Assembly (NCBI RefSeq): GCF_009914755.1
Contig: NC_060926.1
Direction: 5' to 3' (one strand)
From: the human T2T-CHM13v2.0 reference genome, Homo sapiens
DNA: 64,000 nucleotides
Shown here one piece after another: positions 1 to 64,000 of the stretch. The position numbers were made by a program, and so were the translations under genes. Positions within the stretch are counted from its first letter, which is position 1. The number at the start of each line of letters is the position of its first letter. The notes under the pieces are model-generated. The model worked only from the letters and a program-made list of their open reading frames with translations, was not told where the DNA came from and searched no databases.

Positions 1-30
1 GAAAAGGTATAGTAAAAATATGGTATTTTA

Positions 31-112
31 CATATATATGTGTATATATATATGTGTATATATATGTGTATATATATGTGTATATATATGTGTGTGTATA
101 TATATATATGTG

Positions 113-128
<16 letters not shown>
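31..128. repeat. (TA)n/(TG)n compound microsatellite at an Alu tail
   Basis: Direct reading: atatatatgtgtatatata... abutting poly-T. Confidence 0.95.
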
Positions 129-146
<18 letters not shown>

Positions 147-430
147 TTTTTGAGACAGAGTCTCGCTCTGTCACCGAGGCTGGAGTGCAGTGACACAATC
201 TCCGCCCACTGCAACCACCGCTTCCCAGGCTCAAGTGATTCTCATGTCAGCCTCCTGAGTAGCTGGGATTACAGGTGTGTGCCACCATGCCTGGCTAATT
301 TTTGTATTTTTAGTAGAGATGGGGTTTTGTCATGTTGCCTAGGCTGGTCCCGAACTCCTGACTCAAGTGATCTGCCCACCTTGGCCTCCCAAAGTGCTGG
401 GATTAGAGGTGTGAGCCACCATGCTGGGCC
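129..430 (-). mobile_element. Alu (AluS-like), inserted in a Tigger3/MER7-like element (1-30 and 431-508)
   Basis: Poly-T, GAGACAGAGTCTCGCTCTG...CCCAAAGTGCTGGGATT...; flanks ggtatt both sides; 431-508 matches the reverse complement of the element at 35617. Confidence 0.9.
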
Positions 431-925
431 GGTATTATAATCTTATAGGACCACCATTATGTATGTGGTCTGTAGTTGATGGAAATGTTCTGATGTGGCA
501 TACAACTGTAATTAGATCTTCTTTAAATTTCAATAATGTTTTATAGTTTTCAGAATTGCACTTTTTTTCTTAAATTCTTCAAAATACTGTTTTTAATGGT
601 ATTGTCAGTGGAATTATTTTTCTTAATTGAATGTTTGGGTTATTCGTTGTAGATGTTTAAAAACACTTGATTTTTATATATATTAATATTGTTTCTGAAT
701 CTCTTCTGAACTTGTTTATTCATCCTAGTAGATTATTTGTGGGTTCTCTATGATTTTCTTGTAAAGATCATGTCAAGGGCAAATATATATAGCTTTATTT
801 TTTCTTTCCAATCTGGATGCCTTTTATGTATTTATTTATGGCTAATTGCCCTGGCTAGAACCTTTAGTAAAATATTCAATAGGAGGGGTAAGAGTGTATA
901 TGCTTTTTTATTCCTGATCTTAGGG

Positions 926-1109
926 CAGGGGTGTCCAATCTTTTGGCTTCTCTGGGCTACATTGGAAGAATTGTCTTGGGCCACACATAAAATACACTAA
1001 CAATAGCTGATGAGCTAAAAAAAATTGCAAAAATATAATGTTTTAAGAAGGTTTACGAATTTGTGTTGGGCCACATTCATGGTCCTCGGCTGTGGGTTGG
1101 ACAAACTTG
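926..1109 (+). mobile_element. MER30-like hAT-Charlie DNA transposon with perfect 8-bp TSD TCTTAGGG
   Basis: CAGGGGTGTCCAATC...GGTTGGACAAACTTG termini; TCTTAGGG at 918-925 and 1110-1117. Confidence 0.8.
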
Positions 1110-1353
1110 TCTTAGGGAGAAAGCATCCTGTCTTTTACCCCCGAGTATGATGTTAGTTGTGGGTTTTTAATAGATGCCCTTATCATATTGATGAAGTTTC
1201 TATCCCTAATTTCTTAAGTGTTTTTAATAATAATTTTGTCAAATTATTAATCGATGTATTACATTAATTGATATTAGGTTATTAAACCAGCCTTGTGAAA
1301 ATAACTCACTTTGTCACAGTGTATAAACATTTTATGTGTTGCCTGTCATAGAA

Positions 1354-1356
<3 letters not shown>

Positions 1357-1391
<35 letters not shown>
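1357..1391. repeat. (CA)n microsatellite
   Basis: Direct reading. Confidence 0.95.
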
Positions 1392-1394
<3 letters not shown>

Positions 1395-1655
1395 TGTATT
1401 TTGTTTAGAGTTATTCCATCTATATTTGTAAGATATATTGGTCTGTAGTTTTCTTTTGATGCTTTTGTCTGGTTTGGTATCAGGGTAATATTGACCTCAT
1501 AAAGTGAATTGAAAGTATTCCTATTGGTTTTGGAAGAGTTTGTGAAGGACTGGCATTAATTCTTTGAAAGTTCGATAGGTTACATCAAATGGGTCTGAGC
1601 TCTTTTTTTTTTTTTTTTTTTTTTGCAGGATGGGGCATAGTATTTTAATTACTAA

Positions 1656-1997
<342 letters not shown>

Positions 1998-2468
1998 GGT
2001 TAGGCTCTGGTAAAATAGTTTGAGGGCAAGTTTTCTAAGAAGAACAAAATACTCTGGGAATATTCAAAATGGTTATCCCCAACCCCCTCCCCCTAACTGG
2101 GGGGTAGGTATTTTTCTCTCATCTTAACTGTGGTAACATGCTAGGGGTTGTGGAGATAAAACTTACAGAAGCATGGAGGCCCTTCATAAGACTGGTTTCC
2201 CTGCGGCTTTTAATTCTCAAAGTTGTCGCATTGCACCTCCAGCAATTTGTCAATTACACTAGATTTTTCTTCCCTAGTACTAGTTAGTTCCCACAGTGGT
2301 TTCTGTTCTTGGGATTCTGCTCTGGTAAGTTGTGATTCTCTGTGTATGTACCTCTCCAATTTTTGGAACAATAGTTTGCCCTTCATCTCAGTTCTCTGAT
2401 GGATATAAGAAGAGTTTTGATTTTTTAGTTTGTTCAGCTTTTTTTTTTTATGATGGGGATGGGAGTGA

Positions 2469-2806
<338 letters not shown>

Positions 2807-3857
2807 TTTTGCTTTTAAACAGACTTTATCTTTTAGGGCAGTTTTAGGTTCACAGCCACATTGAATGGGCAATACAGAGTTCCCATCTGTGCCCTGCCCC
2901 TCTCCATAGCCTCCCTCACTGTTAACATCCTGAATCAGAGATGTGTCTTTTGCAAATATTTTCTTCCAGTCTATAGCTTGTCTTTTTATTCTTTTGACAG
3001 TGTTTTTCACAAAGCAGAATAAGTTTTTAATTAAATCCAGCTTATCAATTATTTCTTTCATAGATTATATGCCTTTAGTATTGTATCCAAAAAGCCATCA
3101 CCAAACCCAAGGACATCTAGATTTTCTCCTATGTTATCTTCTAGGAGTTTTATACTTTTGCACTTTGCATTTAGGTCTTTTTATACTTTTGCACTTTGAA
3201 TTAATTTTTGTGTGTGAAGGATGTCAGATCTGTTTCTGGGTTCATTGTTTTGCATGTAAATGTCCAGTTGTTCCAGCACCATTTGTTGAGAAGACTTTCT
3301 CCATTGTATTGCCTTCGTTTTTTGGTCAAAAAATCAATTGAATACATTTATATGGGTCTATTTCTGGGCCTTCAATTCTGTTTTATTGATCAATGTGTCT
3401 ATTTCGTTGATACATGCTGTCTTTATTACTGTAGCTTTATGGTAAGTCTTGAAGTTAGGTAGTGTCAGTCCTCCAATTCGGAGTCTTTTGCCCCTCCATA
3501 TAAACTTTAGATTGAATTCATTGATGTGTATTAAAAATTGCTGGGATTTTGATTGGGATTGCGTTGATCTTAATAGATCAAGTTGGGAAGAACTGACATC
3601 TTGACAATATTGAGTATTTCATGAAGTTGAAATACCTTCTCATTTATTTAGTTCTTTGATTTCATTCATCGAGTTTTATAGTTTTCCTCATATAGATCTT
3701 ACATGTATTAAGTTAGATTTATACCTAAATATTTTATTTCTTGGGTTGTTAATGTAAATGGTATTATTGTACTTTTAACTTCAAATTCCACTTGATTGCT
3801 GGTATACAGGAAGTGATTGACTTTTATATATTAACCTATATTCTGCAGTTTTGCTAG

Positions 3858-4203
<346 letters not shown>

Positions 4204-4349
4204 TGGATTTTCTGTATAGACAGACAGTCATGTCATCTGCAAACAGAGTTTTATTTCCTCCTTCCCAGACTGTGTACCTTTTATTTCCTTTTCTTGTCTT
4301 ATTGCATTAGCTATGACCTCCAATACACTGTTGGACAGTGGTGAGAGGG

Positions 4350-4753
4350 TGTATTATGTCGTCATTGTGTTGCTATGAAGAAACACCTGAGGCTGGGTAA
4401 GTTACAATGAAAAGAAGTTTAATTGGCTCATGGTTCTGCAGAGTATGAGAAGCTTGGTGCCAGCATCTGCTTCTGGTGAGCTTACAATCATGGTGGAAGG
4501 TGAAGTGGGGGCAGGCGTCTCACATGGCGAGAGCAGAAGCCAGAGAGCAAGGGAGGAGGTGCCACTCTTTTAAACAACCAGGTCTTGTGTGAACTTAGAG
4601 TGAGCGCTCACTTATCACTAAGGGAATGGTGTTAAACTAATCATGAAGGATCTGCCCCCATGATCCAGTCACCTTGTACCAGACCCCACCTCCAACACTG
4701 GGGATTACATTTCAATATGAGATTTGAAAGGGACAGATATCCAAATCATATCA
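4350..4753. mobile_element. MST-type MaLR solo LTR
   Basis: TGTATT...GTTGCTATGAAGAAACACCTGAGGCTGGGTAA...CCCATGATCCAGTCACCT...CCAAATCATATCA. Confidence 0.8.
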
Positions 4754-4989
4754 GAGAGGGAATCCTTGCCTTGTTCTTGATCTTAGAGGCAAAGCTTCGA
4801 GTTTCATTAGGTATGATATTAGTTGTAGGATTTTTTGTAGATACTCTATGTCAAGTTGAGAATATTCCCCTCTATTCCTATTTTAATGAGAATATCGTGA
4901 AGAGGTTGTCAAATGTTTTTTCTGCATCTGTTATATGATCATGTGGTTTTTCTTCTAAAGCTTGTCAACATGATGGATTATATTAATTG

Positions 4990-5298
4990 TTTTTTTTTTT
5001 TTTTTTTTGAGACAGGGTCTGGCGTTGTCACCCAGGCTAGAGTGCAGTGTTGCCATCTTGGCTCACTGCAACCTCTGCCTCCAAGGCTCAAGCCGTCCTC
5101 CTACTTCACCCTCCTGAGTAACTGGGACCACAGGCATGTGCCACCATACCAGGCTAATTTTTGTATTTTTTTTAGAGGTGGCAGAGGGGGGTCTCACTTT
5201 GTTGCCCAGGCTGGTCTCGAACTCCTGAGCTCAAGTGATCTGCTCACCTTGGCCTCTCAAAGTGCTGGAATTACAGGTGGGAGCCACTGTGTCCAGCC
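4990..5298 (-). mobile_element. Alu (AluJ-like)
   Basis: GAGACAGGGTCT...GGCTCAAGC...CTCCTGAGCTCAAGTGATC. Confidence 0.88.
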
Positions 5299-5839
5299 TT
5301 AACTGACTTTTGAATGTTGAATCAAGTTTGCGTACGTGGGATAAACCCACTTGTCATGATGTACAATACTTTTGTACATTGTTAAATTTGATTTGCTAAT
5401 ATTTTGCTGAGAATTTTTACATTGATATTCATGGGAGATAATGGTCTGTTGTTTTCTTTTTTGGTAATATGTTTGTCTGGTATTGGCAGTAGGGTAATAC
5501 AGACTTCATAGAATGATTAAGAAGTATTCTCTCTGATTCTGTCTTCTGAGAGATTTTAGAGAACTGGTACAATTTCCTCCTTCAGGGTTTGGTAGCATTA
5601 CCAGTGAACCTGTCTGGGTCTGGTGCTTTCTGTTTTAGAAGGCTATTAATTTATGATTCAGTGTTTCGAATAGATATAGGCCTCTTCATTTTGTCTATTT
5701 TTGTGTCAGATTTGACAGATTATCTTTTTTAAGAAATCGTTCATTTTATCTAGGCTATCAAATTTGTGGGCATAGAGTTGTTTATAGTGTTCCTTTATTA
5801 TCCTTTTAATGTCCATGAGATCTGTTGTGATGTCCTCTC

Positions 5840-6139
5840 TTTCTTTTTTCTTTTTTTTGAGACAGAGTCTTGCTGTGTCACCGAGGCAGGAGTGCAATGG
5901 CGCAGTCTCCCTCACTGCAACCTCTGCCTCCTGGGTTCAAGCGATTCTTGTGCCTCAGCCACCTGAGTAGCTGGGATTATAGGTGTGTGCCACTATGCCC
6001 GGCTAATTTTTGCATTTTTAGTAGATTTAGGGTTTCGCCACTTTGGCCAGGCTGGTCTCAAACTCCTGGCCTCAAGTGATCTGCCCACCCTGGCCTTCCA
6101 AAGTGCTGGGATAACAAGAGTGAGCTACCATACCTGGCC
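5840..6139 (-). mobile_element. Alu
   Basis: Full antisense dimer. Confidence 0.9.
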
Positions 6140-6619
6140 TCATTTTTGATGTTCATAATTTGCATCCTTTATCTTATTTTATTAGCCTGGCCAGAGGTTT
6201 ATTGATTTTATTGATCTTTTCAAAAGAACCAGCATTTAAGCTTTTACTGATTTTCTCTCTTTATTTGCTATTCTCAATTTCATTGATTTCTGCTCTACTT
6301 TTTATTTATTTTCTTCTCCTCACTTTAAATATGATTTATTCTTCTTTTTCTAGTTTCCTAAGTTGGAAGCTTTGATAATTGATTTCAGATTTTTTTCCTA
6401 ATATATACATTCGGTGTTATAAATTTCCCAGTAAGCACTACTTTTGCTGCATCACAAATTTTGATAAGTTGTATTCTTACTTTCATTTAGTTGAAATATT
6501 TTTAAATTTCTTTTGAGAGTTTTTATTTGACCCACATGCTATTTAGAAATACACTGTTTAACCTCTTAAGTATGTTGGGATTTTCCAGCTATTTTTCTGT
6601 TATTGATTTCTAGTTTATT

Positions 6620-11750
<5,131 letters not shown>

Positions 11751-11756
11751 GCCCCC

Positions 11757-11977
11757 CAACCTCCACCTCCCGGGTTCAAGTGGTTCTCCTGTCTTAGTCT
11801 CCCAAGTAGCTGGGACTACAGGCACAGGCCACCATGCCTGACTAACGTTTACATTTTTAGCAGAGATGGGGTTTCGCCATTGTTGGCCAGGCTGGTCTCA
11901 AACTCCTGGCCTCAAGTGATCCACTCGCCTTGCCTCCCAAAGTGCTGGATTACAGGCATGAGCCACCGCACCTGGCC
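11757..11977 (-). mobile_element. Partial Alu
   Basis: CAACCTCCACCTCCCGGG...CCTGGCC, tail end missing. Confidence 0.85.
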
Positions 11978-12057
11978 AAAGTTATTAGTACCCTGTTAAC
12001 AACATTTTACTGGTGTCACAAGTAACATGTTTATATATTGTTTAACCATTAACATAC

Positions 12058-12481
12058 TTTCTTAGTTTGTTTTCTCTTGCTTATAACAATACTTGAAACT
12101 GGGTAGTTTATTTTAAAAAGTTATGGAGGCTGAGAAATCCAAGGTCAAGGGTGAGGGCCTGATGAGGGCCTTCTTGCTGATGGGGACTCTGCAGAATCCT
12201 GAGGTGGTGCAGGGCACATGGTGAGGGGGTTGGGCATGCTAGCTCAGGTCTCTCTTCCTCTTCTTATAAAGCTACCAGTCCACTCTCATGATAAGCCATT
12301 AATCCATTAATCCATCAAGTCATTAAGCCGTTCAGATCTGCCCTCATGATTAATTCATTCATGAGAGCCCAGATCCCTGATGACCCAGTCACCTCTGAAA
12401 GGTTCTACCTCTCAGTACTGCCACATTGCGGATTAAGTTTTAACATGAGTTTTAGAGGGGACAGATACTCAAATCATAGCA
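12058..12481. mobile_element. MST-type MaLR LTR
   Basis: CTTAGTTTGTTTTCTCTTGCTTATAAC...GAGGGGACAGATACTCAAATCATAGCA. Confidence 0.7.
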
Positions 12482-12747
12482 TGTAGATTTATAGTTAATT
12501 TTTATGCTTTTGTCTTTTAAATCCTATAAAAGAATTAAGGTGGAGTTACTCACCAGAATTAAAATAATGTTTTTATATTTGTCCATATATTTACCTTTAC
12601 CAGAGAACTTTATATTTTCCTATGGCTTAAAGTTACTATCTAGCATCCTTTAATTTCAGCTTGAAGGACTGCCATTAGCATTTCTTCCAGGTGAGGTCTA
12701 GTGGTAATGAACTCTCTCAGCTTTTGTGAATGTTTTAATTTTCCCTT

Positions 12748-12908
12748 TTACAGGTGCATGCCATCATGCCCAGCTAATTCTTGTATTTTTAGTAGAGACG
12801 GGGTTTTGCTATGTTGGCCAGGCTGGTCTGGAACTCCTGACCTCAGGTAATCCTCCTGCCTTGGCCTCCCAAAGTGCTGGGATTACAGGTGTGAGCCACT
12901 GTGCACCT
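12748..12908 (-). mobile_element. Partial Alu (left arm plus linker)
   Basis: TTACAGGTGCATGCCATC...GTGAGCCACTGTGC. Confidence 0.85.
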
Positions 12909-13674
12909 TGTATCTTTCTTTGTCTGTTCGAGGATCTGAGATACTATTTTAAAGTCCTTTGGAAGTATAGTTTGTAATCGGATTTTTAGTAAGAGGGTTA
13001 TTTTTTTTTTCTCTTTGTGTGCATTCTTCTCTACCTGCTCTTTTTGTGGTTGTTTCTGCTTTGTCCTTTATGGCATCTTCTTTAGAAGGAAATCTTATAT
13101 TGGAAGCTCTGGGTTCTTATTCTTCAGGGTTATTGGGAAAAATCTCAAGAACCAGTCCCTGAACCAGTGGGTGGCTTGACCAGGTCATTTTTGTTTTATT
13201 GCCTGTAATCTGTCCATTTGTGTTCCTTGAGCCTTTGGCTATGGTCACAACGTTTATTGCCTTCTTTCACTAGTAGGAGAGCGCTGCTCCAACCCCTTAC
13301 TTCACAAAATGATTCTGACTTTTGTTCCCACTTCTTGTGCTATGAGTTGATTTCAGTCCCTATTATTGGGGTTGATTTTTAACTGTCTCAACCAGTAAGA
13401 TTTAAAAATAGACAACTTGCTTGTTTCTGTTTGCTGCTTTTACCTCTATGGGTAAAGGAGGTTAAGGAACTGCTGTGGTTTATGCAAAAGTATGCTGTGT
13501 CCTAACTGAGTAACCTTAAGGATAATAGCTTGTATAATGGTTGTGAAATCAAAATGTCGTATATGTGAAAGGGCTTTATAAACTGGGAAGTATGGTCTAA
13601 ATATTAGTTTATTTTTGTTGTATAATCATAGTGATTGTGTTATTACTCTATTTAAGCCTGCTTTTGATTTTCAG

Positions 13675-13800
13675 ATTGTTCCATTGACCTGTCATGTATG
13701 GCAACAGATAGTATATCAAGGCAATAGTAGAACACAAATTTCTGATACTAATGTGGTCTGTTTGGAAACAACAGCTCAGCGGGGTTCTGGGGATGATCAG
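13675..13800 (+). CDS. ALMS1: ALMS1 coding exon 2 (126 bp, phase 0/0): IVPLTCHVWQQIVYQGNSRTQISDTNVVCLETTAQRGSGDDQ
   Basis: ttttcag|ATTGTT acceptor and CAG|gtatgt donor; peptide recognised as ALMS1 N-terminal region; frame continues into next exon. Confidence 0.93.
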
Positions 13801-13915
13801 GTATGTCTTCTGTAACTGGCTAACTTTTTTTTTTTGATAAGCAGCACAAGAAATTCTGATTTAGCTATGAAGAATGGAAAAATAAATTAATATTCATTAA
13901 TATTATGTTTTCTTG

Positions 13916-13917
<2 letters not shown>

Positions 13918-13948
<31 letters not shown>

Positions 13949-14230
13949 CAGGGTCTCACTCTGTCACCCAGGCTGGAGGGCAGTGGCATGATCATAGCTT
14001 ACTGCACCCTCCAACTTCTAGGATCAAGTGATCCTCCTGCCTGAGCCTCTTGAGTAGCTGGGACTACAGACATATACCATCAAACCCACCTAATTATTTT
14101 TAAAAAATTTTTTATAGATGGAGTCTCGCTTTGTTGCCCAGGCTGGTCTTGAGCTCTTGGCCTCAAATGATCCTTCGCCTTGGCCTCCCAAAGTGCTAGG
14201 ATTACAGGAGTGAGCCACCACTCTTGGCCA
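13918..14230 (-). mobile_element. Alu (AluJ-like); FLAM-like monomer follows at ~14320-14465
   Basis: Poly-T then AGACAGGGTCTCACTCTG...ATCATAGCTTACTGC. Confidence 0.88.
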
Positions 14231-14715
14231 AATATTCTATTTTTCTAATAGATTGTTGTAAACTTTATGTATATGTAGAAGAGCAGTTCACTTTTTTTGA
14301 AGGCGGGTCTCAGGACTCTTATTTTTATTTTTAGTTTAAAAATTTTTTATAGAGATGGGAGTCTCTGTGTTTACTGGGCTGGTCTCTCATTCCTGGCCTT
14401 AAGTGATCCTCTTGCCTCGGCCTCCTAAAACTATGAGATTACAGGCATGAGCCACTGTGCCTGTCCTCAGGACTCTTTATATTCTTCACAAGTATTCTTA
14501 AGAGCTTTTGTTTATGTGGATTATCTATATAGATATTTAGCATACAAGAAATTAAAACATTTAAAACTATTTTAAAATTTATTTTGAAAGAACAAACCTA
14601 TTACATATTACCATAAATAGTATATTTTAAAGTAAAAAATGACTGTTTTCCAAAACAAAAAAATTAGTTGGAAGAATAGCATTGTTTAAATTCCGGCTTA
14701 CTAGAACTCAGTTGG

Positions 14716-15585
<870 letters not shown>

Positions 15586-16074
15586 AGCTGGATTCTCAGT
15601 CTGCTCTGCATTTCATTTGTTGGGATGTATTGTTTTGGTTGAAGTATATGAAGACAATCTTGCCTTACATAGATGAAAAAGGAGTTAGGGAAAGGAGGCT
15701 GTCATTCAGTCCCTGAAAGGGTGTCAGTGACCCTCAGGGATTTTTGGACTACACTTTGAGAACCACTTTTCTAGAACATAGTTATAAACTTTGAAGAAAT
15801 GAAACGATCATGAGCAGATAGGAAAAAAGCTCATGTAGAGTTATTGGAGGAAAAATGTTATTAGTGTTACTAATAATGGTTAAATATTTAAGGTTGATTA
15901 ATAACTTGAGTATCAGATTTCTCCTATTACCTTCAGTTTTCTTTAAATTGCAGTGATTACCTGTTAGATGCAAGATATGGAGGAAGGGAGATACACTATC
16001 ACTGAGGCAAAGTAGTTAAGACAATCCCTGACCATAAAAAACATAGTACCTGGGGCCATTAAATGGAAGAGGAT

Positions 16075-16517
16075 TGTTTTGGGTCGAATTGTGCCCTCCC
16101 AAATTATATGTTGCAGTCCTAATCCCCAATACCTCAGAATGTGACCTTATTGGTGATTGCAGGTGTAATTATTTAAGCTCACACTGGAGTAGGGTTTGCT
16201 CTTAATCCAATCTAACTGGTGTCCTTATGAAAGAGGAAAGCACCATGTGAGGAGAAAAACATACAAGGAGAAGATGGCCGTGTGAAGATGGAGGCAGAAA
16301 TTGGAATTATGCTGCCACATCCAGGGAATGCCTGGGGCTTCCAGAAGGTAGAAGTAGCAAGGAAGGACCCTCCCCTAGGGGCTTCAGAGGGAGCATGACC
16401 CTGCCAACACCTTGATTTCAGACTTCTGGCCTCCAGAACTGCGAGATAATAAATTTCTGTTGTTTTAAGCCACTTAGTTTGTGTCACTTTGTTATAGCAG
16501 CCCTAGGAAACTAATAC
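16075..16517. mobile_element. MLT1-type MaLR LTR
   Basis: TGTTTTGGGTCGAATTGTGCCCTCCCAAA...TTTGTTATAGCAGCCCTAGGAAACTAATAC. Confidence 0.85.
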
Positions 16518-17536
16518 CGGGTCATATTTCTAAATAATATTCTCTGAGGGCATATTTTTGGTAGAGCACAGTCCAAAAATTGATGTCTTCCTTTTTTTCC
16601 TGTTTCACACAATACGAACCATGATGGACCCTAAAGCACTTCATTTCATCCTTTACGCCTGGGTTCGTCAGAATAGCTGGAATATTATGCCGCTTTCTAG
16701 TTCACTTCCTTCTTATTCTTTCGTCGTTCATCTTTGTTACTGTCATCTCAGTTACCTTTATTTATTCATGGAAAACTAGCTCTTGCTACATTGTCTTCCT
16801 CTCTTTTATTGGTTTCTTTCACTTCAGCATACATTTCCCATTCAGTGCCTGAAGTTCTCATATATTTCATCTAATCTCCAGTGATCTTTACTTCCGTACC
16901 TCCTTCCAGTCTTCTCCTACCTGTATGTAGTTACTCATCCCATGATCACAGTCTATCTAGACTTTGTCATCACCAGCTACTTTACTACAAATGTCTCGTC
17001 CTCTCTTCCCTTCCGGCTACTGCTTCGGTCAATATTCTGCTCCCTGTTACAGTGAAATTTTCAAGAGTTGTCTATACATTTTCTGTTTCTGTTTCCTGAT
17101 ATCCTATGCTCATTTTTAAAAAGTCAGGTTTATTGTAGGTATAGGTTAAACATATCAAAATTTACTCTCTTAGGTGTACAGTTTGTCAAGTGAGCTTTGA
17201 CATACGTATACAGTCATGCAGTCACCACCACATTTGAGATAGACAGCACTGCCTTCACAAAAAGGAACGTCACAAAAAGTTCCTGTGTGCCCCTTTGTAG
17301 TCAGTCACTTCCCCAACTCCTAGTCCCTGGCAACTACTTATCCAATTTCTTTCTCTTTAGTTTTACCTTTTCAGAATAATACGGTGTGTAGACTTTTGAA
17401 TCTGACTTCTTTCACTTGGCTTAGCTTTTGAGATTTATCCATGTTGTTGCATGTATCAATAATTTGTCCACTTTAATTTTTATTACTGAGTAGTATTCCA
17501 TTTGTGTGTAGGTTTTTCGGTAGACATACTGCTTCA

Positions 17537-18056
<520 letters not shown>

Positions 18057-18480
18057 TTAATTTTAGACACCCTAGGAGATGTATTATTGGTGTCTCACTG
18101 TGATTTTAACATTCATTTCTCTAATGACTAATGATATATAGCATCTTTTTGTGTGCTTATTTGCCCTCCATGTTTCTTCTTCAGTGAGAGATCTGTTAAA
18201 ATCTCTGCCTGATTTTTTGTGGCTGGTTTGTTTCATTTTTTGAGCTTTGGGAGTTCTTCATAGCTCTAGATGCAAGTCCTTTATCAGTTGTTTCTTTTGC
18301 AGAGACAGTCTGTGGCATGTTTTTGTATTCTCCTGTCTTTGAAAGGCAGAAGTTTTAATTTTGATGAAACTTGTTTATTGATTTTTTTTCCTTTTTTGGT
18401 TTATATTTCTTGTGTACTATCTGAGAAATCTTGGCCTAATCCTATGTCACTGAGATTTTTCTTCTATGTTTTCTTCTAGA

Positions 18481-18708
18481 CCAGGGTTTCTCAGCCTTGG
18501 CACTATTGACATTTTGGGTTGAATAATTCTTCATAGTGGGGGTCTGTCCTGTGTGTCCTAAAATGTTTAACAGCATTCCTGGCCTCTTCCCACTAGATAC
18601 CAGTAATAGTCCCCCAATTTGTAACCATCCGGAATGCTTTCTGACATTGCCAAATGTTCCATGGTTGAAGGGAGAGGCGTGTCAAAATCTCTCCCAACTG
18701 AGAACCGC
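18481..18708. mobile_element. MER20-like DNA transposon
   Basis: CAGGGTTTCTCAGCCTTGGCACTATTGACATTTTGG...CTGAGAACCGCT; second copy at 36083-36305. Confidence 0.8.
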
Positions 18709-21700
18709 TTTTTCAGAAGTTTTGTAGTTTTACGTTTTACATTTATGTCTAAGATCCATTTTGAGTTGGTTTTTGTATATGGTGTGAAGGAAGCATCCAA
18801 GCTGTATTTTCTTACATATGAATATGTAATTGTTATTCTAGCACCATTTGCTATCTTTTTTTCCAGTGGATTTCATGACATCTTTGTAAAAAAATTAATT
18901 GACCTTGTATATGTGGGTCTATTTCTGCACACTATTCCATTGATTTACATATGTATCCTCATGCCAATATTACACTCTTAATAACTGTACTGTCTTAAAA
19001 TCCGGTTGTGTGAGTTTTCCCACTTTGTTCCTCTTTTTAAAAATTGATTATTTCAGATTCTTGGAATTTCTATATAAATTTTAGAATTAGCTCGCCCAAT
19101 TTATATTTTAAAAGCCTGCTGGAATTTTTTATTAAGATTTCATTGAGTCTATAAATCAATTTGAAGATAATTTTGACATCTTAACAATATTGAGTTTTCT
19201 AATCCATAAACATGACAGTTCTCTTAGTTTATTATTTCTCTTTAATGTCTTTATCAATGTTTTGCTGTCTTCAGTGTGCCAATCTTACACGTTTTGTTAG
19301 ACTTACTGGTATTTTTAGAAATTTCTATTTCCTATTATTCATTATAAGTGTATAGAAATATAATTGACTTTTTATATTGACCTTGTGTCCTATTACCTTG
19401 CTAATCTCACTTACTAGTTTTAGTAGCTTTTTAAAAAAAAATTTCCTTTAGGACTTTATATGCAGAGTTATATTAACTATGTTTTGTTTTTTACTTTTAA
19501 ATAGATATGTCATTTCTTTTTTTCCGTTTTTTTTTTTTGGTTTTTTTTTTTTTGTTTTTTTTTTTGCTTTATTACACTGGCTAGGATCTGCCTATTCTTC
19601 TACTTGATCTACTTTGTGTTCTGACCCCAATTCTTTGAAAGGAAGTATCACCAGCAATATTTATGTAGCTGAATACAGTGAATACTTTTCTGTCCTCCTC
19701 TTAGGTACGATAAATAGCATTTGACACTATTATTAATCATTACATAACTTCTTTAAATTATTTCCTTTCTTGGGTTCTTCTGGTTTTTTTTCTACTCATC
19801 TGGCTGTTCTCTCTCAGTATCCTTTGCTGCTTTATCTTCCTTTGTTAAACCTTAGAATCAGAATTTGTAAGCTGTGGACCCAAGTATGACTCAAATGTGG
19901 TTTTCAAAAACCATTTTTTTTGGCATAATGTTTTAACACTTTTGAAATAGAATACTTTAAAGTGAACATGCATAGTTAGCCACAAATCCCATTACTCTCC
20001 AATTCCAGGATGGATTACTTCATTTGTCTTACCCCCATACCCCTATACACATTTAGTTTTCAACCTCTGCTTGAAACGCTGGAATGTTCGCGGTCTCATC
20101 CAGATCCAGGACTTTAAATACATCTGTATACTGATAAATCCCAAAGATGTATCTCAAACTTTTTTTCTCCCTCAAAATTTGTTTGTATTTGTCAGAATGC
20201 TTATATGTTGTCCCTCCCCACATCTGTCAAAAATATTTAGAGATTTGTTGGCCTTTTTATATTGATTTAAAAGGTATAACACAAAGAATATTTGATGATT
20301 GAAATGTATCAAGAAAATACATAATGCAGAAAGTTAAAAACGGTTGAACAGAGGTTGTTTTAAAAATTCAGTTTATAATGGGAAATTATAAGAATATGTT
20401 TGCATAGGAGAGGAATGATTCAGTAATGAGAGAAAAATGGGTGAAGGAAAGTGGGAGAATCACATAGGAAGGAAATCACTGAAAAAAATTTGAATGAGAT
20501 AGGAAGGCCTTTGAGAGGCAGAGTGACTTTTTTTTATTTTCAAGTCATAAGATAGAAATCTGGTAATGGGGATTGTAGATCTGGTGGTTGAAGACAAGGG
20601 AGTTCCTCTCTCCTGCTCTACAATTATTGAAGGTCATCAGTTGAAAATTAGGAGCGTTCAATAGTTCTGAGGAGGGAAGGTATGAAATCTCAACTCACCA
20701 GGAAAATGTAGTAGGATTTCCAGGCAATATTGAGTGCCCTTCAGGTTTAGTGACATCAATTTAAAGAAAAGCCAGTCAGTTTGGGAGTGTGATTTCTCCA
20801 GCAACGTGCTGCTGATTGGATTCATGCAAGGAGACGGTTCCATCAGTGTTAGCTTTTGCTGAGCAAATAGGATAATGGGAGAAAAACGCAAGAAAGTTAA
20901 GGGTGTTTGCAAGGCAGTGATTATAAGGATGGCTCTGAACTCTCAGAGGGGCAAAGAAGGAAATACAGATAAGAAAGGAATAAAGAAAAGTATAAATGTG
21001 ATAGGATAGTTGTCTCCGTGAAGTTAAAAAATTATTGCAGTAGAGGAACTAGAGAGTAAGTGATCTGTGGAGGTCAGAGGATGGACAGAAAGACTAATGG
21101 ATACATCTGTCACTATTAGGGAGGAGTGAACTATGGGATACAGGCTCAAACCATGGTCAGAGAGGCTAAGAGATGACTCGGGACCAGTGATTTTTGCTTT
21201 AGTGAGTCACAAGATGATTGGAATTCTGCTTTAAAACCTTTTGTTGGCTCACTAACCTGTCCCCTATAGAAAGGAGTGCCCTCTAAAGAAAAAATGTAAA
21301 ATTAATCATTCTCATATTCCTTTTATTTTCAAGTATCAGAAAGGTGAAAAGCATGTTTCCAGTAGCAATTTGATGTTATAGATCTGATTAATTTATTCAG
21401 TGTAGAAGGGATTGAGGTATTTTGGAATGTCAAAAGTCTGCTATTCCATAAATGTAGCATTAATATTCTAGAATATTTCTCTCCACATTTTTTTCTTTGC
21501 ATGTATTTGTATAACTGATATTATGTAGTGGATAGTGGGTATCTTTTTTCTTAAACTTACTATATGAACATTTTGTTAATGAATTTTAAATATTAGAAAT
21601 GTCTCTTCAAAGACAAAAGTCTTGCTGGAAAATGTTTGCGAAAATATTTGTAAATTGTAATACATCTTCTTTTTATGGATTCTGTACCACCCGGGAATTA

Positions 21701-21908
21701 AAAGATACCTATATTCTCTTAGAAACATTTGAGTTGATCAAGGAAGAAGAGTCCAGTAGTGGAATACTTACAAAATAATGAAAATACATTATATGTCTAA
21801 AGTTGCTGTCAATATAATGCCACTTTCTCATGTTTTTATTTAAATAAATAAAGCAAATTGAATGAATTAATTATTTAACCAAAGATTTTACATAAAGACT
21901 CAAAAACT

Positions 21909-22185
21909 TGTAATCCCAGCACTTTGGGAGGCCAAGACAGGGGAATCGCTTGAGTCTAGGAGGTCCAGACCAGCCTGGGCAACATAGTGAGACCCCTGTC
22001 TCTACAAAAATTTTTAAAAAATTAACTGAGTGCCTGCCAGTAGTCCCAGCTACTCAGGATACTGAGGATGACAGGATCACTTGAGCCTGGAGGCAGAGGT
22101 TGCAGTGAGCTGAGATTGTGCCACTGTATTCTGGCCTGGTTAACAGAGCAAAAGCCTGTCTCACACACACAAAAAAAGAAAAACT
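21909..22185 (+). mobile_element. Alu (AluJ-like, 5'-truncated); a further partial Alu at ~22657-22750
   Basis: TGTAATCCCAGCACTTTGGGAGGCC... Confidence 0.85.
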
Positions 22186-23469
22186 GCAAATAGAGGAAAC
22201 GTGGTAAAGAGAAAAACAAGTTATAAAATATAATACAGTTGTTAAATTCAAGAAATAGAGAAAAAATAGATATATTCCTAGTAAATAGAGTTGCGAAAAA
22301 AATCTCAATGAAATAGACTTTCTACAAAACTATGAGTATTTCATAGAGGTAGACTAGGATTACTGAGGAGGAAATTGAGAAAGTTATGTTAGTACCAGCT
22401 ATCAAAAAGATTTTTGGAACTAATAGATTTGCTGATAAATCTTTTACATTTTTAAAGAAAATTGAAGTTGCTTAAATAAATACAGAACAACGTTATGAAA
22501 CAAGAAAATGAGGGCATTCTAAAATACTGATTAATCTTAGTTGTGACCATATATGTGTGAAAATGTTAAAGAATATGCTAGCAAACATTTAAACGTCTGA
22601 TCTACCACTACTGTGTAAGAAATGTGAACATGTTTCAATATAAAGAAATTTTGTGACTTGGGAGGCTGAGGTGGGAGGATTAAGCGCTTTAGCCCAGAGT
22701 TTGAGTCCATCCTGGGCAACATAGCAAGAACCTGTCTAAAAAAAAAAAAATTATTGCTATCCTTTATCAGGTTTAATTGGGGAAAATGATGCTATAACAT
22801 AGTTTGAGCTAATTTAGTGTTCATTTCTAATCAAATTATTTGAAAATGAAAATACTTTCATATCATGATAGACTATACTTAATTATTAACTAATATTAAA
22901 TTCAAAAGGAAAATACCTTTTAAACTTGTCACCATTAGTATTTAATACGACTTTAATTCAGCATTGTTATTTAGTGTGATCTGTAGATTGGTGCCAGTCC
23001 ATGATTTGCTTGTTACTGGTCTGTCAAGAGGTAAGTATAGAAATTGAGAGGAAGTGTTTAGAAACTTTTATAGTAGTTGGATAGAGTAATTTTATCTTTT
23101 TTTAGACCTAGAAATCAAACATTTGGGCTTGTGTTTTATATCTTGGGCTTATAGTAAGACTTTTAATTTCATTTTTCTAGTTATTTTTACTGGTTTTAAA
23201 AATTAGCTTATTTCTCATTAATTTTTGTTAGCATTTTAGTAAAGTGTCAGTATGTGATGACTTGGAAGTAGGAAAAACTGGTTCTTCCCTATAGGTAGTT
23301 TGAGAAGCAGTTCTCTGGATCTTGCCACTAATTTAAGAGTAAATATTTGAAGGAGACAAGTGTATCACATTCATGGGTGATATGATAATGTTATATATAC
23401 TGAGAAGAGCCAGGGATCGTTTAGAAACTAGTAGAGCTAATAAAAATTCAGTCAAGTGAATTCCCAAGC

Positions 23470-23976
<507 letters not shown>

Positions 23977-24192
23977 GGTTTTTTTGTGTTAAAAAAAGAT
24001 GTGTAGTAATGGGAAGAGGTCTAAAATGTAGTTAATATTGTGAGAACAACAGCTTTACATTTTCTATACTTTGATGAGAATGTCATTAAATAGGAAGCTA
24101 TATAATACATGAGTGGACATTTTCATCTAAATATTAATATGTATGGTAACTCAGTTAATGACTTAGCATGTTTTCCTTTAACATTTTTCTAG

Positions 24193-24388
24193 AAAACAGA
24201 ATCTTGGCATTGTCTTCCTCAAGAAATGGACTCTTCCCAAACCTTGGATACATCCCAGACTAGGTTTAATGTGAGAACGGAAGATACTGAAGTGACAGAC
24301 TTCCCCTCTCTGGAGGAGGGCATATTGACGCAATCAGAAAATCAAGTAAAGGAACCCAACAGAGATCTCTTCTGTTCTCCACTGCTAG
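24193..24388 (+). CDS. ALMS1: ALMS1 coding exon 3 (196 bp, phase 0/1): KTESWHCLPQEMDSSQTL...LFCSPLL
   Basis: tttttctag|AAAACA acceptor, TAG|gtaatg donor; overlaps ORF 24226..24408. Confidence 0.93.
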
Positions 24389-25389
24389 GTAATGCCTGTT
24401 TATTTTAACTAGTAGTAATACCTCACATTTGTAAGTTTTGCGGGGACTGCAAGTCTTGTAACTTTCCCCTTTTTGAGTTAAGGAGCTCTGTAGAGACCTA
24501 CTCAGAGGGATTAGCTTATTTCTGTTTTGTTTGTTTGTTTGTTTTTTACTGGCTAGCTGATCTAATTATATTAAGTGTGCAGTTGCCTCTCATTTTATCA
24601 CTTCCCGTTGCTCACAGAAGGCAGAAAGGTGATAACTGTCTACTGTGTGTGCCTCCTCAGTCTTGAATTTGCAGAGTTTTTGGGATGAATAGTATACTTT
24701 GGTTATCTCAGCAATGGAGACTCCATGATCCCCCACAAAAAACAAAAAACAAATGTTCATATTTACCTTTTTGATTTTTAGAATTAATTAAGGCATATGT
24801 TATTATCCTTAGCTTTCAAACCAAAAATTGAGATAAAGAGGTTGAGTGGCTTGTCTGAGGTAGATCTTGCTGCTTTCCTCTGTTTAGTATGGAACTGATT
24901 TATTAGCTCTTTATAAAAGATAAACTTTAAGTACTTTTAAAATCATTAAGGGATTCAATTATGAAGATGGTTTTATAGTTTTGTAGAGAAGCATGAATAG
25001 AACTTAATTCAGCAAGTTCTTTGCCAACATAAACTAATGCTATCCAAATCAAGGTATTAGTGCCAACGTTTTCTATGATGTGGATTATTAAAGTCAATTT
25101 TAGGTCCACATTTTAAGAAAGGTTGACAAAATTAGAGTACCTTTGTGGGAGGAGAGGACTATCTTTTGATAGACAAAAGAGAAGACTTTGCTATGGTCAA
25201 ATATTTGAAGGGCTGTTATGCTAAAAAGGAAGCAACTTATTTTTTATTCATTCATGTAACAAATATCTAAGTGCCTCCTATGTGTTTGATGCTAGGGGTA
25301 TATAGATGAAAGCTACCTCCTCTTCTGGGAAGGCAATCCAGTAAACAGAAAATAACAGTACCATGGGATTTGTATTATAATGGTGTAGA

Positions 25390-25567
25390 GCAGGAGTCTG
25401 CAAACTATAGCTTACAGGCCAAGTCTTGATTTTGTACTGTCCATCTGCTGAGAATGATTTTTGCATTTTTAAAGGATTGTAAAAACAAACAACAGTAGTA
25501 TGTATGACCAACAAAACCGAAAATATTTACCATCTGACCCTTTATTAAAAAAGGTTTGCTAACTCCT
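25390..25567. mobile_element. MER58-like DNA transposon
   Basis: GCAGGAGTCTGCAAACTATAGC...AAAAGGTTTGCTAACTCCT. Confidence 0.6.
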
Positions 25568-27926
25568 AGAGTTTAAAATGGATACATAACTTAAAGGGAA
25601 GCTATTTTTCAAATTGATGTAAAAAAGAGCTTTCTAATAGAGCCATTTAATACTAAAAAAGGCTATATAACAACAACAAAAAGTGAGCTTCATGTCACTG
25701 CAAAATGTCTAGCAAAATTCTGTATTAGGATTTTAGCACTGGGGAGGAGATTGTACTTCGTGACCTAAAATGTTTTCTAATGTAAAGTTTTATAACTCTG
25801 GCTTCTCATTTACTATAGTTAGGGCAGAACATTTTAAATTATTGGAGTAGATTCCTGGATCTCATAGGCAGAGGAAATTTTATCATTGCTGTTTTGTTAC
25901 GCATAAGTACTAACATTGTGATAAATAGGCTCTCGCCAATGGCAAATGTAATTGATGATGGCTGGTGCCAGAATGGTTAGATACCTCAAAAAAGAGGGAT
26001 GCAAGCCAGTAACAGATATCCACACTTGAGGAAACAAGAAGCAGTTGAAAGCTGTAAGAAAAAGGCATGGCAAGTAAAATACACCACCTTCCCATCACAC
26101 ACACACAGATAATGTTGTACACTTGAGAATCATTAACTCTTCAGCTTTGGCCTGCTCCTTTAGCAAATACATTTGCCTATTTATGTGATTTAACTGTCCA
26201 ACTCCACCCTGAGATATTCTTAAATATTTAAGGAGATGCTGAAATGCTGCTTGTAACTTACTTGTTACTTACTATTCCTTACTTATACTTAAATAGCTAT
26301 TTTAGGTACTGAGGATTTCTGTAGGTTCTGAAACCTAGTTAGGGTTAACTCTAATTTTTTTTGAGAAAAGACTGTCAGATTCTTTAAATACTCAGCCTGC
26401 AGTTAACTGGAAATAGTAAATTTGCTTTACTTGCCCAAAGGTCCCCCTTGTAGCATCAGCTCTAGTGTATTTGGGGACTTTGTTAAAAACTCTTCATGAG
26501 TTTTAGAGGGGTGAAGGACTGTTACGGAGGTTTAAGACTGCTTCTCTGTGCCAAGACCAAAGAGGAACTGTACCAATTGTTCCTTGGTGGCAAAGGTTAT
26601 TGTTACATATCAGTTTTTCATTTTTAATTAATTCATTCAGTAAATAAATAACTCTCTTTTGAGTACCTTTTAAGTGTAGCAGGTACTTTGCTAGGCACTG
26701 AGGATATAGCTATGGATAAAGTAGACACAGTTGACAATTTAGATGGGAAGTGGATAGACTGAAGATTAAAACAAGAGGGTGATGAATTATATGGAAGGTA
26801 TGCAGGGTATATAAGCAGTGACAGTATGTGTTTTGACTAAGTAAAGGACAGATGACAACATGGTGAGCTCTGTGAACTCTAGATTTGCAGTAATTTCAGG
26901 GGGAACAGTAATGTGAGAGAGGAGTCCTCACTTTGTACACAGTGTTGCAGGCATTCTGAAATCAAGAAAGTATACTGATTAAAATAAGAATGATTTAAGT
27001 CAACATTCAGGAAATCACAAGAATTTTTTTTTCATTAAAGCAGCAGTTCAAACTTTTTGGGTAACAGGATTCTTTTACACTTTTAAAAATTACTGACAAC
27101 TCCAAAGAGCTTTTGTTTATTTGGGTTATTGATATTTCCCACATTAGAAATTAAAACTGAAACATTTAAAATGTATTTATTAATTCATTGAAAAAGTACA
27201 TATTTTATAAAAAATAACTTTTCCAATACAAAAATGTTTAGAAGTATGGCCATGTTTTACTTAAACAATTCTATAATGTCTGACATAATAGAAGACATCA
27301 AGACTCTCATGTCTGTTTCTGTATTCAATCTGTTGCTGTATCATATATTCTGTAGCTTCTGGAAAATGTCACTGTATCTTTTTGAGAGAATGGGAGTGAA
27401 TAAGGCATATGATATCTTAATATTATTTTGAATAAAATTTTGACATTAGGTACCCCCTAAGAGTGTCTTAGGGCCCAGGAGCTCCTGTGCTATGCTTTGA
27501 CATAACGGGTGTAGTCTATATTATGTAAGATGGGAAGAAACACTCATAATAGTTAAGAGCGTTTGCTAAAAGTTGAAATGCTTGGGTTCAAATCTCACTC
27601 TGGCATTTCAGCTACTTGAATGTGGACAAGTTACTTAATGCTTTGTAAGTTTTGTAATCATGTTTCCTCACCTAGAAGATATATATAATAATACCTATCT
27701 TTCAAGGTTGTCATGAGGATTAAATGAAATATTGTGTGTTAAGCACCTGGACCTTGTCAGACTCTCAATAAATGGTAGCTGCTACTGCTGTTGCTTTTAT
27801 ATTATTATTCTAATGCTTGTAGAATTCTCCATATGGCAGCATATGTAGGTGCTTTAAAGTATTATATACGTAAGTAAATAATCAATTTTCAGCATTACCC
27901 AGCATTTAATATTTGAAACTTTACAG

Positions 27927-28044
27927 TCATACAAGATAGCTTTGCTTCTCCTGATTTGCCTTTGCTGACCTGTTTGACACAAGACCAAGAATTTGCGCCT
28001 GATTCTTTATTTCATCAAAGTGAACTAAGTTTTGCACCTCTGAG
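27927..28044 (+). CDS. ALMS1: ALMS1 coding exon 4 (118 bp, phase 1/2): (V)IQDSFASPDLPLLTCLTQDQEFAPDSLFHQSELSFAPL(R)
   Basis: ctttacag|TCATAC acceptor, GAG|gtagga donor; phases match exons 3 and 5. Confidence 0.93.
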
Positions 28045-28852
28045 GTAGGATGATTTATTTGCAAGTAACCTTTCTCACTTCTTGTTCTATGTTTTTACTA
28101 ATATTAGTGACTTCAGGCTAAGGTGGGACTTTGAGGTGGGGCTTAGATACTCTTAGGACACGCCCTGAAGGTAACAAAGTCCTGTACTAAGACTTGATGC
28201 ATATTAATTTGGCAGAGTAACGTATGTGTAGAGATGAACCAGATGACAGTAGTTTATTTAAAAATAATTCCTAATATATTCAGGCATTTCAGGCATATTT
28301 TAATTTAGAAGACACACTGGATTTTCCTTCTTATAAACCTCCCCATCTGCTGCCCATCATCTCTCTCCTCCCTCTCACCCTTATTCTGCAAAAAGCATTT
28401 ATTTCTTGTTCACTAACTTGTTTGGCACTCTCATTTTGTTCAGCTGTTATTGAATGAGACTAGTTAGCTCTCCTTACCTTATAGGAGGTGTCAATATGAA
28501 GTAAGAAGATTTTTATGAACAGACATATCCAAATGAACAGATACTCCAAATTCATGTCCTTTAGAATAGTCATAATGGGAGAAAAGTCTGGAATTTTCAA
28601 AACATATTTGGAATTATTCAAGAATATGTTTTCTTCCTTTAGAATTGAAAACCCACCTTAAATTAAAAACTATAGATGTTTAGAAAGTAAAAAGTAACCT
28701 CTGTCCTTATACTATATATTTACCTGATATCACTTTTATGAAAAGTGATCTATACACATTAGATCATCAACTAATGATTAAGTTACTGTTGTGTTTTGGG
28801 AATAGATCACTTCTTAAGTGGTTTCTTTCTCTTTCTCTTTTTGTTTGTTTGC

Positions 28853-29146
28853 TTTTTTTTTTCTTTAGATGGAGTCTTGCTCTGTTGCCCAGGCTGGAGT
28901 GCAGTGGTGCCATCATGGCTCACTGTGACCTCTAACTTCTGGGCTCAAGCAATCCTCCTGCCTTAGCCTCCACAGCAGCTAGTACTACAGGCATGTGCCA
29001 CCATGCCCAGCCAATTTTTAATTTTTCTGTAGAGATAGGGTCTTGCCGTATTGCCAAGGCTTGTCTTGAACTCCTGGCTTTAGGTGATCCTCCTGCCTCA
29101 GCCTCCCAGAGTGCTGGGATCATAGGTGTGAGCCACTGTGCCTGGC
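28853..29146 (-). mobile_element. Alu (AluJ-like)
   Basis: Full antisense dimer. Confidence 0.88.
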
Positions 29147-29499
29147 CTTGCATGGTTTCAAGAGCACAATAAATGATGACTAGTAAAAAAGTTAACGCAG
29201 GTTAAATGAAAAATCATGGTAGGCGTCATTATGAAAATCACATTCTGTGTCTATTGTTTTAGGAGAAGTCTGAGATAATATCAGGGTTATAGGGTGGTAG
29301 TTCACCTTTTAGTTAAAAAGAATTTGCTTTGCTCAGTCATTAGCCATCTTAGAAGAGTCTGAAATTAGGAGAGCTGTGTTTTTCAATACACTTTTCAAAT
29401 AAACTTGATTTCAGTGACATATGTATTTTTGTGTTAGTACTTAAAAATTAAATGTTTTTAATGTTATTTATTTATTTATTTTTAACTATATATTTTCAG

Positions 29500-29972
29500 G
29501 GGAATTCCTGATAAGTCTGAAGATACTGAATGGTCTTCTCGACCATCGGAAGTTAGTGAAGCTTTATTCCAGGCTACTGCAGAAGTAGCTTCAGACTTAG
29601 CAAGCAGTCGCTTTAGTGTATCTCAGCACCCGCTTATAGGCAGCACAGCTGTTGGGTCTCAGTGCCCTTTTTTACCTTCTGAACAAGGGAATAATGAAGA
29701 GACTATTTCGTCTGTTGATGAACTGAAAATTCCCAAAGACTGTGATCGTTATGATGATCTTTGTTCATATATGTCATGGAAGACACGAAAAGATACACAG
29801 TGGCCTGAAAACAATTTAGCTGATAAAGATCAAGTTTCAGTTGCAACTTCATTTGACATAACTGATGAAAACATAGCTACTAAAAGAAGTGACCATTTTG
29901 ATGCTGCTCGTTCATATGGGCAGTATTGGACACAGGAAGATTCATCTAAGCAGGCAGAAACATATTTAACCA
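29500..29972 (+). CDS. ALMS1: ALMS1 coding exon 5 (473 bp, phase 2/1): GIPDKSEDTEWSSRPSEVSEALFQ...KQAETYLT
   Basis: ttttcag|GGGAAT acceptor, CCA|gtaagt donor; open frame; phase-compatible with exons 4 and 6. Confidence 0.92.
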
Positions 29973-31522
29973 GTAAGTACCCTGATTCTTTTTCAGATTC
30001 ATCTGACACAATTGATAAAAATAAAATTCCCAAGGGAAGTAACAATTTTAGTGTCCCCTTTTCCTATGTGCCATGGAACAAAGAGGGAACTTTGCACCAC
30101 CCAGAAACGTGTGTAATCAGTAAGGACTGTTTTTCCTTTCCATGTGAAGTTGCTGCTCATCATCATCATCATAAAATGTCATATTCTTTCTTGTGTTGTT
30201 TGTTGGAAAGAAGAGGAAAAGGGGTTCCCTTGACTTCTGATAGTCATTATTTTGAGAATGTTTATTTAAGGGCTCCAGCTGAGATTGAGGTGAAACAAAA
30301 GATGGATTCTTTGGAGGGTTATGAAAGAAATGAAGAAGGTTTACAGAAAGAATCATCTCAATGTTTTGAACTAACGGAGACTAGAAATAATTTAGTATCT
30401 TCAGAAGTGCAACCCAGATTCTTAGAAATACAGTATATTAGGAATGTTATAGCTCCTGATAATTCTGTAAAAGTTTCAGAAGCACATGTACTCTCCAGGG
30501 GACATAATACCTCTAAAATGGAGGCTTCTGGTTGGATTGTTATATCCAACTTGGATGAGATATCAGAACAACTGTATTTTCAAGAGGAAAGAAACCAAAA
30601 GGGAACTTCTCTTTTTGGTGAGAAAAATATTGATGCTGCTGAAAATATAGCCTTTGAGGCAGTTATTGCCTCTATTGAGCCTTCTAAGAAAGAGAGTACA
30701 GTAAATGAAATCCAAGCTGACATCAATAAATATTTAACAGATGACAGCCGAGAGAGAGCCAAAAAATCCAGATCTTTCTCCATTAAATTATAATGATGAA
30801 ACCTCTTTATTTGATAGGCTTAAACATCCATGCTATCAGTCTACTCCTGGGGTGTTTGAACCAGCAGCTTCAAAACCATTGTTGCATAAAAAGGGTAATA
30901 ATGATAGCTTCCTATACTGGCATCCAAATTTAAAATTACCCCCTAATGCTCTTCAGAAAATGTTCATTAAGCCACTTTGTGTTATTCCAGAGCTTAAGTC
31001 ATCTGCTTCTTTGAGTGAAAAATCTTACAACCAGGCTGTTGGTCTTGGCAAAACACAGTCAGCTTTATTTCAGTGTGATATAGGCAATGAACCATTTCTT
31101 CCCTTTGGGAAGATAAAGTCTGTTCCTTCTCTTGACCTTGCAGAGAAGATAGGATCTTCAGATGTTATTTATCATGTGAAAGTATTAACTTCAGAATCTT
31201 TGGTTTTACAAGATTTAAAGCAGCCAACCTTTGAAGAAGTTGCAGATTACTCAAACTTTAATTTGGGTAAGGATGTTAACTGTAGAAATGCCATTAAAGG
31301 TCCACCTGCAGCTGTAGGAAGCAGCTTTTCAGCAAACTTGGTGGCATGTGATGCAAAGTCACAAGGTGCTTGTACCATTGACCAGTGATGCATCATTAAT
31401 TGCAGTCGCCCAAGAGACATTGCTGAAAGCTGATATAGGCCAAGGTGAAAGTCCTTCGTGTGTGGGAGCTGAGCCTAGTTTTACTATACATACAATTATG
31501 CAAAATGACTCCTATTTTGTAG
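29973..31522 (+). other. ALMS1 intron 5 (1550 bp) with fossil coding capacity: three overlapping ORFs bridging exon 5 to exon 6
   Basis: ORFs 29771..30793 (exon 5 frame), 30741..31388 and 31348..31734 (exon 6 frame); no recognisable transposon sequence. Confidence 0.75.
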
Positions 31523-31623
31523 AGGGCCTGCAGGGGAAGGTTGAGTCTGACGTCATTACTCTGGATGGCCTAAATGAAAATGCTGTTGTATGCAGTGAAA
31601 GAGTTGCTGAACTACAAAGAAAG
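31523..31623 (+). CDS. ALMS1: ALMS1 coding exon 6 (101 bp, phase 1/0): (K)GLQGKVESDVITLDGLNENAVVCSERVAELQRK
   Basis: ttttgtag|AGGGCC acceptor, AAG|gtgaga donor; lies in ORF 31348..31734. Confidence 0.9.
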
Positions 31624-31726
31624 GTGAGACACAATAAAATGATAGTTGTAAGAAACGTGGCCTTTTTCAGTATTGTTTCAGGAAATGGTATTGTTTGTTT
31701 TTATTTTACTTTTTACTGTTTCCTGG

Positions 31727-31876
31727 GTACATGACCAATGTCATTTGACTGGTGAGTACATTGAGCTAGCAGCTTTAGAGAAATTTCATGGTGATCTAGA
31801 GATGCATGACAGCTCCCTGCACTGGCAGCCTACTTTACAACTACCATCTGAGAAGGAAAGCAATTTTGAAAAGCCT
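31727..31876 (+). other. Candidate fossil 150-bp in-frame ALMS1 exon with inactivated acceptor
   Basis: Long pyrimidine tract ending cctGG, 50 open codons in phase 0/0, CCT|gtaagt donor. Confidence 0.5.
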
Positions 31877-32564
31877 GTAAGTTTTTCTATTTGACATTTT
31901 TTTCTGGGCGGGGAGGGAATGTTTTATTTGAAAAATTTCCAAATTTTATTTGAAAATACTTTATTTGAAAAATTATATCCTTCAGTACCAGCTTGTAACT
32001 TGTACCTGTTCTTCATCTGATATCCAGGAATATGTTCCATTAGAGGTTGGTATAAAAGAAATGTTTATGTTTCATAGACTGTAAGACTTAGTTCTGTGGT
32101 GTCTTGGAAAAGGCATCCCATGGGGCTCCAGGCCTTTCATATTGAGGCAGCCTAACTCTTCCTAGTTGTGCCAGCAAGAGTCTTTAGACAGTGTTAAGAT
32201 TAGGCTTATTCATGGGAACATCCAAAAGCTTGTACTTTGAATGTTTCCCTCTGGTCTTCAATGCACAAGCCTTGAAACAGTCCCTGGAATATTTAAGTAT
32301 TTCTGTTTAGAAGCTCTTGAAAGACTTGACTTCAGAGGTGTCTTGAAAATTGTAAGACCCATGTTTGACCAGGAAGGATAATGAAGTGCTTAACGTCCAA
32401 ACTGGCCAGTGTCTCTTCAAAGGGAAGTATCTCCTTCCCAAATGAGCAACATACTAATGTATATACATGTCTCTTCCCTCTCTCTATTTATATCATTATT
32501 ACCATTGTGTGTGTGTGTACTAGAAACTGGCAACTCTAGGATGTCATAAAAATTTTATATCAGC

Positions 32565-32758
32565 CTTTTTTTTTTAAATTAAGTTCTGGGGCACATGTGC
32601 AGAACGTGCAGGTTTGTTACATAGGTATACAGGTGTCATGGTGGTTTGCTGCACCTATCAACCTGTCATCTACATTAGGTATTTCTCCTAATGCTATCCC
32701 TCCCCTAACCCCCTACCCCGCGACGGGCCCTGGTGTGTGATGTTCCCCTCCCTGTGTC
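32565..32758 (-). mobile_element. L1PA 3'-end fragment
   Basis: TAAGTTCTGGGGCACATGTGCAGAACGTGCAGGTTTGTTACATAGG...GTGTGATGTTCCCCTCCCTGTGTC. Confidence 0.9.
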
Positions 32759-34339
32759 ATTCTTTTATAGAAGGCTTTTATTTGCTTGGATCCTTGGATC
32801 CCTTGGCATTAATGTTCCTCTGGTCCCGTTGAATGAATATCCTCTTTTGTTGTCTGGTACTGTAAGTCCCAAGGTGGGCCCTACTTCCTTGTGATATAGC
32901 CTTATATCCTGTTATTCATTAAATACAGTTAGATAAAATAGTGATGTACTTAATGTTACTTCTCTTTTCCTATGTATAAGATTGGTATGTTTTTGTAAAG
33001 CTCTATTAGTTTGGGTTACAACCACATTTAGACCTTTAGGTTCAGATTGTTGGTAGAAAATGAACAAAGATATTATGATGAACTTTTATTTATAATTTAT
33101 TACATTTATTAAAGTTTTTTTAACACAGAATCACTAGGTTTATTTTCTTCAGTATTCCAAACTAGGCATTTTTTAATTTTAATCTGATAACTGGGGATGA
33201 AAATGATAGTTAACACTTTGTGCTCAAGTACTGTGCTAAGAGGTTACATGTATATATCAATTCGTTTTTGTCCTCTGTCAATCCTATCAAATAGAATTGT
33301 TAGAGATTATTATCATCCCTATTTTGCAATTGACACTTAGAGGATTTAGGAACTTGCTCATAATTATTCAGCAATTGGGGGAACCAGTATTTGAAACTAA
33401 CCATATCTGTGTACTTAACCACCATACCATAAACTGTCCCCCCTCCCCCCACCTTTTAACTATTCTTGGTGAAACTAAGGTTAAGATTTTGCATTATTTT
33501 GGCAAGAGTAGAGGTTTTGAAGGAGATTGCCTAAAGTTGAGTTCAATAACAATGAGAAACAAAGTAACAACTTTTAAAGTGTTCTAAATTTTTAATACTA
33601 CTTTTGTGACTTACATCAACCTTTCATGTAGATAAAATGTATTTTAAAAATAAAGATATATAGGTTCAGTTAATGTGCAGAGACTAGCTTTGACCACTGC
33701 TCCAAATTTTAATCTGTCCTTAAATATAGCCTGAAGTATTATTCTTTCAATCTAAGGAAGATGCTATTATTCCCTGTATTGTCTTTCAGTTGTAGCTCTA
33801 TCTGTCTTAGTCTTAGATCTAGGAGTTATTTAATGTCAATATCAGAAAAGCAAGGAGCCAGATGTGGTAGTACTTTTTCTGCATGGCTTAGCTTGCTTTC
33901 AGGGGCTTGCTTACTCCTTGGTTTTTCCTTATGCTCCTCATCTGTGTCACAGAAGAGTCATTCATAGTTACTTGGTTCACTTTTATATCTACTCCTCATA
34001 AATGATTATTTGGGTATCCACGTATGTATGATGGAGCTTGGAACTGTGAAAAGAACATAGAGATTTTGAGTCAAAATCCAGTTCAGTTACTTTGTTAGCC
34101 TTGTGTCTTGAGCAAATGACTTCGGAGGATCACTTTCCTGATCTGCATAAGGAAATAGGAATAGTAATAACCTTATACATCGTACTATTAAATGGGGTAA
34201 GTTATGTAGCATTTATATAGTGCCTGGTTGTTAGTTCTCTTCACTTTGCTGAAACTAGACTACTAGAGTCTCTGGTGGTTTCCTACTTTCTATCATTATT
34301 TTGTTTTTCTTTCTCCTTTTTCTTGGTAGCAGCACATAA

Positions 34340-34652
<313 letters not shown>

Positions 34653-35078
34653 TAATATGCTATTTTAGTACCTCTTGTTTTGGCCATTTAGCTCTAAAAA
34701 TTATTTAAGGTTTAAGCCTTAGATTTCTTTTCTCTCCCCTTCATATCCCCCCACCTTTGGAGACCTAGTTGCCTGTCTCTGTGTGGATGATTATCACCTC
34801 TGTTTTTATACCCTAATATTTGTCTAATTTATTTTGCATGTTTTCTTGTGAACATTGTCATCACCCCAAATTCAACTTGCTCTATAGCAAAATAACTCAT
34901 GTTTTTCCTAAAATTAGACTGACTTGTAGAGTTCCTGAGTTTTTATGAAAGGTATTAGTATTTTTCTGGTTTCTTGGTCATCTTTCATTCTTTCTTCATT
35001 ATTGATTAAACATTGGGAAGATAAACGAATCTTGATTTCTGTTTTCTCCTGGTTCTTTCCATTTTCAATTAGCAATGA

Positions 35079-35445
<367 letters not shown>

Positions 35446-35616
35446 GGTATTACCTACTTTAATAGTTCTATATTTTGAAACTTTAACATAATGAAATTTT
35501 TTTGACGTCAAGCTTGTAATAAAAATTTTTCTTTCTGTGTTTGAAAGCTGTAGAAGAAAAACTGCTGTAAACTATAAACACACACTGTCTCTCACAAGTG
35601 TCTATATATTATATAT

Positions 35617-35946
35617 GGTCATGCCACATAATGATATTTCAGTTAGTGACAGACTGCATATATGATGGTAGTCCCATAAGATTAAAATACTGTATTTTTA
35701 CTGTACCTTTCCTATGTTTAGATACACAAATGCCACTGTGTTACAGTTGCCTACAATATTTAGAACAGTAACATGCTGATAGGTTTGTATCCTGGAAGCA
35801 GTAGGCTAGACCATATAGCCTAGGTGTGTAGTAGGCTACACAGTTGTAGGTTTGTGTAAGTCACTCTGTGATGTTTGCACAACAACAAAATTGCCTGACA
35901 GCACATTTCTCAGAACATACCCACATCATTAAGTGATCTATGACTG
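35617..35946. mobile_element. Tigger3/MER7-like TcMar DNA transposon
   Basis: GGTCATGCCACATAATGA...CCCATAAGATT...CTATGACTG termini. Confidence 0.7.
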
Positions 35947-37267
35947 CATATTATATATATGCATATATATTTATATATATTTATGTGTATGTATATATGT
36001 GTATATATATAGCCTGTACTTCAGAGAAGTTTCCTGTAGGAGTGAGGTAATTGAAAACTATGAACTTTGTGCTATGTGGAGAGCAGGGCTTCTTAGCAGC
36101 CTTATCATTTTGAGTTGGATAATTCTTTGTTATGGTGGGAGGCGTGTTTCCTGAGTATTGTAGGATGTTTTGCATCATCCATCCCTGGCCTCTATTCACT
36201 AGATACTAGTAACATCCCCTCCCCTCACAAGTTATGACAGCAAAAAATGTTTCCAGGCATTGTCAAATGTCCCTTGATGGGTACAAAATCTTCACAAGTT
36301 GAAAAGTAGAGAAACCTGTATGGGCAGTAGATGTAGATATAGAAATAGATATGGAATGTTCATTTCCACACTTCACATGGCTTCCTAAGAATGTTCATTA
36401 CTACACAATGAAAAATTGATGAAAGAGGATAGAAAAATTCATGCTTATGTACATTTTTAGACTTCATCCTGAGAAGATGTGACTGAAATAATCTTTTTAG
36501 GGAAATAAAGACAACCTAAAAATGATATATATTTTTATGTGAGGGTGCACTGTGAATTTGGTGAAAAGTTGTACATGTTTAGGTATTAATGTCACCAATA
36601 TTGGTTTCTAATTTCTTTTCTAGCAAGAACTTGTGACTTGATGAAACATTAGGAACTTCTTTTTGAGCAGTTACCCTTTACTTCACTACCAATTTATAGT
36701 TTCCACTACTTTTGTTTTAAGAAGTTTGAGGACTTATGCTTGTTGGTAACCGATCACAGTTATAGTTCTTTGATACTCTCATTTTTCTTCTAAACATTTG
36801 TGAGTTTCTAGAAAATATTCCTGTTTTCTTTTTCCTTCTTACTGTTTCTTGTCCACAGTGCACCTCTCTACCTTAAAAAGAAATACCTGAGCTTGTCCAG
36901 AATAATCCCATGGTTCAAATTCTGCGATGATCATAAGGAGCAAACTTCTGAGTAACAGAACACTTCTAAGCATACTATCTATAATATTTTATCTAGACAG
37001 ATTTCTAAGCCCTCAGGATGATTTAGTCTTCTAGAGTTGACCCAATAAAATATGACCTATATATGAATTCAGAAGGTTTGAGATTATGATCTTAAGTAAC
37101 TAGTATAACTTCTTAGTGTTCCTCTTTGTAAAAATGAAGGATTATTTTTAGCAGATGAGGTTTGAAATTAATATCTTATTTTCTTCATTTCTTCGTAGGT
37201 GGGTCATTCTAATCTGGGCATTAATGAGTCTTTTTCATTTTTATTGCCTTCATTTGTTCCACATAAG

Positions 37268-37361
37268 CCAACAAGAGAGTCGGAATATCACTCTTCAGAT
37301 CTCAGAATGTTGAGGATGTCTCCTGACACTGTGCCAAAGGCTCCTAAACATTTAAAAGCAG
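37268..37361 (+). CDS. ALMS1: ALMS1 coding exon 7 (94 bp, phase 0/1): PTRESEYHSSDLRMLRMSPDTVPKAPKHLKA(G)
   Basis: cataag|CCAACA acceptor (unusual AAG), CAG|gtacgt donor; peptide recalled from ALMS1; phases match exons 6 and 8. Confidence 0.88.
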
Positions 37362-37496
37362 GTACGTAGAAAAAGGAGATAGTAAATGTCCTACTTACGG
37401 ATACCTTGTGAAAAAATATCTTGTTAGGTCTATCTAATTTTGTATTTTTTAATATCTATAATAATTATACTTCAGATTAGATGTGTTTATAAATCC

Positions 37497-37862
37497 TGTC
37501 TTAGTCTCTTTAGACTGCTATTACAAAAATATCTTAGTACTTTAAGTATGGCTTATAAACAACAGAAATTTGTTTCTTGCAGTTCTAGAGGCTGGTTCCA
37601 AGATCAAGTGCTGGGAGATTCAGTGTCTTGTGAGGGCCTGTTTGTCATAGATGACATGTTCCTCTGTGCCCTCCCGTGGTGGAAGGGGCAGGGGGTCTCT
37701 CTGGAGTCGTTTTTTGTAATGGGCACTAATCCCAAACATGTGGCCTGTGTCCTCATGATCTAATTGCTTTCCAAAAGCCTTACCTCCTTAATTTCATCAC
37801 CTTGGGGATTAGGATTTCAACCTATACTTTTCAGGGGGGACACAAACATTCAGACCATCACA
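37497..37862. mobile_element. MST/MLT1A-type MaLR LTR
   Basis: TGTCTTAGTCTCTTTAGACTGCTATTACAAAA...GGGGACACAAACATTCAGACCATCACA. Confidence 0.75.
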
Positions 37863-38749
37863 AGTCCCCTGATGTTTTATTAGAGGAATCATTTGGTTTT
37901 TCATCGCATTCTACATGGCAGTGTTTAGAACTGAATTATATGGAGGAGTCTGATGTTAGAATCTGTTTATTCCTTTGTGTGACTTGAAGGGAAAAAGGAA
38001 TTGATTGAGCCCAAGATGACAAGAGTGGATGCAGATAAGTTTGTAGAGAGGAAATTGAGAGAAATCAGTTTTGAGGTAAAAGCAAGATTATCTGCTGAGG
38101 GAGGTGAGTAGTGGTGGAATTAGGTTAGAGGCATTGAGGAGAGTGGTTTGGTGAAGACTTACAGTTTATGTTGAAGTGAATTTGAGATGGAGCTGACCAA
38201 GGGAAAGTAAAAGGATTGGAGGGCAGTTCTGAGAAGTCAGCTCAGGTTAGTGATAATGATTTTATAATATTGTCAGCCTGTATAGAATCTCTGATTTGTT
38301 TTTCCTGCTAACACTCAGGAATGGAGATGATGAATTACAGTATTGATCCTTGGTTCAGGAATACATTGAATGGGTATGGTAGAAGGATAGCAGTCAAAGA
38401 GAGAAGAGTTGATCACCTATTGGTTTCAGCCTACATAGGGAAAGAGAAGCCAGAAGAGTTGTTATTCTAGGAGAAAATAGAAGGACCAGAGATTTCTTTA
38501 TGAAGTTGATTAGATGAGGTGGGAATAAGTTACTGAGAGCACTAGAAGAATAGGTAATTTTGGTCAGATTGAATAAGTAGATTTAAATGAGGATCAGTTT
38601 GAAGGGTGATGAAATCCATTAAATAGCCCTGGGATTGGATGGTAGAAATTGAATAAAAATTACTGGAGTAAATAAAATTTTGGGTCAGGTACAGTGTCTT
38701 ATGCTTGTAATCTCAGTACTTTGGGAGGCTGAGGTGGGAGGATCACTTG

Positions 38750-41700
38750 GAAGAGTCTGGAAAGGATTGGTATTAATTGTTTTTGAATAGAATTTACTGT
38801 GAAACTACCTGGGCTGTTCTTTGTAGGAAGTTTTTAAATTGCTAATTTCATCTCTTTCCTTGCCATAAGTCTATTTAGATTTTATATTTTTCATGAATCA
38901 GCTTTTGCAATTTGTGTCTTAAATAGAATTTGTCCATTTAGCTAGGCTATCTGTTTACATATATCTGTTCATAATATTCCCATGTAATCTCTTTCATTTC
39001 AGTAAGGTTAGTTACAATGCCCTCTCTTTCATTCCTGATTTTAGTAACTTAAGTTTTCCCTTCTTTTGTTCTCCCTTTGGTGAATCTAGTTAAATTTTGT
39101 CAATTTTGCTGATTTTTTCAAATAAACTGGTTTCTTTATTTTTTTCTAATCTTTATTTTTCTTTTCTGATTTTTGTTTCATTTATTTTCATTCTAGTCAT
39201 TATTTTTCCTTCCTTCCATTTGCTTTGGGTTTAGTTTGTGCTTTTATTCTGTTTTTTAAGGTGGACAGTTAGGTTATTGATTTAAGCTCTTTCTTCTTCT
39301 TATTACAAATATGTATACAAATTGATAAATTCCTAAGCACTGTGTTAGCTGCATGTCCTAAGTTTTGGTTTATTATATTTTTGTTTTAGTTCATCTAAAC
39401 TTATTTTCTAGTTTACATTGTGATTTTTCTACATTTACCCTTTGGTTATTTAGGAATGTGTTGTTTAATTTCCTTCTGTTATTATGTTTCATCTGGTTCA
39501 ATTTTTGTTGGAAAACATACTTTGTATGATTTCTGTCTTTAAGTTTTATTGAGGCTCGTTTTATGTTTTAGCATGTAGTTTATTCTGTAGAATGTACAGT
39601 TTGTACTTGAGAAGAATGTGTATTCTGCTGTTGTTAGGTGGTGTGTTCTATAGATGTCTTTCAGCTCTAGTGGGTTTAGTTGTTCAAATTTTCTGTTTCC
39701 TTGTTGGTCTTCTGACTAGCTGTTTTCTCCATTTTCAAAAGAAGGGTACTGAAGTCTTCAACTCTTTTTGTTTAATTGTCTATTTCTCCCTTTTTTTCTC
39801 TCAGATTTGCTTCACATATTTTGACATTATGATGTTAGATCCATATATGTTTATAATTGTTATATATTCCTGATGAATTGACCTTTTTTTGGAGACAGAG
39901 TCTTGTTCTGTTGCCCAGGCTGAAATGCAGTGCGTGGCTCACTGCAACCTCTACCTTCTGGGTTCCAGCGACTCTCGTGCCTCAGCCTCCTGAGTAGCTG
40001 GGACTATAGGCGTGTGCCCACCATGCCCGATTAATTAGAATTGACCTTTTAATTGTTATAAATTGTTCCTCCATATTTTGAGTAACTTTTTGTTTTAAAG
40101 TCTGTTTTGTCTTAGGTTAGAATAGACACTTCAGCTCTTATGGTTGCTGTTTGTATGGTTTATCTTTTAAAATCCCTCTACTTTCAACCTATTTGTATTA
40201 TCAAAAATGATGTATCTGCTGTAAAGAGCATATAGTTAAATCTTGAGTTTTTAATTTTAAAATTCTATCTGTTTTTGCCTTGTGATGTGATTATTTAATC
40301 TGTTTGCATTTAATGTCATTATTGATGTGATTGGATTCACATTTTCTGGCTTACGTTTGGTTTTTCATGTGTCTTGTGTCCTTTTTCTGTTCCCCTTTTA
40401 TTATTGCATGAAGTGAATATTTTCTAGTATGACACTTTCAGTTTAATTTTTAAAATGATTTTCTAGGTAGTTTTTTTTAAAGTTATATTCTTAGTGATTA
40501 CTCTGGGGCTTATAATATTTATCTTATCAGAATATACTTCTGATTCAATTTATACTAACTTAATTCTAGTATGGTACAGAAACTTTACTCCCGTATAGCT
40601 CTATTCCCTCTTTTTTTTTTGGTGCTATTATTGTTATACATACTACTCACACACGTATATAAATGCCTTTAAGTTTTTGTTTTTTTTTTTAGTCGGGGAC
40701 TTGCTCTGTTGCCCAGGTTGGATTGCAGTGGCATGATCATAGCTCACTCTAACCTGAGCTCAAGTGATCCTCCTGCCTCAGCCTCCTCTGTTGTGAGGCC
40801 CACAGGTGTGTACCACTACACTGAGCTAATTTTTCAAAAAATTTTTTTGGTAGAGATGGGATCTCACTATGTTATTAGTCTTGAACTCCTGGGCTCAAGC
40901 AGTCCTCCCACCTTGGCCTCCTAAAGTGCTGGGATTACACGTGTGAGCCACCATGCCAGCCTGCTTTATATATTTTCAAATTGCTCTTTAAATCAGTTAA
41001 CAGAATACAGGAAATGAAGTATGTCTTTTTGTAGTTACCGATGTAGTTATTTTTACTAGCACTATTTGTTTTGTTATGAAAATGTTACTACTATCTGGTG
41101 TTACTTGTTTTTCAGCCTTTGGAACTTCCTATGTTATTTCTTGTAAGGTGGATCTGCAAGTTCCCTGTTTTATGTATCTGGCGTGTTTTTATTTCATCTT
41201 TTTGAAAGATAGTTTTGCTGGGCTTGGAATTCTTGGTTGACAGTCTTTTTCTTTTCAGCACTTTGAATATGTCTCTTCACTATCTTCTGGCCTTCATAGT
41301 TTTGGATGAGAAGTCAGCTGTTATCTTATTCATGTTCTCTTGTATGTAATTTGTTTTCTCTTGTTGCTTCCAAGATACGCTCTTTGTCTTTCACTTTCAG
41401 TATCTTGATTATGATATGTCTCTCTGTGAATCTCTGTGTTTATTCTACTTTGAGCTCACTGAACTTGTCAGATGTATAGTTAATATCTTTTGTCTAATTT
41501 GGGAAGTTTTCAGCCATCATTTCTTTGAGGATTTTTTCTGCTTCTTTCTCTTTTTTGCCCAGTTATCATCTCTTGCATCACAGTCCACATATATCAGCAC
41601 CCCTAATCTTGTCTCACTGGTCTCTAAGCCTTTGTTTGTTTTTGTTTCTTCTTTCTTTGCTTCAGTTTGCATAGTCTCTATTCATTTATCTTGATGTTTG

Positions 41701-42560
41701 CTGATTTTTTTCTTCTGTCTTGTCCATATCTACTGTTGAGCCTCTAGTGAATTTTTCACTTCAGTTACTGTACTTTTCAGCCTTAGAATTTCCATTTTGT
41801 TATTTTCTAAGTTCTGTCTTTCATTCTGTATTTGATGTGACTTTGCCATCATACCTATCTTTAATTCTTTAAGCATCCTTTTCTTCCCTTTGAATATGTT
41901 TATAATAGCTGCTTTTAATTGTTACTGGCTAAGCCCAATGTGTGTGCCCTCTGAAAGGTAAATTTGCCTATTTTGTTCCCCCTGTGAAGGGGTCACACTT
42001 TCTTTTGCACATCTTACTTTTCTGTTATTGTTCTAAACTGGACGTTTTGGATAATATCTTGTTGCAGCTCTGGATATTGATCCCTTCTCTGGGCTGGTAA
42101 CGTTTGATATTTTTGTTGTTTCGTTATTTAGTGTCTGGTTTGGATTAGTTCTTAATTGCTCACCACCAAGATCTCCATTGTTTTTGTCAGTGTCCTTAGG
42201 CTTGAGCTTTTTATGCTCTGTTTCAAACAAAGTCATTCTCCTTATGGAGATGTGTGGAGCTCTCTGTTCTTATGGCTTGCCTCTGCTGGGCAGAAGCTTT
42301 GTGGCACTGCTCTGTATCTGGGGGCAGGTTCATTGGTCTACTTCTCTTGGAATAACACACCCCTTCTCTATGATTGTGATGCTGAAAGGGGTAGTAGTTA
42401 GTCCCTGTTCTTGGATTGCCTCTCCTGGAGTGGACCCTCACTCCACCTACAAGTGAGCTGGGGGTAGGGATGATTAGAGCTTGGTATTCTCAGGTTGGGA
42501 TAAATCTTCCACTCTATAAGTGGGGACTGGGTGAAGGTAGGTTGCTTCTTGTGTTGTTTC
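38750..42560 (-). mobile_element. Old L1 (L1M) with Alu fragments at ~39885-40030 and ~40675-40962
   Basis: Antisense L1 ORF2/ORF1-like text, e.g. TTGTACTTGAGAAGAATGTGTATTCTGCTGTTG. Confidence 0.75.
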
Positions 42561-42799
42561 TTTTTCACTTATTAGCTAACATCAACAGCCAGTGTTCTTT
42601 CTTTACAGCCTTTCTCCCATGACATCCCTTCCATTCTGCCTTGTTACTTTATGGATCGTATCTACTGATGTACCCAGTTGTACCATTTTAATTATTTGGT
42701 TAAAATGGTACATCTCATTTCTACCAGTAAGATCCTGAGCTCCTCACTTATCTCTCAGAGTAGTATTGTGCTGTATGGGCTGACATTAAAGATTTAATA

Positions 42800-43260
42800 T
42801 TATGCACAGTCTTGACATCTGAAACTGCGAGGTCCTCAAAGGGCCTAACCACAAGTTTACCTGCCAGATATGCCCTCTACTCAGTGGAGAGGCTTCCTAC
42901 ACAGCCAGTTCTTCTATCAACGAGACCAACTGTATTCTACCTGGTACTCAACCTCAGATTTCCATCCCATGCTAACCTGTGAAATTATTCAAACAAGCCA
43001 ATCACACCCTCCTACAGAAATAAAAAAAATCACGCTCTTTTCTTGCTACTACAAGCCTGCCTCCTATGGTTCCTGTTTACTCGTTCTGTTCCCATGTACA
43101 ATCCCTGTGTGGCCCTGCATGTCCTGTGTCTTCCCCAGCTGTGAGTATATGTGACTAATAAACTACCGTCAGTCTCCTCTGTGCAGTGTTGTATTTAGCC
43201 AATCCAGATCTATCAGGCAGCAATCCCTCCCTCATCAATAGGGTGAAGAGGAGGCAAAAG
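42800..43260. mobile_element. Probable ERV-class solo LTR (family not identified)
   Basis: CCAAT box, AATAAA followed by a CT-rich R/U5-like segment; composition distinct from flanks. Confidence 0.4.
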
Positions 43261-44048
43261 AAAGAAATATTTGTGTCCATGTTTGATTCATATTGTATTG
43301 AAATGGTCCCTTGATATTAGTTGCCCTGATTTCTTATTTTTTTATTGGCAAACCTCTGGGTCCTATTTTATAACAAGCAGAAAGTAACTGCCAAGCTTCA
43401 TTTCAAATTGGCTCCAAAGTATGAGTCAAGATAATTTACATATCAGGTAAAGTAGACACACTTAACATAATTTGAATAGTTTAGATTACAAGATAAATTG
43501 GAAACAAGTTTGGATCTGGATTATTGAAAAAGAATCGGTGACACCATTAGAAAGTAGGGTAGTGAATTTAGTTTTGGACATACTGAGTTTGATTTGTCGG
43601 GAGATCATTTGGTTTGAAGTGTCTTCAAAGCCAGTTGAACAAATGGGAAATAGGAAATACAAATTTGGAAGATCTTAAATAATTTGTGATTAAAATTATG
43701 CCGTAAGAGTAGTTAAGCTTTCTGAAGGAGCATGGGTAGAGAGAAAAGCAAAATGTCAAGGATGGTACCTCATGGAATACAATAGCAGAAAGAGGCCAAT
43801 AGAAAATACCAAAAAAGACAGATATTTTGTTTAAATTCTTACTCTGATTTAGTTCTTACCTCTTCAGTTTCCATTCCAATTTCTTAGTGCCTTTACTATA
43901 TCACACTGGATTTTGTTGCACGAACATTTAGGATTGCTTTGTCTTCTTGGTGGATTGATCCTTTACAATTATGTAAGAATTCTCTTTGTCCCTCGTAATT
44001 TTCTTTGTTCTGAAGATTATCTTATATAGCCACTCCTATAGAATAGTT

Positions 44049-44202
44049 CTTTTCTTTCTTCTTCTTCCTCTTCTTCCTCTCCTCCTCCTCCTTTTTTTCT
44101 TCTTTTTTCTTCTTCTTCTTCCTCCTGCTCCTCCTCTTTCTTCCTCTTTTTTCTTCTTTCTTCTTTCTTTTTCTCCTCCTCCTCCTCTTTTTTTTTTTTT
44201 TT
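44049..44202. repeat. (CTT/CCT)n polypyrimidine tract at the tail of an antisense Alu (44203..44490)
   Basis: Direct reading; abuts AluJ-like body. Confidence 0.92.
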
Positions 44203-44564
44203 AAATAAAGATAAAGTCTCACTCTGTTGCCCAGGCTGGAGTGCAGTGATATGATCATAGCTCCACAGCCTTGAATTCCTGGGCTCAAGCAGTCCTTCTG
44301 CCTCACTCTCTGAGTAGCTAGGACTATAAATGCACACTAATATGCCCAGCTAATCTTTTTTTTTTTGTAGAGACAAGGTCTTGCTATGTTGCCTAGGCTG
44401 GTTTTCAGCTCCTGGCCTTTCAAAGCCTGATCCTCCCATCTTGACTTCACAAAGTGCTGAGATTACAGGCATGAGCCACCGTACCCGGCCTTTTTATCTG
44501 TCTTTTAGTTTCAACCTTACTATGTCATTATGTTTGAAGTGAATTTTTTGTAGACATCATATAA

Positions 44565-45796
<1,232 letters not shown>

Positions 45797-47206
45797 TGAT
45801 TGTCTTTTCTCAGTTTGTGATTTTCCTGGTTCTTAGTGGTAAAAATGAATTTTGATTATATCCTGGACATTTTGGATATTATGTTAGGAGACTTTGATTC
45901 CTATTTATAATCTTCTGTTTAGCAGGCAGTTGCTCTATTTAGGTTTTCCATATAGGCTCTGGCCTATTTATGTGGCTGTGATCCCAAAGATAATTTAGTT
46001 TTCAGGGGAGTTGCATTCTGGTCTACTTCAGTGGTACCATTGAGGCTCCCACTCAGTCCCTGTTGGTGATGCTTATGTGGGTGGAATGGTCTTCCTCAAG
46101 GCCTGCTGGTGCTGTGTGGGAAGGGGGAGATGCTAACCCACAGAGTAGAGAACATTTCCCTGGGCCTGCCCCTGGACCAACTGGTGTCAGTGGGTCACCC
46201 ACTTGATTCTTGTTGATGGCATTCATGGGGGTAGAAAATGCTTTTCTAGGCCTCCTGATGCATCTAGGTAGGATGCTGGGCCCCTGCGATGGAGAACATT
46301 TCCTTGAACCTACTCTCTGGGTTTCTCAATGCTGGTGGACTTCCCATTCAATTTTTGCCAGTGCCACTGGGGAAGGAAAGTGCCTACCTGAGCTGTCTTT
46401 TACCACAGGAGAGTTAGGAGATGGTGGACCTAGGTCTTCTTTTGTTACTGGCTAGAGGACAGGGAGATGCCAAACCTGTTGGGACTCTCTGCCTGGTTTT
46501 TGCTGGCACTACAGTTCTGGTGGTGCAAGCCTACCTGTTGCTGCTGGGTTGGAGTAGGGTGTGGGGAGATGGGACTGTCTGCTAAGTCTGCTGGGCTGCC
46601 CGTTTCTTGGTCCATGGCCCACAGACAGCAGGCTTTTCTTGGACTTCTTTCTGCCCTCCTTTGTTCCCTTTCTCCTTCCCACTATTCCTATTCCTATTCC
46701 TATTTCTGGTCTTAGTTCCACACTGCAGGCCTCTCCAGGGTCCAGCCTCAGATATAAGAGAGTTAAAAAGAAAACTAAGGAAGTCATTGCCATGTTGTTC
46801 TCCAGTCTGGAGGTCCTTAGCTAGTCTGCGTTTCACTTTCTACCTTTCAGTTTTTTTTTTGTCTTTTGGTTTCTAGGGAAGTGGAGGGAAAAGCAAATTT
46901 ATATCATTTTGTCAGGGACCAGAAGACAACTGGAGTTTTGAAAACTTGACTTAGATGTGCTATTGTCTTTGGTTGTTGGTAGAAATAATCATATGGGGGA
47001 AGTGAGGTAAAGATCTTTCTCAGGCAATATTGAATAAACTCAGGGATCTCAAGCCACAGAAGATGGGGACACCTATGCCATGAAACTTTCCTAACTTTTC
47101 TAAAATCTGCAGCCCGTGTCCTGAACTACTAATAATAGCTGACATTTATTGCTTGTTCACATTGCTAAGCATTTTATGTATTATTATTATAATGTATATT
47201 ATATAA

Positions 47207-47345
47207 TACAGGTTGAGCATCCCTAATCTGAAAAACCACAATCCAGAATGGTCCAAAATCTGGAACTTTTTGACTGCTGACATGATATTCAAAGGAAATA
47301 CTCATTAGAGCATTTTGGATTTCAGATTTTTGGATTAGGTATGCA
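47207..47345. mobile_element. Tigger4/MER46-like DNA transposon
   Basis: TACAGGTTGAGCATCCCTAATCTGAAAA...TTTCAGATTTTTGGATTAGG inverted termini. Confidence 0.75.
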
Positions 47346-50164
47346 CAATATGTTCTTTTATCATATTATTATTATGCCATATTGTTTTATATTTTTAATC
47401 TGACTTATGATGATGGGCACTGCTATTATTCTATTTGCTATCTGAGCAAAATGAAACTTAGAGTGACTTGCCCAAAGTCCCACTTTCTCTAAGAGGATTT
47501 TGATAGCTTCATTCCATATTGTTCTCTCTGTTTCTCAAGTTTTAAATGCCTTTATAACCTTACCATAAACATATCACACCATCAGTTTTTCCAAATTCTT
47601 TCTCAGAGAGGGCACCAATTTAATTTCTATTATATACTTAACACTAATCTTGGCATATGATAAAGGCATGAAAGAGTCTCGATGATTGTTTGCTAACTGA
47701 AGAGTTCATCAGTTAGTGGTACAGTACTGGCTGCCTCAGCTTGTTTACAGCATCAGGTAGTGACATAGTAGGAAACAATGCTTTGTGCAAGAAAGGATTT
47801 TAACTTCTTCCTAGGTAATATCAACACCCAGGGCTTCAGTTATTTCCTATGACTGATGAGTTCCAATTGTAGGACTCTATCTAGATATATCTCATACTCC
47901 AAATGTTTGTATCTGACTACTATGAAATGTCTTCATTTGGATGTCCCATAGGTATCTTAATGTCAGAACTTTAAAAATGGAGCCAATCATCTCTTTAAAC
48001 CTACTCTTCCTTCTCTATTTCTTCTCAGTGAATGAGTGTCTACTTATTAGCCAAGCTAGAAACTTGTATTCTTCTTTCACCCTCATCCCTGCCCAATCAC
48101 TTAATCTCGTTGATTCTATCAGACTCCCATTCTCTTTTCTGAATTACTGCATTAGTAATGGAAAACTGATCATCTTCTCTGCCACTTATTTTCAGTATTA
48201 AGCCAAAATAGTCTGTTTACAGGGCAGACTTGATAATGTCACTTCCTAGTTTGGAGTTCTTGCTTTCCATTGTTAACCTTGGGGTAAATTCTAAACTCCT
48301 TAGTACATAGTAGAAGGTCCCTGCTTACCTTCTTAGCCTTATACTTGCCTCTTTTTTCATAGTGAACTACTCTCATTTCTTCATGATGCTAGACCCTCTT
48401 GTCTCCTTGATCTCATAGATGCTATTTTCTCTACTTGGAATGCTTCCCTATTTTTTATATGCCCATCTTTGCCTAATTTCTGGTTTTTATCCTTTCATTC
48501 TGAGCTTTGCTGTCTTTCAGGAAAATGTTTCTGTTTTTCACTGTTCACCATGACTCTTTAAGAAAGAGCCAGATACTCCTTACATATGTTGCTATAGTAT
48601 CCTGTAAACAGCCTCCCTAATCACTGCCCTTACACTGAATTTAGTAATTGCTTTTTTTTACTTGTTTCTGTCTCCCACAGGACTTTAAGCTCTTTGAGGG
48701 TAGAGCTCGGGCTTTGCTAATATATATATTTTTGCACCTGGCTGTGAAAGCTACTCAATAAATATCTGTTGAATGACTTTATGAATTGATGAATATTAAA
48801 TGAATTAACATGCCTGGGTAGACTGGGGGAGGGGTAGAATAAGATGGTAGGCTTTGTATTTTGGCAGGGATCAGTTCTCAAGAAAGTGGATCAAATAAAT
48901 GTAAGTATCATATTTCATTGACTATATGTCAGTTGTAATGAAGGCCTATGGATTAGTGTCTTATCACTATTTTATTGATCTCTGGTTAACATGAGGCTGT
49001 CTCTGTGACTTGAATGGCCTATATGTCTTTCTTTATGTTTTTTGGTGGGTATTGGGGTTTATGTTCCCTGCCTCTAAACCTAATTGATTTATCTTTTAGT
49101 TTTCCTGCCATAATTTTTATTGACGCCCAGTCTTTTGTTTAACCTTACTACCTTAGGTTGTTATTTGTTGGGTATCTTCTCCCTTGAAGATGCAAGTTAC
49201 TCAGGGCAGGGAGGGAACCTGCGTGTGGCTCAGAGTAAGGGAGGACTTTAGTTTGGGGCAGGACTTTGAAGGGTTCTCTTAAAGATGAGGAGCCTGGAAG
49301 CAAGATCTGAAATTACATCTTCTCCTGTCCCAGAGGGAATTTCTTTGAGTAGGGGTGCACCTATCAGGGTGGTTTGATGACTGGGTATTACTATGACCAG
49401 GTTATAACTTTCCCAGGGTTATTCTGTTAGGAAATAGTGTTTGGGATTTGATGTTTGAGTACAGAGTTCATGAACTTTTCACAACACCAGCAGTTCATTA
49501 GCTTTTTGAAACCTCTGCCCACTTAGGAATGAGGAAGAGTCTATAACGCACTTTACCTAACAATTCCTGCTTTCGCATTGAAAAAGAACTTAGTGATAGC
49601 AACAACAAAATTAGGAATTAAATTACAGGCTATAATGTTAGCTCGTGTATGTGATTTTTGTGTTATAAAACAGTGCCCTATTATCTTTTGAAACTAAGCA
49701 ATTTTATTACATTTAACTTGATTTTGTATTGCAAGTTATTTAAATGGCATACATTTATCAACAGGACAACGTTAATGAATTATCAGTATGCAGGAACTTT
49801 GGAAGGGTTATATTTACGTCCACTGTGGTAATAAGGGTATCAAAAATCCTGTTTGAACTGTGATATATTGTGTTAAGTTTAGTTATGAGAGAATATAGTT
49901 TAAGATAATGAATGTAGAGATAAACATCTATGAGTTAACTGAGGGATTAACGAAATACAACACAATTATAATTATTTAGTTATCAATAATTAATAATTAG
50001 GAACTTATAAAAATGATATAGTAATTAATTAGAAAGCAAGAATAACAACAATGAAGACAAAGACCCATTTAAAATATCACTGGTGTCTTTTTAAAAAAAC
50101 ATGAATTTGAGTTTTACTTCTCTGTACACACAATAGGTGCTTTTGCCAGACTTTTTAAAAAAAA

Positions 50165-50470
50165 ATCTTTTTTATTTTTAATATTTATGAGAACATAGTA
50201 GGTGTATATATTTATGGGGTACATGAGATATTTTGACACAAACATACGATGTGTAATAATCACATCAAGGTAAATGGAGTATCTGTCACCTCAAGCATTC
50301 ATTATTTCTTTATGTTGTGAAAATTCCAGTTATACTCTTTTAATTTAAAATGCGTTATAAATAATTGTTGACTGTAGTCACCGTATTGTACTATATCATA
50401 TTCTAGAGCTTATTCATTCTAACTACATTTTTGTACCCATTAACCATCCTCCTCACTACCTTCCCAGCCC
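50165..50470 (-). mobile_element. L1MA 3'-end fragment
   Basis: ATAGTAGGTGTATATATTTATGGGGTACATGAGATATTTTGA... Confidence 0.8.
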
Positions 50471-51827
50471 CGTTACAGACTTATTAGTGACTGAATTAGA
50501 GGGCTCAAAATGAGAGCTATAGTAATTTATTTGTGTGTGCTAGTATTAAAACCCATAATAATTGACTTGGAACGATTACTAGTAAGAGGCTCTTAGTCAT
50601 ATGTAAAATGGAAGTATGGAATTGTACCTCATTTTGTCTGTGAGAAATAAAGGGCTTGCTTATTCTTCTTATGTCAGAATATACTTGGGGAAATAAAACC
50701 GTGCTGTCTTCGTCACCTAAGGAAGCCTTCTGTGTTACTAAGCACCTTAGTATGGAGAAGAGTTCTTGAGTAAATTGTACCCAGGTTGTTAGTCTTAATG
50801 TCATCTCTAAGAGGCATACAGTTCCCACCCAATATACAACTTTGGTGTAGTATAGTCTTTTTCTGGCAGCCATCTTCCTCTTCTTGGTCGAAACTTACCT
50901 CTTCAACTCACCCCTAGTTCTGAAAATGAATCTCCAAAGATTATATCAGTATGTAGTAATATTGTTAACACTCACACTTAGTGTATTCTTCTTTCCCAGG
51001 GCTGAGAGAATAATAAGGACTCTAAAAACATACCATTTTTCATCATGAACTCCTTATGTACATAGACACATTTTATAAATCATAGTTAATGGATTTGTGA
51101 TCACCATTCTTCTGACAGTTTGACATATATGTCCTTAACTTTATATAGAACTGACAAGAATTCTTCTTTAACATCGTGCATCTCCTCCCTCGCTTTTAAC
51201 AGCTTAACCTATAGTCGTTCTTCCAGTTTTCTTTACTAATCTTTTCCTTTACCCCTGAGGTTAAAAAGACCTTATCTTATGTAACCTGGATCTTTCAAGG
51301 ACCTGGGCTGTACATCTTAACTCCTTAGCTATTTATCTCATTTGTCCCCATTCATGGTGTCACTAATAATTTGTAATGGCCAAAGGGATATAAAAACTTT
51401 GAGAAATCAGGAAATCATTTAGAAAAACAAGGTTTTGTTTTGTTAATCTGTTTTGGTTTATTAGCTTCTTGAGCCTGTTTTGTTTCCTCACAAAAACTTT
51501 TCTTATTTTCTTTAGACCCAGCAGGCAAGAACCTCACAAAATTTTGTAACTCATATTCCTTCTCAGGTTACAATGCATGTTACATTTTTAAATTTTTTAC
51601 TTTTCTTGAAGAGTTAATACTTGATACTTCTAGTTCTTTACTTTGAAATTCACTCCTCAACCCATTTCATTCTATATTCAGCTCCTTTGAAGCTCGTCAG
51701 TGGCCATAGAAAGCCAGTCAGTTGTAGTGGAAAGAGCTCAGAACTTGGATTTAGAGTTTAAGGGTTAAAGTACCAGTTTTTGTCACTTACCCACCTACAA
51801 TTCTAGAAAAACTATGTATCTTTGCAC

Positions 51828-51962
51828 TTAAAATGTGGTCTGAGGACCAATAACATTGGGCATCCCTGGGGAGCTTGTTAGAAATGCAGAATTTCAGGTC
51901 CCACCCAGACCTACTGAGTCAGAATCTGCAAGTTAACAAGATCCCAACATTGAGAAGCACTG
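51828..51962. mobile_element. MER5A-like DNA transposon
   Basis: GAGCTTGTTAGAAATGCAGAATTTCAGGTCCCACCCAGACCTACTGAGTCAGAATCTGCA. Confidence 0.8.
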
Positions 51963-53037
51963 TTACATGGTCATCTTTGCAACTCGGTTTCCCTATACGT
52001 AAAAAATAGATAATACTTGCTCTATATATCAATCATCTTAACACCATCTGACACATCATATGTTTTACCAATTTATTGTCAGCCTCCTCCTGCTAGAATA
52101 CAAATTAGCTCTGTGAGGTAGGGATTATTGTCTGTTTGTTTATTGCTGTATGTAGAACAGTGCCTGGAACATAGTAAGCATTCATGTATTTTGAATGAAC
52201 AATGAATGAATGGACAGCTTGTCAAATCCTGTCATTTCTGTTGCAGTCACTTACTTTACACTGCTGTTTAAAACTGCTTTCATTTAGAATTATTGTATTA
52301 GTGCAAATATAGAACATTTCTATAGAAATGTTTGTTGGATTGTGCAACCTAGATTTTTACATTCCCTTCTCACTCATCTTGAAAACTTTAAAACTGTAAA
52401 CAACTTGCCATGCTATACAGAATTAAGTTAAAACTCTTCAGAGTAACCTTTAGAGTTTTTTCAGTTTTATGTACTTAAATATATATATATTATACAGGGT
52501 GCATTTGTTGGGAGAGTCCTTCAAACTCACTGCACGCATAGCATCCCTCTAGGCCATATTGTACTGCCCCTGTGGGACTTGGGGGCAGGAGGAACCCGTG
52601 AAAATAAGCTGATGAGCCTTTGCTGTACCAGGGATCATGAAGTCTTTTGTCTCTGACTGAAGACCTTATGTCTTCTGCCAGCCTGCAAGACACAATAACA
52701 GATTGTAAGTAGGGTGAAATCAAATCCTAGACCCAATAGCATTATCCCATCTCATTGAAAATTCTCTTAAAAATCCAAGTTGTAAGATCCATATAATATT
52801 TCATCCACTGGATATACTGTTGTTTATAACCATTACTCTGTTGTTGAAGATTAAAATGTTTTTACTTTAGTTTTCTAATTAATATCTTTGTGTGCAAATA
52901 TTTATCTCCTTTGATGGCTGTTTCCTTAGGATTCATTTCTAGAAGCTTTTTAAAGGCTCAAAGCTGGCTTTTTTCCAGCACATAGAATTTTAAAATAGAA
53001 AATTTTATATACTATTAACAAATCTCTTTTTCTTTAG

Positions 53038-56000
53038 GAGACACTTCTAAAGGAGGCATAGCTAAAGTTACTCAATCCAACTTGAAGTCAGGCATCACTA
53101 CCACTCCTGTTGATTCAGACATTGGATCTCATTTATCCTTGTCCCTTGAGGACCTGTCTCAGTTGGCTGTAAGTTCTCCTCTAGAAACTACTACTGGTCA
53201 ACACACTGATACTCTCAACCAAAAGACATTAGCAGATACTCATCTAACTGAAGAGACTCTGAAAGTCACAGCTATTCCTGAACCAGCTGACCAGAAGACT
53301 GCAACACCAACAGTACTCTCTAGTTCCCACTCACATAGGGGGAAGCCCAGCATTTTCTACCAGCAGGGCTTGCCAGACAGTCATCTAACTGAAGAGGCTT
53401 TGAAAGTTTCAGCTGCTCCTGGACTAGCTGACCAGACAACTGGCATGTCAACTCTAACCTCTACTTCCTACTCACATAGAGAGAAGCCTGGTACTTTTTA
53501 CCAACAAGAGTTACCAGAGAGTAACTTAACCGAAGAGCCTTTGGAAGTTTCAGCTGCTCCTGGCCCAGTGGAGCAGAAGACGGGAATACCTACAGTATCC
53601 TCTACATCCCACTCACATGGAGAGGACCTCCTCTTTTTCTATCGACAGACCTTGCCAGATGGTCATCTAACTGATCAGGCTCTGAAAGTCTCAGCTGTGT
53701 CTGGACCAGCTGACCAGAAGACTGGGACAGCAACAGTACTCTCTACTCCCCACTCACATAGAGAGAAGCCTGGTATTTTTTACCAACAAGAGTTTGCAGA
53801 CAGTCATCAAACTGAAGAGACTCTTACTAAAGTTTCAGCCACTCCTGGACCAGCTGACCAGAAGACTGAGATACCAGCAGTACAGTCTAGTTCTTACTCA
53901 CAAAGAGAAAAGCCTAGTATTTTGTACCCACAGGACTTAGCAGACAGTCATCTACCTGAAGAGGGTCTGAAAGTTTCAGCTGTTGCTGGACCAGCTGACC
54001 AGAAGACTGGCCTACCAACAGTACCCTCTAGTGCATACTCACACAGAGAGAAGCTCCTTGTTTTCTACCAACAGGCCTTGCTGGACAGCCATCTACCCGA
54101 AGAGGCTCTGAAAGTTTCAGCTGTTTCTGGACCAGCTGACGGAAAGACTGGGACACCAGCTGTAACCTCTACTTCCTCTGCGTCCTCTTCACTTGGAGAA
54201 AAGCCCAGTGCTTTCTATCAGCAGACCTTACCCAATAGTCATCTAACTGAAGAGGCTCTGAAAGTATCAATTGTTCCTGGACCAGGTGATCAGAAGACTG
54301 GGATACCCTCAGCACCATCTAGTTTCTACTCACACAGAGAGAAGCCCATTATTTTTTCCCAGCAGACCCTGCCAGACTTTCTTTTCCCTGAAGAAGCTCT
54401 GAAGGTTTCAGCTGTTTCTGTATTGGCTGCCCAGAAGACTGGGACACCAACAGTGTCCTCTAATTCTCACTCACATAGCGAGAAATCTAGTGTTTTCTAC
54501 CAGCAAGAGTTGCCAGACAGTGATCTACCTAGAGAATCTCTGAAAATGTCTGCTATTCCTGGACTGACTGACCAGAAGACTGTCCCAACACCAACAGTAC
54601 CTTCAGGTTCCTTCTCACATAGAGAGAAGCCCAGTATTTTCTATCAACAGGAGTGGCCAGATAGTTATGCAACTGAAAAGGCTCTGAAAGTTTCAACTGG
54701 CCCTGGACCAGCTGACCAGAAGACTGAGATACCAGCAGTACAGTCTAGTTCTTACCCACAGAGGGAGAAGCCTAGTGTTTTGTACCCACAGGTGTTATCA
54801 GACAGTCATCTACCTGAAGAGAGTCTGAAAGTTTCAGCCTTCCCTGGACCAGCTGACCAGATGACTGACACACCAGCAGTACCGTCTACTTTCTACTCAC
54901 AAAGAGAGAAGCCTGGTATTTTCTACCAACAGACCTTGCCAGAGAGTCATCTGCCTAAAGAGGCTCTGAAAATTTCAGTAGCTCCTGGACTAGCAGACCA
55001 GAAGACTGGCACACCAACTGTAACCTCAACTTCCTACTCACAACATAGAGAAAAGCCCAGCATTTTCCACCAGCAGGCCTTGCCAGGTACTCATATACCT
55101 GAAGAGGCTCAGAAAGTTTCAGCTGTTACTGGACCAGGTAACCAGAAGACTTGGATACCAAGAGTACTTTCTACCTTCTACTCACAAAGAGAGAAACCTG
55201 GTATTTTCTATCAACAGACCTTGCCAGGTAGTCACATACCTGAAGAGGCACAGAAAGTTTCACCTGTTCTTGGACCAGCTGACCAGAAGACTGGGACACC
55301 AACTCCAACCTCTGCTTCTTACTCACACACAGAGAAGCCTGGTATTTTCTACCAACAGGTCTTGCCAGATAATCATCCAACTGAAGAGGCTCTGAAAATT
55401 TCAGTTGCCTCTGAACCAGTTGACCAGACAACTGGCACACCAGCTGTAACCTCTACTTCCTACTCACAATATAGAGAGAAGCCCAGCATTTTCTACCAAC
55501 AGTCGTTGCCAAGTAGTCATCTAACTGAAGAGGCTAAGAATGTTTCAGCGGTTCCTGGACCAGCTGACCAGAAGACTGTGATACCAATTTTACCCTCTAC
55601 TTTCTACTCACACACAGAGAAGCCTGGTGTTTTCTACCAACAGGTCTTGCCACATAGTCATCCAACTGAAGAGGCTCTGAAAATTTCAGTTGCCTCTGAA
55701 CCAGTTGACCAGACAACTGGCACACCAACTGTAACCTCTACTTCTTACTCACAACATACAGAGAAGCCGAGTATTTTCTACCAACAGTCGTTGCCAGGTA
55801 GTCATCTAACTGAAGAGGCTAAGAACGTTTCAGCGGTTCCTGGACCAGGTGACCGGAAGACTGGGATACCAACTTTACCCTCTACTTTCTACTCACACAC
55901 AGAGAAGCCTGGTAGTTTCTACCAACAGGTCTTGCCACATAGTCATCTACCTGAAGAGGCTTTGGAAGTTTCAGTTGCTCCTGGACCAGTTGACCAGACG

Positions 56001-59000
56001 ATTGGCACACCAACTGTAACCTCCCCTTCCAGCTCATTTGGAGAGAAGCCCATTGTTATCTACAAACAGGCCTTTCCAGAGGGTCATCTACCTGAAGAGT
56101 CTCTGAAAGTTTCAGTTGCTCCTGGACCAGTTGGCCAGACAACTGGCGCACCAACTATAACCTCTCCTTCCTACTCACAACATAGAGCAAAGTCTGGCAG
56201 TTTCTACCAACTGGCATTGCTAGGTAGTCAAATACCTGAAGAGGCTCTCAGAGTTTCTTCTGCTCCTGGACCAGCTGACCAGACAACTGGCATACCAACC
56301 ATAACCTCTACTTCCTACTCATTTGGAGAGAAGCCGATTGTTAACTACAAACAGGCCTTTCCAGATGGTCATCTACCTGAAGAGGCTCTGAAAGTTTCCA
56401 TTGTTTCTGGACCTACTGAAAAAAAGACTGACATACCAGCAGGACCTTTAGGTTCCAGTGCACTTGGAGAGAAGCCCATTACTTTCTACCGGCAGGCTCT
56501 GCTAGACAGTCCTCTAAATAAAGAGGTTGTGAAAGTTTCAGCTGCTCCTGGACCAGCTGACCAGAAGACTGAGACATTACCAGTACATTCTACTAGCTAC
56601 TCAAATAGGGGGAAGCCTGTCATTTTCTACCAGCAGACCCTATCAGACAGTCATTTACCTGAAGAAGCTCTGAAAGTTCCACCTGTTCCTGGACCAGATG
56701 CCCAGAAGACTGAGACACCATCAGTATCCTCTAGTTTATACTCATATAGAGAGAAGCCCATTGTCTTCTACCAACAGGCCCTGCCAGACAGTGAGCTAAC
56801 TCAAGAAGCTCTGAAAGTTTCAGCTGTTCCTCAACCAGCTGACCAGAAGACTGGGTTATCTACTGTAACTTCCTCTTTCTATTCACATACAGAGAAGCCT
56901 AATATTTCTTACCAGCAAGAGTTGCCAGATAGTCATCTAACTGAAGAGGCTCTGAAAGTTTCAGATGTTCCTGGACCAGCTGACCAGAAGACTGGGGTAT
57001 CAACAGTAACCTCTACTTCCTACTCACACAGAGAGAAGCCCATTGTTTCCTACCAGCGAGAGTTGCCGCATTTTACTGAAGCAGGTTTGAAAATTTTAAG
57101 AGTTCCTGGACCAGCTGACCAGAAGACTGGAATAAACATCCTGCCCTCTAATTCCTACCCACAGAGAGAGCACTCTGTCATTTCTTATGAGCAGGAGTTG
57201 CCAGATCTTACTGAAGTAACTTTGAAAGCAATAGGGGTTCCTGGGCCTGCTGACCAGAAGACTGGGATACAAATAGCATCCTCTAGTTCCTACTCAAATA
57301 GAGAGAAGGCCAGTATTTTTCATCAGCAGGAGTTGCCAGATGTTACTGAAGAAGCTTTAAATGTTTTTGTTGTTCCTGGACAAGGTGACCGGAAGACTGA
57401 GATACCAACAGTACCTTTAAGTTACTACTCACGTAGAGAGAAGCCCAGTGTTATCTCTCAACAGGAGTTGCCAGACAGTCATCTCACAGAAGAGGCTCTG
57501 AAAGTTTCACCTGTTTCTATACCAGCAGAGCAGAAGACTGGGATACCAATAGGACTGTCTAGTTCCTACTCACATTCACATAAAGAGAAACTCAAGATTT
57601 CAACTGTGCATATACCAGATGACCAGAAAACTGAGTTTCCAGCAGCTACCCTTAGTTCCTACTCACAAATAGAGAAGCCCAAGATTTCAACTGTGATTGG
57701 ACCAAATGACCAGAAGACTCCATCCCAGACAGCTTTTCATAGTTCCTATTCTCAAACAGTAAAGCCCAATATTTTATTTCAACAGCAGTTGCCAGATAGA
57801 GATCAAAGTAAAGGTATTCTAAAGATTTCAGCTGTCCCTGAACTAACTGATGTGAATACTGGAAAACCAGTATCTCTCTCTAGTTCTTATTTTCACAGAG
57901 AGAAATCGAATATTTTCAGTCCACAGGAATTGCCAGGTAGTCATGTAACTGAAGATGTGCTGAAGGTTTCAACAATTCCTGGACCAGCTGGCCAGAAAAC
58001 AGTATTACCAACAGCTCTTCCTAGTTCCTTTTCACATCGAGAGAAACCAGATATTTTCTATCAAAAGGATTTGCCAGATAGACATCTAACTGAAGATGCT
58101 CTAAAGATCTCAAGTGCTCTTGGGCAAGCTGATCAAATTACCGGATTACAAACAGTTCCCTCTGGTACTTACTCACATGGTGAGAATCACAAGCTTGTTT
58201 CAGAACATGTCCAAAGGCTAATAGATAATTTGAATTCTTCTGACTCCAGTGTTAGCTCAAATAATGTGCTTTTAAATTCTCAGGCTGATGACAGAGTTGT
58301 AATAAATAAACCAGAATCTGCAGGTTTTAGAGATGTTGGCTCTGAAGAAATCCAGGATGCAGAAAATAGTGCTAAAACTCTTAAGGAAATTCGGACACTT
58401 TTGATGGAGGCAGAAAATATGGCACTGAAACGATGCAATTTTCCTGCTCCCCTTGCCCGTTTCAGAGATATTAGTGATATTTCATTTATACAATCTAAGA
58501 AGGTGGTTTGCTTCAAAGAACCCTCTTCCACGGGTGTATCTAATGGTGATTTGCTTCACAGACAGCCATTCACAGAGGAAAGCCCAAGCAGCAGGTGCAT
58601 ACAGAAGGATATTGGCACACAGACGAATTTGAAATGCCGGAGAGGCATTGAAAATTGGGAGTTTATTAGTTCAACTACAGTTAGAAGTCCTCTACAGGAA
58701 GCAGAGAGCAAAGTCAGTATGGCATTAGAAGAAACTCTTAGGCAATATCAAGCAGCCAAATCTGTAATGAGGTCTGAACCTGAAGGGTGTAGTGGAACCA
58801 TTGGGAATAAAATTATTATCCCTATGATGACTGTCATAAAAAGTGATTCAAGTAGTGATGCCAGTGATGGAAATGGTTCCTGCTCGTGGGACAGTAATTT
58901 ACCAGAGTCTTTGGAATCAGTTTCTGATGTTCTTCTAAACTTCTTTCCATATGTTTCACCCAAGACAAGTATAACAGATAGCAGGGAGGAAGAGGGTGTG

Positions 59001-59145
59001 TCAGAGAGTGAGGATGGTGGTGGTAGCAGTGTAGATTCACTGGCTGCACATGTGAAAAACCTTCTGCAATGTGAATCCTCACTGAATCATGCTAAAGAAA
59101 TACTCAGAAATGCAGAGGAAGAGGAAAGCCGGGTACGAGCACATG
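53038..59145 (+). CDS. ALMS1: ALMS1 coding exon 8 (6108 bp, phase 1/1), containing the tandem-repeat domain
   Basis: tctttag|GAGACA acceptor, ATG|gtaaga donor; 2029-aa ORF 53082..59171 with EKP.IFYQQ.LPDSHL.EEALKVSA.PGPADQKT repeats characteristic of ALMS1. Confidence 0.98.
53200..58185 (+). repeat. ALMS1: Coding tandem array of ~141-bp (~47-aa) imperfect, cysteine-free repeats (~34 units)
   Basis: Recurring GGACCAGCTGACCAGAAGACT / GAGAAGCC / GAAGAGGCTCTGAAAGTTTC at ~141-bp period; unit number from established description and length/period. Confidence 0.95.
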
Positions 59146-60239
59146 GTAAGAAGAAAGTTTCAGGCTTATAAACGTTATAGTTTAATAATGTGTTTAAAGT
59201 TAGATATTTATGTTTTGAGGAAGCTTAGCCAATGAAAAATACAAGCAAGATCAAGAAAAAAAATGAAGTTAGATATTTGGAGTTCTAAATGTATTTTCCA
59301 ATAGAATTGTTAGAATGACTATATTTCTTCTAACAATCCATAAAAAGCCTATTTAACCAATAATGTAGTTAAGTTACAGTATTAATAGTACCAGCCTGAG
59401 TTTACGTTCTTGTTCTTAGGAGAAGTAGATTCTGATGTATGACAGAGAGTAAAGAGGTCGCTTGGGCTCCTGAGCTCCTAAAGCTATCACGTTTCTCTAA
59501 TCCTCCCATTATAGTATCCTTATTCTGAAGGCAGAAAGAGCCTCCAATTTGCTGTGCTCTAAATTGCTTTTTGTCCTAAAACTACATATATTTTCTCTTT
59601 CCCTTTTCTAATAGAACTCTTGGTGTTGATCTCAGACATTTGAAAAAAAAATCAATGTATTTTATACTAAAACTTGGGTTAGAGGTTTAAAAGAGAATAT
59701 TTACAAATCTCATTAATTTCTAATAGAATTCCATTAAAAACAAAAATCTGTAAGACAATATGGGGAATATATTTTGGGAGGCAATTTAAAAGCAATTTAG
59801 GCCTACCTAGAAATCGTCCCTTGAGGTTAACTTCCTACGCTGTTCCCTGCACATTTTTATTCTACAAAAAAACCTCCAAGTTGTATTTATTACTTTTAAA
59901 TATCAGCTGTCATGGAATTATGAGTAATTGTAGCAGGAACTAAAGGGAGAGGTAAAGAAACTCATGATTAAAAGGAGGATTAAGATAAATATGATTGATT
60001 ACCCGATTTAAAGTGGCTTTTTTGTAGAATTATCTATAGAGCATGACTTAAGAAAATCAGACTTTGCAGTGAAAGGATCTCTGTCAAGAATTTCTAATAG
60101 GTTGTCATAATTGAGAAGAAGACATACTAAGCATTGCAGTGGGTATTAAATTGCATATATTGATGATCTTCTGTGTTGCAATTGTTGACAAATTATCACT
60201 TTTGCATTGTATTATCTCAAGTGTATGCTTTCTCTCCAG

Positions 60240-60373
60240 CCTGGAATATGAAGTTCAATTTAGCACATGATTGTGGATACTCCATTTCAGAATTAAATGA
60301 AGATGACAGGAGGAAAGTAGAAGAGATCAAGGCAGAGTTATTTGGTCATGGAAGAACAACTGACTTGTCCAAG
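60240..60373 (+). CDS. ALMS1: ALMS1 coding exon 9 (134 bp, phase 1/0): (A)WNMKFNLAHDCGYSISELNEDDRRKVEEIKAELFGHGRTTDLSK
   Basis: ttctctccag|CCTGGA acceptor, AAG|gtataa donor; ORF 60173..60379. Confidence 0.93.
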
Positions 60374-60483
60374 GTATAAAAGAAATCTGGAAATGAAGAA
60401 AGTAAATATGAAAGAATGGGTGATGGAATTAGGATCTCTTACTTGGGCATCAGTTGAGTTGCTGATAATATTTGGCTAAAGCC

Positions 60484-60779
60484 TTTTTTGGTTTTGTTTT
60501 TGAGACAGTCTTGCTCTGTTGCCCAGGCTGAAGTGCAGCAGTGCAATCACAGGTCACTGCAGCCCTGAACTCTTAGACTCAAGGAATCCTCCCACCTCAG
60601 CCTCTCAGGTAGCTGGGACCACATGTGTGTACCGCCCTGCTCGGCTAATTTTTAAATTTTTGGCAGAGACAGGGTCTCTACGTTGCCCAGGCTGGTCTTG
60701 AACGCTTGGATTCAAGCGATCCTCTTGCCTTGGCCTCCCAAAATGCTGGGATTACAGGCATGAGCCACTGTGCCTAGGC
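60484..60779 (-). mobile_element. Alu (AluJ-like)
   Basis: Antisense dimer. Confidence 0.88.
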
Positions 60780-62169
60780 AGGCATCTTAATTTTTCAAAA
60801 GTTAAGATATAAGTATTAGATTCTTACAGTCTAGATATGTTGTTTTTATTGATTCCAAATTCATATTTTGAAAAATTTATCTTCTTAGAAAAATAAGAAC
60901 TGATTTGCTTGTTTTATCAATTTTTTTTTTAAGAACAGAGAAGACTAAATGTCACCCTTATTTTCTCTTGAAAGTGGTATCTTGAAATCCAGCTATTTTC
61001 AAATGTTTATTTTAAATACTTGAGTACACAGCTATAATAGCTTATGTATAAATGGCTTTCATTTTAATAGTACATATTTTCCTTCTATTAACTATTTCAT
61101 ATGTAGAAAAGAGCATATATGAATCATTTATGTAAAGAATAGCAGCAAGTAAAAATAATTCCCATATATTTACTATCGAGCTTGAGAAATAGAACATTAC
61201 CAAATACTGTTGAAGTTCTTTGTTTCTCCTTTCCCAGTCATATCTTTTTTATTTCTTATTTTGATATATAATGATTTTCCTTCTCTTCAGTATGGTTTTG
61301 AACTCTAAGATGGAATCAATATGATACATATTCTTTTGAGAACTAGGTGTTTCACACAGTGTTAGGGTTTTGAGCTGCTTCTATGTAGATGTGCAGAGTT
61401 TTCATTTGTTCCTTATTACTGTACAGTATTCCAGTGTGTGATTACATGATAATTTATTCTTTCTCCTGTGGATAAGGCATTTTGTCTGCTATTTTGCATA
61501 GTAATAGGGTATAATAATGCCTATCGTAGAGGGTTTTGGTGTGGATTATGTGAGATAATGCCTATAAAATGCTTAGTAGAACGTGTGATGTCTAGTTAGT
61601 ACTCAGTAACTGGCAGCTATTATTACTATTATTAATCCTGAAAGAATTGATATAGCTATCATGCAAGGATTTCATGGCCTGATTCATACAAAGTTTCTTA
61701 GAAAACTATTCTCCAGTGATATAGTTTATTTGGATTATCTCAATTTTGGAAAAGTTTGAAAAGTACAAATTAGATTGGATTTTAGGTTTTACGTATATGC
61801 TTGTGAAAAACAAAATTGACAAAATAATAAGAATAATAAAATGGGCAATTGGTTGTCTTAGCACCATTTGTATATATGCTGCCAAAGTGAGCACTATCCT
61901 AGCATCATTTGTTTAAAATTACATAGTTTTCTCAGTGATCTGTGTTTCCCTATTTTTAAAAATTATTTTCTTGCGTTCATATTTCCAGATCCCTCAGCAA
62001 GCAAGTTGCCTTCCTTTGGGTAGACTCTGGTTTGTCTGTGTTTTTCTTAAAATAAGGTGTCCTGAATTAGATGAAACACAATTTCACTTCTGATCTGACC
62101 AGCATGAAGTATATTCAGTAATTCTCTTTCTGTCAATGTACTGTGAGATCTTTAATGGTCACAGCATAA

Positions 62170-62616
<447 letters not shown>

Positions 62617-62779
62617 ATGTAATACTTTTTAACTCTCCTGTATTTCTTTTTATTGCTTTTATATCAGTGTTCAAGCCTATTGGAATGATTTTTAATCAAA
62701 TTTGATCATTTATTTTATTAAAATATCCCTTTCAGCTTTGTGCCATTTATATATTTGATAAGTATTTTTATCCAAATTA

Positions 62780-63136
<357 letters not shown>

Positions 63137-64000
63137 GGTCTAAAACTTTTGAATAAGATTACTCTCACACCTATTTTGAGTACTTCACTATACTGTCATT
63201 CAACCATCTTGTGTTTCACCATCTTATGATTGACTTTTTTCAGTCTATTAACTGAGTAGTTGCGAAATAGTGTTTGTCTAGATATGCCTTGTCCTTAGGG
63301 AACCCATATTGGCCACACTGTGTACGGTTTTGGACCTTTTATTTTTTTAACTTAAATATATTAGGATTTCCCTTTAAAACTTCTCTAAAAGCATAATTTC
63401 ACAGGTATGTAATATCCCATTGTATGAACATAACAATTTATTCACTACCCTACTGTTGGACATTTATTCATTCATTCCAAAAATACATATTGAATGCCTG
63501 ATATGCGCCATCCTCATCTATAGCCTGAGGACACACCACTGAACAAAATAGACAAACATTTCTTCATCATGAGCTTACATTAAGGAAGAGTATATGAATA
63601 ACAACCAAACAAGTAAAATAAATGTCAGATGGTGGGATAAGAGCCAGGGAGACAAAGCAGAATGGTCAACACAGAACCTGAGAAAGAGGTATTGAATTAA
63701 ATATCTGAGTAAGGTGAGAAAGTAAGGCAGTTAACAGTGACAAGAGCATTCCAGACAGAAATAGCATGCACACAGTTGCTGAGGTAAAGTGTGTGAAAGG
63801 AAAGGGAATGTTAAAGGAAAGGGAGGAGGCCAGTGTGTTTGGAGAGTGAGAGTGAAAGGGAGAAGACTAGATTGTGGAAGGCAGTGGTTCTTGACGGGTA
63901 GTAAATGCCTCCCAAAGAGATATTTTGGAAAATTATGTGATTTTTCTTGGGTCATCACTGTAATTGGGGATTGTTTCTGGAATGCAGTAGATAGGTGTCA

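What the first reader, a model, noticed from the sequence alone, without database searches (positions are those of the whole stretch)
31727..31876. Fossil 150-bp exon in intron 6 with a dead acceptor (AG to GG)
Seen: 103 nt after the exon 6 donor, a long pyrimidine tract (ttttattttactttttactgtttcct) ends in GG where AG is expected. It is followed by exactly 50 open codons (VHDQCHLTGEYIELAALEKFHGDLEMHDSSLHWQPTLQLPSEKESNFEKP) and a CCT|gtaagt donor. Phase 0/0 fits between exon 6 (ends phase 0) and exon 7 (starts phase 0). Inference: a coding exon lost by a single acceptor mutation at 31725. Caveat: a competing CTG|gtgagt donor lies at 31751/31752.
Basis: partly seen in the sequence, partly recalled or inferred. 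Interest (0 to 1): 0.75.

Follow-up and report, generated by a model that had tools for sequence, protein, structure and literature searches.

The report
Dead ALMS1 exon, alive in other mammals
A 150-base stretch inside intron 6 of the human ALMS1 gene is the relic of a real coding exon that whales, cattle, horses, bats and carnivores still carry in their gene models, and in this human sequence it lacks the AG signal needed to splice it in.

Summary
In detail: window 31727-31876 is 50 open codons. A pyrimidine tract precedes it and ends in GG (31725-31726). A GTAAGT donor follows it. It lies in phase 0/0 between ALMS1 exons 6 and 7.

The sequence alone is not beyond chance. 49 of 3640 plus-strand stop-to-stop intervals reach 80 codons, and 4 of 19 GTAAGT sites follow 50 or more open codons.

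Homology settles it. The 50-mer matches ALMS1 models of other mammals (E 1e-18 to 9e-9). In all 120 listed full-length models, every named one laurasiatherian, it sits in frame between exon 6 and exon 7. It is always 50 residues and as conserved as its neighbours.

Three genomic ORFs from other animals read Gln where human reads Trp, which fits CAG against TGG.

So the fossil exon is real. Not shown: when the AG was lost, whether that loss caused the skipping, and whether human cells still use in-frame cryptic acceptors. Neighbouring relics (the inside of intron 5 and a 23-codon exon 7 extension) point to a wider trimming of this region.

The parts
31523..31623 (+). ALMS1 exon 6 (annotated). 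It ends in phase 0 and its donor is GTGAGA. It is 5-7 codons shorter than in Aotus and laurasiatherian models.
   Evidence: Hub annotation; phase computed; alignment gaps.
31680..31681 (+). Upstream AG after a short pyrimidine run. An exon from 31682 to 31876 would be 195 nt, in frame and without a stop, so this is a possible cryptic acceptor.
   Evidence: list of AGs with length, phase and stops. Use in cells not tested.
31699..31724 (+). Pyrimidine tract of the former 3' splice site.
   Evidence: It is 82% pyrimidine at -25..-4 against 55-77% for the 8 annotated acceptors. Its translation is conserved in the genomic ORFs P0005, P0006 and P0009.
31725..31726 (+). GG where the acceptor AG should be. 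This is the disabling lesion in this genome.
   Evidence: In this frame human reads Trp while P0005, P0006 and P0009 read Gln. The exon starts right after that codon in porpoise P0007 and in Aotus P0002 and P0003.
31727..31876 (+). Fossil exon ('6a'): 150 nt, 50 open codons, phase 0/0. It is the orthologue of a coding exon of ALMS1 in other mammals.
31752..31757 (+). Inner donor-like GTGAGT, lying inside conserved codons of the exon.
   Evidence: The same residues are kept in the models that splice at the downstream donor, so it is probably not used there (inference).
31877..31882 (+). Intact donor GTAAGT of the fossil exon.
   Evidence: 6 of 6 match. The read-through residues Val-Ser are kept in P0002, P0005, P0006 and P0009.
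37197..37267 (+). Intact upstream acceptor (AG at 37197-37198, tract 86% pyrimidine) and 23 open codons (37199-37267), in frame with exon 7. They are homologous to the first 23 residues of exon 7 in laurasiatherian models. They are not part of the annotated human exon 7, which starts at 37268.

Best explanation
Window 31727-31876 is the human orthologue of a real 150-nt, phase 0/0 coding exon of ALMS1, called '6a' here. The exon lies between exons 6 and 7.

In laurasiatherian gene models it encodes a conserved, acidic 50-residue segment, and it is spliced in two New World monkey models. In this human genome the 3' splice site reads GG instead of AG. The site therefore cannot be recognised at the ancestral boundary, and the exon 6 donor pairs with exon 7. 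Skipping costs exactly 50 codons and keeps the reading frame, so the loss could be tolerated.

Shown: homology, position, boundaries and phase; conservation in other mammals; GG and the intact donor in human.

Inferred: AG in the other species (from proteins); that the exon existed in the common ancestor of primates and Laurasiatheria; that GG is what keeps it out today.
For: (1): phmmer of the 50-mer against 1.84 billion representatives gave 8 hits with E up to 1e-3.
- P0002 and P0003 are named Aotus ALMS1-like.
- P0007 and P0008 are named ALMS1.
- P0004 holds ALMS1 exon 2 and exon 6 residues.
- P0005, P0006 and P0009 are unnamed short ORFs that align over the whole stretch.

(2): the exon 6-6a-7 region of porpoise P0007 found 252 proteins, of which 120 were listed. 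All 120 hold the exon. 116 are named, all laurasiatherian by my own knowledge of the taxa; 4 are unnamed.

(3): 40 of 40 distinct versions are exactly 50 residues. Mean pairwise identity is 0.78, equal to exon 6 (0.78) and exon 7 (0.76).

(4) Boundaries: the genomic ORF P0006 and the spliced porpoise protein P0007 are identical across the 50 residues. They part exactly at both ends.

(5) Aotus models P0002 and P0003 join the end of exon 6 directly to the first residue of the stretch.

(6): tblastn of six laurasiatherian proteins places the exon at 31727-31888, between exon 6 and 37199 onwards, at 51-61% identity without gaps.

(7): Gln in three other animals against Trp in human at the codon that carries the acceptor.
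Against: - No orthologous DNA was available, so AG elsewhere is inferred.
- The 120 listed models were ranked by score to a query that contains the exon. The 132 unlisted hits were not seen, so nothing is known here about rodents, other primates, Afrotheria or marsupials.
- All the models are computational predictions.
- The two Aotus models look unproductive. One reads through the donor into the intron. The other skips exon 7 and stops 7 codons into exon 8 in the wrong frame. P0004 is full of Alu-derived exons. In monkeys the exon may therefore already be marginal.
- Human and Aotus are 84% identical in 6a, against 74-84% in live exons 2, 3, 5 and 6. The rate of change therefore cannot date the death.
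- Human keeps in-frame AGs at 31680, 31755, 31764 and 31779, so inclusion by another acceptor is not excluded.
Confidence: 0.85

Rival explanations
1. The exon had already been dropped, or had become a minor non-productive alternative exon, in the ancestor of monkeys and apes for other reasons such as lost enhancers or competition from the exon 7 acceptor. On this reading AG to GG in the human line is a later, neutral hit on an exon that was already unused.
For: Human and Aotus share most of their differences from the laurasiatherian majority residue. Each is changed at 2 of 6 invariant columns, and at 9 and 8 of the 27 columns that are at least 90% conserved. The monkey models that hold the exon are truncated or frame-shifted. 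The whole neighbourhood has been remodelled: frame shifts inside intron 5, a shorter exon 6 and a shifted exon 7 acceptor.
Against: The monkey models do splice the exon at its ancestral boundaries. The frame is still open and free of indels in human and in both monkey versions. ALMS1 exons in this region all evolve fast, so shared changes need not mean decay.
Confidence: 0.3
2. The exon is not fully dead in human. It is included at a low level or in some tissues through an in-frame cryptic acceptor. The candidates are AG at 31680-31681 (195 nt) and AG at 31755-31756 (120 nt).
For:: both variants are multiples of 3 without stops. The donor is a perfect GTAAGT. The upstream AG follows a short pyrimidine run.
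Against: The RefSeq rows given for this window show no exon here, and only one of two transcripts is listed. The AG at 31755 is a GAG far from the tract.
Confidence: 0.1
3. It is a chance open frame flanked by splice-like motifs, with no history as an exon.
For: Open frames and GTAAGT sites of this kind are common in the window.
Against: E-values of 1e-18 to 9e-9 to ALMS1 proteins at the syntenic place between exons 6 and 7.
Confidence: 0.01

Closest known systems
The 50-codon exon between exons 6 and 7 in predicted ALMS1 of Laurasiatheria (for example Neophocaena P0007, Artibeus P0008, and the Tursiops, Bos, Sus, Equus, Canis and Panthera models)
   Same: Same position, length (150 nt), phase 0/0, boundaries and donor. 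Human matches the majority residue at 32 of 50 positions.
   Different: Human has GG instead of the acceptor AG, and the RefSeq rows given show no exon there. Human is changed at 2 of 6 invariant columns and at 9 of the 27 columns that are at least 90% conserved.
Aotus nancymaae 'ALMS1-like' Gnomon models (P0002, and P0003 isoform X2)
   Same: 84% identical over all 50 residues. Exon 6 is joined to the very first residue of the stretch. P0003 leaves the exon at the same donor.
   Different: In Aotus the stretch is spliced, which implies an AG there (inference). The models are short and look unproductive: one reads through the donor, the other skips exon 7 and meets an early stop.
Lineage-specific exon loss by splice-site mutation, often called exon death (general knowledge, no paper read for it here)
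   Same: A symmetric, frame-preserving exon is silenced by loss of a core splice dinucleotide and then persists as an open relic in the intron.
   Different: Here the loss sits in a disease gene. It lies next to other relics of lost coding sequence: the inside of intron 5 and the exon 7 extension.

Membership tests
Orthologue of the mammalian ALMS1 exon 6a | Significant sequence similarity to the exon in other species | tested here: met
   E 1.1e-18 to 9.3e-9; 51-61% identity, no gaps.
Orthologue of the mammalian ALMS1 exon 6a | Same place in the gene, between exon 6 and exon 7, on the same strand | tested here: met
   The tblastn order of hits along the window for six proteins.
Orthologue of the mammalian ALMS1 exon 6a | Same boundaries and phase | tested here: met
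   P0006 (genomic ORF) and P0007 (spliced) part exactly at both ends of the 50 residues. Phase 0/0 is.
Functional human cassette exon | AG at the 3' splice site | tested here: not met
   GG at 31725-31726.
Functional human cassette exon | GT donor with a good consensus | tested here: met
   GTAAGT at 31877.
Functional human cassette exon | Present in human transcripts | not testable with these tools
   It is not among the RefSeq exons given by the hub. No transcript or junction data were on hand.
Exonised repeat or transposon-derived pseudoexon | Overlap with a repeat, and no coding homologue in orthologous genes | tested here: not met
   It is not among the masked stretches of 100 bases or more that the hub lists. 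Coding homologues were found. No Pfam family matched the human 50-mer.

The most novel reading that the evidence does not exclude
The AG to GG change is recent, specific to apes or to humans. It would be the last step of a lineage-specific trimming of the ALMS1 N-terminal region. That trimming removed about 590 residues that laurasiatherian models still encode:
- the inside of the long exon 5, about 516 codons;
- exon 6a, 50 codons;
- the exon 7 extension, 23 codons.
On this reading a single G>A variant at T2T chr2:73,439,725 would restore a 50-residue in-frame insertion in a ciliopathy gene. Such a variant could exist in people and could change ALMS1 function or variant interpretation.
Probability: 0.2. 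Interest if true: 0.65.

Novelty: new member of a known kind. Interest (0 to 1): 0.5.

Why it matters
ALMS1 is the Alström syndrome gene, and its N-terminal half has no assigned function.

This result shows that the human protein lacks a 50-residue segment that many other mammals conserve. The cause is visible in the DNA, and one base would recreate the ancestral acceptor. That bears on three things:
- reading deep-intronic variants in intron 6;
- choosing animal models, because dog, pig, cattle and probably other models carry extra ALMS1 segments that human lacks;
- the evolutionary history of a gene for which selection in humans has been reported (recalled, not checked here).

It also shows that a reader working from sequence alone can find a true fossil exon, although the bare sequence signal here is at chance level.

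Tried and rejected
- a word-index search with the Aotus exon region among proteins of 393-2000 residues found nothing. Full-length ALMS1 is longer than that limit, so this says little.
- One search covers only 89-2000 residues and found only the two Aotus models.
- a scan of prokaryote genome contigs for contaminating mammalian DNA, hoped to show the acceptor bases. 32 pattern matches, none related.
- Pfam gave no family for P0001, P0005 or P0006, and only a chance-level match for P0009.
- the Atlas was closed, so the unnamed ORFs P0005 and P0009 could not be given a taxon. Their shared 2-codon deletion suggests a third clade (a guess: Glires), untested.
- Literature searches and passages read in PMC3137007, PMC6345566, PMC5511801, PMC9641963, PMC9691823 and PMC7617801 gave no mention of an exon or pseudoexon in ALMS1 intron 6. 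Subscription papers and supplements were not seen.
The conservation counts were then made from coordinates.
- I considered dating the loss from substitution rates and dropped it. Live ALMS1 exons differ between human and Aotus as much as the fossil does.

Full report
**The observation.**
- ALMS1 exon 6 ends at 31623.
- 103 nt later, a pyrimidine tract (31699-31724) ends in GG at 31725-31726.
- 31727-31876 is 50 codons without a stop (P0001).
- GTAAGT follows at 31877.
- A second donor-like GTGAGT lies at 31752.

Joining the annotated exons gives one open frame. It puts the end of exon 6 and the start of exon 7 both in phase 0, so a 150-nt exon would fit.

**Is it more than chance?** Not as bare sequence. 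The surrounding stop-to-stop frame is 80 codons (31652-31891). 49 of 3640 such plus-strand intervals in the window are at least that long. 4 of 19 plus-strand GTAAGT sites follow 50 or more open codons. The pyrimidine tract is good: 82% at -25..-4, against 55-77% for the eight annotated acceptors. A reader who accepts a non-AG 'acceptor' will still find such arrangements by chance.

**Homology.** A word-index search of the 50-mer among proteins of 89-2000 residues found two proteins. Both are Aotus nancymaae ALMS1-like models and both are 84% identical over all 50 residues. In both, the last residues of exon 6 are followed directly by the first residue of the stretch.
- P0002 reads through the donor into intron.
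It runs 7 residues into exon 8 in the wrong frame before a stop (match at 53038-53058).

An exhaustive phmmer search of 1.84 billion representatives found 8 hits:
- the two Aotus models;
- an Alu-rich primate-like model (P0004, 78%);
- three short genomic ORFs (P0005, P0006, P0009);
- two full-length ALMS1 proteins, P0007 (3574 aa, 56%, E 9.3e-9) and P0008 (4574 aa, 54%).

One search names P0007 as Neophocaena and P0008 as Artibeus. In both, the stretch lies in frame between exon 6 and exon 7 residues.

**Breadth and constraint.** Searching with the exon 6-6a-7 region of P0007 among proteins of 1965-6255 residues gave 252 hits, of which the best 120 were listed. All 120 hold the exon.

116 of them carry names: cetaceans, hippo, ruminants, pigs and peccary, camelids, horses, rhinoceros, bats, dogs, seals and cats. 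All are Laurasiatheria by my own knowledge. 4 are unnamed.

The list is ranked by score to a query that contains the exon. It therefore cannot show isoforms or clades without the exon, and the other 132 hits were not seen.

Among the 120 there are 40 distinct versions of the exon, and all are exactly 50 residues. Mean pairwise identity is 0.78, the same as exon 6 (0.78), the exon 7 extension (0.78) and exon 7 (0.76). The exon therefore behaves like its constitutive neighbours.

**Boundaries and the acceptor.** P0006 is an ORF called on genomic DNA. It is identical to porpoise P0007 over the 50 residues and parts from it exactly at both ends. That fixes the exon boundaries at the places matching human 31727 and 31876.

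In the frame of the exon, the codon before the boundary is Gln in P0005, P0006 and P0009, and Trp in human. This fits CAG against the human TGG, that is, A against G at 31725 (and C against T at 31724). After the exon all of them read Val-Ser, as does human, which fits a conserved GTAAGT.

P0005 and P0009 carry deletions of whole codons only. I saw no orthologous DNA, so the bases are inferred from residues.

**History.** The exon is present with the same boundaries in Laurasiatheria and in New World monkey models. The simplest reading is that it existed in their common ancestor and was disabled on the line to human after the split from New World monkeys. This is inference.

The data cannot say when, or whether AG to GG was the cause.
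- Human and Aotus share most of their departures from the laurasiatherian majority residue.
- The monkey models look unproductive.
- Human-Aotus identity is 84% in 6a, against 74-84% in live exons 2, 3, 5 and 6. Rates therefore give no clock.

Human is 51-61% identical to six laurasiatherian proteins over the exon, without a gap. By general knowledge of mammalian neutral divergence, this fits a sequence that was coding for most of that time.

**How it works now.** This is inferred from established splicing knowledge. Without AG the 3' splice site cannot be recognised, so the exon is not defined and the exon 6 donor is joined to exon 7. Skipping removes exactly 50 codons.

Human keeps in-frame AGs without stops before the donor, at 31680, 31755, 31764 and 31779. 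They would give exons of 195, 120, 111 and 96 nt. Low-level inclusion by a cryptic acceptor therefore cannot be excluded without transcript data.

**The neighbourhood.** The relic is not alone.
- Directly upstream of annotated exon 7, human keeps an intact acceptor (AG at 37197-37198, tract 86% pyrimidine) and 23 open codons (37199-37267). These are homologous to the first 23 residues of exon 7 in laurasiatherian models.
- Human exon 6 is 5-7 codons shorter than in Aotus and Laurasiatheria.
- Human intron 5 (29973-31522) aligns codon for codon with the inside of one long exon in six laurasiatherian proteins, at 58-73% identity. In human there are two frame shifts, near 30750-30784 and 31370-31379, and no stops inside the aligned pieces.
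- Passages of PMC6345566 say that mouse Alms1 exon 5 is 1546 nt long, and that an inner 5' splice site removes 1407 nt in Rbmxl2-null testis.
- 42 of the 120 models read through this long exon. The others use inner donors, including the human-like one.

**Literature.** Seven full-text searches and passages of six papers gave no mention of an exon or pseudoexon in ALMS1 intron 6 (searches; papers). PMC3137007 (passages) says that ALMS1 has 23 exons and several incompletely defined splice variants. Subscription journals and supplements were not searched.

**Verdict.** The kind of event is known, and this instance was not found in print. Interest is moderate.

Noticed in passing
window 29973-31522 (annotated intron 5): The whole intron is homologous to coding sequence. 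In six laurasiatherian ALMS1 models it is the inside of one long exon that spans human exon 5, intron 5 and exon 6. Human keeps three overlapping open frames of 435, 216 and 138 codons, with two frame shifts near 30750-30784 and 31370-31379. Passages of PMC6345566 report a 1546-nt exon 5 in mouse. This is about 516 codons of former coding sequence, now spliced out in human.
   Followed up: partly
window 37197-37267: An intact upstream acceptor and 23 in-frame open codons lie directly before annotated exon 7. They are homologous to a coding extension of exon 7 in laurasiatherian models. The annotated human acceptor at 37268 follows AAG. Possible alternative 3' splice site in human, untested.
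   Followed up: partly
window 31523-31623 (exon 6): Human exon 6 lacks 5-7 codons, an acidic Cys-Cys-containing stretch, that are present in the Aotus and laurasiatherian models. The deletion is in frame and lies on the human side of the split from New World monkeys.
   Followed up: partly
P0046-P0068 and other ruminant models (alignment): Ruminant ALMS1 models lack 7 residues at the end of exon 6, just before exon 6a. Other Laurasiatheria have them.
   Followed up: no
P0004: A 725-residue predicted protein made of ALMS1 exons 2, 6 and 6a interleaved with Alu-derived segments. It is probably an artefactual primate gene model, and it does splice 6a.
   Followed up: no
window 31680-31681: An AG after a short pyrimidine run would give a 195-nt, in-frame, stop-free version of the fossil exon.
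   Followed up: no

What the first reader, a model, noticed from the sequence alone, without database searches (positions are those of the whole stretch)
37174..37267. Strong upstream in-frame acceptor with AG|GT (recursive-splice-like) 69 nt before exon 7's weak AAG acceptor
Seen: tcttattttcttcatttcttcgtag|GTGGGT at 37198/37199 is a textbook acceptor. The 69 nt to exon 7 are 23 open in-frame codons (VGHSNLGINESFSFLLPSFVPHK), while the exon 7 acceptor is an atypical AAG. Splicing exon 6 (ends AAG) to 37199 recreates AAG|GTGGGT, a plausible donor, leaving a 69-nt mini-intron near the minimum human size. Inference: either a +23-aa isoform or ancestral exon start, or two-step recursive removal of intron 6.
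Basis: partly seen in the sequence, partly recalled or inferred. Interest (0 to 1): 0.7.

Follow-up and report, generated by a model that had tools for sequence, protein, structure and literature searches.

The report
ALMS1's ancestral exon 7 start
The reference mRNA of the human Alström-syndrome gene ALMS1 leaves out 69 bases that most other mammals' ALMS1 protein models keep as the start of exon 7; the old splice site is intact and likely still makes a 23-residue-longer form of the protein in people.

Summary
The upstream acceptor at 37197-8 is the ancestral start of ALMS1 exon 7. The 69 nt encode a conserved 23-residue segment. It is present directly before exon 7 in 42 of 51 mammal-type ALMS1 proteins that cover the region, in 29 of 35 named species exclusively. 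A same-length motif is present in 19 of 25 distant representatives. One carrier is a spliced-transcript contig. The GT after the AG is the first codon, valine in 27 of 27 ungapped orthologues. Human RefSeq instead uses an internal AAG acceptor with its own U-rich tract, at a codon that is Glu in most mammals. Best reading (0.65): an ordinary in-frame alternative 3' splice-site pair, with the short form made in one step and the long form likely still made. Two-step re-splicing is possible but unsupported (0.12): pangolin models use the internal site where no good donor would be rebuilt, and the exon junction complex normally represses such donors. Human RNA usage could not be tested. The reference also lacks two other ancestral coding pieces (intron 5 and a dead exon at 31727-31876).

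The parts
37168..37172 (+). Branch-point-like TTAAT (A at 37171, 27 nt before the upstream AG end)
   Evidence: Motif scan; predicted, not mapped
37175..37198 (+). Polypyrimidine tract and TAG: ancestral exon 7 acceptor
   Evidence: 18 of 20 pyrimidines, best in the window's set; orthologous proteins start exon 7 here
37199..37267 (+). 69-nt ancestral 5' part of exon 7, 23 open codons; intronic in RefSeq
37199..37204 (+). GTGGGT = Val-Gly codons; would form a donor-like site once joined to exon 6
   Evidence: 6 Watson-Crick + 2 G-U matches to the donor consensus versus 6 + 1 for exon 6's own donor; Val in 27 of 27 ungapped orthologues
37209..37253 (+). Branch-point-like motifs for the internal acceptor (A at 37212, 37224, 37237, 37243, 37252)
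   Evidence: Motif scan; predicted
37229..37267 (+). U-rich tract and AAG: internal acceptor used by RefSeq; AAG is codon 23 (Lys; Glu in 24 of 27 orthologues)
   Evidence: annotation given with the finding
37268..37361 (+). RefSeq exon 7 (94 nt; 163 nt if started at 37199)
   Evidence: Annotation
31523..31623 (+). Exon 6, ends in phase 0 with AAG (Lys; Glu in most non-primate orthologues)
31727..31876 (+). Dead 50-codon exon that precedes exon 7 in many mammals; open frame and donor intact, acceptor reads GG
   Evidence: tblastn; sequence

Best explanation
The AG at 37197-8 is the ancestral exon 7 acceptor and the 69 nt are conserved coding sequence; human ALMS1 likely treats the two AGs as an ordinary in-frame alternative 3' splice-site pair, likely reaching the RefSeq AAG in one step through its own branch point and tract while the old site likely still yields a 23-residue-longer isoform. 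Shown: the sequence anatomy, conservation of the 23 residues, and their position as the start of exon 7 in other mammals' protein models. Inferred from amino-acid differences only: single-base changes on the human line (codon 23 Glu to Lys giving AAG; Ser14Phe, Val15Leu and Pro18Ser adding U) strengthened an internal acceptor in a stretch already pyrimidine-rich because of what it encodes. Inferred: when the long junction forms, the exon junction complex would repress the donor rebuilt at the junction, so the 23 codons stay. Untested: the human ratio of the two forms.
For: 42 of 51 mammal-type proteins covering exon 7 carry the segment directly upstream (41 by score threshold plus P0054 with a shortened copy); 29 of 35 named species long only, 5 short only, 1 both. 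P0004, 1830 aa on a 5545-nt contig and so necessarily spliced, joins exon 6 to the segment. 19 of 25 distant long representatives have a 23-residue motif in the same register; 8 of 8 tested carry the ALMS motif but no mammalian repeat. The human segment is 57% identical to orthologues against 65% for exon 7 proper, n=27 species. Both acceptors occur in Manis javanica models, where codon 23 is also Lys; M. pentadactyla models reach the internal site from two different upstream exons. 3.6% of human exons rebuild a donor and 93.8% of those are constitutive, repressed by the EJC (PMC6224609 passages).
Against: No human transcript or peptide with the segment was found or could be sought. The only ape protein retrieved (gibbon P0002) is short, and full-length primate proteins lay outside the search lengths. 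RT-PCR across exons 4-8 in one cell line reported variants only at exons 2, 13 and 23 (PMC5279758). Why a weaker-looking downstream AAG wins in the reference is unexplained. Most orthologue evidence is gene models, not cDNA. Camelids have Lys at codon 23 yet their two models are long.
Confidence: 0.65

Rival explanations
1. Silent relic: the site is ancestral but no longer used in human cells, so human and ape ALMS1 has simply lost the 23 residues, as it lost the exon at 31727-31876 and the coding middle of exons 5-6.
For: RefSeq and the gibbon model are short. The L-1236 RT-PCR reported no exon 7 variant. Human departs at 3 of 13 conserved columns in the segment against 1 of 17 in exon 7. Two neighbouring ancestral coding pieces are already lost.
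Against: The acceptor remains the strongest-looking in the window and the frame is intact. The excess of changes is not significant (Fisher p 0.29). No convincing RNA structure hides the site (z -0.97).
Confidence: 0.2
2. Two-step route: exon 6 is first spliced to the strong old acceptor, the rebuilt donor is then used, and the 69 nt leave as a mini-intron, giving the RefSeq junction by re-splicing inside an exon.
For: The rebuilt donor has 6 + 2 matches, like exon 6's own. Human has Lys (AAG) at the end of exon 6 and Gly at codon 2 (G at +5), where the commonest non-primate junction is Glu then Val-Asp (10 of 35 junctions tallied; only 6 of 35 begin Val-Gly). Loss of the intervening exon brought exon 6 next to this site. 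Human introns of 43-65 nt are spliced (PMC8363638 passages). It would explain why the short form is the reference despite the stronger upstream AG.
Against: Pangolin short forms follow an exon ending in Pro, and the M. javanica segment starts Val-Asp, which predicts a poor rebuilt donor (inferred from amino acids). Mouse, mink and elephant models start Val-Gly after exon 6 and stay long. The EJC represses donors at exon starts. ALMS1 is absent from the supplements searched in two recursive-splicing studies and no paper holds both terms. Donor to branch-point spacing would be only 14-54 nt.
Confidence: 0.12
3. Chance cryptic acceptor, or a tandem duplication of the intron end.
For: The 69 nt before and after the AG share a local alignment scoring 28. 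Open frames of this length are common.
Against: 4 of 92 control pyrimidine-rich sites score as high. The peptide is conserved across mammals and distant vertebrate-type proteins.
Confidence: 0.02

Closest known systems
Frame-preserving alternative 3' splice site with lineage-specific shift of the major acceptor
   Same: Two acceptors share one donor and one downstream exon, each has tract and branch-point motifs, the difference is a multiple of three, and the upstream one is ancestral.
   Different: Nothing in kind. Here the reference uses the derived, non-YAG site and drops part of a conserved motif; human use of both sites is not shown.
RS-exons repressed by the exon junction complex (Blazquez 2018, PMC6224609; passages read)
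   Same: The long exon 7 starts with GT and rebuilds a donor-like site at the junction.
   Different: In RS-exons the second step skips the exon to the next intron's acceptor. Here it would use an acceptor 69 nt inside the same exon. No intermediate or EJC dependence is shown.
4.1R (EPB41) intrasplicing (Parra 2008; paper not held; one-line description seen in 10.1101/159350; rest recalled)
   Same: Two-step splicing proposed to reach a weaker downstream acceptor past a stronger upstream one.
   Different: As recalled, there the second donor lies in the upstream first exon and the outcome depends on the promoter. Here it would be rebuilt at the junction, and no two-step evidence exists.
Classic recursive splice sites in very long introns (Sibley 2015, Duff 2015; seen only as Table 1 of PMC10156609)
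   Same: YAG|GT with a strong tract.
   Different: Intron 6 is 5.6 kb against medians near 550 kb for the sawtooth sets, and the site is a coding exon start rather than a mid-intron ratchet point.

Membership tests
Alternative 3' splice-site pair | Two acceptors for one donor and one exon, each with its own tract and branch-point motif | tested here: met
   (motif level only)
Alternative 3' splice-site pair | Both acceptors appear in transcripts or models of one species | tested here: inconclusive
   Met for Manis javanica models (P0007 short; P0025-27 long); no human long form among retrieved proteins
Alternative 3' splice-site pair | Human junction reads at both sites | not testable with these tools
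   No RNA-seq tool
Ancestral coding exon segment | Translated segment conserved in place and frame in orthologues | tested here: met
   42 of 51 proteins; 19 of 25 distant representatives
Recursive splice site / RS-exon | YAG|GT with polypyrimidine tract | tested here: met
Recursive splice site / RS-exon | Rebuilt donor above MaxEntScan 5.52 | tested here: inconclusive
   Only a consensus-match count was possible: 6 + 2, within the 5-8 Watson-Crick range of the 8 real donors; threshold
Recursive splice site / RS-exon | Very long host intron (classic sets) | tested here: not met
   Intron 6 is 5644 nt; classic medians about 550 kb, though PMC10156609 reports shorter hosts
Recursive splice site / RS-exon | Lariat or sawtooth evidence of the intermediate; dependence on the rebuilt GT; EJC sensitivity | not testable with these tools
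   ALMS1 not found in 4 and 5 supplementary files of two studies; those files may not hold the full site lists

The most novel reading that the evidence does not exclude
Human ALMS1 edits out part of a conserved exon by re-splicing. Primate-line changes at both ends of the 69 nt, plus loss of the exon in between, turned the ancestral start of exon 7 into a 69-nt second-step intron that escapes EJC repression. The reference protein is then made in two steps, and EJC strength would set how much ALMS1 keeps a motif conserved in distant vertebrate-type orthologues.
Probability: 0.12. Interest if true: 0.75.

Novelty: new member of a known kind. Interest (0 to 1): 0.4.

Why it matters
ALMS1 is the Alström-syndrome gene. 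If the long form is made in human tissue, 69 bases now read as intronic are coding, and the upstream AG is a real splice site, so variants there may be misclassified. The position is 69 nt before c.1342 by this genome's exon 1 length, or before c.1339 in NM_001378454.1 numbering (recalled). Reference cDNA constructs would lack part of one of the few N-terminal motifs shared with distant orthologues, a motif with no Pfam family and not among the features listed in a 2018 review (PMC6327082 section 4). If the two-step route were true, it would be a clear natural case of re-splicing creating a new intron inside an exon.

Tried and rejected
Tandem duplication of the intron end: 4 of 92 controls score as high. 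RNA structure hiding the upstream acceptor: unpaired probability 0.25 versus 0.54 in one fold, but z -0.97 and a different structure in a shifted window; not used. Relaxed selection on the human segment: 3 of 13 versus 1 of 17, p 0.29; inconclusive. A processed pseudogene that would record an old splice pattern: none found in the human genome by DNA or protein search (the second used a stricter first look). ESM Atlas: no usable hit. Pfam: no family for the segment. Internal GAG at 37226-8 as a third acceptor: tract 11 of 20, not favoured. Literature: no paper describing this acceptor in searches; the alternative c.1342 numbering was not searched. Short models of Sousa and Bos mutus copy the whole human RefSeq exon pattern while related whales and oryx are long, so I treated them as probable projections from the human protein, not independent evidence; they remain in the counts.

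Full report
1. Observation. Every coordinate in the finding is right. The upstream site has 18 of 20 pyrimidines, a branch-point-like TTAAT 27 nt upstream and TAG followed by G. It scores above all 8 annotated acceptors of the window on this simple count. It is one of 12 such sites among 3455 intronic AGs, and the only one of those followed by GT or close to a real acceptor (post hoc threshold). The annotated exon 7 acceptor is the only non-YAG of the 8 but has a normal tract (15 of 20) and five branch-point-like motifs inside the 69 nt. The open frame is not evidence by itself (27.8% of intronic 69-mers are open).

2. What it is. Three protein searches and one profile search gave 123 proteins, most of them ALMS1 relatives. 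51 contain a mammal-type exon 7 peptide at alignment score 70 or more; the other 72 do not cover it or are too distant and were left out of this count. Of the 51, 41 carry the 23-residue segment directly upstream by threshold, and P0054 carries a shortened copy, so 42; 9 lack it. By named species: 29 of 35 long only; short only in gibbon, Manis pentadactyla, Bos mutus, Sousa and Elephantulus; both in Manis javanica. Whales and cricetids are over-represented, and nearly all are gene models. P0004 is the nearest thing to transcript evidence: 1830 aa on a 5545-nt contig, covering exons that span more than 40 kb in human, with exon 6 joined to the segment. The first residue is Val in 27 of 27 ungapped orthologues, so the GT after the AG is a conserved codon. 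An unnamed read-through protein, P0083, suggests that the intron end is also homologous (17 of 18 bases compatible; 7 of 369 pyrimidine-rich windows, this site among them, reach that); this is weak support. Among 25 distant long representatives, 19 have a motif that places exactly 23 residues between the preceding exon's homologue and exon 7's. The 8 tested have the ALMS motif and no mammalian repeat, which fits non-mammalian orthologues given the review's statement that the repeat region is mammal-specific (PMC6327082 section 4); the library gives no names.

3. What changed in human. Against the plurality of 16 spread-out mammals, human differs at codons 2, 7, 10, 14, 15, 18 and 23. Read as single-base changes (inferred; I had no orthologous DNA), those at 14, 15 and 18 add U to the internal tract, and that at 23 turns a Glu codon into AAG. 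Pangolin and camelids also have Lys at 23. Manis javanica has long RefSeq models and a short GenBank model. M. pentadactyla has four short models, one joining exon 1 straight to the internal site, a pattern not copied from human. The two camelid models are long. The human segment is no more decayed than chance allows (57% versus 65% identity; 3 of 13 versus 1 of 17 conserved columns, p 0.29).

4. How it most likely works. The exon 6 donor chooses between two acceptors 69 nt apart, in frame, giving exon 7 of 163 or 94 nt. The short form needs no special mechanism, since its branch-point motifs and tract lie downstream of the old AG. When the long junction forms it rebuilds a donor-like 9-mer with 6 Watson-Crick and 2 G-U matches, like exon 6's own 6 and 1. 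This is common: 3.6% of human exons do so, 93.8% of them are constitutive, and the EJC represses the rebuilt site (PMC6224609 passages; review PMC7355637 passages). I put this reading at 0.65, a silent relic at 0.2, two-step re-splicing at 0.12 and chance at 0.02.

5. The two-step rival. For it: the human junction is a better donor than the commonest non-primate one (Lys instead of Glu before it, G at +5); short introns of 43-65 nt are spliced (PMC8363638 passages); and it would explain why the weaker-looking site is the reference. Against it: pangolins reach the internal site where the rebuilt donor is predicted poor; mouse, mink and elephant start Val-Gly after exon 6 and stay long; the spacing is tight (14-54 nt to the candidate branch points). 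ALMS1 did not appear in 4 supplementary files of PMC10156609 or 5 of PMC6224609; these may not hold full lists, and the bioRxiv supplements of 10.1101/159350 could not be seen.

6. Evidence against my reading. I have no human RNA. The gibbon model is short, and primate full-length proteins exceed the search lengths. One RT-PCR study with an exon 4-8 amplicon reported variation only at exons 2, 13 and 23 (PMC5279758 passages and primer table); it does not discuss exon 7.

7. Known or new. Ten literature searches were run; the seven naming ALMS1 listed no paper on this acceptor. Passages of PMC9845408, PMC13704990 and PMC8324351 were irrelevant. PMC5126111 and 10.1101/159350 were read as passages. 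Parra 2008 and Sibley 2015 were not held. I recall, without any call to support it, that Ensembl/GENCODE lists ALMS1 transcripts whose coding numbering shifts by 69 across this region; if so the long form is already annotated there and novelty falls further. The kind of thing is well known; this instance is absent from the RefSeq table given.

8. Context. The 69 nt are one of three ancestral coding pieces missing from the human reference. Intron 5 aligns to other mammals' protein at about 62-73% identity in bat, carnivore and whale models, with two frame changes in human (24 of 59 proteins tested align inside it). A 50-codon exon at 31727-31876 keeps its frame and donor but has GG at its acceptor. 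Unlike those two, the 69-nt piece keeps both its frame and its acceptor, which is the main reason to expect it is still used. Interest 0.4: an ordinary mechanism, but a testable gap in the reference of a disease gene.

Noticed in passing
window 29973-31522 (RefSeq intron 5): Former coding sequence. Bat, carnivore, whale and oryx proteins run through it continuously from exon 5 to exon 6 at about 60-73% identity; human has two frame changes near 30750-30790 and 31372-31385. An intronised middle of an ancestral exon of about 2.1 kb; rodent-type P0004 removes other internal pieces.
   Followed up: partly
window 31727-31876: Dead exon between exons 6 and 7: 50 open codons and a good donor, but GG at the acceptor. 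Present in bat, whale, carnivore, pangolin and titi monkey models and joined to exon 6 in unnamed primate-like proteins P0061 and P0062. A one-base variant could in principle revive it in frame.
   Followed up: partly
window 31850-31876 plus 37199-37310: The end of the dead exon, the 23 residues and the start of exon 7 together match one strongly conserved motif of about 45 residues in distant ALMS1 representatives, with no Pfam family. The human reference protein keeps only its last part.
   Followed up: partly
P0010, P0011, P0019, P0021: Whale and pangolin models join exon 1 directly to exon 7, skipping exons 2-6 in frame. Human exon 1 also ends in phase 0 with AAG, so the same isoform is possible in human.
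   Followed up: no
window 37171-37178, 37246-37254, 37261-37262: A loose resemblance to minor-spliceosome AT-AC signals (recalled consensus) spanning the same region; each element departs from the consensus, probably chance.
   Followed up: no
L002, G000:C2:73398922-73399248: Exon 1 coding part is 327 nt in this genome, so exon 7 starts at c.1342 here; the poly-Glu tract length shifts the numbering.
   Followed up: yes
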